Shown here: positions 1-64,000 of the stretch, piece after piece
How the letters are laid out: each line of letters opens with the position of its first letter
Numbering within the stretch: position 1 is the first letter of the stretch
Assembly (NCBI GenBank): GCA_963663235.2
Contig: CAXXNO010000004.1
Span: 132,515-196,514 of the forward strand
DNA from: Dehalococcoidia bacterium
Lineage (GTDB): Bacteria; Chloroflexota; Dehalococcoidia; Bin125
Reading direction: 5' to 3'
Length of the DNA stretch: 64,000 bases
Translations under genes and position numbers: made by a program
Notes under the pieces: model-generated
What the model was told of the DNA's origin: nothing
The model's input: only the letters and a program-made list of their open reading frames with translations
Databases searched by the model: none

Positions 1-387
1 GACTCACGAAGAGGAGCCCTAAAAAGGTGTGACTCCCCGCGGCCGCCGCCGACGGGGGGATCAGGCCCGGCTCCGGCTCCACCAGGGCGCCCAGCGCCCG
101 CTCCAGGGGGTGCTCGTCCAGCGGCGAGGCGCCTGGTACGCCCGCACCGCCGTGGGGATGCGCTACCCCGTCCAGGTGCAGATGGACGAACTGCCGCGCC
201 TCCGGCGCGTCGTCGTCGTCGCCGCCCGCCGTCAGCACGGCCACGACAATAACGATCACGGCCCCGACCGGCAGCACCACCAGGTAGGGGAGCCAGTGGG
301 CCCGCAAAAAGCGGAGCGGATGCCAGCGCGCTCGCACGCCGTGCCGGAGCGATGCGCGGCGCAACGAGCGAGTTTTGGGGCGCGCCA
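1..387 (-). CDS. hypothetical membrane-anchored protein (N-terminal part only; runs off the left edge)
   Basis: ATG at 387-385 opens a minus-strand frame with no stop down to position 1, so it is absent from the ORF track. It reads MARPKTRSLRR... then the hydrophobic helix WLPYLVVLPVGAVIVIVVAVLTA. Third codon positions are mostly G/C. No clear SD. Confidence 0.35.
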
Positions 388-490
388 TTGCGCGCAGGAT
401 AGCGCACGCCCGCCTCTGCCTGCAGCGGCCCGCTCCGAGCGGCCGGCGAATTCCGCCGCCCCACGCTCCCTGCGACGGCAGCAGTTCTCG

Positions 491-1356
491 CTATGGGAGC
501 GGCGGCGGCCAGATCACGGTGCGGCTGACCCGCACCCAGACGCCGTCGCCGTCGTTGAGCGTCCTCAGCGTGTTGAGGATGGCGAGATCGCCGGGGCCGT
601 AGCGGAGGAAGGCTTGCGCCTGGGCCTCCCACGTGAACATGGCGATCAGCGCCGTGCCCAGGTCGGCCGCGGCTTCCGCCACCACTGTGCCGTCGGGCCC
701 GGTCCAGGCGACCAGGTTCCAGCCCCGCAGGCGCGTCACCTCGCGCACGACGGCCGGAGGCGGCACGGGCTCCGCCGGCGGGTCGCCGCTGACGACCACA
801 TTGTCGACGCGCGCCTCGTGGGTCCCCAGCGTGGTGTTGCCGGTGAAGCGGATCTCGATCAGCCCGCCCTCCGCGCCGGGCAGCAGCGCGTCAACCGTGT
901 TGGCTGCAGGTCCGGTGGTCAGGTTGAGGGCCAACTCGTGCACCTGCACCGTGCTCCAGGTCCCCCCTCTCAGACGCCACTCGACGACGAGCGAGCCAGG
1001 GTCGATGTTCCCGGCTGCGGTGCTCTGCCCCCAGGTGGACTCCAGGTGGACGTTCTGCAGGCCGCCCGTGTTGACCTCGCGGGACGCGCGCCCGCCCGTG
1101 ACCAGCCGCAAGGAGCCGTCTCCGGCGCCTGTGAGCCGGATCGAGGCGTCACCAACCGCGCAACAGGGTCGAATTCCGCCCAGCCCGGTACGTCCCCACT
1201 GGAGGTCGTCCCGAAGTTGTCACTGAAGCGGATCTCCGCTTGGGTCGCTTCGGCGCCCCCGGCCTAGGGGCCAACGATTGCCACGCCCAGGGCACCCATC
1301 GGCCCGAGCGTCATCGTGCCGGCCAAGACCCAAATTCGGGACGGTCGTCCAGGCAT
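491..1356 (-). pseudogene. secreted protein remnant (in-frame TAG plus frameshift) ending in a GWNLV-type C-terminal module
   Basis: GGAGGG (1367-1362) plus ATG 1356 gives MPGRPSRIWVLAGTMTLGPMGALGVAIVGP, then an in-frame TAG (1266-1264). The same frame continues AGGAEATQAEIRFSDNFGTTSSGDVPGWAEFD. Protein-like sequence then switches frame near 1150 into tracked ORF 491..1111 (..GDASIRLTGAGDGSLRLVTGG..ARVDNVVVSG..). The last 82 aa resemble the two C-terminal modules of the S8 protease at 19043-19531. Confidence 0.5.
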
Positions 1357-1377
1357 TCTCACCCTCCGTAGTCCGTA

Positions 1378-1406
1378 GCGTTGCTCGATGACGCGTTGCT
1401 CGATGA
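1378..1406. repeat. 14-bp direct repeat gcgttgctcgatga x2 (period 15) in an intergenic region
   Basis: Exact copies at 1378-1391 and 1393-1406, read directly from the sequence. Confidence 0.6.
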
Positions 1407-1605
1407 GTAGTCGGTGTGCAGCCATACTTCGCGCGGGATAGGAGATTCTGACACAGACGATCGGAGCGAGGGCTCCCAGCGGGCGTGAACCGCCGGCAGG
1501 CGCGACGCGCTTGAGTCACGGCCATCGATCCGGGAACGACGCGAGCGTATAACGCCGGCATCAATAGACGCTGTACTCGGCGAGCGAAGTGAGCCTAACA
1601 TAAGC

Positions 1606-2161
1606 GTGGTCGACGGGAAGAGACGGAAAACCGACGTGACCACCGATCGAAATCTCGTGGCGAATCGTCGCAACGCGCTCCGCAGCACCGGCCCGCGCAC
1701 GGCGGAAGGCAAGCGGCGCGCCAGCCAGAACGCGCGCACGCATGGGCTCCTCGCGAGGACGCTCGTCGTGGACGGTGAGGACGCTGCCGCACTCGATGCC
1801 TTGGCAGGCAGCATACGGGACGCTCTCCTGCCGGAGGGCGAGCTCGAGGCGGCCCTGGTCGACCGGATCGTAGCCGCGCTCTGGCGGCTGCGGCGCTGCG
1901 GGCACGTCGAGACCGCGATCTTCGCACAGGATCTGGAGTGGATCACCGCGACCTCGCGGGAAACTGGACCTGGGCCTCCCCTTCATCCGCGCCTCCGACG
2001 CGTTTTCCAAGCTGTCGCGATACGAGACGGCGATCGAACGAACTCTCTACCGGGCACTGCATGAGCTGGAGCGGCTGCAGGAAAAGCGCAAGGGGTTGGC
2101 CGTGCCGCCGCCGCTGGCCCGTGACGTCACGATCCGTGGGGAAACAGCCACAGGGTCGTGA
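1606..2161 (+). pseudogene. conserved hypothetical protein, frameshifted
   Basis: ORF 1606..2064 begins NLVANRRNALRSTGPRTAEGKRRASQNARTHGLLA, an N-terminus I recognise from many uncharacterised proteins. The matching C-terminus (KLDLGLPFIRASDAFSKLSRYETAIERTLYRALHELERLQEKRK) is read in the next frame from about 1961 to TGA 2159-2161. Confidence 0.55.
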
Positions 2162-2390
2162 CCCCGGCGCGCCCCTGCCGCACGTCCGGCGCGCTCGTTC
2201 GGACGCCGCCGGCGCGCGATGGCCGCGGCCCCACGCCTCGCCCAATCGTCCAATCCCGAGGGCGCTCCCGATCCATGGCTTGATCGGCCAGGACGGCGGG
2301 AGCCGGGAAGAGACAGCGGGCCGATCCACTGCTCTTCCTGGATGAGCCAAGCGAACCGGTCTCCCTTGACCACTCCGGCGACGCCTCCGA

Positions 2391-2753
2391 TTGCTGCGCG
2401 AACGCGCGCAGCTCAATCAGTGGGAGGTCGCCAGGGAACTGGGCCGAACGGATACCCAGTTGAACCACATCGAAAACGGGCGGGGTGTCCCGGATGATCC
2501 CGATGAGTTTGGGCGGAATGACGGGATCGCCGTCGCGCGTTCGCTCATAGGGAAGACGGATGAATTGCAGGCCCTGCTTGGGGAAATGGGGCGTCTCTCA
2601 AGTCGGGAGGCAGGCGAGCTGTCCCTGGCGCCTCGGCATCGTCGCGGCACGGGATTACGTATTACGCAACGGGGCATGCCCGCAGCTCGCGTCGACGAGG
2701 GCATCGAAGGAATCACCCGAACGATCGAGGGCTCGGGACAGTCGGCACGATGA
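2391..2753 (+). CDS. XRE-family helix-turn-helix protein (possibly truncated or degraded)
   Basis: LRERAQLNQWEVARELGRTDTQLNHIENGRGVP is a typical HTH_3 core. The frame opens only at 2370 (TGA at 2367), with TTG as the sole start candidate. The C-terminal two-thirds are not recognisable. Confidence 0.3.
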   Translation: MLRERAQLNQWEVARELGRTDTQLNHIENGRGVPDDPDEFGRNDGIAVARSLIGKTDELQALLGEMGRLSSREAGELSLAPRHRRGTGLRITQRGMPAARVDEGIEGITRTIEGSGQSAR

Positions 2754-3506
2754 ACCAAGCGGAGGGATGCAGGGAAGAACACCTACCGAATCGTCATTGA
2801 CTTCCTGGAGGAGGCAGAGGGATCCTCACGGGCGACCACGTGATCAGGTCCGCTTCGGCCACCGGTTCCAGAGATGGACGTGGTCATCGACTCTCCGAAA
2901 CGCCGCCGGCCCTTCCCCCGAGCGGAGATCGTAGACCGTGGCCGCCCGTCGGCCCCGCAACCACTGGCGACGGTGCCTTCGCCCGGCGACCCTGCTTCGC
3001 CGAGCAAGCCTGCTCGGCGGGACGGACGCGATCGACGCCCAGCGCTGCGATCCAGATGAACGGGACGCTCGCTCGCATCACTCCTCCTCACCGCGGTGCG
3101 CTCCGCCTCTTGGAAGCGTGCCGTCCGGCGGGCGTACCGATCCCGCAGGCCGGGACCGGACGAGCCGGCGCCGGTCATCGGTAGGACAAAACTTACGAAA
3201 CGAACCCCATGCTGTCTGGGATTCGTCCGCCGGATCCCGCGGCAGCGGGCGGTAGCGCGCCCGCGATTCTCCCGTATCGTTGGCGACGATTCGCCGAACG
3301 AGGCCGCCGGATATGCGATGGAGCCCCCCAGGTGGCCGATTCCGCCGCCACGCCCGTATCGGCCGGGTCTGCCCCGGCGCCGCCCGTCCCCCCACGAGGG
3401 ACAAGCGCTCTCCCGACACAGCCTCGGTGCGCCGTGGCTGGCGGCGCGGGCGCGTCCCAACCACGCCTTCTCCCAGCAGGAGGACAATCGCGCGGGCGGC
3501 GCCGAG

Positions 3507-4379
3507 TCAGGCCCGCGGGTACTCGTAGACGCCGCGGCCACTCTTGCGACCGAGCCAGCCGGCCTCGACGTAGCGCCGCACGATAGTCGGCGGGACCAGA
3601 CGCGGGTCGCGCAGCTCGTCGTACATGCTCTCCGCCACGTCGATGAGCACGTCGAGGCCGATGAGGTCGGCGGTGGCCAGCGGTCCCATGGCGTGGCTGA
3701 AGCCCAGGTGGCAGGCGTTATCGATGTCTTCCGCCGTGGCCACGCCGGACTCGAGCAAGCGGAGCGCGTCCAGCACGAAGGGGACCAGCAGGCGGTTGGA
3801 GATAAAGCCGGGCGTGTCCTTGGCGCGCACGGGCGTCTTCTCCAGGCTGCGCACGAACCTCTCGGCCAATTCCACGGCGTCGGGGTCGGCGGTGTAGGGC
3901 ACGACGATCTCCACCAGGGGCAGCACCGGCGCCGGATTGAAGAAGTGCAGGCCCAATACCCGCTGGGGCGTCTGCGTCGCGCCGGCCAGGTTCTGGAGGG
4001 AGAGCGAGGACGTATTGCTGGCCAGCAGCCGCGCCGCGGGGCAAGCCTTATCCAGCTCCTCAAAGATGCGGCGCTTGAGATCGAGGCGCTCGCTGGCCGC
4101 CTCGATCACGACGTCGGCGTGAGCCAGGTCGCCTAGATCCGTGCTGCCGCGCAGACGGGCGAGGGCGGCGTCGCGGTCGGCGGCGCCCATGCGGTCACGC
4201 TGCACCAGCCGCTCCAGCCCGCGCGTGGCCGAGGCGATTCCCTTCTGGATCAGCGCGTCGTCGACATCCCGCAGCACCACGGCGTAGCCGCGCTGCACCG
4301 CGACCTGCGCGATTCCGGCGCCCATGGTCCCGGCGCCGACGACGGCGACCGTCTTGATCTCGGATAGCGCTGCGCTCAT
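3507..4379 (-). CDS. 3-hydroxyacyl-CoA / 3-hydroxybutyryl-CoA dehydrogenase
   Basis: Rossmann motif VAVVGAGTMGAGIA. Also ASNTSSLS, LGLHFFNPAPV and PGFISNRLL, and a C-terminal GRKSGRGVYEY, typical of the Hbd/FadB C-terminal family. Confidence 0.93.
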   Translation of the reverse strand: MSAALSEIKTVAVVGAGTMGAGIAQVAVQRGYAVVLRDVDDALIQKGIASATRGLERLVQRDRMGAADRDAALARLRGSTDLGDLAHADVVIEAASERLDLKRRIFEELDKACPAARLLASNTSSLSLQNLAGATQTPQRVLGLHFFNPAPVLPLVEIVVPYTADPDAVELAERFVRSLEKTPVRAKDTPGFISNRLLVPFVLDALRLLESGVATAEDIDNACHLGFSHAMGPLATADLIGLDVLIDVAESMYDELRDPRLVPPTIVRRYVEAGWLGRKSGRGVYEYPRA

Positions 4380-4412
4380 GTCGTCCTCGCTCTCGTGCGG
4401 GAGGCGGCGGCT

Positions 4413-5816
4413 TCAGGAAGCGGGCTCGCCCACCCCCTCCGGGATCGTGACCTCCGGATGCTGCGCCAGCGCGTCCCAGATAATCGCGCGGATGGCATCG
4501 TAGCGGTCGCGGCTCTGGGCCTCGATACGGACGGAGAGCACCGGGCCGGTGTTGGAGGCGCGCACCAGCGCCCAACCGTCGTCGAAGTCTATGCGCGCGC
4601 CGTCGATCTCCATGACGGAATAGAGGTCGCGGAAGTGCGCCGTGATCTCCGCGGCCACGCGAAACTTGGCCCGATCCGGGCAGGGCAGCTTCAGTTCCGG
4701 CGAGGTCACAAACGCGCGCAGCCCCTGGAAATGCGCCGAGAGGGGCTGGTCATCGGCCGCGAGCATGCGAGCGAACAGGCAGGCGGCGAAGACCGCGTCG
4801 TCGAGGCCGTAGTAGTCCTCGGCAAAGTAGTAGTGCGCGCTGCCTTCCCCCCCGAGGAGGATCCCCTCGTCGCGCATCTTGCGCTTCCCGAGGGAGTGCC
4901 CCGTTGGGGCGAAGACGGGAACGCCGCCCCGCGAGCGGATGTCGTCGACCGCGGTGAGCGAGGTCTTGACGTCCACCAGCACGCGCTCGCCGGGACGCCG
5001 CGCGAGCAGATCACGGGCCAGCACCGCCAGGATCTCGTCCGCCTGGTAGCGGACGCCGCGCTCGTTTACTAAGCCGAAGCGATCGCCGTCGCCGTCCCAG
5101 GCGACGCCGAGGTCGGCGCCATGTTGGAGCACGGCCGCGCGGAGCGCCGTCATCGTTTCCGCCACCTGGGGATCGGGCAGGTGATGGGGGAAGGTGCCGT
5201 CCAACTCGGCAAAGAGCTCGACCACGTCACAGCCGATGCGTCGCAACGCCTCCGGGCCCGTCAGGGTCGCGACGGCGTTGCCGGCGTCCGTGACCACTTT
5301 GATGCGCCGGGGCAAGGCAAAGCGTCGCGTGAGGAGATCCCAATACTCCGGCTTGGCGTCGCGCTCGCTGAGGGCGCCCCGGCCGCCCTCGAAATCGTCG
5401 CCCTGGGCGATCTCGCGCACCCGCTGGATCTCATCGGGGGCCAGGGGAATGCCGCGTCGCTCCAGCAGCTTCATGCCGTTCATATGGGTCGGATTGTGGC
5501 TGCCGGTCACGCTGACGCCGCCATCGAGGCCCCAGTGCGCGGCGGCGAAATAGAGCAGGGGCGAAGGCGCCAGCCCGATATCGACGACCGAAACGCCCGC
5601 GGCGCGCACACCCTCGACGAAGCCATCGCGCAGCGCCACCGAGGAAGGACGGTTGTCCCGCCCGGCGACGATCTCATGCACATCGTACTGGCGAACGAGG
5701 TAGGTGCCGTAGGCGCGGCCGATGCGCTCCGCCACCGCCGGTGTCAGATCGTCGCCCACTGTGCCGCGAATGTCGTAGGCACGGAACATCAAAGGGTTCA
5801 AAGTGATCGGTGGCAT
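4413..5816 (-). CDS. phosphomannomutase/phosphoglucomutase (alpha-D-phosphohexomutase)
   Basis: FRAYDIRG N-terminus, catalytic-Ser loop TGSHNP, metal loop DGDGDR, and GGEGSAHYYF. Confidence 0.93.
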   Translation of the reverse strand: MPPITLNPLMFRAYDIRGTVGDDLTPAVAERIGRAYGTYLVRQYDVHEIVAGRDNRPSSVALRDGFVEGVRAAGVSVVDIGLAPSPLLYFAAAHWGLDGGVSVTGSHNPTHMNGMKLLERRGIPLAPDEIQRVREIAQGDDFEGGRGALSERDAKPEYWDLLTRRFALPRRIKVVTDAGNAVATLTGPEALRRIGCDVVELFAELDGTFPHHLPDPQVAETMTALRAAVLQHGADLGVAWDGDGDRFGLVNERGVRYQADEILAVLARDLLARRPGERVLVDVKTSLTAVDDIRSRGGVPVFAPTGHSLGKRKMRDEGILLGGEGSAHYYFAEDYYGLDDAVFAACLFARMLAADDQPLSAHFQGLRAFVTSPELKLPCPDRAKFRVAAEITAHFRDLYSVMEIDGARIDFDDGWALVRASNTGPVLSVRIEAQSRDRYDAIRAIIWDALAQHPEVTIPEGVGEPAS

Positions 5817-5873
5817 TGGCGTCCGTGATTGCGCGATTGGATCGAAGTCCGTGACGCCCGACCCGCTGCGATT

Positions 5874-7286
5874 CTATCCTCCCGAGGGCGCCGGTTCGCC
5901 GAAGTCCGGCGGCAGCGTCACCTCGGGATGCTCGGCCACCATCTGGAAGACGCGCGATCGGATCGCCTCGTAGCGGTCGCGATCTTCCGCCTCCATCCGG
6001 ATCGAGAGGACCGGATTGGTGTTTGAGGCGCGCACGAGGGCCCAGCCATCGCCGAAGTCGATGCGCGTGCCGTCTGCATCGACGGCGACGGCGGCGGCGC
6101 GCAGGCGCTCCGTGATCGCCGCCGCGACGCGGAACTTGGCCTCGTCCGCGCAGGGCAGCATGATCTCGGGGGAGGTGACCAAGCGCTGCATGCCGGCGAG
6201 ATGCGCGGAGAGCGGCCGGCTCTCCGCCGCCAGGATCTTGGCGGCCGCGCAGGCCGCGTACACGCCGTCGTCGATGCCGTAGTAGTCCTCCGCGAAGACG
6301 ATGTGGCCGCTGGCCTCGCCGCCGAAGAGGATCTTCTCCGCCTCAATGCGCCGGCGGAGCAGCGAATATCCGGTTGGAGTCAGCACCGGCTCGCCGCCGT
6401 GGGCGCGGACGTCCCGGATGGCGCTGAGCGAGGTCTTGGCATCGAGCAAGATGCGCGCACCAGGATGGCGCGTGAGCACGTCGCGCGCGAGCAGGGCCAC
6501 GAGCCAGTCCGCGTCATAGCGGACGCCCCGCTCGTCCACCATGCCGACGCGGTCGCCGTCGCCGTCCCACGCGAAGCCCACATCGGCGGCGTGCTCTTGG
6601 ACCGCCGCGCACAACTGCACCATGGTCTGCGGATCCTGCGGGTTCGGCACGTGGTTGGGGAACCCCTCCAGCAACTCCGTGTACAGCCCGATCACGTCAC
6701 AGCCGATCCGCCGCAGCGCCTCCGGCCCAGTCAGCGTGGCGACGCCGTTGCCAGGATCGGCGACCACCGTGAGGGGGCGGGCGAGACGAAAGCGCTCAGC
6801 CAGGAGCGCCAGGTATTCGGGTTTGGGATCGCGCTCGTCCAGGGCGCCGCGACCGTGGTCGAGATCGCCCGACTCGGCCAGCCGCCGGACCTCCTGGATC
6901 TCCTCGGGCAGCAGCGCCGACGCCCCGCGCTGCACGAGCTTGGCGCCGTTGAACTCGATCGGGTTGTGGCTGGCCGTGACATTCACCGCACCGTCCAGCC
7001 CCCAGGCCGCCGCGGCGAAACCGACGACCGGGCTCGGACTCAGCCCCACGGCAGTGACATCGACCCCAGCGCCCCGCGCTCCCGCGATCAGGGCGTCGTA
7101 GAGCGCGGGCGACGAGGGGCGGCTATCGCGGCCGACCGCGATGCGCCGGCCGTCGAATCGTCGTCGCAGATAGGTGGCGAACGCCGCTCCGAGTCGCTCG
7201 GCGACCGCAGGCGTGAACTCCTCAGCGGCGATCCCGCGGATGTCGTAGGCCCGGAAGATATGAGGATCGAGGGCGAGGTCCGGCAT
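5874..7286 (-). CDS. phosphomannomutase/phosphoglucomutase, tandem paralog
   Basis: Same motif set (FRAYDIRG, TASHNP, DGDGDR, GGEASGHIVF). The start is moved to ATG 7286 (MPDLALDPHIFRAYDIRG), because the upstream 24 codons of the tracked ORF look non-coding. Confidence 0.9.
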   Translation of the reverse strand: MPDLALDPHIFRAYDIRGIAAEEFTPAVAERLGAAFATYLRRRFDGRRIAVGRDSRPSSPALYDALIAGARGAGVDVTAVGLSPSPVVGFAAAAWGLDGAVNVTASHNPIEFNGAKLVQRGASALLPEEIQEVRRLAESGDLDHGRGALDERDPKPEYLALLAERFRLARPLTVVADPGNGVATLTGPEALRRIGCDVIGLYTELLEGFPNHVPNPQDPQTMVQLCAAVQEHAADVGFAWDGDGDRVGMVDERGVRYDADWLVALLARDVLTRHPGARILLDAKTSLSAIRDVRAHGGEPVLTPTGYSLLRRRIEAEKILFGGEASGHIVFAEDYYGIDDGVYAACAAAKILAAESRPLSAHLAGMQRLVTSPEIMLPCADEAKFRVAAAITERLRAAAVAVDADGTRIDFGDGWALVRASNTNPVLSIRMEAEDRDRYEAIRSRVFQMVAEHPEVTLPPDFGEPAPSGG

Positions 7287-7373
7287 CTGGATCCATGCTA
7301 ACCGGGCCGTAGCCGCTGCCATAGCGCACGCGCGACACGCGCCGAATCCGCCGGGCAACGCCGCGGGGGCTGA

Positions 7374-8807
7374 CTAGAGCTCTGCGAGAGCCGGACGGCT
7401 CGCGGCCCAGGCGAAGGCCTCCTCCAGGGCGGCGGCGGCGCGTATCGCCGTGACCTCCTCGCCGCCGCGGGCGACGATCTGGATCGCGGTGGGCAGCGCC
7501 TCGGGGCTGAACCCGGTGGGCACGGAGATTGCGGGCTGGAGGCTGAGATTGAAGGGCACGGTGAAGGGCGTGGCGCCCCAGAACTTGATCGCCGGCTTGC
7601 CCTCGATCTCCTTGACCCACTGGTGGTGCGGGAACGCCGGCACCGCGGTCCCCGGTGTGAGCAGCAGGTCATAGTCAAGGAAGAAGAGACGCATACGCGC
7701 CCGATAGTCCTCCAGGGTGGCGTACGCCTGCACGACTGTCGCGCCGTCCTGCGCGCGACCCTCCTCGACGGCGCGGCGGACGTAGCGGGTGAGACGGTCA
7801 CCGTCGGAGTCGTAGAGCGCGCCGTGGTTGGCGGCGGCGCCGGCCATCGCGATCGGAGGGAAAATGTCAAAGGGGTAGGGGACGTCGGGGGTGGCGGCTT
7901 CGACGGTCGCGCCGCGCTCGCGTAGCTGCGCCAGGGCGCGCTCGCAGTTGGCCAAGACGGACGACTCGACCGTCGCGAAGCCGAGGTCCGGGCTCCAGGC
8001 GATGCGCAGGTCGCGCAGATCGGTGCGGTCGCAGGCGGCGAGGTAGTCGTCGGGGTCGTCGGGAAGGGCCGTGGGGTCTCGCGGGTCGGGCCCGGCCATC
8101 ACTTGCAGCATCAGAGCGGCGTCGCGGACGGTGCGCGCCAACGGTCCCTCGGTGGAGATCCGCGGCATGCCCGCAGCGCGCGGGCGGGCGGTGGGGATGC
8201 GTCCTTGGGTGGGCTTGATCCCCACAACGCCGTTGAAGGCGGCCGGGAGGCGGATCGAGCCGCCGCCGTCGCTGCCATGCGCCAGAGGTCCGAGACCGGC
8301 CGCGACGGCCGCTCCGGCCCCACCGCTGGAGCCGCCGGCCACGCGCTCCAGATTCCAGGGCGTGCCGACGGGATCGCCGAGCAAGTTCTCGGTGACGGTG
8401 ACCAGGCCGAACTCCGGCGTGTTGGTCTTGCCCAGGAGCACGGCGCCGGCCGCCTCCAGGCGCTCGTAGGGGATGCCGCTGGAGTCGGCGATGTGGTTTT
8501 CGAAGATCTTGGAGCCCTGCGTGGTGCGGACACCGGCAACATCGTGCAGGTCCTTGATGGAGACGGGCACCCCGAGCAGCGGCGGCAGCGCATCGAGGTC
8601 GCCGCGCGCGCGCGCATCGACGTAGCGCGCCTCCGCAGCGGCGGCCTGGCGGCGGGCGATATCAGCGGTGACGGTGAGAAAAGCGTGCAGGACCGGATTG
8701 AGCCGGTCGATGCGCTCCAGCACCTCGTCGACGACGTCGCGGGGTGAGGCATCGCCAGCACGGTAGAGCGCGACCAACTCCACAGCGGATCGAAAGGCGT
8801 GGGACAT
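7374..8807 (-). CDS. amidase (amidase-signature family)
   Basis: AS signature GGSSGGAGAAVAAGLGPLAHGSDGGGSIRLPAAFNGVVGIKPTQGRIP. The start is set at ATG 8807 (MSHAFRSAVEL). Confidence 0.9.
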   Translation of the reverse strand: MSHAFRSAVELVALYRAGDASPRDVVDEVLERIDRLNPVLHAFLTVTADIARRQAAAAEARYVDARARGDLDALPPLLGVPVSIKDLHDVAGVRTTQGSKIFENHIADSSGIPYERLEAAGAVLLGKTNTPEFGLVTVTENLLGDPVGTPWNLERVAGGSSGGAGAAVAAGLGPLAHGSDGGGSIRLPAAFNGVVGIKPTQGRIPTARPRAAGMPRISTEGPLARTVRDAALMLQVMAGPDPRDPTALPDDPDDYLAACDRTDLRDLRIAWSPDLGFATVESSVLANCERALAQLRERGATVEAATPDVPYPFDIFPPIAMAGAAANHGALYDSDGDRLTRYVRRAVEEGRAQDGATVVQAYATLEDYRARMRLFFLDYDLLLTPGTAVPAFPHHQWVKEIEGKPAIKFWGATPFTVPFNLSLQPAISVPTGFSPEALPTAIQIVARGGEEVTAIRAAAALEEAFAWAASRPALAEL

Positions 8808-8922
8808 CGGGCACCCCCCAAATCTGAGGCAAGTCTGAGGCGACGCGTGGCGCGAAGCCGGGCGAGTATAACGCTGCGCGCATCGCGTCCGTCTGGACGC
8901 CACCAGGCCAGGCCCGGCTCCG

Positions 8923-10998
8923 CTAACCGGCGGCGGGCGTCCCCTCCGCGAGCAAGGCCAGCAGGGCGTCCGGCGTGGTCACGGGCAGGCTGCACGTGAA
9001 GCCGTGACAGACGTAGGCCGTGGCGACGCCATCGCGCGGCTCCTTGCCATCCAGTTGCGGCACCTGCGTCGGCGCGCCAGGCGCTCTCTGCGCCAGGGCG
9101 AGGGTGGGGAAATAACCGTCCCGGACCGCGCGCAGGAGGGCTTGCGTATCGGCGCTGTCGGGATCGCCGACTACGGTGACGGTCTGGTGTCGCTGGAGCC
9201 AGTCGAGCGTGGTGACCAAGAGCGGCATCATCGTGGGCGCGCGCGCCAGGATCAGGGCGTGCGCGCGCGCCGTGGCCTCCAAGCGGTCGGCGAACTTCCC
9301 CTCCCCGGTGAGCGCGTAGAGCCGGGCCAGCACCTTGGCGGCGTGGGAGTTGCCTGATGGGGTGGCGCCGTCGGAGGCGGGCTTGCTGCGCGTGATCAAG
9401 GCTTCGTTGTCACTGCCGGCGGTGAAGAAGCCGCCGTCGGCCTCATCCCAGAACTTCGCCAGCATCTCCTGCCCAAGCGAGAGCGCCTCGCCGAACCAGC
9501 GCTCGTCGCCGGTGGCCTCGTGGAGCGAGAGGAGAGCGTCGGCAAAGGCGGCGTAATCCTCCAGGAAGGCTGGCACCGACGCGCGTCCGCCCGCGTAGAT
9601 GCGGAAGAGCCCGCCGTCGGGCCGCAACGTGTCGAGGAGGAAGGCGGCGGCCTGCTCGGCGGCTTCCAGGAAGTGCGGCGCGGCGAGCGTCGCGCCACCC
9701 TGCGCCAGCGCGTCGATCGCCATGCCGTTCCAGGCCACGATGATCTTGGTATCGGTCGCCGGCGGGATCCGGGTGGCGCGTTCGGCCAAGAGAGCCGCGC
9801 GCCCGCGCGCCAGGAGCGCCGCGACGTCCTCAGCGGACCGCCCCTGCCAGTTGGCGACGTCCTCCACACTCGCCGTCGGGTGCAGGATGGACTTGCCCTC
9901 GAAGTTGCCGGGATCGGAGACGTCGTAATAGCGGTTGAAGACCGGCGCGTCGTCGGGGCCCAGCAGGCGCTCGGTGTCGGCCGGCGTCCAAACGAAGTAC
10001 TTGCCCTCCTCGCCTTCGGAGTCGGCGTCGGTGCTGGAGTAGAAGGCGCCCTCGGGCGAGCGCATGTCGCGAAGCAGGTAGTCGAGCGTCTCCTCGGCAA
10101 TGCGTGCGTAAAACGGGTCCTCGGTGAGTCGCGCCGCGTCGAGGTAGAGCGGCGCTAGGAGGGCGTTGTCGTACAGCATCTTTTCGAAGTGCGGCACCAA
10201 CCACTCGGCGTCGACGGAGTAGCGGTGGAAGCCGCCGCCCAACTGGTCGTACATCCCGCCCTCCGCCATCTTGCGGAGCGTGAAGAGGGCCTGCTCCCGC
10301 GAGCGCTCGTCGGCGGCGGCGTGCGCGTAATGCAGGAGCAGGCGGGGGAAGAACGGCTGCGGGAACTTGGGCGCCCCGCCGAAGCCGCCGTCGCGCGGAT
10401 CGTAGGCCTCCATGATCGCGGAGGCGGTGGTGCGCAGCGACTCGGTTGCGTCGGGCGTCGCTTCGGCGGGGGCGAGGGTCGTCGCCTTGCCCAAACTCTC
10501 GACGAGCTTGCCGGCCTGCTGCGCGATGTCTTCGCGGCGATCGCGGTAGGCGACTGCAACGGACTCCAGCACTTCGGTCCAGGACGGCATGCCCATTCGT
10601 CGGTCCGGCGGGAAGTAGGTGCCGCCGAAGAAGGGACGACCGTCCGGGAGGCAGAACACGTTCAGCGGCCAGCCCCCCTGCCCGCGCAGGAGCTGCACGG
10701 CCTGCATATAGATCTCATCGACGTCGGGGCGCTCCTCGCGGTCAACTTTGATGCTGACGAAGAGGTCGTTCTGGCGTTGTGCGGCGGCCGGATCCTCGAA
10801 CGACTCGCGCTCCATCACGTGGCACCAGTGACAGGCGGCATAGCCGATGCTCACCAGCACGGGTTTGTCCTCCTGCCGCGCCTTCTCGAACGCCTCCGGA
10901 CTCCAGGCGTACCAGTCGACGGGATTGTGGGCGTGCTGGAGGAGATAGGGGCTGGTCTCACGCGCCAGGCGGTTGGTATAGCTCGGTTCGTCGGACAC
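8923..10998 (-). CDS. thioredoxin-domain protein of the DUF255/YyaL type (thioredoxin-like N-domain plus alpha/alpha-toroid)
   Basis: [56 protein letters not shown]. The likely start is GTG 10998, preceded by GGGAG with a 7-nt spacer. ATG 11091 is an alternative. Confidence 0.88.
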
Positions 10999-11260
10999 GA
11001 TCAGGCTCCCGTCCCAGGGCGCACCACCACCGAGGCAGCGGTTGGTCGGCTTCTTCAACCATATCGTTAACCATGTCGGCCTGGTTGGCATGGAGGGCGC
11101 CGTCGACGCGCGCCGCGCGCGTTCGTGGACACGGCGGCCGGCGCGGTCGTGGGGCTGCACGCCACCATCGCCGGGCGCGAACGCGAGCCGGAAGGTGGGC
11201 GGGGCTCTTAGCCGCACTGGTCCCTATACCTGATCTCACCGTCGCCGGAGGGCGGAGCCG

Positions 11261-11692
11261 TCAAGGTCGAAACGGGATCAACTCCGTGAGGATGCCGCCT
11301 ACGTCGGTGGGAACGAAAAAGGCGGCGGGGAGGCGTGAGGGGTCATGGCTGGGGCCGAGGTCGATCTGCGTGACGCCGTTCTCGCGCAGGCGTCGGATCT
11401 CACCTTCAAGGTCGTGCACGCCGAAGCAGATGTGGTGCAGGCCGGGGCCGCGTTTGGCCAGGTAGCGGGCGATGCCGCTGGTTGTGTCCTGCGGGATCAG
11501 CACTTCGATGCGGGCCTCGCCGGAGCCGGGCCGAACGAAGTAGATGCGGGTGTTCTGCGGCTTGAAGAGCGTGCCCTCCGGGAGGGTGGTGCGGGTCTCA
11601 TCGACCTGGAGGCCGAGCCGGCCGAGGAGGACCTCCGACGCCTCATCCCAGGTACGCGCGACGATGCCGACGTGGTCGAGTTTGTCCAGCAT
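11261..11692 (-). CDS. VOC-family protein, methylmalonyl-CoA epimerase-like
   Basis: MLDKLDHVGIVARTWDEA...GPGLHHICFGVHDLEGEI. Strong SD GGGAGGTGG lies upstream of ATG 11692. Confidence 0.8.
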   Translation of the reverse strand: MLDKLDHVGIVARTWDEASEVLLGRLGLQVDETRTTLPEGTLFKPQNTRIYFVRPGSGEARIEVLIPQDTTSGIARYLAKRGPGLHHICFGVHDLEGEIRRLRENGVTQIDLGPSHDPSRLPAAFFVPTDVGGILTELIPFRP

Positions 11693-11844
11693 GAAATCGC
11701 CACCTCCCACGGTCGCGGGCAATATAGCGGCCACGTCCGTGCGAACAAGGGAGCGTGAGACGTTCGTTCGTGCCGGTTCTCCGTTGAGGTGCCGCTGCGC
11801 GAGGACTAGACTCCGCGCACTTCGGTCGAGGGAAAGAGGCAGCA

Positions 11845-12762
11845 ATGGAGCAGGTACGAATCCCGAGCGGCGGGGTGCGCATCGCCGGCGACCTCCATAT
11901 TCCGGAGGGGATGCGGGCGGGGGAGCGGCGCCCTGGGCTGGTGCTGGGACACGGCTTCGGGATCCTGAAGCAGTCGCTGGTGACGCCCGCGGAGCACTTC
12001 CGTCGGGCGGGGTACGTGACGCTGGCCATCGACTACCGGACCTTCGGCGAGAGCGAGGGGGAACCGCGGGGGCAGCTCTTTCCGCTCAACGAGGTGGAAG
12101 ACTACCGCAACGCGATCAGCTACCTGCAAACGCGACCGGAGGTGGACCCGGAGCAAATCGGGATCTGGGGGGCGAGCTTCGGAGGGGCGGTAGTGATCTG
12201 GACGGCCGCGGTCGATCGACGGGTGAAGGCGGTGGTGTCGGAGGTACCGGTGGTCAACGGGCGGCGCTGGATGCAGGCGCTGTACACGAGCGCGGGCTGG
12301 GAGGCGCTGCTGGACCGGTTGGAGGCGGACCGGGAGCGCCGCTACGAAACGGGCGCGAGCGAACGGGTGCCGCCGACGCAGCGCCTGGGGCCCGAGGGGA
12401 TCATCCCGATGAACCCACGGACGATGGCGTTCTTCGACGCGTACGCGAAGACGACGGATGAGCCGCTGCTGGTGGCGGAGCCGGAGATCACGCTGGAGTC
12501 GATCGAGAAAGTCATCGAGTTCAACCCGGAGAGCGTGATCCACCAGATCGGGCCGCGACCGCTGACCATCGTGACCACGGGCGGTTGGGACGTTATCCAC
12601 CTGCTGGACCAGATCCAGGACGCATACAAGAAGGCCAACGAGCCGAAGCGGCTGGTGCTGATCCCCTGCGAGGCCTACGAGATCTACCACGAGCCGGCGC
12701 AGACCTGGGCGCTGGACGCCGCGTTGCAGAGCTTCCGGGAGGCGCTCCCCGTCGGAACGTAG
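11845..12762 (+). CDS. alpha/beta hydrolase
   Basis: HGFG oxyanion region and nucleophile elbow GIWGASFGG. Size and layout are typical of the fold. Confidence 0.85.
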   Translation: MEQVRIPSGGVRIAGDLHIPEGMRAGERRPGLVLGHGFGILKQSLVTPAEHFRRAGYVTLAIDYRTFGESEGEPRGQLFPLNEVEDYRNAISYLQTRPEVDPEQIGIWGASFGGAVVIWTAAVDRRVKAVVSEVPVVNGRRWMQALYTSAGWEALLDRLEADRERRYETGASERVPPTQRLGPEGIIPMNPRTMAFFDAYAKTTDEPLLVAEPEITLESIEKVIEFNPESVIHQIGPRPLTIVTTGGWDVIHLLDQIQDAYKKANEPKRLVLIPCEAYEIYHEPAQTWALDAALQSFREALPVGT

Positions 12763-12784
12763 GCGGACCGCGAAGGAGTGCAGC

Positions 12785-13558
12785 GTGGCGCGTCGCTTCG
12801 AGCAGAAGGTTGTCGTGATCACGGGCGCGGCCGGCGGCATCGGCCGGGCGACGGCGGAGCGGTTCGCGTCGGAGGGGGCGCGACTGGCGCTGGTCGACCT
12901 GGCGGGCAGCGCGCTGGACCAAGCGGCGGCGGCGATCGAACGGGCCGGAGGCGAGGTGATCGCGGTGGCGGCGGACGTGAGCGACACCGCCGACGTGCAG
13001 CGCTACGTGGGCGAGGCGAGGAGCCGTTTGGGCGGGATCGACTGCTTCTTCAACAACGCGGCGATCGAGGGCGTTATCGCGCCGATCGTGGAATACCCGG
13101 AGGAGACCTGGGAGCGGGTCTTCGAGGTCAACGTGAAGGGGGTGTGGCTAGGGCTGAAGCACGTGGTCCCGGCCATGCGGGAGCGGGGCGGCGGGGCGAT
13201 CGTGATCACGTCGTCGACGTCGGGGCTGCGGGGCGAAGCGAACAACTCGGCCTACAACGCCAGCAAGCACGCGGTGCTGGGGCTCACACGGACGGCGGCG
13301 CAGGAGTTCGCGGCGGACGGGATCCGGGTGAACGCGATCTGCCCCGGGCCGATCGAGACGGAGATGCTGCACCGGATCGAGCGGATGATCGAGCCGGACC
13401 AGCCTGAGGCGGCGCAGGCCCGGCTCCAAGAGTGGCCGCTGCTGAAGCGCTACGGCGAGCCGCGCGAGGTGGCGGCGATGGTGGCGTTCCTGTGCAGCAA
13501 GGACGCGTCGTACGTAACGGGCGGGGTGTACGTGGTGGATGGGGGGACGGTGGCGTAG
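12785..13558 (+). CDS. SDR-family oxidoreductase
   Basis: VVVITGAAGGIGRATA cofactor motif, NNAAI, and catalytic YNASKHAV. Confidence 0.93.
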   Translation: MARRFEQKVVVITGAAGGIGRATAERFASEGARLALVDLAGSALDQAAAAIERAGGEVIAVAADVSDTADVQRYVGEARSRLGGIDCFFNNAAIEGVIAPIVEYPEETWERVFEVNVKGVWLGLKHVVPAMRERGGGAIVITSSTSGLRGEANNSAYNASKHAVLGLTRTAAQEFAADGIRVNAICPGPIETEMLHRIERMIEPDQPEAAQARLQEWPLLKRYGEPREVAAMVAFLCSKDASYVTGGVYVVDGGTVA

Positions 13559-13630
13559 GGGGAGGGAGCGACGCCGATTACGGCGGCTGCGCGTCGACTA
13601 TCTCGATCACCCGGCGGGCAGCGCGCAGTC

Positions 13631-14254
13631 CTAGCCCTGGGCGGCGGTCACAATCAGATCGGCGGCTTGCTCCGAGCTGAGGATGTCGGTGTTGATGACG
13701 AGGTCGTAGTGAGTGGGCTGCTCCTCCTCGATCTGGTAGAAGCGCTTGAGGTAGCTGCGGCGGTCGCGATCGGAGGCCTTGACGGTCTTCTTGGCGTCAC
13801 GCTCACTCATAGAGGCGGTGTGCACAAGGCGCTGCGCCCGCGTGTCGGGGGAGGCGGTGACGAGCACGCGCAAGCAATCGCTCTTGCCGGCGAGCGCCAT
13901 GCTGGCCCCGTGCGCCGCGATGACGACCCGTCCTTCGTCCCCGACCTCGCAGATCACCTCTATGATCAGGGGCTCGTAGCTCGACGGTGGGGGGTTGGCC
14001 GCTTGGTGGCCGGCGAGGACGCCGGTGGGGTCGACGGTGGCGGTGGTGGTAATCGCTTGCACGATCCGTTCGATGAGCGGCCGCTTGCGCTCCGCGGCGA
14101 CGACGTCGGCCGGGGAGACGTGCGCCTTGGCCGCCGCTTTCATGATGATGGCGCCGTCCATATAGCGATATTTGAGGCGGCGAGCGACGCTGGCGCCGAT
14201 CTCTTCTCCACCGGCGCCGAGCGAGCGGGAGATACAAACGACCGCAGTGGCCAT
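13631..14254 (-). CDS. cytidylate kinase-like family protein
   Basis: VVCISRSLGAGGEEIGASVARRLKYRYMD is a typical N-terminus of this family. AAGGAG SD precedes ATG 14254. Confidence 0.8.
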   Translation of the reverse strand: MATAVVCISRSLGAGGEEIGASVARRLKYRYMDGAIIMKAAAKAHVSPADVVAAERKRPLIERIVQAITTTATVDPTGVLAGHQAANPPPSSYEPLIIEVICEVGDEGRVVIAAHGASMALAGKSDCLRVLVTASPDTRAQRLVHTASMSERDAKKTVKASDRDRRSYLKRFYQIEEEQPTHYDLVINTDILSSEQAADLIVTAAQG

Positions 14255-14443
14255 CGATCTCTCCTTCCGCGCTGATCGCTGAGGATCCCTCGGGCAGGCC
14301 TGGGATAGCAGTTTCGAGCCGCCGGACGCAAGAGACAGGGGCAGGGTCGGCGGGGAAGGAGCCTGTAGCGGTGGTGACGTAGATGCGGCGATTGGCGGGC
14401 GGAGGGGACATGCGCCGATCGTCGCGTGGGGCGCGCGGCGCGT

Positions 14444-15112
14444 CTACGAGGCGCCCGCGCTCTTTTCTTTGTGACGCGCCACGAGGGCACGGAACTTGGG
14501 GCCGTGCGCATCGCTCGATCGGAGGTCGGCGAGGTCGTTGTCCGTCTCGGCGTAGCCGAAGCGGGCGAAGTCGAGATCGAAGGTGCGCTCGAGATCGGCG
14601 AGGGCGTCGTCGAAGCGTTCGAGGCGGCTGAGGGCGCAGGCGCGATCGTAGAGGACGCTGGGGACGTCCGCCTCGAGCTCGAGCGCTTGGTCGAGAGCGT
14701 CGAGTGTTTCGTTATAGCGGCCGATCATCAGCAGGAGGCTGCCGTGGATGCCGTGGATCGTTGCGCTCTTCGTATCGAGCTTGAGGGCGGCGTCGACCGC
14801 GCGCAGGGCGTGCATGCCGCGCTGCAACCCGGCGAGCGGCATGGCGCGGTGGGCCAGGGTGAGGGGGTCATCCGGCTCCAGCTCCAGGGAACGGTCGTAG
14901 GCGTCGAGGGCCTCCTGGTAGCGGAAGAGCTGCGCCAGGGCGAGGCCGCGCTTGGTGTGAGAGGGGGCGTGGTCGGGGCGGAGCTCCAGCGCGGCGTCGT
15001 AGGCCTGGAGCGCCTCCTCCCAGTGGGTGGTGACGGCGAGGCCGTCGCCGCGGGCGAGGAGGGCGTCCGCGTCTTCGAGGCCGGCGTCGGGGGCGCTGTC
15101 GGCGTCGGGCAT
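14444..15112 (-). CDS. tetratricopeptide-repeat protein
   Basis: Repeated 34-aa TPR-like units (EEALQAYDAALELRPDH.., QEALDAYDRSLELEPDD.., NETLDALDQALELEAD..). Confidence 0.8.
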   Translation of the reverse strand: MPDADSAPDAGLEDADALLARGDGLAVTTHWEEALQAYDAALELRPDHAPSHTKRGLALAQLFRYQEALDAYDRSLELEPDDPLTLAHRAMPLAGLQRGMHALRAVDAALKLDTKSATIHGIHGSLLLMIGRYNETLDALDQALELEADVPSVLYDRACALSRLERFDDALADLERTFDLDFARFGYAETDNDLADLRSSDAHGPKFRALVARHKEKSAGAS

Positions 15113-15185
15113 GGGGCGGGCCTCTCGCTCGATGCGGGCGCGGAGGGTCGAGTATAGGAGGTGGCCGGAGCGTTAGGATCGGTGC

Positions 15186-16082
15186 ATGGCGCTGGACCTG
15201 ACGGGGATCATGGTGGCGACGGTGACGCCGTTCACGGGGGGCGGGGCGGCGGTCGACCACGAGTGGATGGCCGGGCATCTGCGGTTCCTGGAAGACGCAG
15301 GGATCACATCGGTGTTTCCGCTGGGCACCAACGGCGAGGGGTCGTCGGTGGGGGTGGAGGAGCGCAAGCGGGTCATCGAGACGGCAGTGCGACACAAGGG
15401 CGGGATGGGGGTGGTGGCGGGGGCGGGGACGCCGTCGCTGCCGGACACGATCCGCGCGGCCAACGACGCGCTCGACGCCGGGGCCGACGCCGTGGCGATC
15501 CTGCCGCCGTACTTCTACGCCGACGCCGACGCGGCGGGGCTGGTCGCCTACTACAGCGCGGTGATCGAGGCGCTGCCGTCGCAGGGCCGGGTGCTGCTGT
15601 ACAACATCCCCTCCAAAGCGCAGGTGGACATTCCCGACGAAGTGGCGCTGGCGCTGCTGGAGCTGCACGGCGAGCAGGTGATCGGGATCAAGGATTCGAG
15701 CGGGGAGGTGGAGCGGACGCGCCGGTACGTGGAGCTTTCGCCGGAGCTGGCCGTGCTGGCGGGGTCGGACCGGCACCACGCGGAGCTGTACGGCGTCGGG
15801 TGCGTGGGCGGCGTCACCGGGCTCGGGAACGCCGTGCCGCACCTGGTGCTGGCGATCCAGGCGGCGCACCGTCGTGGCGGCGACGCCGCGCGGGCGCAGG
15901 CCGAGCTGGAGCGGCTGCGGGCCGTGCTGGCGGGCTTTCCGGCGTTCGGCGCGCTCAAGCACCTGATCACCCTGACGGCACGGCTGCCTCTGACCCAGGC
16001 GCGGCCGCCGAACCGGGACCTGACGGAGGAGGAGCGTCGTGACCTGGAGACCGCGGTCGGCGCCTACCTGCGGGTTGAGTGA
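15186..16082 (+). CDS. dihydrodipicolinate synthase family (DapA-like) lyase
   Basis: GIMVATVTPF.., FPLGTNGEG, and a Schiff-base lysine context (IGIKDSSG), typical of the DapA/NAL family. Confidence 0.88.
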   Translation: MALDLTGIMVATVTPFTGGGAAVDHEWMAGHLRFLEDAGITSVFPLGTNGEGSSVGVEERKRVIETAVRHKGGMGVVAGAGTPSLPDTIRAANDALDAGADAVAILPPYFYADADAAGLVAYYSAVIEALPSQGRVLLYNIPSKAQVDIPDEVALALLELHGEQVIGIKDSSGEVERTRRYVELSPELAVLAGSDRHHAELYGVGCVGGVTGLGNAVPHLVLAIQAAHRRGGDAARAQAELERLRAVLAGFPAFGALKHLITLTARLPLTQARPPNRDLTEEERRDLETAVGAYLRVE

Positions 16083-16124
16083 CCGTTATACTGCGCGCAG
16101 GCGGCGGACCCAGGAAGCGGCCCG

Positions 16125-16808
16125 ATGCGCATCCTTGTAGCGGACGACGAACCGCACATCCGTGAACTCATACGCATGTACCTCTCGAAGGAGGGGTACC
16201 AGGTTGAGAGCGCGGTCGACGGGCAGGACGCGCTGGACAAAGCGCGCCGGCTGCAGCCGGACTTGATCGTGCTGGACCTGATGATGCCCCGCGTTGACGG
16301 GTTTGAAGTCACCAAAGAGCTCCGCGAGGAGTCGGACGTCCCGATCCTGATGCTCACGGTGCGCAAAGAGGATGCCATCAAGGTGAAGGGGCTGGAGCTG
16401 GGCGCGGACGACTACCTCACGAAGCCGTTCAACCCCAAGGAGTTGGTGGCCCGGGTCAAAGCGATCCTGCGGCGGGCGGACGGCCTGCAGCGCTCGGGGG
16501 TGGACGTGCAGATGGGGAGCCTGCATCTGCATCGCAAGCGGCGGGAGGCCACGCTGGGCGCGCGCACGCTCAACCTTCGCACCAAAGAGTTCGACCTGCT
16601 CTTTTGCCTGGCGCAGAACGCGGGGGCCGCGCTCTCGCGCGAGCAACTGCTAGAGATCGTGTGGGGCTACACCTTCGCGGGGGAAACCCGCACCGTGGAC
16701 GTGCACGTGAACCACCTGCGCCAGCGACTCCAGGACAGCGACATACGCATCGAGACGCTCCGGGGCGTGGGCTACAAGCTAACGGCGGCCCCCAGTGGCG
16801 ACGCTTAG
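16125..16808 (+). CDS. OmpR/PhoB-family response regulator
   Basis: REC domain (MRILVADDE.., LDLMMPRVDG, KPF) plus a winged-helix output (TRTVDVHVNHLRQRL..IETLRGVGYKL). Confidence 0.95.
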   Translation: MRILVADDEPHIRELIRMYLSKEGYQVESAVDGQDALDKARRLQPDLIVLDLMMPRVDGFEVTKELREESDVPILMLTVRKEDAIKVKGLELGADDYLTKPFNPKELVARVKAILRRADGLQRSGVDVQMGSLHLHRKRREATLGARTLNLRTKEFDLLFCLAQNAGAALSREQLLEIVWGYTFAGETRTVDVHVNHLRQRLQDSDIRIETLRGVGYKLTAAPSGDA

Positions 16809-18318
16809 CGTCGGACTGCGGCGGCCGCGCGCCCGGCTGACGCGTCCGGGCCTGAAGCTGCTCTCGCCGCTGCAAGGGATCCGTGCGCGGGTCTACGCCA
16901 CGCTCGCGCTGGTGATCGTGCTGACGCTCGTGATCGCGGGCGTGGTGCTGTTCTTCCTGCTGGGCGGCTATCAGGACCGGCTCGCCACCTCCACGCTGCG
17001 CCAGATCGGCGGACCGGTGTATGAGTCGGTCGCGACGCTGGCGGATGCGAACTTCCGGGCCTTCGAGGTCAGCCGACAGTTGCAGGGGACCGTCGGGGGA
17101 GAATCCGACGTACTGATCCTGTTCGTCAACGCAGACGCGGTTGTGGTCAGCGAAGCCAGCCGCGACCCGCGCTTCCGCGGCGAGCGCCTGGAGATCGACC
17201 TCGCCAAGGTGGGCGTGGGCACGGACGGGTTTGCGGAAGGCAATCTGAGCAGCGCGGACGGCACGCGCCTGACCTACTTGGCCACTGGACTGGAAGCGGA
17301 GGCGGCGGAGCGGTTCAACGCGTCGCACATCATCTTCGCGCTGCCGAACGAGAACCGGCAGGCGGTGCTGGGCGATCTCACCCCGCGGCTGGTTGTGGCC
17401 GGGGGCATGGCCCTGGTGGTGGCGATCATCGCGGCGCTCCTGCTTTCGCGCTCGATTTATCGGCCGCTGGAGGCCACCACCGCGGCGGCGCGGAGCGTGG
17501 CGCGGGGCCGCTTCGATCACAAGGTGTCGGTGAGCGGCACGAAGGAGGCGCGCGAGCTGGCAGAGTCGTTCAACCAGATGACCGACGAAGTGCAAAGCCA
17601 GCAGGCCGCCCTGCGCGACTTCCTGGCGAACGTCTCGCATGACCTGCAAACGCCGTTGACCTCGATCCACGGCTTTTCGCAGGCGCTGCTGGACGGCACC
17701 GTCGACGACGGCGCTGCGCAGGGCAACGCGTACCGCATCATCGAAGAGGAATCGCGGCGCCTGCTGCGGCTGGTAGAGGGGCTGCTGGACCTCTCTCGGA
17801 TCGAGGCGGGGCAATTGGAGCTGGTCCTGCAGCCCGTCGCCGTCGGCGACTTGCTCCAGCACGTCCACGACCTGTTTGCGCTGCGGGCGGACGAGCTGAA
17901 CGTGCAGTTGCGCCTCGAACCGACAGACGTGCCAGCCGTCATTGGCGACGTGGACCGGCTGGAACAGGTGCTCGCGAACCTAGTCGACAACGCCTTGCGC
18001 CACACGCCGCCCGGCGGGCAAGTGCGACTCAGCGCCCGCCAGGAAAGCGAGGCCACGGCGAGCATCGAGGTGAGCGACACCGGATCGGGGATCGCCGCCG
18101 ACGCCATCCCACACCTCTTCGATCGCTACTACCGCTCCGACCGCAGCGGCGCGCAGGGCGGGACGGGTCTGGGCCTGGCGATCGCGCGCGAGCTGGTGCG
18201 CGCCCAACGCGGGGAGATCCAAGTGGAGAGCGGGTCGCAGGTGGGGACCAGCTTCCGCATCCTCCTGCGCACCCCACGCGACAGGAACACGACGAGCAGG
18301 CGCCGGAGCCTGGTGTGA
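16795..18318 (+). CDS. sensor histidine kinase (TM-HAMP-HisKA-HATPase)
   Basis: H-box FLANVSHDLQTPLTSI, N-box LVDNALRHT, and G-boxes DTGSGI and GGTGLGLAI. It overlaps the regulator gene end. Confidence 0.93.
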   Translation: MATLSVGLRRPRARLTRPGLKLLSPLQGIRARVYATLALVIVLTLVIAGVVLFFLLGGYQDRLATSTLRQIGGPVYESVATLADANFRAFEVSRQLQGTVGGESDVLILFVNADAVVVSEASRDPRFRGERLEIDLAKVGVGTDGFAEGNLSSADGTRLTYLATGLEAEAAERFNASHIIFALPNENRQAVLGDLTPRLVVAGGMALVVAIIAALLLSRSIYRPLEATTAAARSVARGRFDHKVSVSGTKEARELAESFNQMTDEVQSQQAALRDFLANVSHDLQTPLTSIHGFSQALLDGTVDDGAAQGNAYRIIEEESRRLLRLVEGLLDLSRIEAGQLELVLQPVAVGDLLQHVHDLFALRADELNVQLRLEPTDVPAVIGDVDRLEQVLANLVDNALRHTPPGGQVRLSARQESEATASIEVSDTGSGIAADAIPHLFDRYYRSDRSGAQGGTGLGLAIARELVRAQRGEIQVESGSQVGTSFRILLRTPRDRNTTSRRRSLV

Positions 18319-19046
18319 CGGTGCGCAGCCCGGTCTCTCGTCGGGCGCGGCCAGCGCTCGCGCTGCTGGCCGCGCTAGGGTTGGTCCTGGCGGCCTGCGG
18401 GGGCAACGGCAGCGAGCCGGCCGTAGAACCCGCGCCCGAGCCCGAGCGCAACCCAGGTGTCATCGTCGAGGTGCTGGCGGAAGACATCGCGGCGGGTTTC
18501 GAGGAGATCAACTTCTATCACGACATCCCTGGGCTGTTGCTGGAGAGCGACGATCCGGTCCTCTCGGGGCTGGGGAGCCTGGCCAGTGAGGCCGGCCGCT
18601 CCGACGGCCAGGGCTTCGCCAATCTCGAGACCGGCGAGTTGGTGTTCGTGATCACGGTGGTTCTCAACTCGCTTGACGACGCGCACGGCGCGTTGGACTA
18701 CATCGCGGCGCAGACGGTCGAAACCATCTTTCAGTTCATCAGCCCCGATGAGACGCTGTTCGATCGCGAACGACTGGCCGACCCTCGGATGGGGGAGCGG
18801 GCGGTCCGTTACTCCCTGCGATACGGATCCGAGGAGGGGGGGCGGCGCACGCGAGACGTGGCGACAGACCTGATCATCTTCACCACCGGCGGCAGCCTGG
18901 TCTTCGTGCTGCAGTCCGTGACCACCGGCGACAAGGCGAGCGCGGCAGGACAAAGCGTGGATCTCGTGACGCTGAGCCGTACGATCAGCGATCGCATCGT
19001 GGACGAGCAGGCGGCGGCGCCAGAGCCCAGCGAGATGTCCCCCTAG
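18315..19046 (+). CDS. lipoprotein of unknown function, translationally coupled to the kinase gene
   Basis: GTGA start/stop overlap with the kinase. The signal peptide carries a lipobox (LAALGLVLAACGG). Confidence 0.7.
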   Translation: MTVRSPVSRRARPALALLAALGLVLAACGGNGSEPAVEPAPEPERNPGVIVEVLAEDIAAGFEEINFYHDIPGLLLESDDPVLSGLGSLASEAGRSDGQGFANLETGELVFVITVVLNSLDDAHGALDYIAAQTVETIFQFISPDETLFDRERLADPRMGERAVRYSLRYGSEEGGRRTRDVATDLIIFTTGGSLVFVLQSVTTGDKASAAGQSVDLVTLSRTISDRIVDEQAAAPEPSEMSP

Positions 19047-21214
19047 CCCTGCGGCCAGGGACCGCCGCGCCCCTCCACCAGCACCCAGACGGCCTCAAAG
19101 TGGGGAAGTTCAGTGAGCGTCGGGGGCAGAGGGCTGCGCGAGATGTAGGCGCGGAAGCGCTGCCGCTCCTCGGCCCAGGCGTAGACCGCCACGATCTCCG
19201 CAGTCGTTTGGGTGAGCGCCGTTTGTGGGTCGGTGGTGGGACCAGCCCAAACGACCAGTTGCCACCCTGGCTGTAACGTCGGTGCCTGGAAGAGCGCACG
19301 GAACTGCCGCCAGGGGACCGGAGGCGTTCGTCCCATGAAGATCCAGAGCCCCTGGCCGGTACGGATCTCGTCGATGGTGAAGAGGGGGTCACCGGGCACG
19401 GCCAGTTCCCACGCCTCCCCGTTGCGGGCGAAGACGCGGCGCGCGGCGGGGGGGAGATCGGCCAGCACGACGTCGCCGGGGCCGGTGGGGCCGGCCCAGC
19501 TCACCAGGTTCCAGCCGGGACGCAGCACCACATCACGCGGCAAGGCCACGGTCAGCGGCGTGGAAGGACGCGAGGCGCCACCGGCGCTCGTGGCGACGGC
19601 GGTGAGCGCGACCTGGGCGACCGTGCCATCGAAGCGCTGCAGCAAGACGCGCAGCGTGAAGTGGCCCGTCGCGTCGGCTTGGACAGTGGCGATCTGCTCG
19701 CCCGGCGGATCGGCGGAGACCGCCACGGCGCTGCCCACGGCGGCGGTCCCTTCCAGCTCGATGGCTGTGACGGCCACGAGCGCCTGGGTGATCGCCGGCG
19801 GCGCGGGCGCGCCGGCCTGGAGGGCCGTGAGCGTCGCGCCGAAGTGCAAGCGGCCGCTGCCGTCCCAACCAGGCGCCCCGGCGTCGGGGAGGTCCACGGC
19901 GCCGTCGCTGAGCAGGCGGCGCACATCATCGGAGGAGGCGGCGGGATCCAGGGCGCGGATCAAGACGACCGCGCCCGTGACGAAGGGAGCAGAGAAAGAC
20001 GTGCCAGTGCCCGTGTCGAAGGTGGGCTCGCCGGTCAGCGCCTGCACGCTGGTGGACAGGACGTCTACACCGAGCGCCACGAACTCCACCTCGGGGCCTA
20101 TCGGGGAGAAGAGCGGACGGACGTCCGGGGCCTGCTCCCCATCGTGCGAGCCCACGGCGATCACATCGGGCAACGCGGCGGGGAAGGTCACGTCGAACCC
20201 GGTATTGCCGGCGGCCCCCACCAGGATCAGGCCGGCAGCGGCTGCGGCCTCCACCGCGATCTGGGCCGACTGCGGGAGCACACTGGCCGCGAGGCTGATG
20301 TTGACGATGTCGGCCCCGTTGGCGATGGCGTACTCGAGGGCGGCGACGAGACCGGAGAAGAGGCCGTCGCCTTCCGGGCTGGTGACGCGCAACGCCATGA
20401 TCGACACCTGCCAGGCGGCGCCGGCGATGCCGAACTGATTGTTGCCCACCGCCGCGATGATCCCGGCAACCTGCGTGCCGTGCCCGACGGCGCCGTCCGG
20501 GACGCCGTCCTGATCCTGGTCCTCGCCGTCCCCCAGGGCGGAGTCACCGGGCTTGGCGTCGGGGTCGTTGTCCTGGCCGGGCCGGCCCGAACCGCTGCCC
20601 TGCCAATCGCTGATGAAGTCGTAGCCGTTAATATCGTCGACGAAGCCGTTGCCGTCGTCATCGAGGCCGTTGCCGGGCACCTCGCCGAGGTTGGTCCAGA
20701 TGTTGGAAGCGAGATCCGGATGGTCGAGGTCAACAGCGCCGTCGATGAGCGCGACCACCACGTCGGGGCGGCCGGTGGTGACGGCCCAGGCCTCGGGCCC
20801 GCCCATGAGGTCATAGAACCAAGCCTGGTCGGTAGCGTACTGGGGGTCGTCGGGCACCACCTGCGCCAGGCGCAGGCTGTAGTTCGGCTCCGCCAGGTCG
20901 ACCAGACCGGCGGCCAAGAGGCGGTGGCGTGTCTCCTCCACGGTCCCGAGCGGCACGCGGAGACGAGTGATGCCTGTCAGGGGATACTCATCGAGGATCT
21001 GGACGTCGAGGCGGTCGAGCGCGGCGACGCGCAGATCGGGCGTCGCCGCCGTCTTGAAGCGCACGAGTAACTCGCCGTCGAGAAAGCTTTCGGCCCCAGA
21101 GGACGGAGGCGGCGGCGCGGGAGCATCGGCGCGGAGGCCCCCCCCGGTCAGTACCGCGCCGGCAAGGACGAGGGCCACCCAGAGTGCGGGGAACAGGGAG
21201 CGGCGTCGCAGCAT
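19043..21214 (-). CDS. S8-family (subtilisin-like) serine peptidase with I9-like propeptide and two C-terminal GWxLV modules
   Basis: Catalytic contexts ALIDGAVDLDHPDL (Asp), HGTQVAGIIAA (His) and GTSFSAPFVTGA (Ser). The start is set at ATG 21214 (MLRRRSLFPALWVALVLAGA signal peptide). Its TAG stop shares a CTAG palindrome with the stop of the convergent lipoprotein gene. Confidence 0.92.
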   Translation of the reverse strand: MLRRRSLFPALWVALVLAGAVLTGGGLRADAPAPPPPSSGAESFLDGELLVRFKTAATPDLRVAALDRLDVQILDEYPLTGITRLRVPLGTVEETRHRLLAAGLVDLAEPNYSLRLAQVVPDDPQYATDQAWFYDLMGGPEAWAVTTGRPDVVVALIDGAVDLDHPDLASNIWTNLGEVPGNGLDDDGNGFVDDINGYDFISDWQGSGSGRPGQDNDPDAKPGDSALGDGEDQDQDGVPDGAVGHGTQVAGIIAAVGNNQFGIAGAAWQVSIMALRVTSPEGDGLFSGLVAALEYAIANGADIVNISLAASVLPQSAQIAVEAAAAAGLILVGAAGNTGFDVTFPAALPDVIAVGSHDGEQAPDVRPLFSPIGPEVEFVALGVDVLSTSVQALTGEPTFDTGTGTSFSAPFVTGAVVLIRALDPAASSDDVRRLLSDGAVDLPDAGAPGWDGSGRLHFGATLTALQAGAPAPPAITQALVAVTAIELEGTAAVGSAVAVSADPPGEQIATVQADATGHFTLRVLLQRFDGTVAQVALTAVATSAGGASRPSTPLTVALPRDVVLRPGWNLVSWAGPTGPGDVVLADLPPAARRVFARNGEAWELAVPGDPLFTIDEIRTGQGLWIFMGRTPPVPWRQFRALFQAPTLQPGWQLVVWAGPTTDPQTALTQTTAEIVAVYAWAEERQRFRAYISRSPLPPTLTELPHFEAVWVLVEGRGGPWPQG

Positions 21215-21330
21215 GGCCCTCAGTCTAGGGACAGCCGGGGCAACGAGCAGAATGCGACGCGCGGGCCGCGCCGGGACGCCCACCCAACCCAGGCTGCGCC
21301 ACGGGCGGGCATGCGCGATATCATGACGCC

Positions 21331-22431
21331 ATGGGCTGGCCGCGGCTGAGCGAGCGCAGTAGAACGTCCGTGGAGCACGCGGCGACCTCCCTCCACGCCG
21401 GATGGCACCGACCAAAGAGCGCGCGAGACTGGGCGCGCCTGGCCGCCTGGGGGCTGTTGGCGTTTGGGCTGGCGGCGCCGATCATCCGCCTCACCGTGGG
21501 CTACGACAGCATCGGCCTGGCGTTCACGCTCCCGGTTGCGCTGGGGGCGCTGCTCTGGGTCACGCCGCGCCGCTATGAGCTGCGCACGTGGCTGTTCTAC
21601 GTCGTGGCCCTCTACTTCTTCACCCAACTCCGGGACGCGGCGGATGAAACCTCGATCAAGGCGAGCACCGGCTACGTCCTGGACTGGGAGCTGTGGATGT
21701 TCGGCGGGGACACCCCCTCCGCCTGGCTGCAAGCGCGCGCGGGCGGCGCACAGGGGGATCCGGGAGCGCTGGCGTTCTTCTCCGCGTTCGTGCATTGGAG
21801 CTGGTTCATCTTCCCGCACGCCGTGGTGGTGGCGACCTTCTTTTTCGCGCGGGCGATGTTCTTCCGGGTGGCGGTGATCATGGCCGGCACGTACTTCTTT
21901 GCGGTGGCGCTCTACTATCTCGTGCCCACCGTCCCGCCTTGGATGGCGGTGGAGCAAGGAGCACTTACGGGGATCCGGCGGATCATGGAGGACGTGGGGC
22001 CGCAACTGGTGGGACAGAGCGTCTGGGACAGCGTGTTTGGCGTCTTCGCCGATCCCAACCCGCGCGCGGCGATCCCATCGCTGCACTTTGCGGCGTCATT
22101 CACCGCGCTGATCGTGGCGGTGTTCCTGCGGGCCCCGCGGCTCTTCGCCTTCGCGCTGCTGTACTGCATTGTGCTCACGTTTGCGTTGATGTACTTGGGC
22201 GAGCATTACTTCGCCGACATTCTGGCCGGCGGGGCGGCGGCGCTGGCCTCCGTCTTTATCGTGGAGACGGCGCTGGGCAACGGCCCCGGCGTGGGCATCG
22301 CCCGGTGGGTGCGCACCCGTGTGGCCGCAACCGGAAGGGCCCCGCAACCGAGCGGCGCGGCGGGCGCTCCGGGCCGTGGCGGATTCCCCACCGCTCGTCA
22401 TCGATGCCGTGGCACCCGCGCCAGGAGGTAG
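21331..22431 (+). CDS. PAP2-superfamily membrane protein (inositol-phosphorylceramide-synthase-like / PAP2_C type)
   Basis: Multi-pass membrane protein with the late motifs IPSLHFAASF and GEHYFADILAG. Confidence 0.78.
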   Translation: MGWPRLSERSRTSVEHAATSLHAGWHRPKSARDWARLAAWGLLAFGLAAPIIRLTVGYDSIGLAFTLPVALGALLWVTPRRYELRTWLFYVVALYFFTQLRDAADETSIKASTGYVLDWELWMFGGDTPSAWLQARAGGAQGDPGALAFFSAFVHWSWFIFPHAVVVATFFFARAMFFRVAVIMAGTYFFAVALYYLVPTVPPWMAVEQGALTGIRRIMEDVGPQLVGQSVWDSVFGVFADPNPRAAIPSLHFAASFTALIVAVFLRAPRLFAFALLYCIVLTFALMYLGEHYFADILAGGAAALASVFIVETALGNGPGVGIARWVRTRVAATGRAPQPSGAAGAPGRGGFPTARHRCRGTRARR

Positions 22432-22435
22432 GGCC

Positions 22436-23533
22436 GTGCCCGTCCGCCTGATGCGACGCCTGCTGGGGCTCAGCGTGAGCCCGGTGGGGCGTCTGCTTCT
22501 GGGCATGGCGGTGAGCGCCGTTTTCGCGGTGCTGTTCCTGCGCGGCACGGACTTTGGGGCGGTGGGGAGGGCGTTCAGCGAGGCCGACGTGCGCCTGATC
22601 CTTCTGGGGCTGGCGGCCTATTTCGCGGGCGTCTGGCTGCGCGCCGTGCGGTGGCACTACCTGTTCATGCCGGTGCGTCCGATACCGGCGCGACAACTGT
22701 TCCCCATTGTGGCCATCGGCTACGCGACCAACAACGTGCTGCCGGCGCGCACGGGCGAGGTGGTCCGCGCGCATGTTTTCGGACGGCGGTTCGGCGTCAG
22801 CCAGATGAGCGGCCTGGGCAGCGTGGCCATGGAGCGGCTGTTCGACGGACTCATGCTCACGATCTTTCTCTGCGTGGGCGTGGCGGCGAGCTTGGTGGGG
22901 ATCTTTGGGATGGACTACGCCGGGGACGCCCTGGCCGCCGTCATGGGCTTCCTCATCTTCGGGGTCAGCATCGCGTTCGCGTTGAGCTACCGGATTGCGA
23001 CGCACCCGGAGACGGCGGAACGGATGGTGCGGTGGGGCCTGCGGTTGGTGCCGTGGCTGCGCTCCCGCGACCACGGGTGGATCGGGGCATTCATCGCCGG
23101 GCTGGGGGCGTTGCGGAGCCGACGGCTGTTTACCTCCGCCCTCTGGACCAGCGCCGCGGCCTGGGGCTTCGAGGCGCTGATGTACTGGCTGGTGGGGGAG
23201 GGTTTCGGGCTGAATCAACCGTTCCCGGTGTATTTGCTGATCGCCGCTGCGGCCAACATCATCATCACGGCCCCATCAACCAGCGGCGGGATCGGCCCGT
23301 TCGAATGGGCGGCGAAATCCGTGCTCCTCATCTTCTTGGCCGGTGAAGTCCCAGATGCGGAGGAAAAAGCGATCGCCTACGCGGCGGCCCTGCACGGCTT
23401 AGTGCTAGTGCCGATCACGATCGTGGGGATGGCGTTCCTCTGGTACTACCACGTCCCCCTGGCGCGGCTGGCGCGCACCCGCACGCTGGAAACGCCCGAG
23501 GCCGAGTCCGGCGTGAAACCGTTGCCGCGCTAG
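22436..23533 (+). CDS. flippase-like / lysylphosphatidylglycerol-synthase transmembrane-region family protein (UPF0104)
   Basis: LLGMAVSAVFAVLFLRGTDFGAVGRAFSEADVRLILLGLAAYFAGVWLRAVRWHYLF is typical of the family. The start is set at GTG 22436, with AGGAGG at 22423-22428 lying inside the end of the upstream gene. Confidence 0.85.
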   Translation: MPVRLMRRLLGLSVSPVGRLLLGMAVSAVFAVLFLRGTDFGAVGRAFSEADVRLILLGLAAYFAGVWLRAVRWHYLFMPVRPIPARQLFPIVAIGYATNNVLPARTGEVVRAHVFGRRFGVSQMSGLGSVAMERLFDGLMLTIFLCVGVAASLVGIFGMDYAGDALAAVMGFLIFGVSIAFALSYRIATHPETAERMVRWGLRLVPWLRSRDHGWIGAFIAGLGALRSRRLFTSALWTSAAAWGFEALMYWLVGEGFGLNQPFPVYLLIAAAANIIITAPSTSGGIGPFEWAAKSVLLIFLAGEVPDAEEKAIAYAAALHGLVLVPITIVGMAFLWYYHVPLARLARTRTLETPEAESGVKPLPR

Positions 23534-23550
23534 CAGCGCCAGGCTGCTAG
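23530..23550. terminator. short palindrome containing both convergent stop codons (possible bidirectional terminator)
   Basis: ctagcagc-gccag-gctgctag: an 8-bp stem whose arms carry TAG 23531-23533 (+) and the TAG read from 23549-23547 (-). Confidence 0.3.
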
Positions 23551-24842
23551 GCGGCGCTCTCCGCGGGTACGCGGAGGGCGCCGGAGCGGTAGACGGCGCG
23601 CAGGTCGCCCTGCGCGAGCGACCAAGCCACCAGCACAAGCACAAAGACGATGGCGGGGCCGACCAAGAGCGGGCGCACGCCGATCACGTCCGCCGCGCCG
23701 CCGTTGGCGAGCATCATCAGCGACATCACGCCACCGGCGGCGAGCAGGTAGAGGCTCATCACCCGTCCGCGGAGCGCGTCCGGCACCACCGACTGGATCA
23801 ACGTGAGGGCGAGCGCCATGAAGATCGCCTGCGAGGCTCCGATGACGACGACGGCGGCGATGGCGGCCGTCACCGTGGGGGCCAGTCCCAGCGTGAGCAC
23901 CGCCAGCCCGGAGATGACGCCGGTCACGAGGAACAACGCGCCCCGGGAGGTCCCGCTGCCGATGGTCGAGAGGGCCAGCGTCCCGATCAGAGCGCCGACG
24001 CCGATGCCGGTGATCATCCAGGCGAAGAGGCGCTCGCCGCCGGCCAGCTCGTCGCGGGCGAGGATGGGGAGGAGCGTGTCGAACGACATGGTGAGCATGC
24101 AATGCAACGCGGTGAGGGCGAAGATCATGCGCACCTCCGGCACTCGTCCGACGTAAGCGAGCCCCTCCCGGAGGTTGTCCCGGACCTCCTCCACCACGCT
24201 CCCCTGCACCCCCTTGAGATCGCCCGTCGAGCGGACGCGCACGCGCGTCAGCGCCAGGATGGACGTGAACTGGAAAGCCGCCGCCAACACGAAGACACCC
24301 CCGGCGCCGCCGCCAGCCAGCAGCGGCCCGCCGACTGCCGGGCCGATGGCGCGCGAGCCCCACATCGCGAGCGAAGAGAGGGCGACGGCGTTCATCAGCG
24401 CGCTGGGCCGCACGGTGTTGGGAAGCAGGGCGAACTCCGCGGGCTTCTCGACGGAGCGGGCCAAGCCATCGCCGAAAGCCAGCAGCGCGAGTTGCCAGAA
24501 GGAGATGACGTCGGTGAAGGCGAGAACGGCCAGCGTCACCGAGAGGAGGAGTGAGATCGACCGGGCGCACTGCAAGATGCGGGCGCGATCGAAGCGATCG
24601 GCCAAGACGCCGCCCAAGGGCGAAAGCATGAAGGGCCCGATGGCGGCGAACGTGACCACGCCGATGGCGAGGCCGCTATCGGTCAGCTCCAGCGCCAGCC
24701 AGGCCCGGGCCATGATGGTGGACCAGAGGGCGACGGAGGAGGCGGCGGATGCGCCCCAGAGCCAGCGGTATTCCCGATGACCGAGAGCCGGGAAGCGGCC
24801 ACCGGGCTCGGCGGTGTCCGGCGGGGCCGGAGTGTCGTCCAT
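23547..24842 (-). CDS. MFS transporter
   Basis: About 12 predicted TM helices, with the loop motif GGVLADRFDRARIL. The start is set at ATG 24842 (MDDTPAPP). Confidence 0.88.
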   Translation of the reverse strand: MDDTPAPPDTAEPGGRFPALGHREYRWLWGASAASSVALWSTIMARAWLALELTDSGLAIGVVTFAAIGPFMLSPLGGVLADRFDRARILQCARSISLLLSVTLAVLAFTDVISFWQLALLAFGDGLARSVEKPAEFALLPNTVRPSALMNAVALSSLAMWGSRAIGPAVGGPLLAGGGAGGVFVLAAAFQFTSILALTRVRVRSTGDLKGVQGSVVEEVRDNLREGLAYVGRVPEVRMIFALTALHCMLTMSFDTLLPILARDELAGGERLFAWMITGIGVGALIGTLALSTIGSGTSRGALFLVTGVISGLAVLTLGLAPTVTAAIAAVVVIGASQAIFMALALTLIQSVVPDALRGRVMSLYLLAAGGVMSLMMLANGGAADVIGVRPLLVGPAIVFVLVLVAWSLAQGDLRAVYRSGALRVPAESAA

Positions 24843-24976
24843 ATTGGAGCGCAGTGTACTCTGCCGGATCGCGGCCGGCATCGGGCTGAAGGGGAGCGGC
24901 CGGTCCACTACCCTGGGCGGGCGCGGGCCGGCGGTTCGCGCTCGGCACTCCGATTCGACCGGCAGGAGGATCCCGC

Positions 24977-26650
24977 ATGCCTCTCGACCCTCGTCACCGC
25001 AGCCACGTTCTCGTCGACGGGCCGGGCCGGGCGCCGGCGCGCTCCTACTTCAAGTCGGTCGGGTTCAGCAGCGAGGACCTGCGCCAGCCGCTGGTGATGG
25101 TGGCGCATAGCTGGATCGGCACGATGCCGTGCAACTACAGCCAGCGGGCCCTGGCCCAGGAAGTGATGGCCGGCGTGCGGGCGGCCGGGGGCACGCCGAT
25201 GGAGGTGAACACGATCTCGATCAGCGACGGCATCGCCATGGGCACGGAGGGGATGAAGGCGTCGCTGATCAGTCGTGAGGTGATCGCGGACTCGCTCGAG
25301 TTGTGCGGCGTGGGGTATGCCTTTGATGCCGCGGTGATCATCGTGGGGTGTGACAAGACGATCCCGGCCGCCCCGATGGCGCTGGCGCGGTTGAACATCC
25401 CGGGGGTGGTGCTGTACAGCGGGTCGATTGCGCCGGGGCGGTACAAGGGGCACGACATCACCATCCAAGACGTGTTTGAGGGAGTGGGGCAGGAGGCCGC
25501 CGGCATCATCAGCGCAGCGGAGCTCACGGCGATCGAAGAGGTGGCCTGCCCAGGGGCCGGGGCGTGTGGCGCGCAGTACACCGCGAACACCATGGCCATG
25601 GTGATGGAGTTCATCGGGATGGCGCCGCTGGGCAGCGGGAGCGTCGGCGCGACGGACCCGCGCAAGAACGAGGTGGGGCGGCGCAGCGGCGAACTCTTGA
25701 TGCAGGCGCTGCAGCGGGGCACCCTGCCGCGGGAGATCCTCACGCGCAAGGCGATCGAGAACGGGATCATCTGCACCGCGGCGACGGGTGGGTCCACCAA
25801 CGCCGTGCTGCACCTGCTGGCGATCGCCGCAGAGGCGGACGTGCCGCTGACCCTCGACGATTTCGACCGGATCAGTGAGCAGACGCCGATCATCGGCGAC
25901 CTGCGGCCGGGCGGGCGCTACGTGGCGCTGGACGTCGATCGGGCGGGGGGGACGCCACTGCTGGCGAAACGGCTGCTGGAAGCGGGCAAACTGCATGGCG
26001 ACGTCATGACGGTGACGGGGAGAACGATTGCGGAGGAGGCGGCCGAAGCGGTGGAGACGCCGGGGCAGGACGTGATCCTGCCCGTGGAGCGGGCGCTCAA
26101 GCCGACCGGCGGGCTGGTCATTCTCAAGGGCAACCTGGCCCCAGAGGGCTGCGTGATCAAGGTTGCGGGCCATGAATGGCTCACGCACCGCGGCCCGGCG
26201 CGCGTCTTCGAGCGGGAGGAGGACGCCTTCCAGGCGGTCACGACGGGGCGGATCAAGGCGGAGGACGTGGTGGTGATCCGCAACGAAGGGCCGAAGGGCG
26301 GGCCGGGCATGCGCGAGATGCTGGGTGTCACCGCCGCGCTCGTCGGCGAGGGGCTGGGCGAGCGCGTGGCGCTGTTGACGGACGGCCGGTTCAGCGGCGC
26401 GACGCACGGGCTCATGGCGGGGCACGTGGCGCCGGAAGCGGCGGTGGGCGGGCCGATCGCCGCGGTGCGCGAGGGCGACATCATCAGTTTCGACGTGGCC
26501 AAGCGGCGGCTGGACATCGGGATCGACGAGGCGGAGATGTCGCGCCGGTTGGCGGAGTGGAAGCCGCCCGCGCCTCGCTACCCGCGTGGGGCGTTTGCGA
26601 AATACGCGCGCAGCGTGTCGAGCGCGTCGCAGGGGGCGATCACCGGTTAA
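24977..26650 (+). CDS. ilvD: dihydroxy-acid dehydratase
   Basis: IlvD/Edd hallmarks are present: TMPCN, SDGIAMGTEGM, GCDKTIP and TDGRFSGATHG. Length is 557 aa. Confidence 0.96.
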   Translation: MPLDPRHRSHVLVDGPGRAPARSYFKSVGFSSEDLRQPLVMVAHSWIGTMPCNYSQRALAQEVMAGVRAAGGTPMEVNTISISDGIAMGTEGMKASLISREVIADSLELCGVGYAFDAAVIIVGCDKTIPAAPMALARLNIPGVVLYSGSIAPGRYKGHDITIQDVFEGVGQEAAGIISAAELTAIEEVACPGAGACGAQYTANTMAMVMEFIGMAPLGSGSVGATDPRKNEVGRRSGELLMQALQRGTLPREILTRKAIENGIICTAATGGSTNAVLHLLAIAAEADVPLTLDDFDRISEQTPIIGDLRPGGRYVALDVDRAGGTPLLAKRLLEAGKLHGDVMTVTGRTIAEEAAEAVETPGQDVILPVERALKPTGGLVILKGNLAPEGCVIKVAGHEWLTHRGPARVFEREEDAFQAVTTGRIKAEDVVVIRNEGPKGGPGMREMLGVTAALVGEGLGERVALLTDGRFSGATHGLMAGHVAPEAAVGGPIAAVREGDIISFDVAKRRLDIGIDEAEMSRRLAEWKPPAPRYPRGAFAKYARSVSSASQGAITG

Positions 26651-26671
26651 GGGCGCAGAGAGGAGCGAGGC

Positions 26672-27097
26672 ATGGCCGAGGAGGACAACCGCGCGATTGT
26701 GCGGCGCGCGATCGAGGCGTTCAACAAGCAGGCGGATCGCAGCGGCTACTTCGACATGTACGCGGCGGACGTCGAGCTGCACGGGTTTCCGCCGGGGCTG
26801 CCGCCGGGCCGTACGGGCCTGCAGGCGTTCTATGGACTGCTCTGGTCCGCCTTCCCGGACGGGGAAATCACTCTGGACGACCTGTTCGCGGAAGGGGACC
26901 GGGTCGCCGCCCGGTTTCACATGACGGGCACCCACAAAGGCGACTTCATGGGGCTGGCCCCGACGGGGAAGCCGGTGACGATCGAAGGGATCACTATCCT
27001 GCGCTTCACGAACGGTGAGTGCGTGGAGCGGTGGAACCGCATCGACGACATGGGATTGATGCAGCAGGTCCGCGCGCTGGCGGCGCAGGGCGGCTAG
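26672..27097 (+). CDS. SnoaL-like ester cyclase family protein
   Basis: NRAIVRRAIEAFN..., THKGDFMGLAPTGKPVTIEGITILRFTNGECVERW are typical of the family. Confidence 0.85.
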   Translation: MAEEDNRAIVRRAIEAFNKQADRSGYFDMYAADVELHGFPPGLPPGRTGLQAFYGLLWSAFPDGEITLDDLFAEGDRVAARFHMTGTHKGDFMGLAPTGKPVTIEGITILRFTNGECVERWNRIDDMGLMQQVRALAAQGG

Positions 27098-27115
27098 CCG
27101 CCGCGGCCGCGAGCC

Positions 27116-28141
27116 GTGACGCTGCGCAGCGGGACCGCAGTGCGATGGGCGATCGTCGGGGCGGCATGCGCGCTGGCGGCGCTGGCCGCGGGCTGCGGAG
27201 GCGAGGCCGCAACGGACGGGGAGAGCGCGTCGCGCGCCGTCGTGGAGCCGGCGGTCGAGATGGCGGCGATCGAAGAGGTGGCGGCAGAGCCGGAAGTGGC
27301 GGCCCCCGAACCGCCCCCAGCGGAACCGCGCGCAGCCGATGACCCAGCGCCGAGGAGCGAGGCGCCGCGCCGACCGGTGGTTGTGCTGGACCCCGGACAC
27401 GGGGGCACCGACGTGGGCGCGATGGCGCACGGGGTCACGGAGAAGCATTCCAACCTGGCGATGGCGCTGCGCATCAAAGCGCTGCTGGAGGCGGCGGGCA
27501 TTGACGTGGTACTGACGCGTGAGAGCGACGAGCGGCTGGCGGAGGCGCCATTGGAGACGGAGCTGCCGCGGTTCGCACGGTTCGCGGCCAATCGGGCGGA
27601 CCTGCAAGCGCGAGTCGATCTGGCCAACGGCGCAGAGGCCGACCTGCTCGTGGCGATCCATTCGAACGGGCATCCGGAGGGAAACGTGCGGGGGGTGGAA
27701 GCGTGGTACGACCCCACCCGGCCGTTCGCGGACGAGAACCTGCGCATCGCCGAGTTGTTGATCGCGCACGTGATCACGGAGTTGGGAGCGTTCGGATATG
27801 CGGCGTTCGATCGGGGGGCGCTGGACGACACCTGCTGGCGATCGTTCGAGGGGAACTGCTTTGCGCTGTTCATGCTGGGCCCGCCGCGCGTGATGCAGCG
27901 CGAGCGGCTGGAGGACTTCGGCATCGATCCGGCGGTGCTCGGGTTCGCCCCCGACCAGGAGACGCTGGTCACGCGCGCGACGCAGATGCCCGGCGCGCTG
28001 GTGGAGCTGCTCTTCATCTCGAACGAAGCGGACGCCGCCGTCCTGCACAGTGATGCCGGGCAGGAGGCCCTGGCCCGAGGGGTCGCGGGGGCGGTTCTCG
28101 CCTATTTCAACATTGAACCGACTGAGGGCGAGCCGGACTGA
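27116..28141 (+). CDS. N-acetylmuramoyl-L-alanine amidase (Amidase_3) lipoprotein
   Basis: Lipobox LAALAAGCGG. Also VVVLDPGHGGTDVGA, SNLAMALRIK, HSNG and a C-terminal LFISNEADA. Confidence 0.9.
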   Translation: MTLRSGTAVRWAIVGAACALAALAAGCGGEAATDGESASRAVVEPAVEMAAIEEVAAEPEVAAPEPPPAEPRAADDPAPRSEAPRRPVVVLDPGHGGTDVGAMAHGVTEKHSNLAMALRIKALLEAAGIDVVLTRESDERLAEAPLETELPRFARFAANRADLQARVDLANGAEADLLVAIHSNGHPEGNVRGVEAWYDPTRPFADENLRIAELLIAHVITELGAFGYAAFDRGALDDTCWRSFEGNCFALFMLGPPRVMQRERLEDFGIDPAVLGFAPDQETLVTRATQMPGALVELLFISNEADAAVLHSDAGQEALARGVAGAVLAYFNIEPTEGEPD

Positions 28142-28258
28142 TCGGTCAGCGCCCGGTTCCCGGGCGGTCCCGCCCGGAGCGGCGCGGGGTCAAGCGGGCG
28201 AGAAGGGGACGGCGCGCGAGGCGAGCCGTGGCGGCGAGCGCCACGAACCCCGCAGCCG

Positions 28259-28852
28259 CTATCGCCGCGAGCAGCGCCGCGAGCAGCGCCGCAGATGCGC
28301 CGCAGATGCGCCGCCGTCACCGGCGCCGGCCAGGCCGCCGCCGCCCGCGGCGGGCAGGGCAGCCGGCGGGGAGTCCTCCGGGCCAGCCTCCACCTCTGGA
28401 GCAGCCTCTTCCACCGGCGCCGAGACCGTGAACGCGACCGTCATTCCGGCCTCGTAGTGGAAGGGGACGTTGCAGATAAGCACGTAGTCCCCGGGTGCGA
28501 GCGTGAAGGTCGCGCTCTGCGTCAGGCCGGGGGCGACCTCCTCGATCTCGCCGATCACGTCGAGCGCGCTCACGTCGACCTCGGCGCCGTCCGCGGTCAG
28601 CGGCAGCGCGGCGGGGGCCAGATCAGTGCGGATGACGATGAGCTCGTGCTCCCCCGAGCCGGTGTTGGCGGCCTCGAAGGTGACGTCCCCGGCCTCGACC
28701 GAGCCGACGTCCGGCGTCACGCTCCATTCGTGCAGGTCAACGTTCACCGTCGCGGCGTGGGCTGATACGTCGCCGCCTTGGGCCGCGACGGCGAACAGCG
28801 CAACTGCCGCGGTGAATCCCACGAGCGTCAGCACAGCGGTCGACGGGCTCAT
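28259..28852 (-). CDS. cupredoxin (type-1 copper) domain protein; C-terminal anchor disrupted by a frameshifting duplication
   Basis: AAGGAG SD plus ATG 28852, then a signal/anchor helix. The copper-ligand pattern is H(EHELIV)...C-x4-H-x4-M (LICNVPFHYEAGM). The current C-terminus is ..LPAAGGGGLAGAGDGGASAAHLRRCSRRCSRR*. See the finding at 28267-28312. Confidence 0.8.
   Translation of the reverse strand: MSPSTAVLTLVGFTAAVALFAVAAQGGDVSAHAATVNVDLHEWSVTPDVGSVEAGDVTFEAANTGSGEHELIVIRTDLAPAALPLTADGAEVDVSALDVIGEIEEVAPGLTQSATFTLAPGDYVLICNVPFHYEAGMTVAFTVSAPVEEAAPEVEAGPEDSPPAALPAAGGGGLAGAGDGGASAAHLRRCSRRCSRR
28267..28312. repeat. adjacent exact tandem duplications: 12 bp x2 (28267-28290) and 11 bp x2 (28291-28312)
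   Basis: gcgagcagcgcc gcgagcagcgcc gcagatgcgcc gcagatgcgcc, read directly from the plus strand. Confidence 0.95.
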
Positions 28853-29496
28853 GCATCGCTCCTTGTCATTTTTCATTGCCGCGGGCTGCGGAGGCGACTC
28901 CGCGGCGGACGGGGAGAGCGCATCCCCCGCCGACTCTGCGACGGCGCGCGAGGCTAGAACGGCGGCGGGCACCGTTCAGCATTTGTTTCGATGATGAATC
29001 ATACAGCGTCATCCGGGGACGAGGGCACGTCGATCATGGCTGTTCGAGGCGGAGCTCGTAGGCGACGGTGACGGCGGGCGCGGCCACAGCGGTGTGGGGT
29101 CAATCGGGCGAGGGGTGTCACGGCGGGGAAGGTTGAGCGGATGGGCGCGGAGGGCATCGTGGGGTCCGGCCCGGAAGGGAACGGGTTTTCTGTCACCCCG
29201 CGCGAGGCGCGCCGCATCTGGTGGAGCAGGGCGAAGGCGCGTCGGAGGGGGCGGAAAGGGACAGAAAGGGACGGCAGCCGACGCGGGCCGGACACGGATC
29301 GGACGGGGCGTGGACGTCGATCGGACAGGGGGGCGGCACGGCGTCGCAGCCGGGGGCCGCGCGCGAGGCCGTGCAGGAGGGCGCGGACCCGATCGTCGGT
29401 GGGGGGAGGGACGGAGAGCAGGGGATCGCGACACTCGAACATGTGTTCTATTATAGCGGACCCGGGGTGCTCTGTGAAATGGGCAGCCGGAGGGGG

Positions 29497-29985
29497 CTAG
29501 CGGAGGGCGTAGACGTCGGTGATGGAGCCGCCGAGGTCCGGGTTGACTTGGGCGATGCCGACGGCCTGGACGCGGTTGAGCCAGAGGTAGTCGGGGTGGG
29601 AGGTCTCGAAGCGGGGGAGGGTGCGGACGATCTTGGCGGGGGGCAACTGGCCGCGTCGGATCTGTTCGAGGGCGTTTTCTCCGAAGTCGGCAAGGCCGCT
29701 GTAGTAGTTGTAGATGAGGGCGCCGTCGTGGGTCTCGATGGTGCCGCGGGCGTCGACCACGCCCATGCCGTCGGGGCGGACGATGAGCCAGTCGCCGCCG
29801 ACGGGGAGGAAGCGGCCGCGCAGCCTGGGGCCGACGAGCTCGCCGCCCTCGCGGTAGACGATGAGGCGCAGGCCGGCGGGGCTCTCGCCGATGAGCTCGG
29901 GCGGCAGGCGCAGCTTGGACTGGCTGCTGTAGAGGTACTCCAGGTCGTACTTGTTGTGCGGTCCGCCTTCGAGCGTGGATGGCAT
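29497..29985 (-). CDS. DUF3237 (UPF0311) family protein
   Basis: GLRLIVYREGGELVGPRLRGRFLPVGGDWLIVRPDGMGVVDARGTIETHDGALIY matches my recollection of the DUF3237 beta-barrel family. Confidence 0.82.
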   Translation of the reverse strand: MPSTLEGGPHNKYDLEYLYSSQSKLRLPPELIGESPAGLRLIVYREGGELVGPRLRGRFLPVGGDWLIVRPDGMGVVDARGTIETHDGALIYNYYSGLADFGENALEQIRRGQLPPAKIVRTLPRFETSHPDYLWLNRVQAVGIAQVNPDLGGSITDVYALR

Positions 29986-29995
29986 GGGTGATCCT

Positions 29996-30153
29996 CCTTC
30001 GATCCTTCGACAAGCCTTCGACCTCGCTCAGGCCAGGGCTCAGGACAGGTTTGCTCAGGATACGCGGGGGGAGGGGGAACCTCACCCTTCCGCTGTGCGA
30101 AGGGCGCAAGCGCCCCCTGGCCCTCCTTCGACTCGCCTGCGGCTCGCTCAGGA
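29996..30153. repeat. REP/MITE-like intergenic repeat (type A core plus degenerate ccttcgac / ctcgctcagg units)
   Basis: 30078-30153 (aacctcacccttccgctgtgcgaagggcgcaagcgccccctggccctccttcgactcgcctgcggctcgctcagga) recurs almost exactly at 34921, 35081, 35935 and 36095. Confidence 0.85.
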
Positions 30154-30170
30154 GAGGGGGAGAAGAAGGG

Positions 30171-31547
30171 CTAGAGCGGGGGGCGGCGGGTGTGCCAGTC
30201 GGTGGCCTGTTGGTAGGCGTGGGCGACGCGGAAGAGGCCGACCTCGTCGAAGTGGCGGGCGGCGATCTGGAGGCCGATGGGCAGGCCCCGGCTGTCGAAG
30301 CCGCCGGGGAGGCTGAGGGCGGGGACGCCGGTGACGTTGAAGTCCATGATGTAGCGCGCGAGCACGAACCTGGGGTCGCCCTCCTCGATGGTGGGGGCGA
30401 CGACGGGGCTGGTGGGGGAGATCAGCACGTCGACGTGCTGTAGCGCCTCGCGGGTCTCGGCGATCAGTTGCGTGCGCAGGCGCTGCGCGTTGACGTAGGC
30501 CGTCGCCGGGATGAGGCTGCCCGCCTCCAGCAGGGCGCGGGACTCCGGGCTATAGCGGTCGCCGTACTCACGCAGCCAGGGAGCGTGGTAGGTGGCGACC
30601 TCGACGGCCAGGATGGGAAGGCGACGGTTGGCAGCAAGGAGCGGAAGCGAGACGTCGCGGACCTCCGCGCCCAACCCGCGGTAGAGACCGAGCGCGGCCT
30701 CGCAGGCGGCCTCGACCTCCTCATCGCAGCGGTTCCAGAACAGGTCGCGGGCCAGGCCGATGCGGAGCCCCTCGACGCCCTTGCCCAAATCACGGGTGAA
30801 GTCCTCGACCGGCTCGTCGGCGGAGCCGGAATCGGCGGGGTCGTAGCCGGCCATCGCGTTGAGCATGAGCGCGGCGTCCTCCACCGTCCTAGTGAACGAG
30901 CCGAGGTGGTCCAGCGACCAGGAGAAGGCGAGCACGCCGATGCGGCTGATGCGACCGTAGGTGGGCTTGAAGCCCACGAGATTGCAGAGCGCCGCGGGGA
31001 GGCGGACCGAGCCACCGGTATCGGTCCCGAGCGAGCCCAGAGCGGAGCCAGCGGCCACGGAGGCCGCGCTGCCGCCGCTGCTGCCACCGGCCACGCGCGT
31101 CGTGTCCCAAGGGTTGGCCACCGCGCCGTAGAACGGATTGATGCTGGTGGTGCTGAGGGCGAACTCGTGCAGGTTGAGCTTGCCGGTCAACACCGCGCCC
31201 GCCTCCTTGAGGCGAGTGACCACCGCGGCGTCCACCTCCGGGACGCGGTCGCGGAGGAAATCGGAGCCGGCGGTAGTGGTGATGCCGGCGGTATCGATCA
31301 CGTCCTTGAGAGCGAGAGGGATGCCGTGCAGCGGACCGCGGTCGCGGCCGGCGCGGAGCTCATCGTCGGCGGCGGCGGCGCGCTCGCGGGCGAGGCCGGC
31401 CGTGACGGTGATGTAGGTGCGGAGGGCGGGCTGGGTCTGCTCGATGCGAGCGAGGACGGAGTCGGTGAGAGCAGCCGAGGTGAGGGAGCCGTCGCGCAGG
31501 GCGTCGCCGGCTTGGCGGATGGTGAGGTCGTAGGGCTCGCTACCCAT
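30171..31547 (-). CDS. amidase (amidase-signature family, GatA/AtzE-like)
   Basis: GGSSGGSAASVAAGSALGSLGTDTGGSVRLPAALCNLVGFKPTYGRIS. ATG 31547 lies 2 nt after the stop of the upstream small ORF, with GGAGGG inside that ORF's end. Confidence 0.93.
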   Translation of the reverse strand: MGSEPYDLTIRQAGDALRDGSLTSAALTDSVLARIEQTQPALRTYITVTAGLARERAAAADDELRAGRDRGPLHGIPLALKDVIDTAGITTTAGSDFLRDRVPEVDAAVVTRLKEAGAVLTGKLNLHEFALSTTSINPFYGAVANPWDTTRVAGGSSGGSAASVAAGSALGSLGTDTGGSVRLPAALCNLVGFKPTYGRISRIGVLAFSWSLDHLGSFTRTVEDAALMLNAMAGYDPADSGSADEPVEDFTRDLGKGVEGLRIGLARDLFWNRCDEEVEAACEAALGLYRGLGAEVRDVSLPLLAANRRLPILAVEVATYHAPWLREYGDRYSPESRALLEAGSLIPATAYVNAQRLRTQLIAETREALQHVDVLISPTSPVVAPTIEEGDPRFVLARYIMDFNVTGVPALSLPGGFDSRGLPIGLQIAARHFDEVGLFRVAHAYQQATDWHTRRPPL

Positions 31548-31549
31548 CG

Positions 31550-31753
31550 TTAGTCCCTCCGGATACGCAAGGCGAAGGCGGGGTGGGTGTCGCCCAAGTC
31601 GAGGGCGGTGTACTGCCCGAAGCGCGAGAGGAGGGCCTCGGCGAGGGGCGCCATCGCACGGAGGCGGTCATCGGGGAGGTCGAGGCCGGCGGCTTCGGCC
31701 AAGACGCGCAGGCGGGCGAGGCGCTGGGCCTCGTCGAGGTCGTCGGTGGGCAC
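31550..31753 (-). CDS. small GatC-like / AtzG-like (DUF4089-type) amidase partner protein, 67 aa
   Basis: Hidden inside spurious ORF 31550..33127. AAGGAG plus a 7-nt spacer precede GTG 31753. The product is MPTDDLDEAQRLARLRVLAEAAGLDLPDDRLRAMAPLAEALLSRFGQYTALDLGDTHPAFALRIRRD*. The pattern resembles GatC (L.L..ee......l..il.....l..vD....P). It is tightly coupled to the amidase. Confidence 0.7.
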   Translation of the reverse strand: MPTDDLDEAQRLARLRVLAEAAGLDLPDDRLRAMAPLAEALLSRFGQYTALDLGDTHPAFALRIRRD

Positions 31754-31903
31754 GGTCGGGCTCCTTCGCAGCGCGGGGCGCGGGGCCGCAGGATAGCAGC
31801 GTGGGGGCCGGCGGGGGGGCTGGAAGCGAGCGGCGGCTTGGCGGCGGCGGGGGCGTACGACAGAATGGCCGCACGATCCAGAGAACCGCAAGAAGGAAGC
31901 GCC

Positions 31904-33103
31904 ATGGACGACGGCCGGGGCATCCGCGACAAGGTGTGCATCGTTGGAGTGGGGGAGTCGGAGTACGGACGGCACGGCTCGATCGACCGTCCGGAGTTTC
32001 AGCTGGCGCTGCAGGCGATCCTGGCGGCGTGCGCCGACGCGGGGCTGGACCCGCGCCGCCTGGACGGGTTTGCGTCGTACGCGAACGACCGCAACGACCC
32101 GATGCGAGTGGCGACGGCGCTGGGGGTCCCGGATTACGGCTTCAGCAACATGTACTGGGGCGGCGGGGGCGGGGGAGTGGCCGGCGCGGTTGGCAACGCA
32201 GCGGCGGGGATCGTGGCGGGGTACGCGGACTACGTCGTCTCGTACCGGGCGCTGGCGCAGGGGCAATTCCGTCGCTTCGGGCAGTTGCTGATGGAGGGGC
32301 GGGTGAACGAAGCGAACGCGTTTCGCCTGCCGGCAGGGCTGCTCACGCCGGCGCAGCGGTTCGCGATGCCGATCAAGCGCTACATGCACGAATACGGGAT
32401 CACGAGCCGACAGCTGGGACAGATCGCGGTGGCATCGTACAAGCACGCGCAGCACAACCCGCGGGCGGTGATGTACGGCAAGCCGATCACGATCGAGGAC
32501 CACCAGAACTCGCGGATCATCGCCGACCCGCTGCGGCTGTTCGACTGCTGCCAGGAGACCGACGGCGCGGCGGCGGTGATCCTGACGACACCGGAGCGGG
32601 CGCGGGACCTCAAGCGGAAGCCCGTCTACCTGGGGGGTGCGGCGCAGGGGAGCTCCTACCGGCAGGGCGCCGGGGGCGAGACGCGGCCGGACTACAGCAC
32701 GGCGGGGTTCTCGACGGTGGCGCGGCGGCTGTTCAAGTCGGCGGGGATGGGGCCGGAAGAGATCGACGTGGCGCAGATGTACGAGAACTTCACGGGCCTG
32801 GTGCTGATGTCGCTGGAGGACCACGGCTTCTGCGGGCGGGGCGAGGCGGGGCAGTTCGTCGAGGGGGGGCGCATCGAACACAAGCGAGTCGCCGAGGTGG
32901 ACGCCCCCCACGCCGGCGAACTGCCGATCAACACCAGCGGCGGCAACCTGGCCGAAGCGTACACGCACGGCTTCGAATTGATGGTGGAAGGGGTGCGGCA
33001 GATGCGCGGGGACTCCACGCTGCCGGTGGAGGGGGCGCGGACGTGTCTGGTGTCGAGCGGGCCGGGGGTGGCGCCGGTCAGCGACGTGATCCTGCACAAC
33101 TGA
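31904..33103 (+). CDS. thiolase-like (SCP-x / lipid-transfer type) protein
   Basis: Start at ATG 31904, with GAAGGAAG upstream. KVCIVGVGESEYGRHG.., a CCQETDGAAAVIL active-site Cys context, and C-terminal NTSGGNLAEAYTHG. Confidence 0.88.
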   Translation: MDDGRGIRDKVCIVGVGESEYGRHGSIDRPEFQLALQAILAACADAGLDPRRLDGFASYANDRNDPMRVATALGVPDYGFSNMYWGGGGGGVAGAVGNAAAGIVAGYADYVVSYRALAQGQFRRFGQLLMEGRVNEANAFRLPAGLLTPAQRFAMPIKRYMHEYGITSRQLGQIAVASYKHAQHNPRAVMYGKPITIEDHQNSRIIADPLRLFDCCQETDGAAAVILTTPERARDLKRKPVYLGGAAQGSSYRQGAGGETRPDYSTAGFSTVARRLFKSAGMGPEEIDVAQMYENFTGLVLMSLEDHGFCGRGEAGQFVEGGRIEHKRVAEVDAPHAGELPINTSGGNLAEAYTHGFELMVEGVRQMRGDSTLPVEGARTCLVSSGPGVAPVSDVILHN

Positions 33104-33119
33104 GACGAGCGAGAGGGCC

Positions 33120-33578
33120 ATGAGCAAAGACGGCGCGGAGTTCGTCGATAGCCGCTACTTCCCCGAAGGGGTGCCCGAGCCGGACCCGGACGATCCGCTG
33201 AGCAAAGGGTTCTGGGACGCGGCGAAAGAGGGGCGGCTGGTGGTGCAATGCTGCCAGGGCTGTGGGACGTTGCAGCATCCGCCGGAGCTGATCTGCCACC
33301 AGTGTCTATCGTTCGACCACCTGAGCTGGCAGGTGATGGCGGGAACGGGGACCGTGTGGTCTTGCATTAACGTGGTGCATCCCGCGAACGCCAAGGTGAA
33401 GGAGCGCGGCCCCTATAACGTCGCGCTGGTGCAACTGGACGACCACCCCGAGATCCGGATGCTGAGCAACGTCATCGACGTAGAGTTCGACGAGTTGGAG
33501 ATCGGGATGCCGGTGCGGGTGGTGTTCGAGCGGACGGCGCCGGACCTGGTGCAGCCGCGGTGGCGCCGGGCGGAGTAG
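33120..33578 (+). CDS. Zn-ribbon/OB-fold protein (DUF35 family), usual partner of SCP-x-type thiolases
   Basis: Rubredoxin-like CQGCGTLQHPPELICHQC is followed by an OB-fold segment (YNVALVQLDDHPEIRMLSNV). Confidence 0.9.
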   Translation: MSKDGAEFVDSRYFPEGVPEPDPDDPLSKGFWDAAKEGRLVVQCCQGCGTLQHPPELICHQCLSFDHLSWQVMAGTGTVWSCINVVHPANAKVKERGPYNVALVQLDDHPEIRMLSNVIDVEFDELEIGMPVRVVFERTAPDLVQPRWRRAE

Positions 33579-33593
33579 CGAGCCGGAACACCA

Positions 33594-34439
33594 GTGCGGG
33601 TGACCTTCCTGGGCACGGGGATGAGCGTCCTCAGCGCCGAGCGGGCGGGGGCGGCGCTCTTCGTGGCCGAAGAGGAAGCGGGCATCCTGCTGGACTGCGG
33701 CCCGGGCGCGCTGGAGCGCGCGGCCGCGGCCGGGATCGCGCTGGAGCGCATCCAGGCGGTCTTTCTCAGCCACCTGCACTTCGACCACGCGCTGGGCATG
33801 GCAGAGTTGTTGACGCGCCTCGCCTTCACCGGCAAGCCGCTGCCGGCGGTCTACGGGCCCGCGGGCACAGGCGACTACGTGTCGAGCGCGGCGGAGTACG
33901 GGCGGACGCAGTTGCGTTACCTGGGCGGCGGGCGGTTCGTCGAGCGGCTGGAGCGCGTGGAGGTGGAAGAGGTGGCATCGGGCGACGAGCGGGTGGTGGC
34001 GGGGCTGCGGGTGGCGTCGGTGGCGGTGCCGCACTCGGTGCACATCGCGGCGCAGGCGCGTCGGGTCAGCGTTGCGGATGCGTCGGGATCGGAAGGCGCG
34101 CTGATTTATGGCGGGGACTGTCGCCCCGCGCCGGAGGTTCTCATTCCGTTCGGCCGTGACGCGGCGGTGCTGGTGCACGAGTGCTACAGCGAGGAGGGGC
34201 TGCGCGCCTACGCGGAGACGCTCAGCGTGGAAGCGGGGGCGGCGATGCGAAGCGCGTTCGCGCGGTCGCACAGCACGGTGGGAGAGGCGGCGCGGATCGC
34301 GCAGTTGGCGGGGGTGCGGCGGCTGGCGCTGACACACCTGCTGCCGACGGAGCGCGAGGAGCGGCTGTTCGAAACGGCGCGGCAGCACTTCGCGGGGGAT
34401 GTGATCATCGCGCGGGACGGCTTGAGCATCGCGGTGTAG
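33594..34439 (+). CDS. MBL-fold metallo-hydrolase
   Basis: Metal motif LSHLHFDH, an N-terminal beta-strand (MRVTFLGTG), and a late LTHL. Confidence 0.88.
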   Translation: MRVTFLGTGMSVLSAERAGAALFVAEEEAGILLDCGPGALERAAAAGIALERIQAVFLSHLHFDHALGMAELLTRLAFTGKPLPAVYGPAGTGDYVSSAAEYGRTQLRYLGGGRFVERLERVEVEEVASGDERVVAGLRVASVAVPHSVHIAAQARRVSVADASGSEGALIYGGDCRPAPEVLIPFGRDAAVLVHECYSEEGLRAYAETLSVEAGAAMRSAFARSHSTVGEAARIAQLAGVRRLALTHLLPTEREERLFETARQHFAGDVIIARDGLSIAV

Positions 34440-34452
34440 GCGGGGAGGCCGA

Positions 34453-34812
34453 GTGGAGGTCAGCGAGCTGACGGTGATGGTTGGGAGCGAGCAACCCGAG
34501 CGGCTGGCGGCGTTCTATCGCGACGCGCTGGGGCTGCCGCTGCTGCCCGAATTTCACGACCCGGTCTTCCGCGTCGGCGGGGCGAAGGTGCGGATCATCC
34601 GCCACTCGGCGGTGGAGGGACGGAACCGAGAGCCGGCGCGGGTGCAGATCAACCTGTTCGTGGAGGACGTGCGGGCGGAGTGGGAGCGGCTGACGGCGCT
34701 GGGGGTGCCGTTCGCGCGGGAGCCGGAGCGGGAGGGGTGGGGCGGGGTGGTGGCGACGATGGAGGACCCGGACGGGAACTACGTGCAGATCATCGAGCAG
34801 GTGCGAGGCTAG
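34453..34812 (+). CDS. VOC-family (glyoxalase/bleomycin-resistance fold) protein
   Basis: AAFYRDALGLP.., C-terminal GGVVATMEDPDGNYVQIIE. Confidence 0.8.
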   Translation: MEVSELTVMVGSEQPERLAAFYRDALGLPLLPEFHDPVFRVGGAKVRIIRHSAVEGRNREPARVQINLFVEDVRAEWERLTALGVPFAREPEREGWGGVVATMEDPDGNYVQIIEQVRG

Positions 34813-34826
34813 GGGGGCTGTCGGCG

Positions 34827-35205
34827 GACCTCACCCGCCTCTCCCCCTCTCCATCGGCAAGCGATGGAGAGGGGGAGAGGCGGGTCGGGCGGGGAGGGGG
34901 CATTCGGCGTCGGGCGGGGAGAGCTCACCCTTCCGCTGTGCGAAGGGCGCAAGCGCCCCCTGGCCTCCTCCATAGGTGGGGAACGAACCTCACCCGCCTC
35001 TCCCCCCTCTCCATCGGCAAGCGATGGAGAGGGGGGAGAGGCGGGTCGGCCGGCGAGGGGGCGTTCGGCGTCGGGCGGGGAGACCTCACCCTTCCGCTGT
35101 GCGAAGGGCGCAAGCGCCCCCTGGCCTCCTTCGACTCGCCTGCGGCTCGCTCAGGACAGGCCCTCTCCATCCTTCTCAGGAGGGAAGGATGGAGAGGGGG
35201 GAGAA
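34827..35205. repeat. composite REP/MITE-like array B-A-B-A (left flank of higBA)
   Basis: B units contain a perfect 23-24-bp stem (cccgcctctccccctctccatcg / cgatggagagggggagaggcggg, loop gcaag; 34834-34884 and about 35000-35052). A units contain cctcacccttccgctgtgcgaagggcgcaagcgccccctggcc. Confidence 0.9.
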
Positions 35206-35295
35206 GGGTCGGACATCGAGGGGCTCAGGGCAGGCAAGGCGAGCGGAGCAGGGGGGAGGAGCGATCTGTAGGGCGGGCGGCGGTCGTCTGCTCAA

Positions 35296-35318
35296 GAGTG
35301 ATATTGATACAATCACTC
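35296..35318. promoter_or_regulatory. candidate higBA operator/promoter (GAGTGAT-N9-ATCACTC overlapping TTGATA)
   Basis: A 7-bp inverted repeat sits in an AT-richer patch 22 bp upstream of the higB start. TTGATA is at 35304-35309, and a weak -10 (tagtct) lies about 18 nt downstream. Confidence 0.4.
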
Positions 35319-35339
35319 CATCACACCTAGTCTGCTTAG

Positions 35340-35633
35340 GTGGAGGTTGAGTACCGCAGCAGGTCTCTGGCGAGGCGGGGCGCCGATGAGCGGGAGGCCG
35401 CGAAGGCGTGGGGTGTGTCTGTTGCGCGCAAATACATCCAGCGCTTGCAGATCATCGCCGCGGCACCGACGTGGGAAGCCCTGCGGTCGTACCGCGCTCT
35501 GGGCCTTCATCCGCTCAAAGGTACGCGCCGGGGGGAGTACGCGATGACGTTGACGGGTCGTTGGCGGCTGATCGTGCGGCCTGAGGGCGAGACGGTTTGG
35601 ATCGAGGAGGTATCACAGCACTATGGCGATTAA
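35340..35633 (+). CDS. higB: type II toxin, HigB / plasmid-maintenance-killer (RelE/ParE superfamily)
   Basis: GTG start. ..YIQRLQIIAAAPTWEALRSYRALGLHPLKGTRRGEYAMTLTGRWRLIV.. matches the HigB pattern. It overlaps the downstream antitoxin gene by 11 nt. Confidence 0.85.
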   Translation: MEVEYRSRSLARRGADEREAAKAWGVSVARKYIQRLQIIAAAPTWEALRSYRALGLHPLKGTRRGEYAMTLTGRWRLIVRPEGETVWIEEVSQHYGD

Positions 35634-35925
35634 CCGGACCCAGATTGCGGAACTGCCGATCCCGCCGGGGGAGCTGCTTGCCGAGGAGTTGGAGGCGCGA
35701 GCGATGACGCAAAAGGCGCTTGCGGAGGCGATGGGGCGACCGGCCAAGGTGATCAACGAGATCATCAGCGGTAAGAAGGCGATCACCGCCGAGACGGCGC
35801 TGCAGCTGGAGCGAGTACTCGGGACCGACGCGACGACGTGGGTGCGACTCGAGGCGGACTATCAGCTCCGCAAGGCGAGGCGCGCGGCGGAGGAGCGGGA
35901 AAGGGCGGCGGCTACGGGAGCCTGA
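35623..35925 (+). CDS. higA: type II antitoxin HigA (XRE-type HTH)
   Basis: PIPPGELLAEELEARAMTQKALAEAMGRPAKVINEIISGKKAITAETALQLERVLG is the canonical HigA/VapI HTH. Confidence 0.9.
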   Translation: MAINRTQIAELPIPPGELLAEELEARAMTQKALAEAMGRPAKVINEIISGKKAITAETALQLERVLGTDATTWVRLEADYQLRKARRAAEERERAAATGA

Positions 35926-35934
35926 GGCGGGCGC

Positions 35935-36205
35935 AACCTCACCCTTCCGCTGTGCGAAGGGCGCAAGCGCCCCCTGGCCCCCTTCATAGGTGGGGAACGA
36001 ACCTCACCCGCCTCTCCCCCCTCTCCATCGGCAAGCGATGGAGAGGGGGGAGAGGCGGGTCGGGCGGCGAGGGGCGCTCGGCGTCGGGCGGGGAGACCTC
36101 ACCCTTCCGCTGTGCGAAGGGCGCAAGCGCCCCCTGGCCTCCTTCGACTCGCCTGCGGCTCGCTCAGGACGGGCCCTCTCCATCGGCGAGCGATGGAGAG
36201 GGGTG
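35935..36205. repeat. composite REP/MITE-like array A-B-A (right flank of higBA)
   Basis: By eye it aligns with 34921-35205 with only scattered mismatches over about 270 bp. It begins 10 nt after the higA stop and ends just before the stop of the convergent methyltransferase gene. Confidence 0.9.
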
Positions 36206-36212
36206 GAGGCCG

Positions 36213-36812
36213 CTAGGCGGGCTTGCGAGCCAAGAGGTGGGCGAGGGGGCGTTCGGCGTCGGACGGGTCTTCGCGGAAGAGGATGGGGTCGAGGGTGGGG
36301 AAGAGGGCAGGGAGCTCGCCGCGGTTGAGCACGTACTCCTTGTGGACGGGGGGCGGGCCGGTTCCGCCTTCGACCATGGTGACGAAGAGCAGCAGGCCGC
36401 CGGGGGCGAGGACGGCCTCGATCTGGGGGGCGAGGTTGCGCTGGAGGTAGAGGGTGTTGACGACGAGGTCGTAGGGGCCGCGGAGGAGGGGCGCCTGCTC
36501 GAGGTCGCGGCAGAGGGTGGCAATAGGCAGGCGCTCTTTGCGGGCGCGGGCGGCGATGTGGTCGCAGGCGACCTGCGAGGCGTCGATGGCGAGGAGGGCG
36601 AGGCCGCGGCGGGCGAGCCAGAAGGCGTTGCGGCCGAGGCCGGCGGCGATGGCGAGGGCGGCGCCGGTGGCGGGGAGTTGGTCGGCGACTTCGAGGAGGA
36701 AGGGGTGGGGGGCGTCGTCGGGGGGGCCTTGGGCCAGGGCGGCGCGGTGGCGGGCGTCCCAGTCGGGGGAGGGGGGCGACGGTTCATCGCCAGCGGGGCA
36801 GTCGCGCGCCAT
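36213..36812 (-). CDS. class I SAM-dependent methyltransferase
   Basis: Motif I AALAIAAGLGRNAFWLARRG, then LLAIDAS and a post-I acidic residue, with the PGGLLLF motif. Confidence 0.85.
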   Translation of the reverse strand: MARDCPAGDEPSPPSPDWDARHRAALAQGPPDDAPHPFLLEVADQLPATGAALAIAAGLGRNAFWLARRGLALLAIDASQVACDHIAARARKERLPIATLCRDLEQAPLLRGPYDLVVNTLYLQRNLAPQIEAVLAPGGLLLFVTMVEGGTGPPPVHKEYVLNRGELPALFPTLDPILFREDPSDAERPLAHLLARKPA

Positions 36813-36826
36813 CCAGAAGAGCCGTG

Positions 36827-37645
36827 CTAGCCGCTTGGCGCGGGTTGTTCGATGACGGCGAAGTCGGACTGGTCGAGGTCACTGAGCTCGCCCTTGCGGT
36901 AGGCGTCGTAGAGGTGGAAGAGCTCGGTCTTGTGGGGGCGCTTGCGGCCGAGGGGGCAGGCCTGCCAGGCGTCGTAGTCCTCGTCGCAGTAGCCCATGCG
37001 CAGCTCGCCACACTTGGGCTGGAGGTAGCGGCCGAGCTCGGGGACAGCGCGGACGACCTCGGCGCGCATGAGGGCGGCGACCTTGCGGAACTCCCATTGG
37101 GCGCGGGTGCAGAGTCGCTGGTCGCAGATGTGGAGGAGCTCGAGGAAGTTCACGCTGATCTTGAAGTTGGTGTTAGTGGCGTTGGGGAGGACGAAGCGGG
37201 CGTCCTCGGTGGGGACGCCGGCCTCGACCATGCGGCGGTAGAGGTCGCCGGTGGAGCCGAAGTGCTCGCGCATCTCGTCGGCGAAGCCGGCGCCGTCGAC
37301 GGTGGCGGGGACGGTGAAGGGGAAGGTGCCGTCCTTGTAGGTGACGTAGCGCTGGCTCTGCTGCTCGAAGGAGATGCCGATGCGGTGGCGGACGAACTGG
37401 TGGCTGAAGGCGCGGGAGACGCCGCTGATGCCGAACTCGAACCAGACCTGCTCGAGAGGCGAGGAATGGCCGGTCTTGAGTCGCTCGGCGACGAACTCCT
37501 GCATCTTCTGGGGCGCGATGCGCTCATCCGCGACGCGCTCCAGCACCTGCTGGGGCGTGAGCGTCGAGTAGCAGACGCGGTAGGCCATGTAGAGAGCGCG
37601 GATGGGATCCTTGGTGTGTTCGATCAGCGTGACTTGAATCGGCAC
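36827..37645 (-). CDS. thyX: FAD-dependent thymidylate synthase
   Basis: ThyX signature RHRIGISFEQQSQRY. GTG start with GGGAGAG SD. Confidence 0.95.
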   Translation of the reverse strand: MPIQVTLIEHTKDPIRALYMAYRVCYSTLTPQQVLERVADERIAPQKMQEFVAERLKTGHSSPLEQVWFEFGISGVSRAFSHQFVRHRIGISFEQQSQRYVTYKDGTFPFTVPATVDGAGFADEMREHFGSTGDLYRRMVEAGVPTEDARFVLPNATNTNFKISVNFLELLHICDQRLCTRAQWEFRKVAALMRAEVVRAVPELGRYLQPKCGELRMGYCDEDYDAWQACPLGRKRPHKTELFHLYDAYRKGELSDLDQSDFAVIEQPAPSG

Positions 37646-37738
37646 CGACGGCTCTCCCTACCGACCAGGCGAGAGTAGCACTGGGTCGACGCCCGGGCTC
37701 CCGGACGGAGCGGATGGTTCACGAGTTACGTGGCCCGG

Positions 37739-38872
37739 TTAGCGGGAGTCGAAGTCGCGGTAGGGGTCGATGTCGCCGCGGCGGCGGCGGCGGAACCATC
37801 GGAGCCAGCGACGCCGGCGGGGGCGGGGGAGCGAACCGGGGCGGGTGATGGCACGCGAGCGGATATCGATGACGACGCCGGTGCGGCGACTGGTCTCTTC
37901 CAGGCTCTCGACGTCGGAGACGGCGAGGTCGGTGCGGGGGCGGTTGCGGGGCCGGAAGAAGCGGCCCGCGCCGGGGGGCAGGTTCCAGGTGGGGCCCACG
38001 GCCGTGGCGGGCGCGCGCCAGCGGCCGATGAGCATGGGGTACAAGAGGAGCATCCCCGCCGCGAAGCCGCCGAGGTGCGCGAACCAGGCGGTCCCGCCGC
38101 TGCCGACGCTGTCGGAAGCGAAGGAGCCGATGCCGTTGACCAGGTTGATGAGGAACCAGAAGCCGATCATCAAGGGCGCGGGGACGACGAGGGGGATGAG
38201 GAAGACGATGGGGATGAGCACCTGCACCATGGCGCGGGGGAAGAGCAAGAGGTAGGCGCCGAGCACGGCGGAGATGGCGCCGCTGGCGCCGATGACGGGA
38301 ACCAAGTCGCTGGTGTCGAAGAAGATGTGGGCCGCGGTGGCGAGGTAGCCGCCCAGTCCATAGAAGAGCGCGAAGCGGACATGGCCGATGCGGTCCTCGA
38401 CGTTATCGCCGAAGACCCAGAGGAAAAGCATATTGCCGATGAGGTGGATCCAGCCGCCGTGAAGGAACATGGCGGTGAGGGGGGTGAGCAGCAGCAGGAA
38501 GCCGTCGAGGAGGTTGATCCCCCGCCCCTCAACGGGGACCAACCGGCCTAGCTCGTTCGGCAGGAAGCGGCTGCTCTCGACGACGTCGTGCGAAGTGTCG
38601 TCGCCATCGAGGTAGCCGGTGACGAACTCGGGGACCGCGCCGTAACGGAGGACGAACTCGTCGCGATCGGAAATCCGGTAAGGCACGACCGAGGGTACCG
38701 AGGTGGATTCCTGGCCGCGCGCCGCGAATTCGGAGTCAGGAATTTGGACAAAGGCGCTGGGCTGCGTGTCCAGAGTGAGCATGAAGAGGAAGACGAGGAC
38801 GTTGATGGCGATGAGCGCGCGGGTGACGTAGGGCGTGGTGGCCCGAAACTGCGTGTCATGAATGGGGATCAT
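37739..38872 (-). CDS. rhomboid-family intramembrane serine protease with Arg-rich C-terminal tail
   Basis: HGGWIHLIGNMLFLWVFG and the catalytic-Ser motif GASGAISAVLGAY, with a later His (FAHLGGFAAG). The start is set at ATG 38872. The tracked start 38938 lies within a repeat element. Confidence 0.9.
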   Translation of the reverse strand: MIPIHDTQFRATTPYVTRALIAINVLVFLFMLTLDTQPSAFVQIPDSEFAARGQESTSVPSVVPYRISDRDEFVLRYGAVPEFVTGYLDGDDTSHDVVESSRFLPNELGRLVPVEGRGINLLDGFLLLLTPLTAMFLHGGWIHLIGNMLFLWVFGDNVEDRIGHVRFALFYGLGGYLATAAHIFFDTSDLVPVIGASGAISAVLGAYLLLFPRAMVQVLIPIVFLIPLVVPAPLMIGFWFLINLVNGIGSFASDSVGSGGTAWFAHLGGFAAGMLLLYPMLIGRWRAPATAVGPTWNLPPGAGRFFRPRNRPRTDLAVSDVESLEETSRRTGVVIDIRSRAITRPGSLPRPRRRRWLRWFRRRRRGDIDPYRDFDSR

Positions 38873-38924
38873 GAATCGAGAAGCGCTCCGGGGATCATCG
38901 TAGCCGACGGGGACGTTGGGGCAG

Positions 38925-38990
38925 GGGCCCTTCGACACGCTCCCCTCGACTCGCCTTCGACAGGCTCAGGGCAGGCAGGACGAACGGGGG
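38925..38990. repeat. degenerate copy of the ccttcgac / ttcgactcgcc / gctcagg repeat family
   Basis: cccttcgacacgctcccctcgactcgccttcgacaggctcagggcaggcaggacga shares the short units seen at 29996-30060 and in the A elements. Confidence 0.6.
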
Positions 38991-39020
38991 GCATCAGGCG
39001 AAGGGGCGGTGCGTCGCCTC

Positions 39021-40643
39021 CTATGGATCGATGACGAAGAAGCTGGCCAGGATGCGGTCCAAGGCCTCCACGTCCGCCTCCGTCACCAGCTGGATCTGCA
39101 CGCTGATGATGAAGGAGCGGTCCTGGGGCACGGCGGCCAGAGAGATGTAGACAACCTCCTCCCCGCCGCAGCCCTCGAACTGGTCGAAGAAGCCGGTGTA
39201 GGCCGGGTCATCATAGGGAAAACGCCCGAGGTAGTTGCAGGAGGAGAAGTTGAACTGCGTCTGGGCAAAGTCCAGGAGCGCGTTCTCATCGAACCGCTGT
39301 GTGAGGATCTGGGAGGCGGCGAAGAACACGCCCGGCTCGGTCCACGTGCCGAAGAACGCGCCGCGGTTCCCGGCGGCGGAGATCGAGGGGCCAACGCTGT
39401 CTCCGTCCACCATCCAAGCGGTGCCGTCGACGTCGGCCCATTCGATGGGGATCTCCACCACGAGGAGGCCGGTCTCGTCCTCGACCCGGACGAAGCCGGA
39501 GTAGCGGGCGGCGGCGGGCGCCGGCTCGAACTCTTCTTGGAGCTCGGCGGCGAAGGAGAACGATTCCGCCAGTTGCTCGCCGGCGTTGAGGCGGCCCTCC
39601 AGGACCTGGCCGGTGTCAGAGCGGAGCACCTCGACGGAGAGCACGGCACCCGGGCCCTGCGTGCGGAGGATCTGGCAGTAGTCGGACATGGTGCCGTCGG
39701 TGGCGAGGAGGAGGCCCTCCATGCGGGTGATGATGTCGCCGGACTGGATGCCGAGGTCGTCGGCGGGCGATCCGGAGGCGACGGAGGCGACCCAGATGCC
39801 GCTGAAGTCGGGACCCAGGATGGCCTGGCCGTTCACGCCGATGGAGGTGACGTCCTCGTCGGCGATGAGGCGGTCCAGGATGCGCTGCGCTTCATCGGCG
39901 CGGATGGCGAAGGACTGGCCCTCGAAGCTGCCGGCGTAGTTGATGCCGACGACGCGGCCGTCCTCGGTGACGAGCGGGCCGCCGGAGTTGCCGCCGAGCA
40001 GCGTGGCGTCATGCTCCAGCACGAAGTCGACGGAGGCCCAGACGCTCTCGCCGTCGGCGTCGGCCTTGGAGACGATACCGCCGGTGAGAGTGTATTCGGG
40101 GTCGCCCAAGGGGTAGCCGGCCGCGAAGGTTTGCAGGCCGGGGGTGGTATCACCCTGGTACCACTGCAGGAAGGGGTGGCCGTCGCCTTCGATCTGGATG
40201 ACGGCGAGGTCGGAGCACTCGGAGACGCCGAGGATGCGGGCGTTGCGCGGGCGGTCATCGTCGCTGAAGAAGACCTCCAGCAGGGCGGCGCCGGTGACCA
40301 CGTGGTTGTTGGTCACGGCCAAGCCGGAGGGGTCGATGATGAAGCCGGTGCCGCTGCCGGCCACGTTGAGGAGCTCGCCGAACTCGGGATCGCGGAAGGT
40401 GCCTTGCGCGACGATGCGGACGACGGCCTGCTCCACGTCCGCCACTGCGCCGATTGCGCCCGCGGGCAGGATTTCCGGTTCGGGCTCGGCCTGGATCGTC
40501 GGTTCCCGCTCGGCTCGCGGCTCCGGCTCAGCCTGCTCTGTGACGGTGGGCCGCGGCGCTTCTTCTTCCTCTTCGGCTTTGTCGCCGCCGCCGCCGCAAG
40601 CCACCAGCAGGAGCGAGAGCATCGCGAGCAAGCCCGCAAGCAC
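39021..40643 (-). CDS. S1C (HtrA/DegP-like) trypsin-fold serine protease lipoprotein with PDZ domain and C-terminal extension
   Basis: Lipobox LLLVACGG. Catalytic contexts VTNNHVV and GNSGGPL, and a PDZ-like SGSPADDLGIQSGDIITRMEG. The N-terminus is probably longer; see the finding at 40640-40692. Confidence 0.9.
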   Translation of the reverse strand: MLAGLLAMLSLLLVACGGGGDKAEEEEEAPRPTVTEQAEPEPRAEREPTIQAEPEPEILPAGAIGAVADVEQAVVRIVAQGTFRDPEFGELLNVAGSGTGFIIDPSGLAVTNNHVVTGAALLEVFFSDDDRPRNARILGVSECSDLAVIQIEGDGHPFLQWYQGDTTPGLQTFAAGYPLGDPEYTLTGGIVSKADADGESVWASVDFVLEHDATLLGGNSGGPLVTEDGRVVGINYAGSFEGQSFAIRADEAQRILDRLIADEDVTSIGVNGQAILGPDFSGIWVASVASGSPADDLGIQSGDIITRMEGLLLATDGTMSDYCQILRTQGPGAVLSVEVLRSDTGQVLEGRLNAGEQLAESFSFAAELQEEFEPAPAAARYSGFVRVEDETGLLVVEIPIEWADVDGTAWMVDGDSVGPSISAAGNRGAFFGTWTEPGVFFAASQILTQRFDENALLDFAQTQFNFSSCNYLGRFPYDDPAYTGFFDQFEGCGGEEVVYISLAAVPQDRSFIISVQIQLVTEADVEALDRILASFFVIDP

Positions 40644-40826
40644 GAGCAGGCTCTTTTCGGGTCACGCAACCATCGCATCTCAGATTCCTCCCGATATCCC
40701 GGTATCCGACGATACCGCGCGAAGACTAGCAGAGCCGCATCGCAGGCGAATCAGGCGCACTCCGTAGAGATCGAAACTCGTGCCGCCTGCGAGCGAACCG
40801 ATACGCGCGGGCGGCCGCGGAGCCGA

Positions 40827-41441
40827 TCAGGGGGTGTCGAGGTGGGAGGTGTCGTTGAGGAGGACGAGCACCGGCGTCTCGCCGAAGTGGTCGATGCGGG
40901 TCAAGCCGACGTTGGCGATCTTGAGCCGCCAACTGGCGCTGTAGGGCAGGTCGAGCAGGGCGGCGACCAGCGCCTGGGCGGCGTTGCCGTGGGTGACGAG
41001 CAAGGTGGAGCGATCGACCTGATCCGACACGACCTCGGAGTAGACCGCGAGCATCCGGAGCCGCAGCTCCGCAAGGGACTCCCCGCCCGGGGGGCGGAAG
41101 TCGGCGGTGGGATTGAGCAGGGCCTGCCACTGATCCTGATGGCGGTTCTTGACAACCTCGCCGGTGAGGCCCTCCCATTCGCCGTAGTGCATCTCGCGCA
41201 GGCGGGCATCGCAGCGCAGCGGCAGATCGCGGCCGGCGACGACGGCCTCGGCCGTCTCCCGCGAGCGCGCCAGGTCCGAGGAGATGATCGAGTCGAGCGT
41301 GACGCTGGACAGCCGACTGGCGAGAGCGCGCGCCTGGCGGCGCCCGAGGTCCGTGAGCGGCGGGTCCGCGGCCCCAGCGAAGACGCCGTCGCGGTTTGAT
41401 TCGCTCTCGGCGTGGCGGACGACATAGACCGTGGTCGTCAC
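40827..41441 (-). CDS. histidine phosphatase family protein (possibly alpha-ribazole phosphatase CobC, given the cobD neighbour)
   Basis: Has the RHAES catalytic motif (VYVVRHAESESN) and a late VTHG. The start is set at GTG 41441, 5 nt after the upstream stop. Confidence 0.82.
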   Translation of the reverse strand: MTTTVYVVRHAESESNRDGVFAGAADPPLTDLGRRQARALASRLSSVTLDSIISSDLARSRETAEAVVAGRDLPLRCDARLREMHYGEWEGLTGEVVKNRHQDQWQALLNPTADFRPPGGESLAELRLRMLAVYSEVVSDQVDRSTLLVTHGNAAQALVAALLDLPYSASWRLKIANVGLTRIDHFGETPVLVLLNDTSHLDTP

Positions 41442-41448
41442 AGCGGTG

Positions 41449-42423
41449 TCAGCGGCCGCGGCGGGCGCGGGGACGCGCGATCGCCAGCCCGACGATCGTG
41501 AGAGCGACCAGCGCGGCCCCCAGCAGCGCGACGCCGCCGTGGATGCGTCGTGCGCGGGCGACGTCGTCCTGGGTAGCAGGAGGCGCAGCGGCCTGCAGCG
41601 GTGCGCCATCCTCGCCGACGAGCGCAACGTTCAGGGCCGCCGCCATGACGGCGCTGCCGGACGGAACGGGCCGCCGGCGAAACGCCCAATCGGTGAAAGA
41701 GGCGGCCAGCCCCGGCCAGACCCGACGCGAGCGCCCGCCCCCAAGCGGCGCGGCGATCGCGACCAGAACGGCTTGCAGATAGGCGGCCTGCGTCCGCAGC
41801 TGCTCCCCTCTCCAGGCCGCGGCTCGCGCGAGGAAGCGGAGCCAGCCCGGCGCCGGCGAGTGCTCCAGCCAGGCCGCCAGGCGGTACGTCATCGCGCCGG
41901 GCAAGCCGAAGAGCGCGTAGGCGAACCAGGGCGCTAGGTATGCGTCGGCGGGGCGCTGGGCCAGCTCCGTGATGGTGCGGGAAGCGACGGCAGCGGCGTC
42001 GAGATCGGGAAGGGGGGCGCCGGCGAGCGACTCCAGCGGCGCGCGGGCGGCGGCCACATCGCCGGCTTGGAGGGAGCGCTGCACGCGGGCCGCGAGCCGG
42101 TCCAGGCGGAAAAGATCGAAGGTCGAAGCGAGGAGCACCGACTCAATGGCCACAGCGGCGACACCGGGACGCCGTCCCAGCCGTGAGAGGAGCGGGGCCG
42201 AGACGCCGAGGAGCAGCAAGGGCCGGACCAGGACGCCGCCGCCCCACTCGAGCGCCCAGCCGAGCCAGAACGGCGAGAGGCGCCCCGGGGGATCGCCGAG
42301 GGCGCGCCGCACGGCCAGCGCGCAGAGGAAGACGCCGATGCGGCGCGCCGGCCGTCGCACGTCAGGCCGCCGGGCCGGGACAGTTGAAGGAGGCGGAGGC
42401 GTCGACTGGCCAGAGCGCGCCAT
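41449..42423 (-). CDS. cobD: CobD/CbiB-family adenosylcobinamide-phosphate synthase (divergent)
   Basis: It aligns by eye with CbiB. LGDPPGRLSPFWLGW matches GDP..WPHPVRWIG. LQAGDVAAARAPL matches L..gDl..AR. RTITELAQRPADAYLAPWFAYALFGLPGAMTYRLAAWLE matches ETVAENTVDGIIAPLFF..GGAPLAMAYKAVNTLD. The start is uncertain (ATG 42423 or GTG 42360). Confidence 0.7.
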   Translation of the reverse strand: MARSGQSTPPPPSTVPARRPDVRRPARRIGVFLCALAVRRALGDPPGRLSPFWLGWALEWGGGVLVRPLLLLGVSAPLLSRLGRRPGVAAVAIESVLLASTFDLFRLDRLAARVQRSLQAGDVAAARAPLESLAGAPLPDLDAAAVASRTITELAQRPADAYLAPWFAYALFGLPGAMTYRLAAWLEHSPAPGWLRFLARAAAWRGEQLRTQAAYLQAVLVAIAAPLGGGRSRRVWPGLAASFTDWAFRRRPVPSGSAVMAAALNVALVGEDGAPLQAAAPPATQDDVARARRIHGGVALLGAALVALTIVGLAIARPRARRGR

Positions 42424-42703
42424 CACGGACGGCGAGGCCCTGGAGGACGGGGGCCTCTTCGAAGCGGAAGGCGAGGCCCTCGAGGGCCAGCGCCGCGGGC
42501 GGGGCGGGTTGCACATCCATGCGGGGTTGAGTCTACGTCGTGATGGGGTGTGGGGCGGCGCTCAACAAGCCCGCGCGGCGCCGGAGGAAGCCGAGCGCCC
42601 CGGTGGGCGCGGGCGGGCCGACGGCGGCAGACAGCCGCCCGCGCGGGTCTGGACGGGACCCGCGCCGGCAGCGCAGCAGAGGGAGCCGAGGAGAATCAAT
42701 GCG

Positions 42704-42916
42704 TTAGGAGCTCGGGCGCATCTTGGAGGCTCTGAGCGCCGCTTCGATCCGGCGGACGCAGATGCGCCCGGAGATCACGTCCTCCTCGCGGCGTCGCGAG
42801 CCGTTCACGGCGTGGATCACGTCCCGCAGCGGACTTAGTGGCGCCTGGAGGATCGGCATCGTCTTGACACACTTCATGTCCCTTAGAGGGTTCAGCGAGT
42901 CCGACGTGACGGCCAT
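42704..42916 (-). CDS. small hypothetical protein (70 aa)
   Basis: MAVTSDSLNPLRDMKCVKTMPILQAPLSPLRDVIHAVNGSRRREEDVISGRICVRRIEAALRASKMRPSS. Third positions are very G/C-rich (most of 69 codons) despite a locally lower-GC region. No clear SD and no recognised family. Confidence 0.4.
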   Translation of the reverse strand: MAVTSDSLNPLRDMKCVKTMPILQAPLSPLRDVIHAVNGSRRREEDVISGRICVRRIEAALRASKMRPSS

Positions 42917-43070
42917 GGGGCCGAACTTTTCGCGATTGGCCAGCGGAGATCGCGGATCGTCAGGGCGTGCCGCGGGTGAAAGGCGGCGCGAAGCGACGGA
43001 AGTCGCGTTAAGAGGCCGTAAATTGCGGCACAAACGAGGCTTGAGGAGCGTTATTGGGGGAGAACGCGGG

Positions 43071-43100
43071 TTGACAGCCGACCGCGGCGGCGCGCAGAAT
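43071..43100 (+). promoter_or_regulatory. candidate sigma-70-type promoter TTGACA-N18-CAGAAT
   Basis: TTGACA at 43071-43076 and cagaat at 43095-43100. It would give a leader of roughly 150 nt ahead of the zinc-ribbon ORF at 43264. Confidence 0.3.
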
Positions 43101-43263
43101 GTGCGAGAATTCACAAGTGATGGCGGCGGCACATTGTCAAGAGCGGGCTCCAGAGAAGGGAGCCGCCCGTCGGCCCGAGGGGGCCGCAGCCTCACCGGCG
43201 GCGGCTCGCCAGAGCGGGCGGAAGCGGCAGTTCCCTGGAGGACTGAGAAGGAGGCACCCCACC

Positions 43264-43473
43264 ATGGCCGTCACGACCCAGATTCGATGTCCTCGCTGCA
43301 CCGGCGCAATGCTGGCCGAATCCGACGCCCACGGGCAGTTCGGCACCTGCATCGCGTGCGGCTACGTGCACGAGAGCAAGGTCATCTCGGTCTTCGAGTT
43401 GGAGGAAGAGCAGGCGGTGGTGGAGGGTCGGCAGCGTCGTCGCCAGCCGTCGCACGGTAAGTTGCGCCTCTAG
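43264..43473 (+). CDS. small zinc-ribbon protein (69 aa)
   Basis: AAGGAGG plus a 9-nt spacer precede ATG 43264. MAVTTQIRCPRCTGAMLAESDAHGQFGTCIACGYVHE... has CxxC...CxxC and a basic tail RQRRRQPSHGKLRL. Confidence 0.55.
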   Translation: MAVTTQIRCPRCTGAMLAESDAHGQFGTCIACGYVHESKVISVFELEEEQAVVEGRQRRRQPSHGKLRL

Positions 43474-43748
43474 GCTCGGTCCATCGCCTAGGCTAGTCCC
43501 CGCGTTTTCCCGGCCGCCCCGCGCCGGCGGGCCTCTCGTGAGACATCCCGCCTGGTGCCGGGCGTAACCGAATTCACACCCGATCTCCCAGCGGCAAATA
43601 CATCTGGTCCTGCCCCTCTAGGGCGTGCCGCGGCGGCGCGTAGGTCTATCCCCGATGCCGACCGGCCCCTAGGTGAAGAGAATGCCCCCATCAAGCGCGG
43701 CGAGAGCGGAGCCGCCCGCAGGGCTCCCGGGGGGAGAGCGAACGGACC

Positions 43749-43949
43749 ATGACGCGATCATGCCGGCACTACTGGCTCCTGGCACAGCCCGACGGCGCGA
43801 TGGTCGCCGGGCAGTGCAAGCGCTGCCGGCGAGAGCGGGCGTTTCCCGCCCATCTCGAGGAGACCGAGCGCAGCAACGACTACCAGGACCTCCAGCGCGA
43901 GCCTTCGGCGCCCCGGGCCGAGCCGTGGCGGGCGGGCGTCGCCGCCTAA
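43749..43949 (+). CDS. small Cys/His-rich zinc-ribbon-like protein (66 aa)
   Basis: MTRSCRHYWLLAQPDGAMVAGQCKRCRRERAFPAHLEE fits the pattern C-x-H-x-W...G-x-C-x2-C...R-x-F. G/C third-position bias is strong, and GGGAGAG lies about 10 nt upstream. Confidence 0.5.
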   Translation: MTRSCRHYWLLAQPDGAMVAGQCKRCRRERAFPAHLEETERSNDYQDLQREPSAPRAEPWRAGVAA

Positions 43950-44098
43950 TCGCGGGGGGATCCCGTCGAACCGGCACGGAGATTGTATCCAGCGGGGCTC
44001 ACCGCTAGAGTAAGGCCCCTTTTCCGGCGTGCGGCGATGAGCCGATACGCCGTGCAGCAGCGACGATCGTCAGGACGGCGCAGCGGAGGAGGATTGGG

Positions 44099-44854
44099 TT
44101 GGAAGCGAAAGTGAAAACGGACAAAGACAGCAACGCGATCCGCAGGGTGCGTCCGAGGATTCGGGTGCTGATCGTGGATGATCACTCGGTCCTGCGGCAG
44201 GCGTTGCGCCTGCTGCTGCAAAGCCACGACGACTTGGACGTGCTGGGCGAGGTGGCCAATGGGCGCGAGGCGGTGGCGGCGGCGGAGAAGCTGCAGCCGG
44301 ACGTGGTGCTGATGGACGTGGTCATGCCGGGGCTCAACGGCCTGGACGCGACGCGGCAGATCCGCAAACGCTGCCCGCGGATCCGCGTCCTGATGCTGTC
44401 CGGCTACGAAGAGGATGAGCAGATCATCGAAGCGCTGCGGGCAGGCGCGAGTGGGTACCTGATCAAGGAATCGGACATTAGCGAGCTGCTGCTGGCGATC
44501 CAGTCGGTGGCGCGGGGCAACACCTACTTCTCGGCGTCGTTCTCGGAGCGGGGCGGCGGGGGCGACTTTCTGCTGCGCGCGCGGGGGAACGATTCCGAGG
44601 TGGGGTTTGACCGGCTCACCGACCGGGAACGCGAAGTGCTGCAACTGATCGCCGAAGGGCATTCCAACCGATCGATCGCCGAGGAGCTGGTGATCAGCGT
44701 GAAGACCGTGGAGGCGCACAAGGCGCACATCATGAGCAAGCTGGGCGCCCGCAATCGCACGGATTTGATCCGCTACGCGATCCGGCGGGGGATCATCGGA
44801 CTGGAGCCGATGCCGAACCTGCACGCGGATGAATCGCGGGAAGCGAGCGCGTGA
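44099..44854 (+). CDS. NarL/LuxR-family response regulator (no adjacent kinase)
   Basis: REC domain (IRVLIVDDH.., VLMDVVMPGLNG, LMLSGY, GYLIKE) plus a LuxR HTH (LTDREREVLQLIAEGHSNRSIAEELVISVKTVEAHKAHIMSKLG). The exact start (TTG 44099 or downstream GTG) is uncertain. Confidence 0.93.
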   Translation: MEAKVKTDKDSNAIRRVRPRIRVLIVDDHSVLRQALRLLLQSHDDLDVLGEVANGREAVAAAEKLQPDVVLMDVVMPGLNGLDATRQIRKRCPRIRVLMLSGYEEDEQIIEALRAGASGYLIKESDISELLLAIQSVARGNTYFSASFSERGGGGDFLLRARGNDSEVGFDRLTDREREVLQLIAEGHSNRSIAEELVISVKTVEAHKAHIMSKLGARNRTDLIRYAIRRGIIGLEPMPNLHADESREASA

Positions 44855-45090
44855 GCGCGGCCGAGGCGGCCAGCGACGGGGGCAGTGACGGTGCCATGCC
44901 GGCGGCGGAGAGCGCGCAGTTGCTCCTGCCCCGCCTGGAACGTCTGGTGGCGTTGCGCAGCCTCCACGCCGAGCACCTGAACGACGAGGGCCGACGCTTG
45001 ATCCAGCGTGCGATCTTCTCGACGTACGTCGATTGTCGCGAGCTGGGGCTGGCCGATGACGCGCGCGCGCTGATCAGCGAGCGCTCCTAA
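44851..45090 (+). CDS. small hypothetical protein coupled to the regulator gene
   Basis: GTGA start/stop overlap with the regulator. The helical-looking sequence is LLLPRLERLVALRSLHAEHLNDEGRRLIQRAIFSTYVDCRELGL. No family recognised. Confidence 0.4.
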   Translation: MSAAEAASDGGSDGAMPAAESAQLLLPRLERLVALRSLHAEHLNDEGRRLIQRAIFSTYVDCRELGLADDARALISERS

Positions 45091-45133
45091 CCCCAGCCGC
45101 CCGTCGCTCTCTCCCCAGCGGTCCATTCCGGCC

Positions 45134-45179
45134 GTCCCTGTCGCCGTCCTCGCACGTCCCTGTCGCCGTCCCTGTCGCT
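45134..45179. repeat. three copies of gtccctgtcgc(c/t)
   Basis: Copies at 45134-45145, 45156-45167 and 45168-45179 (the last two in tandem), directly upstream of the palindrome. Confidence 0.8.
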
Positions 45180-45182
45180 GTC

Positions 45183-45229
45183 CGTGCACGTCCCGACGCC
45201 CGGCTCTGCCGGGCGTCGGGACGTGCACG
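45183..45229. terminator. perfect 47-nt palindrome (22-bp stem, 3-nt loop), a terminator or attenuator candidate between the regulator operon and flbD
   Basis: cgtgcacgtcccgacgcccggc-tct-gccgggcgtcgggacgtgcacg. No U-tract follows. Confidence 0.45.
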
Positions 45230-45361
45230 TGAGGGGCGCCGGGCGGATCAGATCGGGAAAGGGTGTGGTGCGTTTCGGGAGGCGCGCCGCACGGCCTAGG
45301 GGCTCTCCCACTACTGAGCGCCAGAGCGCCTGCGCATACTGCTGAGAGGCTGGAGGTGCGG

Positions 45362-45598
45362 GTGATCGCGCTGACGAAACTGGACGGCGCCACTGTGTAC
45401 GTCAACCCGGACCTCATGCAGTACATCGAGGCGCACCCGGACACGCGCATCACGTTGATCACAGGGACCCGCCTGATTGTGCGAGAGGACCCGCCCACGA
45501 TCGTGGAGCGCTTGATCAAATACCGGCGGGCGGTGGCGGTGGAAGGCAACGCGGCGCGGGCGATGCTCGGGCGCGTGGCGGCCGTAGGGAAACCCTAA
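45362..45598 (+). CDS. flbD: flagellar protein FlbD
   Basis: M(V)IALTKLDGATVYVNPDLMQYIEAHPDTRITLITGTRLIVREDPPTIVERLIKYRR is the canonical FlbD pattern. GGAGG lies 5 nt upstream of GTG 45362. Confidence 0.85.
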   Translation: MIALTKLDGATVYVNPDLMQYIEAHPDTRITLITGTRLIVREDPPTIVERLIKYRRAVAVEGNAARAMLGRVAAVGKP

Positions 45599-45601
45599 AC
45601 G

Positions 45602-46414
45602 ATGGACACGGCCACGCTGGTGGGGTTGTTGCTGGGCTTCGTGGGGGTGTTCGGCGGGAACATGATGGAAGGCGGATCAATCTCGGCGCTGATCAACATT
45701 CCGGGCTTCATGATCGTGGTGCTCGGATCGATCGGCGCGGGGATCGCCAACTACCCCCTGGAGACGGCCAAGCGCCTGCCCAAGATCCTGGGCAAGGTGT
45801 TCAAAAAGCAGGAAGTGAACACGGCGCGTGTGGTGCCGATATTCGTGCGCATGGCGGACAAGGCGCGGCGGGAAGGGCTGCTCTCGCTGGAAGAAGAGAG
45901 CCAGCAGATAGACGACGCGTACATGCGCAAAGGGCTGCAGCTGATGATCGACGGGACGGACGCGACCGAGCTGCGGGACATCATGGAGATCGAGACCGAG
46001 GCGATGGAGGAACGGCACGCGACCAACCGGGGACTGCTAGAGGCGATCGGCGGCTACGCGCCCACGCTGGGCGTGATGGGCGCAATCATGGGGCTGATTG
46101 CGGTGCTCTCCAACCTGAACGACACGGAGAGCCTGGGGCACGGTATCGCGGTGGCGTTCGTGGCGTCGTTCTACGGGGTGTTCACCGCCAACCTCATCTG
46201 GCTGCCGTTCGCCGGGAAACTGAAGCTCAAGACTCAGGATGAAGCGCGCATGCGCAGCGCCATGCTGGAAGGGCTGCTGGCGATCCAGTCGGGCGACAAT
46301 CCGCGGATCGTGAAGGAGAAGCTGGAAGGGTACCTGGAGCCGTCGGCGCGTGGCGTCAGCGACGAGCAGGGCGAGGCGCCGACGGCGGACGCGGCGGAAC
46401 CGGAGGCCGCATGA
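45602..46414 (+). CDS. motA: flagellar stator protein MotA
   Basis: MotA/TolQ/ExbB channel layout with a conserved C-terminal TM pair (GYAPTLGVMGAIMGLI...AFVASFYGVFTANLIWLPFAGKL). Confidence 0.93.
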   Translation: MDTATLVGLLLGFVGVFGGNMMEGGSISALINIPGFMIVVLGSIGAGIANYPLETAKRLPKILGKVFKKQEVNTARVVPIFVRMADKARREGLLSLEEESQQIDDAYMRKGLQLMIDGTDATELRDIMEIETEAMEERHATNRGLLEAIGGYAPTLGVMGAIMGLIAVLSNLNDTESLGHGIAVAFVASFYGVFTANLIWLPFAGKLKLKTQDEARMRSAMLEGLLAIQSGDNPRIVKEKLEGYLEPSARGVSDEQGEAPTADAAEPEAA

Positions 46415-47202
46415 GCGCCCGCCGCAAGCACAAAGAGGAGCACAGCGAGGGCGGCGAGCGCTGGCTGATCACGTACGCCGACCTGGTGACGTTGCTCTTC
46501 GCGGTGTTCATTGTGCTGTACGCGGGCTCCAACTCAGACGAAGAACGGTTCGGCAGGACGGCGGAAGGGATCCGCCAGGCGTTCGATGTCGGGTTGGGGG
46601 TCCTGAGCGGCGGCGGCTCCGATCCGGGCGTCTTCGAAGAGGGCGGCGACGCCGTGCCGCTCCCAACGGTGCAGGGGAACAGCGATGCGGAGCCCGTGCT
46701 GCGCGAGGTGAACGCGCTGGCGCAAAGCCACGGCCTCAGTGGACAAGTCAACGTTCGACTGGAAGAGGGGCGGCTGATTATCGCGTTGGCGAACGACCTG
46801 CTCTTCGACGCCGCGAGCGCCAGCATCGATGAGCAGGCGATCACGTTCTTGAGCGACCTGGGCGGCGTGCTGGTCGATCTGCCGCAGCCGATCCAGGTCG
46901 AGGGGCATACGGACAGTGTGCCGATCAACACAGAAGCGTTCCCGAGCAACTGGGAGCTGTCCACGGCCCGGGCCACCGTGGTGCTGCGCTTCTTGGTGGA
47001 GCAGGCGGGAGTGAGCGCGTCGCGGATCCACGCGGCGGGCTTCGCCGACCAACGGCCGATCGCGGACAACGTGAGCGCGGAGGGTCGCGCGGCGAACCGT
47101 CGCGCGAACGTGGTGATCCTGTTCCCGCCCGACGAGCTTGCGGAGAGCCTGCCGGCGCCGATCGGGGAGACCGGGGCGGAAGTCGAGGCGGCGTTGCGAT
47201 GA
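46411..47202 (+). CDS. motB: flagellar stator protein MotB (OmpA-like C-terminal domain)
   Basis: ERWLITYADLVTLLFAVFIVLY plug/TM with the conserved Asp. The OmpA-like part reads EGHTDSVPI...NWELSTARA...NRRANVVI. ATGA overlap with motA. Confidence 0.93.
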   Translation: MSARRKHKEEHSEGGERWLITYADLVTLLFAVFIVLYAGSNSDEERFGRTAEGIRQAFDVGLGVLSGGGSDPGVFEEGGDAVPLPTVQGNSDAEPVLREVNALAQSHGLSGQVNVRLEEGRLIIALANDLLFDAASASIDEQAITFLSDLGGVLVDLPQPIQVEGHTDSVPINTEAFPSNWELSTARATVVLRFLVEQAGVSASRIHAAGFADQRPIADNVSAEGRAANRRANVVILFPPDELAESLPAPIGETGAEVEAALR

Positions 47203-47690
47203 AGGTGCTGAAGAACCCCAAAGCGAAGAAGGGGATAATCCTGCTCGTGGTCCTGGCGGCGGCGTATTTCGTTGTGTGGCCGCGCCTGCAAGGCGACACG
47301 AGCGAGATTGAGCTGCCGGCGCACCCGAACCCGGGCCCGACGTACACCGTGGGCCCGCGCGTGTACAACCTGACGGTGCCCGCGGGGGAGCCGCCGCGGT
47401 TCGTGAAGCTTGCGGCCGTCTTTGAGTTCGCGGAAGAGGAACCGGCCTTCTTTCTGCTGGAGGGGGAAGCGCTGCACGCGGCGCTGGAAAGCTTCGCGGA
47501 GGAGTTGGGCCCGAAGCGGCCGGTGATCGAGGACGCGGTGGGATCGACGGTGAGCGCCGAGACGTACGAGGACCTGGCGACCGTTGCGGGTCGCGAGCGG
47601 CTCAAGGAGGAGCTGAGCAAGGCGGTGGCCGTCGCCGTGGGCGAGCCCGAACTGCTCACCGTCTACTTGACCGAGTTCGTGATTCAGTAG
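47199..47690 (+). CDS. fliL: flagellar basal-body-associated protein FliL
   Basis: An N-terminal TM, then YNLTVPAGEPPRFVKLAAVFEF and C-terminal LLTVYLTEFVIQ. Confidence 0.85.
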   Translation: MKVLKNPKAKKGIILLVVLAAAYFVVWPRLQGDTSEIELPAHPNPGPTYTVGPRVYNLTVPAGEPPRFVKLAAVFEFAEEEPAFFLLEGEALHAALESFAEELGPKRPVIEDAVGSTVSAETYEDLATVAGRERLKEELSKAVAVAVGEPELLTVYLTEFVIQ

Positions 47691-47695
47691 CGGCC

Positions 47696-48811
47696 ATGCC
47701 TCCTAACAGCCGACTCACCCAGCGCGAGATCGACACCCTCCTGAGCGGCGGCCCAGGCGAGGGCGAGCGACAGCCGGCGAAGCAGCCAGGGGGTGTCTGG
47801 GGGGAGCGCGGCTTCGGCAAAACGGTGAGACGGTACGACTTCCGCCGTCCCGACAAGTTCTCCAAGGAGCATCTGCGATCGCTGCAATCGCTGCACGAGA
47901 CGTTCGCGCGGGCGGCGGGGACGGCGCTGACGAACCAGGTGCGCTGCAACGTGGAGATCAAGCTCTCATCGATCGAGCAGGGGTTGTACGAGGAGTACGT
48001 GGGGCAGGTGGCAGGGGCGTCGTTTGTGCACACGCTGGAGATGTCGCCGCTGGATGGATCGATCGTCATCCAGTACGGGCAGGACGTGGGGCTGTTGATC
48101 TTCGACCGGCTGCTGGGCGGGGCGGGCGCCCAGTTGGAGAACGGCCACGAAGTGACCGACGTTGAACTGCACTTGTTGCGGGGCTTCGCCGAGATGCTGG
48201 CCGCCGCCATGGGCGAGGCCTGGTCCAACCTCTGCCCGGTCACGCCGTCTGTCGCGGACACGCAGATGGACATCAACCTGGCGCAGATTGCGCCGCCTTC
48301 GGAGGTGGTGATCACGGTGCTGATGGAGATCACGCTGCTGGACACCGTGGGCGTCCTGAGCGTGTGTACGCCGTACAGCGTGCTGGAAGGGGTGCTGTCC
48401 CGGCTGAGCGCGCAGTCATGGGTGGGGACGGGGGGCCGCAAGCAACCGGGCGAGATTGTGGGACAGCTGCTGCGGCGGCAAATTGAGCGCACGCGCGTGC
48501 CGATCAGCGCCGACTACGGCAGCGCCTCCGTTCGGGCCCGCGACCTGGCGCGCCTGGAGGTGGGGGACGTGATCCGGTTGGATGCCCCCATCACCCACAC
48601 AGTGCCGGTGCGCGTGGGCGGGGTGCGCAAGTGGCTGGCGCGTCCGGGGCGGTCGTCGGGGCGCATGGCGGTGCGCATTGAACGGTGGGCCCCGGAAGAG
48701 GTGGCGGGCGTGGGCCAGAGCGCGGCGGGCGCGGGTGAGGGGACGACGCCGTTGCCGTCGCCGACGACGGCGGAACCGGCGGCAGAAAGCGAGCGCAACC
48801 GTGCCGCCTGA
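47696..48811 (+). CDS. fliM: flagellar motor switch protein FliM
   Basis: LTQREIDTLLSG CheY-P binding peptide, RRYDFRRPDKFSKEHLRSLQSLHETFAR, and a C-terminal SpoA-like domain. Confidence 0.94.
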   Translation: MPPNSRLTQREIDTLLSGGPGEGERQPAKQPGGVWGERGFGKTVRRYDFRRPDKFSKEHLRSLQSLHETFARAAGTALTNQVRCNVEIKLSSIEQGLYEEYVGQVAGASFVHTLEMSPLDGSIVIQYGQDVGLLIFDRLLGGAGAQLENGHEVTDVELHLLRGFAEMLAAAMGEAWSNLCPVTPSVADTQMDINLAQIAPPSEVVITVLMEITLLDTVGVLSVCTPYSVLEGVLSRLSAQSWVGTGGRKQPGEIVGQLLRRQIERTRVPISADYGSASVRARDLARLEVGDVIRLDAPITHTVPVRVGGVRKWLARPGRSSGRMAVRIERWAPEEVAGVGQSAAGAGEGTTPLPSPTTAEPAAESERNRAA

Positions 48812-49835
48812 GAGCGAGCCCGTGAACGGCGACTGGGGGGAGCAGGCGGCGCTGTGCGCGTTTGGGGTGAAAGCGCGCGAGGCCGGGCCGGTGGCGGTGG
48901 AGAACGTGCTCGGCAAGGCGGTGCGGCTGGAGCAGACCAGCCTGCGGCCGACGGCCGACGCCGACCTGGAAGAAGAATTCGGCGAACTGCGGCACGTGGC
49001 GATCGAGGCACGGGTGGCGCTGTCCGAGGTGGAGGCGCACCTCAGCACGCTGCTCATCCCCTTGCCGGGGATTGGGGCGTTGCTGGATGACGCGGTGGAC
49101 CCGGAGGCCCTGGACGAGAGCGCGGGGATGGAATCCGTGGAGCAGCGCAGCAAAGAGCTGCTGCATCTGCTGAGTCTCATGCTGTTCGGCGATTCGCCGA
49201 TCCCCGGCGAGATCACCCTGTCCGCCGTGCGGGTGGACGGAATTGACGAGAGCGCGGGGATGGTGGCGGACAGCGCGGGCGGGGCGGCGCTGCACCGCAT
49301 CGATCACGCCCTCACGGTGGGGGAGAACGATCCGGTGCGGATCACGTTGGTCGCGCCGGAGACGCTGCTCAGCGGCCTGGTTGCGGCGCTGGCCGGCGAC
49401 GGCGCGTCCGACGAGCAGGGGGCGGACGCGGCCGGCGCGGTCGACGAACAGGGAACGGACGAGGCCGACGAGGCGCCGATGTTCGACGACGAGGAGTTGA
49501 TCGCTATCGACCCGGTGGACCTGCCGGACCTCGACACGATCAGCAGCATGTCCGTGGAGGGCGAGCCGCGTCCGCTGGACCTGCTGCTGGATGTCTCGAT
49601 GCAGGTCAGCGCCGAGTTGGGCCGCTGCCAGATGACCGTGGAGGAGATCCTCAGCATCAGCCCCGGCTCCGTGGTGGAGTTAGACAAGCTGGCCGGCGAG
49701 CCGGTGGACGTGCTGATCAACGACCTCCTCATTGCCCGCGGAGAGGTGGTGATGGTGGACGAGAACTTTGAGGTCCGGATCACGGAGATCCTGAGCCCGC
49801 GGACGATCCCCACGGCGCAAGCGGAACCGGTATGA
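48801..49835 (+). CDS. fliN: flagellar motor switch protein FliN/FliY (long form)
   Basis: GTG 48801 overlaps the fliM end. The C-terminal SpoA domain reads LLLDVSMQVSAELGRCQMTVEEILSISPGSVVELDKLAGEPVDVLINDLLIARGEVVMVDENFEVRITEI. Confidence 0.9.
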   Translation: MPPESEPVNGDWGEQAALCAFGVKAREAGPVAVENVLGKAVRLEQTSLRPTADADLEEEFGELRHVAIEARVALSEVEAHLSTLLIPLPGIGALLDDAVDPEALDESAGMESVEQRSKELLHLLSLMLFGDSPIPGEITLSAVRVDGIDESAGMVADSAGGAALHRIDHALTVGENDPVRITLVAPETLLSGLVAALAGDGASDEQGADAAGAVDEQGTDEADEAPMFDDEELIAIDPVDLPDLDTISSMSVEGEPRPLDLLLDVSMQVSAELGRCQMTVEEILSISPGSVVELDKLAGEPVDVLINDLLIARGEVVMVDENFEVRITEILSPRTIPTAQAEPV

Positions 49836-50674
49836 AGACGGCGAAACCGATGTGGTTGATCGCCGGGGTCGCCGGGGTGGGGATCGGCGTGCTGGTGGTG
49901 GGGCCGGCGGCGCGCCTGGGCGAGGGGGGGGATGCGCTCTTCGCCGAGCCGCCCGATGCGGGCGAACTGGAGGAACTGGGCACGATTGGAGGCGCGAGCG
50001 CGGCGGCGGCGCCGGCCGACACGGCGGCCGACACGGCGGCCGACACGGCGGCCGACACGGCGGCCAGTGGGAGTGACGCGGCCGAGGCGGGGGAGATTGT
50101 CGGACGCAACGTGTCCTCGTTCGACGCAGGGGACATTTTCGGGCTGCTGTGGCGGCTGGCGCTGGTGGGCGGGATCATCTACGCCTCCATTTTCCTGCTG
50201 CGCAAGTTCGTGAATCGCAGCAGCCGGTTCCGCAGCGACTCGGGCGCGCTGCAGGTGCTGGAGACGATCGGCCTGGGGAGCAACCGGCTGGTGTCGCTGG
50301 TGGAGGCCGGCGATCGCATCCTGGTGGTGGGGAGCGCGCCCAACCAGGTGACCCTGCTGGCGGAGTTGAGCGATCCGGAGGTGGTGGCGGGGCTGCGCGG
50401 CAGCGCGGACCAGAGCAGTCCGGGCGTCGCCACGCTGGGCGAGATGATGCGCAAGTTCGGGCAGAGCGCCGTGCAGCGCGTCGTCACGCGCGACGTCACC
50501 AGCGACGTCACCGGCGACGCCGCGAGCCAGCCGGCGGAACGGCTGGACGTGCGGGCGCTGACGCCGGTCCTTGAGCGGCTGATGGAAACGCAGGCGGCGA
50601 TTGCGAAGCAGTCGGAGCGGCTGCAGGCCCAGGGCGACACGGTCGCCACCCCGGCGCGATCGGAAGCGGAGTGA
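49832..50674 (+). CDS. fliO: flagellar biosynthesis protein FliO/FliZ with extended repeat-containing N-terminus
   Basis: ATGA overlap with fliN. The TM plus conserved core reads [25 protein letters not shown]...[40 protein letters not shown]. Confidence 0.85.
50015..50062 (+). repeat. perfect 12-bp x4 tandem repeat (gccgacacggcg) encoding (ADTA)4 inside fliO
   Basis: Read directly from the sequence; it is in frame. Confidence 0.95.
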
Positions 50675-50678
50675 GCGC

Positions 50679-51521
50679 ATGGACCGTGGGGCGACGGTCG
50701 CTTCTTGCGGGCATTCGTTTGCTTCCCGCGGCATACGGCGGCGCAAGGGAACGGTGCTGGTGTTGCTGCTGGGCGGGGCGCTGCTGTTGAGCGGGTGTAC
50801 GGAGGACGGCTTCAGCATCGACATCAGCCTGGGCGAGGGCGAGGGCGAGGGTGGGGTCACCGCCGTCGATGGAACGTCGGAGGAGACAGCGGGAGTCGGC
50901 GTGGGCACGATCCAGTTGCTGAGGCTGCTCACTGTGCTGGCCCTGGCGCCGGCGTTCCTGATCATGATCACGTCCTTCACGCGGATGATCGTGGTGCTCT
51001 CGTTGGTGCGGAACGCAATCGGCGTGCCGCAACTGCCGCCCAACCAAGTGCTACTGGGCCTGGCGCTCTTCCTGACGCTGTTCGTGATGGCGCCCACGTT
51101 CGAGGAGATCAACGCGACGGCGCTGCAGCCGTACTTCGCGGGCGAGATCACGCAGGGCGAAGCGTTTGAGGCCGGGCAGGAGCCGCTGCGGGAGTTCATG
51201 TTCAAGCAAACGCGAGAGAAGGATCTCGGGCTGTTCATCAAGCTCAGCGGTGAGGAGCAGCCCGCGACGCCGGCGGACGTGCCGACGCACGTGTTGATCC
51301 CGGCGTTCATCATCTCGGAGCTGAAGACGGCGTTTCAGATGGGGTTCATCGCCTTTGTGCCGTTTCTGATCATCGACATCGTGGTAAGCAGCGGGCTGCT
51401 GTCGATGGGGATGATGATGCTGCCGCCGGTGATTGTGTCGTTGCCGTTCAAGATCCTGTTGTTCGTGCTGGTCGATGGGTGGTCGCTGATCGTGGGATCG
51501 CTCGTGAGCAGCTTCAACTAG
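50679..51521 (+). CDS. fliP: flagellar export-gate protein FliP
   Basis: Signal/lipobox-like N-terminus (LLLSGC), then [50 protein letters not shown]. Confidence 0.94.
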
Positions 51522-51545
51522 GCGGGGCATCGAGGAGAGGCGCAC

Positions 51546-51812
51546 ATGTCCGAGGATTTCGTGGTGGCGCTGGGGCGGGATGCCCTGACGACGGCGTTGT
51601 TGGTGGGAGCGCCGGTCTTGGGCTTCAGCCTGGTGACGGGGCTGGTGGTGTCTATCTTCCAGGCCGTGACCCAGATCAACGAGGTCACGCTGACGTTTGT
51701 CCCCAAGATCCTGGCGGTGTTCGCGGCGCTGGCGCTGTTCGGGCCGTGGAGCATGCAAGTGCTGCTGCAGTTTTCCGAGCGGCTGTTGGGCAACCTGGGC
51801 GCGGGCCTGTGA
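51546..51812 (+). CDS. fliQ: flagellar export-gate protein FliQ
   Basis: 88 aa; PVLGFSLVTGLVVSIFQAVTQINEVTLTFVPKILAVF. Confidence 0.94.
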   Translation: MSEDFVVALGRDALTTALLVGAPVLGFSLVTGLVVSIFQAVTQINEVTLTFVPKILAVFAALALFGPWSMQVLLQFSERLLGNLGAGL

Positions 51813-51856
51813 GCGGCCCGCCTGGGGCCGCGATGGCGGGAGCGAAGTGAGCACGG

Positions 51857-52630
51857 GTGTTCGGCCTCACAGAAGCGCTGCTTGCGTCGTATGTGCTGAT
51901 CGTGGTGCGGCTGAGCGCGGCGCTGGTGGTCATGCCGATGTTCGGGGGCCATCAGGTGCCGCCGCACACCAAGATCGGGCTGGCGCTGTTCCTGGGGTTG
52001 ATCATCGCTCCGCTGCAGGGGCCGCTGGAGCTGCCGCCGGGGCTGGGGCCGCTGTTGGTGGCGGCGGGGGGCGAAGCGATCGTGGGGATGGCGATCGGCT
52101 TCGCGGTGCTGCTGGTGTTCCAGGGCTTGGAGATGGCCGGCGGGATGATCGGGGTGCAGATGGGGATGGGGCTGGGCGAGGTGCTCGACCCGATCAGCGG
52201 CGCGGCGTCGAACGTGTTGCGGCGCTTCTATGGCGTCCTGGCCACGCTGATCTTCTTCATGGCCGACGCCCATCACCAAGTGATCGGGGGGCTGGTGGGG
52301 AGCTTTGCGCTGATCCCGCCGACGACCTTGAGCGCCGAATCGTTGAGCCTCCCGGTGCTGTTGCAGATCAGCGCGGCAATGTTCGTGGTGGCGGTGCGGA
52401 TCGCGCTGCCGGTCCTAGCGGCGCTGTTCATCGCCGATCTGGGCCTGGCGATGGTGGCGCGCACGATGCCGCAACTGAACGTCCTGGTGGTGGGGCTGCC
52501 GCTGAAGATCGGGCTGGGGCTGCTGATCCTGATCGCGGCGCTGCCCGCCACGGCGCAGCTGATGCACCTCACTTTCGGCGGCGTGCTGGACGCGCTCACC
52601 TTGCTCCTGACCCCAGCCGCGGAGCAGTGA
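51857..52630 (+). CDS. fliR: flagellar export-gate protein FliR
   Basis: A 257-aa polytopic protein in the conserved fliPQR position. It has a typical N-terminus (VRLSAALVVMPMFGG..VP) and MPQLNVLVVGLPLKIGLG. Confidence 0.92.
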   Translation: MFGLTEALLASYVLIVVRLSAALVVMPMFGGHQVPPHTKIGLALFLGLIIAPLQGPLELPPGLGPLLVAAGGEAIVGMAIGFAVLLVFQGLEMAGGMIGVQMGMGLGEVLDPISGAASNVLRRFYGVLATLIFFMADAHHQVIGGLVGSFALIPPTTLSAESLSLPVLLQISAAMFVVAVRIALPVLAALFIADLGLAMVARTMPQLNVLVVGLPLKIGLGLLILIAALPATAQLMHLTFGGVLDALTLLLTPAAEQ

Positions 52631-52638
52631 CGTAGCCC

Positions 52639-53937
52639 ATGCCCGGCGAGAAGACTGAAGCCCCCACGCCCAAACGGCGCGAAGAGGCCCGCCGACGGGG
52701 CCAGGTGGCGCGCAGCCAGGAACTGAGCGCCGTGGTGGTGCTGCTGGGCGGCTTGATGCTGCTGCGGTTCGCCGGCGCCGGGATGGTGAATGGGCTGACG
52801 GGCCTGATGACGGGCGCGTTCCTGAACCTGGGCACGGAGGAGTTCACGGCCGCCGGGATTATGGGGGGCGGCAGCGACGTGATGCTGCGCGTGATCCAGA
52901 TCCTGCTGCCCTTTCTGCTGGGAGTGGCGGTGCTGAGCATCGCCGGCAACGTGCTGCAGACCGGGCCGGTGTTGAGCGGGAAACCGCTGCGTCCGCAGTG
53001 GAGCCGCATCAACCCGGGCAAGGGGGCGAAGCGGATTGTGGGCAAGGACGGGATGGCGACGTTTGCCCGCAACCTGCTGAAGATGTCGTTGGTCGGCGGG
53101 GTGATCGTCTGGGTGGTGCGGGCCCGCTTCCCGGAGTTCAGCGCGCTGGGCAATGTCAGCGCCGAGGCGGGGAGCACGCGGTTCGCGGCGATCGCGTTCG
53201 AAGTGTTGTTCGCCGGGGCGGCGATGATGCTGGTCATCGCGCTGCTGGATCTGCTGTGGCAGCGGCGTCGCTTCCAGCAGCAGCTTCGCATGAGCAAGCA
53301 AGACGTCCGCGACGAACTGAAACGCAGCGAGGGCGACCCGGGCATCCGGGGCCGGATGCGGCAGCTGCGCCGGGACCTCTTCAACCGCATGATCTCGCAA
53401 GTGCCCAGCGCGACGGTGGTGGTGACCAACCCGACGGAGATCGCCGTGGCGCTGCGCTACGACCCGCTCTCGGACAAGGCGCCGGTGGTGGTGGCCAAGG
53501 GGCAGACGGCGGAGGCCCTGCGCGAAACGCTGGGGCGCGAACCGGAAGATCACGAGGTGGCCGAGGCGGCCGGCGTCACGGTGGATCGCTACTACACGAT
53601 GCTGACGGACGCCTCCTGGGTGACCGTGAGCCTAGACAACCTACTGGCTTCGAGCGCCGACGGTGAGGGTTATCCCGCCGCCGAGATGCCGAAAGACCCT
53701 GATGCCACTGACGCCGTCCGAACGATAGAACGGAAGGAGTTAGTTAAGGCGCTGGCACTTGCTATTGAGCAGTTGCCGGACCGAGAGCGCTTGGTGGTTG
53801 CGCTGTACTACCAGGATGAGCTGACCCAGCGCGAGATCGCCAAAGTGCTGGAGATTTCGGAGTCGCGGGTCTGTCAGTTGCACGCTCGATCGCTGGAGCG
53901 GCTACGCACCACGCTGCGCGTGCATTTGGCGGCTTAG
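52639..53937 (+). CDS. flhB: chimeric ORF: FlhB (residues 1 to about 293) fused in frame to sigma-28 (FliA) regions 3-4
   Basis: The FlhB part reads MPGEKTEAPTPKRREEARRRGQVARSQEL.., has 4 TM helices, then MSKQDVRDELKRSEGDP..VVVTNPTEIAVALRYD..APVVVAKGQ. It continues without a stop as LRETLGREPEDHEVAEAAGVTVDRYY..SLD..LPDRERLVVALYYQDELTQREIAKVLEISESRVCQLHARSLERLR. Confidence 0.85.
   Translation: MPGEKTEAPTPKRREEARRRGQVARSQELSAVVVLLGGLMLLRFAGAGMVNGLTGLMTGAFLNLGTEEFTAAGIMGGGSDVMLRVIQILLPFLLGVAVLSIAGNVLQTGPVLSGKPLRPQWSRINPGKGAKRIVGKDGMATFARNLLKMSLVGGVIVWVVRARFPEFSALGNVSAEAGSTRFAAIAFEVLFAGAAMMLVIALLDLLWQRRRFQQQLRMSKQDVRDELKRSEGDPGIRGRMRQLRRDLFNRMISQVPSATVVVTNPTEIAVALRYDPLSDKAPVVVAKGQTAEALRETLGREPEDHEVAEAAGVTVDRYYTMLTDASWVTVSLDNLLASSADGEGYPAAEMPKDPDATDAVRTIERKELVKALALAIEQLPDRERLVVALYYQDELTQREIAKVLEISESRVCQLHARSLERLRTTLRVHLAA
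53518..53937 (+). pseudogene. fliA: 3' portion of fliA (sigma-70 family regions 3 and 4 only), lacking region 2 and its own start
   Basis: The region 4.2 HTH (LTQREIAKVLEISESRVCQLHARSLERLR) and region 3-like LGREPEDHEVAEAAGVTVDRYY are present. No -10-recognition region 2 is upstream. Third positions are noticeably more A/T-rich from about 53630 on. Confidence 0.75.
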
Positions 53938-53959
53938 CAAAGGGGTCTAGGAAGCTTCC

Positions 53960-62553: not shown

Positions 62554-63170
62554 GTAAACACGCGACTCCGAACGTCAGGATCGATGCGACGCACCTGGGC
62601 GACATCGCCGCCCGTGGTGCGGCGCGCGCGGCGGAACAGTTGACGGAGATGCTGGGCCGTCCGATCTCGGTCGAAGCGACTGGGATGCACTACGGGGACA
62701 GCGCGCGGCTGATGCCGCTGGTGGGGGGAGCGGATGCCGCGGTAACGGCCGTGTATCTGGCCATGGGGGACGAGATCCGGGGCCACATCATGCTGCTGTT
62801 CACCGTGGAGCAGGCGCACCAGTTGGTGGATCAGCTCTTGGAGCAGGAACCGGGGACCACCAAGTTTCTGGACCCGATGGCGGAGTCCGCGCTGGGCGAA
62901 GTGGGGAGCATCACGAGCGCGGCGTTCTTGAACGAACTGGGCGACGCCGCCGGGATCCAGATCCATCCGTCGCCGCCGACGGTGGTGGTGGACCTCGCGG
63001 GAGCGTTGGTGGACTCCGTGTTGACGGAGATCAGCCAGCTGGGCGGGGAGTTGTTGGTGGTGGAGACGGGCTTTCGCCAAGGGGACACGCGGATCGATGG
63101 CTTCATCTTGCTCACGCCGGAGCCGAGCTCGCTCAGGCTGCTGTTGGAGCGCCTGCGGAAGGCGGTATGA
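62550..63170 (+). CDS. cheC: CheC-family protein (CheY-P phosphatase family; motifs partly degenerate)
   Basis: ATGA overlap with cheA. It has the two-repeat CheC layout, with AESALGEVGSITSAAFLNELGD in the second repeat. It sits upstream of cheD, as in Firmicutes. Confidence 0.8.
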   Translation: MSKHATPNVRIDATHLGDIAARGAARAAEQLTEMLGRPISVEATGMHYGDSARLMPLVGGADAAVTAVYLAMGDEIRGHIMLLFTVEQAHQLVDQLLEQEPGTTKFLDPMAESALGEVGSITSAAFLNELGDAAGIQIHPSPPTVVVDLAGALVDSVLTEISQLGGELLVVETGFRQGDTRIDGFILLTPEPSSLRLLLERLRKAV

Positions 63171-63670
63171 GCACCGAAGTGGAGCGAACGCTTGCGGTCG
63201 GCATCGGCGATTTGGTGGTCACGTCCGATCCGGATGTGGTGTTGGTGGCGCACGGCCTGGGGTCGTGTGTGGCGGTGATCGGGCACTGCCGCAAACCGCT
63301 GGTGGGGGGAATGCTGCACGTGATGTTGCCCAACTCCAGCGATCATCAAGACCAGAGCAACCTCACCCGGTACGCGGATACGGGGATCGCGGAGCTGGTG
63401 GCGCGCCTGAAGGCCGCGGGCGCCGATCCGCGCCGTGCGGCGTTCAAGCTGGTGGGGGGCGCGGCGGTCCTCAGCGTGGCGAAGGGCCACGGCGGCCGGT
63501 TCCGTGTGGGATCGCGCAACGCCGAGGCGTCGCAGGCGATGTTGCGCGAGCTGGGGCTGCGGGTGCAGGCCGAGGACCTGGGTGGCAAGCGCGGCCGGAC
63601 GGTGGAGTTTGCGGTTGGGGCGGGACGGGTGATGGTGCGCAAACTCGGCGAAGCGACGACCGAACTGTAG
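63167..63670 (+). CDS. cheD: chemoreceptor glutamine deamidase CheD
   Basis: VGIGDLVVTSDPDVVLVAHGLGSCVAVIGH..GGMLHVMLP are canonical CheD motifs. ATGA overlap with cheC. Confidence 0.9.
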   Translation: MSTEVERTLAVGIGDLVVTSDPDVVLVAHGLGSCVAVIGHCRKPLVGGMLHVMLPNSSDHQDQSNLTRYADTGIAELVARLKAAGADPRRAAFKLVGGAAVLSVAKGHGGRFRVGSRNAEASQAMLRELGLRVQAEDLGGKRGRTVEFAVGAGRVMVRKLGEATTEL

Positions 63671-63691
63671 GTCGGTGAAGAGAGATCCACG

Positions 63692-64000
63692 ATGCCAACT
63701 ATCCTTGTCGTCGACGACGCGGCCTTCATGCGGAAGCGCTGCGCGAAGTTCTTGCAAGAGCGTGGCTACGACGTCCTGGAGGCTGACAACGGCCTCAAGG
63801 CGCTGGAGATGTACAAGGAGGCGCGCCCGGACGGCGTCCTGCTGGACATCACCATGCCCGAGATGGATGGGCTGTCGGCGCTGAAGGCGCTGCGGGAGAT
63901 TGACCCGAATGTGCGGGTGGCGATGGTCACCGCCATGGGACAGCAATCGATCATCATGGACGCGATCAAGAACGGCGCGCGCGACTTTGTGGTCAAGCCG
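63692..64000 (+). CDS. cheY: CheY-like single-domain response regulator (3' end beyond window)
   Basis: ATG 63692 opens MPTILVVDDAAFMRKRCAKFLQERGYDVLEADNGLKALEMYKEARPDGVLLDITMPEMDGLSALKALREIDPNVRVAMVTAMGQQSIIMDAIKNGARDFVVKP. The frame stays open to the window edge, so it is absent from the ORF track. Confidence 0.9.
   Translation, partial: MPTILVVDDAAFMRKRCAKFLQERGYDVLEADNGLKALEMYKEARPDGVLLDITMPEMDGLSALKALREIDPNVRVAMVTAMGQQSIIMDAIKNGARDFVVKP

Follow-up and report, generated by a model that had tools for sequence, protein, structure and literature searches.

In an uncultured member of the Chloroflexota, a higBA toxin-antitoxin pair separates two housekeeping genes and has hairpin repeats on either side. 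With some reservation, we favour the reading that the pair was acquired at a convergent gene junction that acts as an insertion hotspot, and that it lies within a BIME-like array which was built locally and turns over by recombination. This reading builds on the anatomy of the array, the polymorphism between strains, the derivation of the spacers from the adjacent gene and the fact that none of the relatives carries higBA in the corresponding gap. As such, the locus is a clear but fairly ordinary accumulation of accessory DNA in a repeat-rich insertion hotspot. The genome sequence covered consisted of the window, i.e. the whole 64-kb stretch of DNA that was analysed, together with 9.5 kb on its left (~73.5 kb).

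The higBA pair and its repeat blocks

The coordinates of the genes and the repeat units are given in Table 1. The glyoxalase gene on the left is the last gene of a conserved ChsH2-MBL-glyoxalase block, the synteny of which is kept in relatives, and the gene on the right encodes a methyltransferase (MTase). The identification of the enclosed pair as higBA in the preliminary description was borne out. HigA scored 69.7 bits against TIGR02607 (cut-off 47.7) and matched HigA, GraA and VapI in the PDB at 5.6e-11 to 5e-8. The matches of HigB were weak yet specific: 22.1 bits against PF05015, under the 27-bit cut-off, and an E-value of 0.004 with Proteus vulgaris HigB in the PDB, over the LHPLKG...WR motif; the NCBIfam profiles gave no match for HigB. 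Its homologs at 43-54% identity bear the source names 'killer protein' or 'proteic killer suppression protein'. The genes form a compact same-strand operon with the toxin gene upstream of the antitoxin gene, and the public gene calls concur. The GC content of higBA is 0.63-0.66, versus 0.70-0.75 in the flanks.

In accordance with the sequence and the ORF list, and as claimed before, only a promoter/operator-like patch and higB-higA separate the repeat blocks: about 90 nt of unique sequence, an operator-like palindrome (AGTGAT-N9-ATCACT) and the two genes. The palindrome is unchanged in 5/6 strains and is a candidate for both the HigA operator and the higBA promoter, through which HigA may regulate its own synthesis. 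Scans of 34700-36400 for intrinsic terminators and sigma-70 consensus promoters yielded 0 sites; because the latter scan was empty, we only infer a promoter/operator function. Rfam 15 gave 0 matches in the whole window at the gathering score and only sub-threshold miRNA-hairpin look-alikes at the E-value threshold, and a tRNA/tmRNA search, related to the idea of a tRNA att site, yielded none.

The order of the units is as originally described: the left block (34827-35205) reads B-A-B-A and the right block (35935-36205) A-B-A, each closed by a hairpin. All units are in direct orientation. The A-B-A blocks indeed align with scattered mismatches, in that 34924-35171 and 35938-36184 constitute a 248-nt direct repeat of 97.6% identity with 5 mismatches and 1 gap. 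The three B units likewise answer to their description as perfect stems with a GCAAG loop (24, 25 and 25 bp), the first starting 20 nt past the glyoxalase stop codon, and the suggested fold of the unit as single-stranded DNA reached -44 kcal/mol (z = -8.0 versus shuffles). The A core on its own does not yield a significant hairpin (z = -0.4 versus shuffles), and the earlier label 'composite hairpin repeat' thus suits B as well as the terminal CCCTCTCCATC hairpins (C' and C''), but not A. When A-long and C' are folded together, the two termini pair through a 7-nt inverted match (ACCCTTC...GAAGGGT). The C' loop is strain-variable, TCTCAGGAGG versus TCCCCGGTGG. C'' is likely the ancestral hairpin of the junction; a related hairpin occurs at the same junction in relatives L004 and L101. 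The hairpins have no T tract, and it is pure inference to see in them putative terminators, or insulators that would separate the TA promoter from the convergent operons.

Table 1. Genes and repeat units of the higBA locus and the second A-long locus, in window coordinates
Feature	Position	Strand	Remarks
A-long, second locus	30064..30160	+	98.6% over 74 nt; without 5' arm of terminal hairpin
Glyoxalase/VOC-family gene	34453..34812	+	Left core flank; Pfam PF00903, 1.2e-15
B1 hairpin	34833..34885	.	Stem 34833-34856/34862-34885, 24 bp perfect, loop GCAAG
Spacer 1	34891..34918	+	Degenerate copy of native MTase 3' end, 93%
A-short, left	34923..34986	+	A core + tail TCCTCCATAGGTGGGGAACGAAC
B2 hairpin	34992..35046	.	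Stem 34992-35016/35022-35046, 25 bp perfect, loop GCAAG; z = -8.0
Spacer 2	35052..35079	+	MTase 3' end copy, 27/28 nt
A-long, left	35084..35160	+	A core + TTCGACTCGCCTGCGGCTCGCTCAGGAC; dispersed element
C' hairpin	35161..35198	.	15-17-bp stem; terminal CCCTCTCCATC hairpin
Palindrome AGTGAT-N9-ATCACT	35297..35317	+	Candidate operator; overlaps extended -10-like TGATACAAT (35305-35313)
higB toxin	35340..35633	+	97 aa; public gene call identical
higA antitoxin, HTH-XRE	35623..35925	+	100 aa; 11-nt overlap with higB
A-short, right	35937..36000	+	Begins 11 nt past higA stop
B3 hairpin	36006..36060	.	Stem 36006-36030/36036-36060, 25 bp perfect, loop GCAAG
Spacer 3	36065..36092	+	MTase 3' end copy, 79%, one indel
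A-long, right	36097..36173	+	
C'' hairpin	36174..36203	.	12-bp stem, loop GCGAG; 10 nt from MTase stop; terminal CCCTCTCCATC hairpin
SAM-dependent methyltransferase (MTase)	36213..36812	-	Right core flank; Pfam

Origin and dispersal of the units

The spacers that follow the B hairpins are 79-96% identical over 28 nt to the native MTase 3' end (36240-36267), which codes for PSDAERPLA, a C-terminus that is conserved in relatives. A 25-nt core probe matched two of the three spacers and the MTase gene itself, where 0 matches were expected by chance. Moreover, every whole B unit is collinear with C'' and the MTase end in an alignment, and the arms of the B stems mirror the 3' flank exactly. The B unit therefore represents a degenerate copy of the hairpin at the MTase stop together with the 3' end of the gene, which makes the array largely local in build. 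The proposal that B units arrived as a MITE is not supported, considering that the 3' end of the neighbouring MTase gene is found inside them.

Quasipalindrome correction by template switching gives rise to the Ripley-type mutations. The exactness of the mirrored B arms is reminiscent of this process, as is the situation in strain L097, where an altered 5' flank has led to a stem of 32 bp, a further mirror extension of 7 bp that comes with a cluster of substitutions in that flank. Unlike in the known process, the correction would here act repeatedly and lengthen a natural intergenic hairpin across the stop region of a gene.

Allowing up to 1 mismatch, the window has five copies of the 43-nt A core (0 expected by chance), four at the higBA locus and one at 30080-30122, where the A-long copy adjoins the stop codon of an amidase gene. 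Only unit A is dispersed, and A-long amounts to three copies at two loci. The expected dispersal of the repeats therefore held for A, which has its second locus, although two loci in ~73.5 kb is far under REP densities. No repeat copies were present in the 9.5 kb left of the window, and an exact 25-mer of the A core had 0 matches in the GTDB species genomes and 0 in the JGI metagenomes. When the six-frame peptides of the repeat were compared with the protein collection, so as to pick up spurious ORFs from other loci, the sole match was P0011, a spurious ORF from another contig that contains translated A-long plus hairpin. Furthermore, B-type hairpin cores preceded by ACCTCACCC were encountered in diverse unrelated metagenome contigs.

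Variation between strains and relatives

The same-species sample comprised seven contigs, with all comparison sequences metagenome-assembled and two of them (L003 and L084) at 2-3x coverage; higBA was kept in 7/7 of the contigs read. The 160-bp unit can be present or absent on either side of the pair and all four combinations were seen: long/long in the window, long/short in L001 and L084, short/long in L097 and short/short in L002 and L003. Over 20 kb, L001 and the window are 99.99% identical. The 'near-identical ~270-bp bracket' of the preliminary description is thereby reduced to a strain-specific state, the bracket in L002 and L003 comprising only ~90-100 nt of A-long. The breakpoints are unlike as well, the junction lying within the B hairpin in L097 and within the spacer in L002/L003. 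Taken together, the four side combinations and the different breakpoints fit recurrent unequal recombination better than transposition. Given that the repeat units diverge 2.4-5% from one another, the long forms are considered old, and independent deletions are the best reading of the short ones. On strain parsimony the right-hand unit would be a recent gain in the window, but this idea was dropped, because the divergence of this unit from its left counterpart (2.4%) exceeds that between the strains (0.01-1%).

The comparison with related genomes showed that their sites are empty or otherwise filled, in line with higBA being accessory DNA peculiar to this lineage, at an intergenic site rich in repeats. 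More than 40 relatives retain the thyX-(methyltransferase)-glyoxalase synteny, and none of them has higBA in the gap between MTase and glyoxalase gene. Neither HigB nor HigA is present in L004-L083, despite the conserved thyX-(MTase)-glyoxalase-MBL synteny. The closest non-self methyltransferase is 67% identical. L012 and L015 have only 14-20 bp in the MTase-glyoxalase gap; in L004 this gap is 252 bp long and holds a B-like hairpin and no TA. The wider junction gap varies from 7 to 2909 bp across relatives and is occupied in different ones by a PIN toxin pair, an HTH_3 plus Peptidase_M78 pair, or IS30-like and IS5-like transposases. Based on this range of sizes and the variety of occupants, the junction qualifies as an insertion hotspot. 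L103 has a higBA homolog in the neighbouring gap, between thyX and the MTase gene, with other repeats around it. Since its HigA identity (66%) is close to the values of the core neighbours (63-65%), the pair may be older than a recent acquisition would imply and may have been relocated.

Proposed assembly of the locus and comparison with known systems

According to the reading that we favour, a chromosomal type II higBA module would have been acquired in this lineage at the conserved convergent junction of thyX-methyltransferase and glyoxalase, which would serve as a hotspot for accessory DNA across the clade. The module would sit in a BIME-like mosaic of palindromic units with two components. 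One of these would be a low-copy dispersed element consisting of A-long and the terminal CCCTCTCCATC hairpin, the other the locally born B units, i.e. degenerate duplicates of the hairpin at the MTase stop with ~60 nt of the 3' end of the gene. The B stem, originally of 12 bp, may later have reached 24-25 bp, and in one strain 32 bp, by mirror-copying of the 3' flank. The array would grow and, mostly, shrink through unequal homologous recombination, or through slippage during replication, between direct repeats of 46-250 nt. Toxin addiction may counter-select the repeat-mediated deletion of higBA, although seven contigs are too few to demonstrate selection against losing the pair. A bolder and clearly less probable version is that the locus represents the birth of a REP/BIME-like family, in which an ancestral terminator hairpin at a convergent junction copied the MTase end, its stem grew in steps (12 bp, 24-25 bp, 32 bp) by template switching, the product fused with A into the 160-bp unit and was amplified on both sides of the TA, and addiction came to anchor the array.

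It is rather unlikely that higBA came in as a mobile composite, with a MITE- or REP-like A-long, moved in trans by a transposase from elsewhere in the genome, carrying A-higBA-A to the site and the array growing by further insertions. The dispersal of A-long, with the nearly identical copy at 30064-30160 and the one encoded in P0011, its 7-nt terminal inverted match, the direct A-long copies that flank higBA in every strain and the B-type cores behind ACCTCACCC would all suit such an origin. The cassette is however single-copy: no second higBA was found and HigB homologs of >54% identity occur only at this locus, so that there is no sign of higBA having been mobilised with the repeats. In addition, the Pfam-annotated 20-kb neighbourhoods hold no RAYT, Y1 transposase or other transposase, no target-site duplication was recognised around A-long plus hairpin, and over 20 kb none of the strains has new insertions. 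Units are gained and lost at variable breakpoints within homologous stretches, the B units contain local gene sequence, and the higBA homologs in L085 and L103 go without A elements. Of the original proposal that the TA was inserted into, or mobilised with, a REP/MITE-like array, the presence of accessory DNA at a repeat-rich site is thus supported and mobilisation is not. Capture of higBA by recombination between repeat units, also considered at the outset, may have taken place. We regard as equally improbable a Campbell-type integration at the MTase 3' end, by which a small higBA circle with a hairpin plus MTase-end copy and/or an A element would have created att-like duplications that were amplified later, B plus spacer being attL-like and C'' plus the true gene end attR-like. 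The copies of hairpin and MTase end do flank higBA in the order and orientation of the true junction, the gene end is intact on the right, with truncated copies lacking the stop region on the left, and the GC dip is restricted to the higBA segment. Nevertheless, no integrase or recombinase was found in the insert or within ~10 kb, and local tandem duplication followed by insertion gives the same pattern. As there are three pseudo-ends instead of one, including one to the right of higBA, a later amplification would be needed anyway.

The variation itself could be questioned, given that metagenome assembly may collapse or expand tandem 160-bp units, and the low coverage of L003 and L084 and the near-identity of window and L001 outside the array are consistent with this. 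Some of the differences in unit number, especially that between the window and L001, could be due to assembly collapse. A wholly static array is nevertheless improbable to a still greater degree, as the short alleles are set apart by diagnostic substitutions (the 32-bp stem of L097, the C' loop of L002/L003), differ in junction point, and in the short/short case come from two independent samples. Finally, the arrangement of a TA cassette between structured direct repeats of ~100 nt superficially resembles an integron cassette between attC-like repeats, like those of higBA-1 and higBA-2 in the Vibrio cholerae superintegron, where TA cassettes are documented (PMC5543033). This reading has hardly any probability and was rejected, since the R''/R' core pair is missing and the defining features tested contradict it: RYYYAAC does not occur, the sole GTTRRRY in 34800-36250 falls inside the higB start, no extrahelical bases interrupt the perfect palindromes of the B stems, and the pair has conserved housekeeping genes as neighbours, with neither an integrase nor a cassette array.

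The closest analogues would seem to be the BIME arrays of E. coli and the TA modules at its REP-bearing intergenic sites. Strains are known to differ in BIME copy number, and pieces of genes can become sequestered in the units (Ton-Hoang et al. 2012, PMC3333891). Like the BIME-2 and atypical BIME arrays (PMC3333891), the array described here is extragenic and located at gene 3' ends beside stop codons, is composed of tandem mosaic units around G+C-rich palindromes that are closely alike within the locus, differs in unit number between strains and has incorporated fragments of a flanking gene. In contrast, its palindromes are perfect and 24-32 bp long, where REPs are imperfect, 20-40 nt in length and have a GTAG foot; its units are all direct instead of alternating as REP and iREP; its A unit is non-palindromic; and it is confined to the two loci mentioned, with RAYT missing from the annotated neighbourhoods.

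As for the TA modules, Delihas (2011, PMC3184786, citing Mine et al. 2009) places ccdO157 between folA and apaH, a REP-bearing site in E. coli, and hicAB replaces a REPtron between yafL and fhiA in the same species (PMC3333891). Here too, a solitary type II TA lies between conserved housekeeping genes in an unusually plastic region, and the same site is empty, palindromic-repeat-bearing or otherwise filled in relatives. In E. coli, TA and REPs are mostly alternative occupants, whereas the present TA is enclosed by the array, with direct repeats on both sides; the phylum (Chloroflexota) and the repeat family are different as well. TA loci are known to stabilise direct-repeat arrays (PMC5543033), and prevention of repeat-mediated deletion by a TA was demonstrated in the V. 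cholerae superintegron according to the account of Szekeres et al. (2007) in that paper. The superintegron higBA belongs to the same TA family and is likewise located between structured direct repeats (PMC5543033), but the attC core sites, integrase and cassette array are absent here.

If our reading is true, the locus provides a clean natural example from outside the Proteobacteria of convergent junctions that serve as landing pads for both TA modules and insertion sequences. It would also imply that palindromic arrays are assembled in part from local gene ends and not by transposition alone, and that they turn over among strains that are otherwise 99-99.99% identical, with the embedded addiction module remaining fixed. 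The repeats also have a bearing on annotation. The long ORFs at 34680-35330 and 35838-36830 that had been noted as spurious both exist, have 0 Pfam matches and coincide with none of the public gene calls; these repeat-generated ORFs of 216 and 330 codons should not be called genes.

Anatomy of the higBA locus

The layout of the preliminary description, with repeats in the order B-A-B-A to the left and A-B-A to the right of higB (35340-35633) and higA (35623-35925), was confirmed by reading the sequence of 34500-36900 and by a repeat finder. The flanking blocks are indeed near-identical (34924-35171 versus 35938-36184; 97.6% identity, 248 nt). Within the whole window the 43-nt A core occurred in five copies with at most one mismatch, against 0 expected by chance, four of which were located at the higBA locus and one at 30080-30122. 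The term 'composite hairpin' proved appropriate for B (fold z = -8.0 versus shuffled sequences) and not for the A core alone (z = -0.4). The long ORFs over the repeats, already considered spurious, lacked a Pfam match and are absent from the gene calls of public assemblies.

The higA gene scored 69.7 bits for TIGR02607 (cut-off 47.7) and its product matched solved structures of HigA, GraA and VapI. The score of higB for PF05015, 22.1 bits, was under the 27-bit cut-off; the protein could be aligned to Proteus vulgaris HigB across the LHPLKG...WR motif (E = 0.004), and the source databases name its homologs killer protein. The leading position of the putative toxin gene and the 11-nt higB/higA overlap are consistent with HigBA. 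An AGTGAT-N9-ATCACT palindrome upstream of higBA (35297-35317) overlaps TGATACAAT. Because a consensus scan of 34700-36400 yielded 0 promoters, we can only infer that these elements represent a candidate operator and extended -10 promoter. The flanking genes, annotated on basis of Pfam, also include thyX.

Features of the higBA locus and filled thyX/glyoxalase junctions in relatives (L-numbers denote comparison contigs)
Feature	Position	Strand	Description	Basis
Glyoxalase-family gene	34453-34812	+	flank	Pfam
B1 hairpin	34833-34885		perfect 24-bp stem, loop GCAAG	repeat finder
B2 hairpin	34992-35046		perfect 25-bp stem, loop GCAAG	repeat finder
C' hairpin	35161-35198		shorter CCCTCTCCATC hairpin closing left A-long (A core with longer tail)	
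B3 hairpin	36006-36060		perfect 25-bp stem, loop GCAAG	repeat finder
C'' hairpin	36174-36203		shorter CCCTCTCCATC hairpin closing right A-long	
SAM methyltransferase (MTase) gene	36213-36812	-	flank	Pfam
Filled junction, L004	9064-10825			
Filled junction, L019	8846-9657			
Filled junction, L018	8964-10070			
Filled junction, L074	9391-10407			
Filled junction, L053	8899-9849			
Filled junction, L083	9060-10091			

Origin and strain-level turnover of the repeats

The 28 nt on the 3' side of each B hairpin (34891-34918, 35052-35079 and 36065-36092) showed a 79-96% match to 36240-36267 (repeat finder), a stretch within the MTase gene that codes for PSDAERPLA. A 25-nt core probe recovered two of the three spacers and the MTase gene itself, with 0 matches expected by chance. 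As the MTase C-terminus, REDPxD..RPxAxLLAR(K/R)P, is kept in the relatives L004, L008, L012 and L015, the direction of copying was from the gene to the spacers. Every B unit aligns collinearly with the C'' hairpin, the stop region and the MTase end and has identical internal deletions, and therefore all three go back to a single duplication product. In the B stem, the outer arm (GAGAGGCGGGT) can be aligned to the MTase stop-codon region, and the 5' arm mirrors it exactly. In the same-species contig L097 (3372-3440) the 5' flank is rewritten to GCCGGCCGACCCGCC and now mirrors the 3' flank exactly, which results in a 32-bp perfect B stem. The stems may have been built in this way by stepwise palindrome extension through template switching.

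A 160/161-bp unit is composed of A tail, B, spacer and A head. Each side of higBA may have or lack it, and all four combinations were observed within the species: long on both sides in the window, long only on the left in L001 and L084, long only on the right in L097 and short on both sides in L002 and L003. The identity to the window is 99.99% over 20 kb for L001 and about 99% for L002 and L003. The units in one genome diverge by 2.4-5%, far above the strain divergence, which implies that the long forms are old. The short forms are best explained as independent deletions between direct repeats. In the left short allele the junction lies within the B hairpin in L097 (B1-type stem with B2-type 3' flank) and within the spacer in L002/L003; breakpoints that vary in this way within homologous stretches speak for slippage or unequal recombination and against the action of a site-specific transposase. 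The unit difference between the window and L001 may be an assembly collapse, whereas the other alleles possess diagnostic substitutions of their own. At the C' tip, the window and L002/L003 (9822-9859) differ by three substitutions in 8 nt (TCTCAGGAGG versus TCCCCGGTGG), so that between these ~99%-identical strains a T-G wobble is changed to C-G and the loop is altered.

Recombination between the direct repeats could remove higBA, but the pair was present at this site in all seven same-species contigs read. Such retention would be expected under addiction, an effect demonstrated for TA loci of superintegrons (PMC5543033), although seven contigs are too few for proof. The hairpins plausibly serve as terminators/insulators for the TA promoter and the two convergent operons.

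The junction in relatives

According to ThyX-based loci the window belongs to Chloroflexota, where it groups with MAGs that bear the labels Dehalococcoidia or Tepidiformaceae (best ThyX identity 81%). The thyX-(MTase)-glyoxalase-MBL-ChsH2 synteny is kept in dozens of relatives, and HigB/HigA were found in none of L004-L083. In L012 and L015 the MTase and glyoxalase genes lie 14-20 bp apart; the corresponding gap of the closest relative, L004, comprises 252 bp without a TA and carries a B-like hairpin (AACCTCACCCC...CCCTCTCCATCGGTGAGCGATGGCGAGGG) and TTCGAC/CTCAGGA motifs. Elsewhere in L004 (16445-16479) a second B-like hairpin, CCCCCTCTCCATCGCTCGGCCATGGAGAGGGGG, is followed by GGGGGTGAGGT, a mirror arrangement of ACCTCACCC plus hairpin. 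Across genomes the thyX-to-glyoxalase distance varies from 7 to 2909 bp, with contents that differ by genome and include a PIN-toxin pair, an HTH_3 + Peptidase_M78 gene with unknown partner, and IS30-like and IS5-like transposases. The junction is an insertion hotspot.

In the relative L103, whose MTase shows 63% identity, a higBA homolog (HigA 66%, HigB 45% identity) occupies the neighbouring gap, between thyX and MTase, and the repeat at its flanks is a different one (...TCCTGAGCCTGTCGAAGG...). The TA thus also occurs independently of the A/B repeats, and higBA may have been acquired earlier than very recently. Three copies of CTTCGGCTCCGTCCATCCTGAGCCTGTCGAAGG adjoining CCCCCTCCCCTACCCTCCCCCC were observed in L103 (1500-1800 and 3880-3920); they form a different intergenic family, which has a TCCTGAGC...GTCGAAGG motif in common with the A-long tail (other strand).

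Mobility and known systems

It was proposed earlier that higBA was inserted into or mobilised with a REP/MITE-like array, or captured by recombination between units. The best-supported reading is that of a solitary higBA in a hotspot junction, within a BIME-like mosaic array that was for the most part generated locally and in which units are gained and lost through homologous recombination. A-long is the sole repeat demonstrably dispersed, with a copy abutting the amidase stop (30064-30160) and a translated trace in P0011, a spurious-ORF protein from another contig; more copies were found neither in the remaining window nor in the 9.5 kb beyond, and exact A-core (25-mer) matches numbered 0 in GTDB species genomes and 0 in JGI metagenomes. 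Rfam gave no match for the repeats, and genes for a transposase, RAYT or integrase were absent from the annotated neighbourhoods. The hairpin core CCCTCTCCATCG-N5-CGATGGAGAGGG was recovered from 10 JGI contigs (GC 0.52-0.70), in several cases with ACCTCACCC just before, and thus belongs to a broad, undescribed CCTCACCC/CCCTCTCC palindrome class.

The closest precedents are the E. coli BIME arrays, with strain-variable unit number and sometimes sequestered gene fragments (PMC3333891), and the TA modules located in intergenic regions that carry REPs, namely ccdO157 between folA and apaH (PMC3184786) and hicAB between yafL and fhiA (PMC3333891). Unlike strict REP/BIME, the higBA array has neither the copy density nor a cognate RAYT in the sequence covered, and its units do not alternate in orientation. 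It does not qualify as an integron cassette either, having no attC core sites at the locus and no integrase nearby. The feature is real and its anatomy informative, but it is of known kinds and not a new kind of system.

Directly upstream of the second A-long copy (29990-30060), TTCGAC and CTCAGG(A/C) motifs are stacked; TTCGAC-N(2-30)-CTCAGGA has 5 window matches (0.16 expected), none of them outside the two repeat loci. Other repeats in the window include a hairpin with a perfect 22-bp stem and a loop of 3 nt (CGTGCACGTCCCGACGCCCGGC / GCCGGGCGTCGGGACGTGCACG; 45130-45229), which has no sequence relationship to A or B and is preceded by tandem GTCCCTGTCGCC-like units, a 12-nt tandem repeat of around five copies (GCGGCCGACACG; 50000-50065) and a 75-nt direct repeat with 80% identity, spaced 1.7 kb (27185-27259 and 28878-28952). 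Finally, two tandem paralogous phosphoglucomutase-type genes with Pfam PGM_PMM domains (4413-5816 and 5874-7358, minus strand) share ~70% DNA identity.

Follow-up and report, generated by a model that had tools for sequence, protein, structure and literature searches.

Irreversible loss of motility has been described in experimental evolution of Campylobacter jejuni, where it arose through mutations in flhA, flhB and fliP and also because rpoN, a flagellar sigma-factor gene, was irreversibly deleted (PMC7677240). The locus described here resembles that system in combining lesions in type III export genes with kilobase-scale deletion of a sigma-factor gene, and in the occurrence of several independent lesions in parallel within one population. 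It differs from the C. jejuni case (PMC7677240) in that the evidence comes from metagenome-assembled genomes of a Chloroflexota species in nature rather than from cultures, that export gate and sigma factor appear to have been removed together by a single deletion which left an in-frame chimera of two protein families, and that microhomologies of known length (7, 11, 5 and 6 bp) mark the junctions.

The chimera was also compared with the families from which its halves derive. Its first 289 residues read as a normal member of the FlhB/SctU export-switch family (PF01312, TIGR00328) with a conserved N-terminus, but the last 78 residues are absent and the match to TIGR00328 (chimera residues 4–295, profile positions 2–294 of 348) scored 283.8, below the cut-off of 349.25. 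Its C-terminal 145 residues carry region 3 and the region 4.2 helix-turn-helix (HTH) of the FliA/WhiG sigma-28 family but no region 2, and the match to TIGR02479 (chimera residues 289–426, profile positions 87–223 of 224) reached 124.1 bits against a cut-off of 189.6. Joining of FlhB to a neighbouring flagellar protein is known from natural FliR-FlhB fusions (NF009411, PRK12772); the NF009411 model matched the FlhB part of the chimera, and a 619-aa FliR-FlhB example was present among the listed HMMER matches. In those fusions both partners are complete, adjacent genes have been joined without gene loss and the arrangement is conserved across species, whereas the partners here are truncated, four genes are gone and only one strain lineage carries the fusion. 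The chimera is an ordinary scar of gene loss, a known kind of event.

In the window (the whole 64-kb stretch of DNA analysed), the chimera and its parts were arranged as follows.

51857–52630: fliR, with the chimera directly 3' of it
52639–53937, + strand: flhB'-'fliA chimera, 432 codons followed by a stop (ATG to TAG), occupying the native flhB slot
52639–53505, + strand: flhB-derived part, FlhB residues 1–289 of 367
53499–53505, unstranded: deletion junction, the one leftover copy of the 7-bp microhomology GGGGCAG, codons G288-Q289
53500–53937, + strand: fliA-derived part, FliA residues 120–264 of 264 plus the stop

The original prediction had read this ORF as an FlhB front continuing into a FliA back, and the ORF was present as described. 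Pfam searches, which it had proposed for fixing the domain boundaries, returned an incomplete Bac_export_2 match (chimera residues 3–295, profile positions 1–288 of 335), a partial Sigma70_r3 match (residues 290–327, profile 9–46 of 78) and a Sigma70_r4 match (residues 375–423, profile 1–49 of 50) in which the region 4.2 HTH was complete; Sigma70_r2 had no match anywhere in the chimera. The public annotation of the same contig likewise shows one gene with Bac_export_2 and Sigma70_r3/r4. Hydropathy analysis placed four hydrophobic segments at residues 27–51, 78–108, 142–160 and 180–209, in keeping with the four transmembrane helices anticipated, and the expected NPTx site was found as NPTE at residues 264–267. 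This motif aligns with the NPTH of Salmonella FlhB and is, on the strength of that alignment, a putative NPTH-type autocleavage motif. Residues 4–289 align with FlhB structures, and the flhB-derived part contains the N-terminal export-gate segment, the four transmembrane segments, the linker, NPTE and strands 1–2 of FlhB_CC. Missing from it are the C-terminal 78 residues (profile positions 289–335), a figure within the 60–80 estimated beforehand; by alignment these correspond approximately to Salmonella FlhB residues 295–383, comprising the helices and the strand that complete the FlhB_C fold. In the fliA-derived part, sigma region 3 is largely preserved, as are the linker and the region 4.2 HTH; the beginning of region 3 and, as had been claimed, the whole of region 2 (FliA residues 35–107) are absent.

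A close relative carrying the undeleted arrangement was identified in ENA assembly ERZ25073950 (contig_16), where the gene order is flhB (367 aa)-flhA-flhF-pilZ/ycgR-like-orf116-fliA (264 aa); Logan contigs of runs ERR14231557 and ERR14231558 showed the same arrangement. Window and relative were collinear for more than 10 kb on either flank, with DNA identities of 99.2 % on the left (to positions 1–10867 of the relative's locus) and 99.6 % on the right (from 15965 onwards), and in a three-way alignment the window was short of exactly 5,104 bp. Comparison with this closest relative, also suggested in the original prediction, showed separate and complete parental genes 5.1 kb apart: FlhB filled Bac_export_2 from profile position 1 to 334 of 335, and FliA carried Sigma70 r2, r3 and r4, with r2 at residues 35–107 (Pfam). 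Compared residue by residue, positions 1–289 of the chimera corresponded to the relative's FlhB 1–289 and positions 288–432 to its FliA 120–264, G288-Q289 being common to both parent proteins. Two amino-acid differences separated the flhB-derived part from the relative's FlhB, and one separated the fliA-derived part from its FliA (99 % identity over 145 residues).

The sequence GGGGCAG occurs twice in the relative, in flhB (locus positions 10861–10867) and in fliA (15965–15971). When one indel was allowed, similarity at the junction extended to 11 of 12 bases (GGGGCAG[A]CGGC), and under random joining the probability of at least 7 bp of junction homology is about 0.001. A microhomology junction had been suggested as possible, but at the A(L/I)RE similarity; that placement was ruled out, as the break lies five codons upstream, at GGGGCAG. 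Lost between the two copies were the 78 3' codons of flhB, flhA, flhF, a PilZ/YcgR-like gene (236 aa), a 116-aa ORF and approximately 120 5' codons of fliA. Of the three genes originally thought to be deleted, flhA and flhF were indeed lost, but flhG does not lie between flhB and fliA either in this lineage or in the outgroup, 'bacterium HR29'. The two HR29 loci, with an FlhB 42 % identical, read flhB-flhA-flhF-pilZ-small ORF-fliA, and since this distant outgroup keeps the undeleted order, the window represents the derived state. The right flank of the deletion was undisturbed and begins with an ORF found directly after fliA in every strain, with a 109-aa counterpart at that place in the outgroup:

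53960–54409, + strand: orf149, an ORF of 149 aa

Together, the 99 %-identical relative and the outgroup substantiate a multi-kilobase deletion whose ends were joined in frame, as well as the loss of the export-gate core and sigma factor from this locus, where flhA is deleted and fliA is cut. We therefore interpret the chimera as a pseudogene left by a recent and real chromosomal deletion of approximately 5.1 kb in the flagellar/chemotaxis supercluster of an uncultured Chloroflexota bacterium, a reading to which we give a probability of roughly 86 %. From an ancestral order of fliR-flhB-flhA-flhF-pilZ(ycgR-like)-orf116-fliA, everything between the two GGGGCAG copies would have been removed by recombination, one copy lying within the 3' third of flhB and the other where sigma region 3 begins in fliA. 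The route was likely RecA-independent illegitimate recombination, with microhomology-mediated end joining or else replication slippage or template switching as the mechanism, and the frames presumably matched by luck (a one-in-three chance), leaving a scar readable as a single 432-codon ORF.

Region 2 of sigma-70-family factors is responsible for core binding and −10 recognition, and FlhA forms the export-gate ring. The predicted product would retain the FlhB membrane domain with an incomplete FlhB_C fold, and its sigma fragment, without region 2, would be expected neither to bind core RNA polymerase nor to recognise a −10 element. As flhA and flhF are missing too, the type III export machinery of the flagellum would fail and sigma-28-dependent late genes could not be switched on. 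Because export apparatus and sigma-28 would both be disabled, the strain is most likely non-motile and the chimera a pseudogene, judging from established knowledge of these families. The search for compensating copies covered the window, some 20 kb beyond it on the downstream side and the protein collection, with a threshold of 90 % identity for FlhA. By tblastn, no FlhA, FlhF, PilZ, orf116 or other FliA segment (including the N-terminus) was found elsewhere in the 64-kb window. In the protein collection, FlhA at ≥90 % identity formed a single cluster of three members, all from other strains, and no second FlhA at this identity is on record for the deletion strain. Rfam and tRNA scans of the window gave no matches.

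Further deletions were present in sister strains. Three assemblies from three samples carried a 23,709-bp flhF'-'fliF deletion between 11-bp repeats, and one of these also carried a 2,360-bp motB'-'fliN deletion (5 bp of microhomology) and a 145-bp fliR/flhB deletion (6 bp). These deletions are independent of the flhB'-'fliA event. They suggest that motility loss is recurrent in the species and that flagellum loss may be repeatedly tolerated or favoured in this population.

The foremost alternative to consider was an assembly artefact or minority variant, in which the full flhB-flhA-flhF-pilZ-orf116-fliA stretch is really present and chimeric reads or a rare deletion allele became the consensus. 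The sources are long-read metagenome assemblies with an imperfect consensus and visible homopolymer errors, contig names give only about 3× coverage for some related contigs, and template switching during library preparation likewise favours microhomology. Against this, two contigs, 651,864 and 950,829 bp in length, encode the exact 432-aa product, although the junction is judged from assembled contigs and the two assemblies that share it might derive from overlapping read sets. The window differed from the 651,864-bp contig by three SNPs in 21.3 kb, and a further stretch showed two mismatches and a difference in repeat copy number. Assembler overlaps and k-mers are all far longer than 7 bp, contigs of 0.65–0.95 Mb imply adequate coverage, and the flanks are collinear with the relative beyond 10 kb on each side. 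The similar microhomology-flanked deletions of the sister strains also speak against an artefact, and as the 23.7-kb deletion recurs in three separate assemblies, such deletions are a biological feature of the population. Mis-assembly of the junction, which had been raised at the outset as an alternative, is therefore unlikely, since the junction is common to two differing assemblies and a 7-bp match is too short to cause a mis-join; we consider the artefact explanation as a whole improbable.

The other readings concern a chimera that is genuinely present. It could be a new gene under selection, whose FlhB transmembrane domain anchors a sigma-28 region 3–4 module at the export gate, where FlgM, the anti-sigma factor, or −35-like DNA might be its target. 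FlgM binds sigma-28 mainly through region 4, the HTH of that region is complete here, and two flgM genes remain in the genome. The unbroken, in-frame ORF occupies an expressed position within the operon, and TAEALRETL, the helix just past the junction, is similar to AQRIREIA, the FlhB helix whose place it takes. However, none of the best 120 matches in a search of 5.8 billion proteins, nor of the best 150 in an exhaustive HMMER search of 1.84 billion protein representatives, was an FlhB-sigma fusion, each matching the FlhB half or the FliA half only. A conserved fusion family was ruled out on this basis, and the membrane-tethered region-4 protein floated in the original prediction lost ground with it, no protein outside this lineage matching both halves. 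The fusion is moreover younger than the split, at roughly 0.5 % divergence, from a relative whose genes are intact, and four flagellar genes, essential or accessory, were destroyed when it arose. The FlhB_C fold is short of its final 78 residues, region 2 is missing from the sigma part, and chance alone would yield an in-frame join one time in three. We regard a selected new gene as very unlikely. Comparably doubtful is a variant in which the product, made from the fliPQR-flhB operon and inserted in the membrane by its intact FlhB domain, would bind FlgM or promoter DNA through sigma-28 region 3–4, acting either as a newborn tethered regulator or by locking what remains of the flagellar regulon in a dominant-negative way. 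Reversed polarity, with the fused gene ancestral and flhA-flhF-pilZ-orf116 gained by insertion in the relatives, would account for the bare difference in presence and absence and nothing more. It is refuted by the HR29 order and by the profile matches: in HR29, as in all other homologues, FlhB and FliA are separate full-length proteins in the same order, and the relative's proteins fill their profiles end to end whereas both halves of the chimera are truncated. We consider it close to inconceivable.

If the chimera is the scar of a deletion, as we favour, an automatic pipeline that labels the ORF 'FlhB' would score the organism as flagellated despite its loss of FlhA, FlhF and a working sigma-28. 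The locus would provide a clean and datable example of bacteria shedding an expensive organelle, with export core and late-gene sigma factor removed together by one microhomology-mediated deletion. The uncultured Chloroflexota population may offer a natural case study of recurrent motility loss, a phenomenon that is itself well known. The closest named protein matches came from Dehalococcoidia MAGs and bacterium HR29. Among GTDB representatives, the closest FlhA (56–57 % identical) belonged to Ca. Amarobacter glycogenicus, an Anaerolineaceae MAG, and a 33-mer spanning the junction was absent, as was the species itself.

The deletion-bearing contig keeps the rest of the approximately 40-kb flagellar/chemotaxis supercluster largely intact, including fliF, fliG, fliH, fliI, fliJ, flgB, flgC, fliE, fliK, flgE, fliD, fliS, fliT, two flagellin genes and the che genes. 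As the remaining supercluster is mostly intact, the deletion is considered recent. One of its genes was split:

57518–58925, + strand: flgK, split, with one extra G in a G8 run at 58228–58235

Removal of one G restored a FlgK of 468 aa that agrees with the relative's at 467 of the 469 positions aligned. The run is also G8 in the other deletion-bearing assembly and G7 in the relative, and the split is either this regulon's second lesion or a homopolymer error of long-read sequencing. A homopolymer site in flgD of contig ctg36867 (ERZ28669063) may likewise carry a real frameshift or an error. In the undeleted relative, flagellum-specific decay by frameshift was rejected as an explanation for split genes, as the non-flagellar control region contained split genes too and most 1-bp indels lay in homopolymers, probably as long-read errors. 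The ratio of nonsynonymous to synonymous differences was 43:24 in flagellar genes and 28:25 in a 20-kb control region, giving no significant excess indicative of relaxed selection on the flagellar genes (Fisher p=0.26).

The greater A/T content at third positions originally reported for the last ~300 bp of the chimera was real, with GC3 falling to 0.57–0.67 over codons 331–370 against about 0.9 elsewhere. Because this dip recurs in the relative's intact fliA, it is a property of fliA in this species rather than an effect of fusion, and low GC3 as a mark of foreign or fusion-related DNA was discarded.

Profile searches and alignment confirmed the original prediction that a normal FlhB start passes without a stop into a FliA-type end, a single ORF encoding approximately 290 residues of FlhB and then the final 145 residues of a sigma factor of the FliA type:

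52639–53937, + strand: chimeric flhB'-'fliA ORF (ATG start, TAG stop, 432 codons)

The domain search proposed as a check on this claim (Pfam) found the FlhB profile incomplete at its C-terminus (Bac_export_2 at chimera residues 3–295, covering only profile positions 1–288 of 335), sigma regions 3 and 4 present (Sigma70_r3 at 290–327 and Sigma70_r4 at 375–423) and region 2 missing, with no Sigma70_r2 match in the chimera. The NCBIfam models TIGR00328 (FlhB) and TIGR02479 (FliA_WhiG) were matched over profile positions 2–294 of 348 and 87–223 of 224, respectively, and the chimera scored below the curated cut-offs for both, as expected because each half is a fragment. Four hydrophobic segments (27–51, 78–108, 142–160 and 180–209) and an NPTE motif (264–267) were identified. 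Alignment to Salmonella FlhB placed the end of the FlhB part at approximately residue 294 of 383, with loss of the helices and strand after the second beta-strand that follows NPTH. Judged on its sequence, the product would qualify as neither a functional FlhB nor a functional FliA.

The top matches to the two halves were a FlhB of 367 aa (P0001) and a FliA of 264 aa (P0007), both encoded on contig_16 of ENA assembly ERZ25073950, an undeleted relative, and again on Logan contigs from runs ERR14231557 and ERR14231558. The nearest named protein matches came from Dehalococcoidia/Chloroflexota MAGs and 'bacterium HR29', and the species is absent from the GTDB r232 representatives. In the relative, FlhB spans Pfam profile positions 1–334 of 335, FliA has regions 2, 3 and 4, and the gene order is fliR-flhB(367)-flhA-flhF-PilZ/YcgR-like-orf116-fliA(264)-orf149, with flhF encoding a 470 aa SRP54 GTPase and the PilZ/YcgR-like gene a 236 aa product (PF12945+PF07238). 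Identity of the window to the relative was 99.2 % on the left flank, ending at 53505, and 99.6 % on the right flank, starting at 53499, and 5,104 bp of the relative between these flanks was missing. A three-way alignment placed the break inside GGGGCAG, which occurs twice in the relative, in flhB (L002 10861–10867) and fliA (L002 15965–15971), and once in the window (53499–53505); given the local base composition, junction homology of at least 7 bp is expected in approximately 1 in 1,000 random joins. At the protein level, chimera residues 1–289 correspond to FlhB 1–289 and residues 288–432 to FliA 120–264, with G288-Q289 common to both parents. The absence of this segment from the window and the intact flhB and fliA of the relative support the predicted multi-kb deletion with an in-frame join, and in every testable respect the chimera has the features of a deletion scar. 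Some details of the prediction require amendment. The stretch from flhB to fliA contains no flhG (MinD/ParA-type) in this lineage; in place of flhG, the lost genes included the PilZ/YcgR-like gene and orf116. The A(L/I)RE similarity proposed as the junction does exist between the two proteins (FlhB AQRIREIA, FliA AEALRETL) but lies downstream of the true break. The A/T-richer third positions reported near the 3' end were confirmed as a GC3 dip (0.57–0.67 over chimera codons 331–370, ~53630–53750, in the variable linker that connects sigma regions 3 and 4), but the dip is identical in the relative's intact fliA and is thus unrelated to the fusion; HR29 fliA has no such dip. HR29, a distant outgroup with only 42 % FlhB identity, has the order flhB-flhA-flhF-pilZ-small ORF-fliA-small ORF-RskA-like-flgF-flgG-flgM; the undeleted arrangement is therefore ancestral and that of the window derived.

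The original prediction had also allowed for mis-assembly, and 1-bp homopolymer indels in the assemblies do reveal an imperfect consensus, but such indels are unable to make a 5.1-kb gap. The exact 432-aa product was found on two contigs, ctg36867 of ERZ28669063 (651,864 bp) and a 950,829-bp NCBI/ENA contig. The window differed from ctg36867 by three SNPs over 21.3 kb and, in another 20 kb, by two mismatches and palindromic-repeat copy number; the fusion is therefore present in no fewer than two distinct assembled sequences. We consider an assembly artefact or minority allele improbable: these non-identical contigs share the junction, an assembler would not be misled by a stretch of only seven identical bases, collinearity with the relative extends beyond 10 kb on both flanks, and the same kind of event was seen elsewhere in the species. 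A conserved, functional fusion gene, suggested previously in the form of a membrane-tethered region-4 protein, is very unlikely. A homologue of the whole fusion would score higher than a match to one half and so top any match list, yet the best 120 of 2,016 matches in a 5.8-billion-protein collection were all FlhB of ~360 aa or FliA of ~264 aa, and the best 150 matches from an exhaustive HMMER search of 1.84 billion cluster representatives each aligned in one stretch (query 1 to ~300 or query 289–427), with none in either set covering both halves. The fusion is also younger than the approximately 0.5 % divergence from a strain with intact genes. In the genuine FliR-FlhB fusions (NF009411), by contrast, both partners are complete and the fusion itself is conserved; one example of 619 aa was among the HMMER matches, and the NF009411 model was also matched by the FlhB part of the chimera.

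Flagellar type III export cannot proceed without FlhA, which forms the nonameric ring of the export gate; FlhB_C requires a complete fold for substrate docking and specificity switching, and a sigma factor without region 2 can neither bind core polymerase nor melt the -10 element. With FlhB_C truncated, sigma region 2 absent and flhA lost, the chimera is therefore best regarded, from established family knowledge, as a pseudogene and the strain as non-flagellate, in agreement with the predicted loss of the export-gate core and sigma factor at this locus. No compensating flhA or fliA copy was present within the 64-kb window, and no other FlhA of at least 90 % identity was found in the protein collection containing these assemblies. 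In contig_16, fliF-fliG are on the strand of flhB, 27 kb further downstream, separated from it by fliA, flgFG, flgM, flgN, flgKL, fliW, che genes, flagellin genes and fliDST. The deletion-bearing ctg36867 retains the genes of this flagellar/chemotaxis supercluster downstream of fliA, mostly at full length (fliF 523 aa, fliG 344, fliI 462, flgE 492 and two flagellins of 395 aa), and the 5.1-kb loss is therefore recent. Nonsynonymous to synonymous substitutions relative to contig_16 numbered 43:24 in flagellar and chemotaxis genes and 28:25 in a 20-kb control (p = 0.26); no significant relaxation of constraint is evident, consistent with the loss being very recent.

The chimera belongs to a known kind, the chimeric pseudogenes generated by deletion, of which it is a new example, and it is also an instance of flagellar gene loss. 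Motility loss of this type has been observed repeatedly; for example, in experimental evolution of Campylobacter jejuni, motility was lost via flhA, flhB and fliP lesions, and irreversible kb-scale deletions of the flagellar sigma-factor gene also ended motility (PMC7677240). Further deletions were identified in sister strains:

L007 13,387–13,400 (also L008 and L091; contig_16 record 56,528–80,237 as reference): junction of a 23,709-bp flhF'-'fliF deletion
L008 ~6,665 (window equivalent 46,877 to 49,217): motB'-'fliN deletion
L008 ~9,963 (window equivalent ~52,550 to 52,695): fliR/flhB deletion

Three assemblies (ERZ26167216, 1.1 Mb; ERZ25766727; ERZ25069191) stop 220 nt into flhF (~codon 73) and restart in the last 95 codons of fliF, comprising a TM helix and a tail ending VVQTWMRED. 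This 23,709-bp deletion lies between 11-bp repeats GGCGGCGGCGC and takes out fliA, flgFG, flgM, flgN, flgKL, fliW, che genes, flagellins and fliDST. One of the three, on a contig of ~3x coverage, also displayed a 2,360-bp motB'-'fliN deletion with CGTGC as the microhomology, the product of which was called as a MotB_plug+FliMN_C fusion protein of 354 aa, and a 145-bp deletion (microhomology CCCGCC) spanning the end of fliR with its stop and the start of flhB; these two are less certain owing to the low coverage. Strains of the species were at least 98.5 % identical over the aligned part of the flagellar cluster, and the distinct microhomology-flanked deletions indicate that independent events hit one cluster in different lineages of one species. 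The chimera is of value mainly as an annotation warning, and it also adds to a small natural set of flagellar deletions that arose independently within one Chloroflexota species.

One further flagellar gene was interrupted in the window:

57518–58925: split flgK, one extra G in a G8 run (58228–58235)

Removal of one G restored a 468-aa FlgK with 467 of 469 aligned positions as in the relative, which has G7. The G8 run was also present in the other deletion-bearing assembly, and the split reflects either a genuine secondary frameshift or an error of long-read sequencing at a homopolymer. Split genes in contig_16 comprised motA, fliR, flhA, flgG, cheD, a flagellin, fliF and fliI in the flagellar cluster, and, in the non-flagellar control region, Amidase_3 and a cupredoxin-like gene; the Logan assemblies of two runs had the same splits. 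Most 1-bp differences fell in homopolymers, and the splits therefore probably reflect errors in the long-read consensus and not decay specific to the flagellum.

Repeats and length variation were observed at several other sites. REP-like perfect hairpins (ACCCGCCTCTCCCCCCTCTCCATCGGCAAGCGATGGAGAGGGGGGAGAGGCGGGT) with ~160-nt spacing (34,825–35,205 and 35,938–36,217) lie on either side of two small genes (97 aa and a 100-aa HTH_3 protein), and the window and the other assembly of this strain have different numbers of copies. An intergenic poly-G near 31.8 kb (31,813) is 10 G longer in the relative. Upstream of flbD, intergenic region 45,131–45,230 contains GCCGTCCCTGTC direct repeats with strain-specific 22-bp and 34-bp indels, and a 45-nt segment matches this region in inverted orientation (45,183–45,229); the region had no Rfam match and may act as a terminator or regulatory structure preceding the flagellar operon. 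The window fliM (371 aa) has 15 extra in-frame bases (48,085–48,099) relative to both other lineages (366 aa). A 12-bp tandem repeat (CGGCCGACACGG, ADTA repeats) in the N-terminal region of the fliO-like ORF (49,990–50,040) varies in copy number between strains, and variation was also observed close by in G runs (49,924) and in a GGGCGA repeat (50,831). Two FlgM-domain genes were identified, one of 107 aa adjoining flgN (window ~56,661–56,984) and one of 92 aa upstream of fliF (L098 7,933–8,211). The genome also carries csrA and fliW, which indicates that this lineage of Chloroflexota has a FliW-CsrA-flagellin circuit like that of Bacillus.
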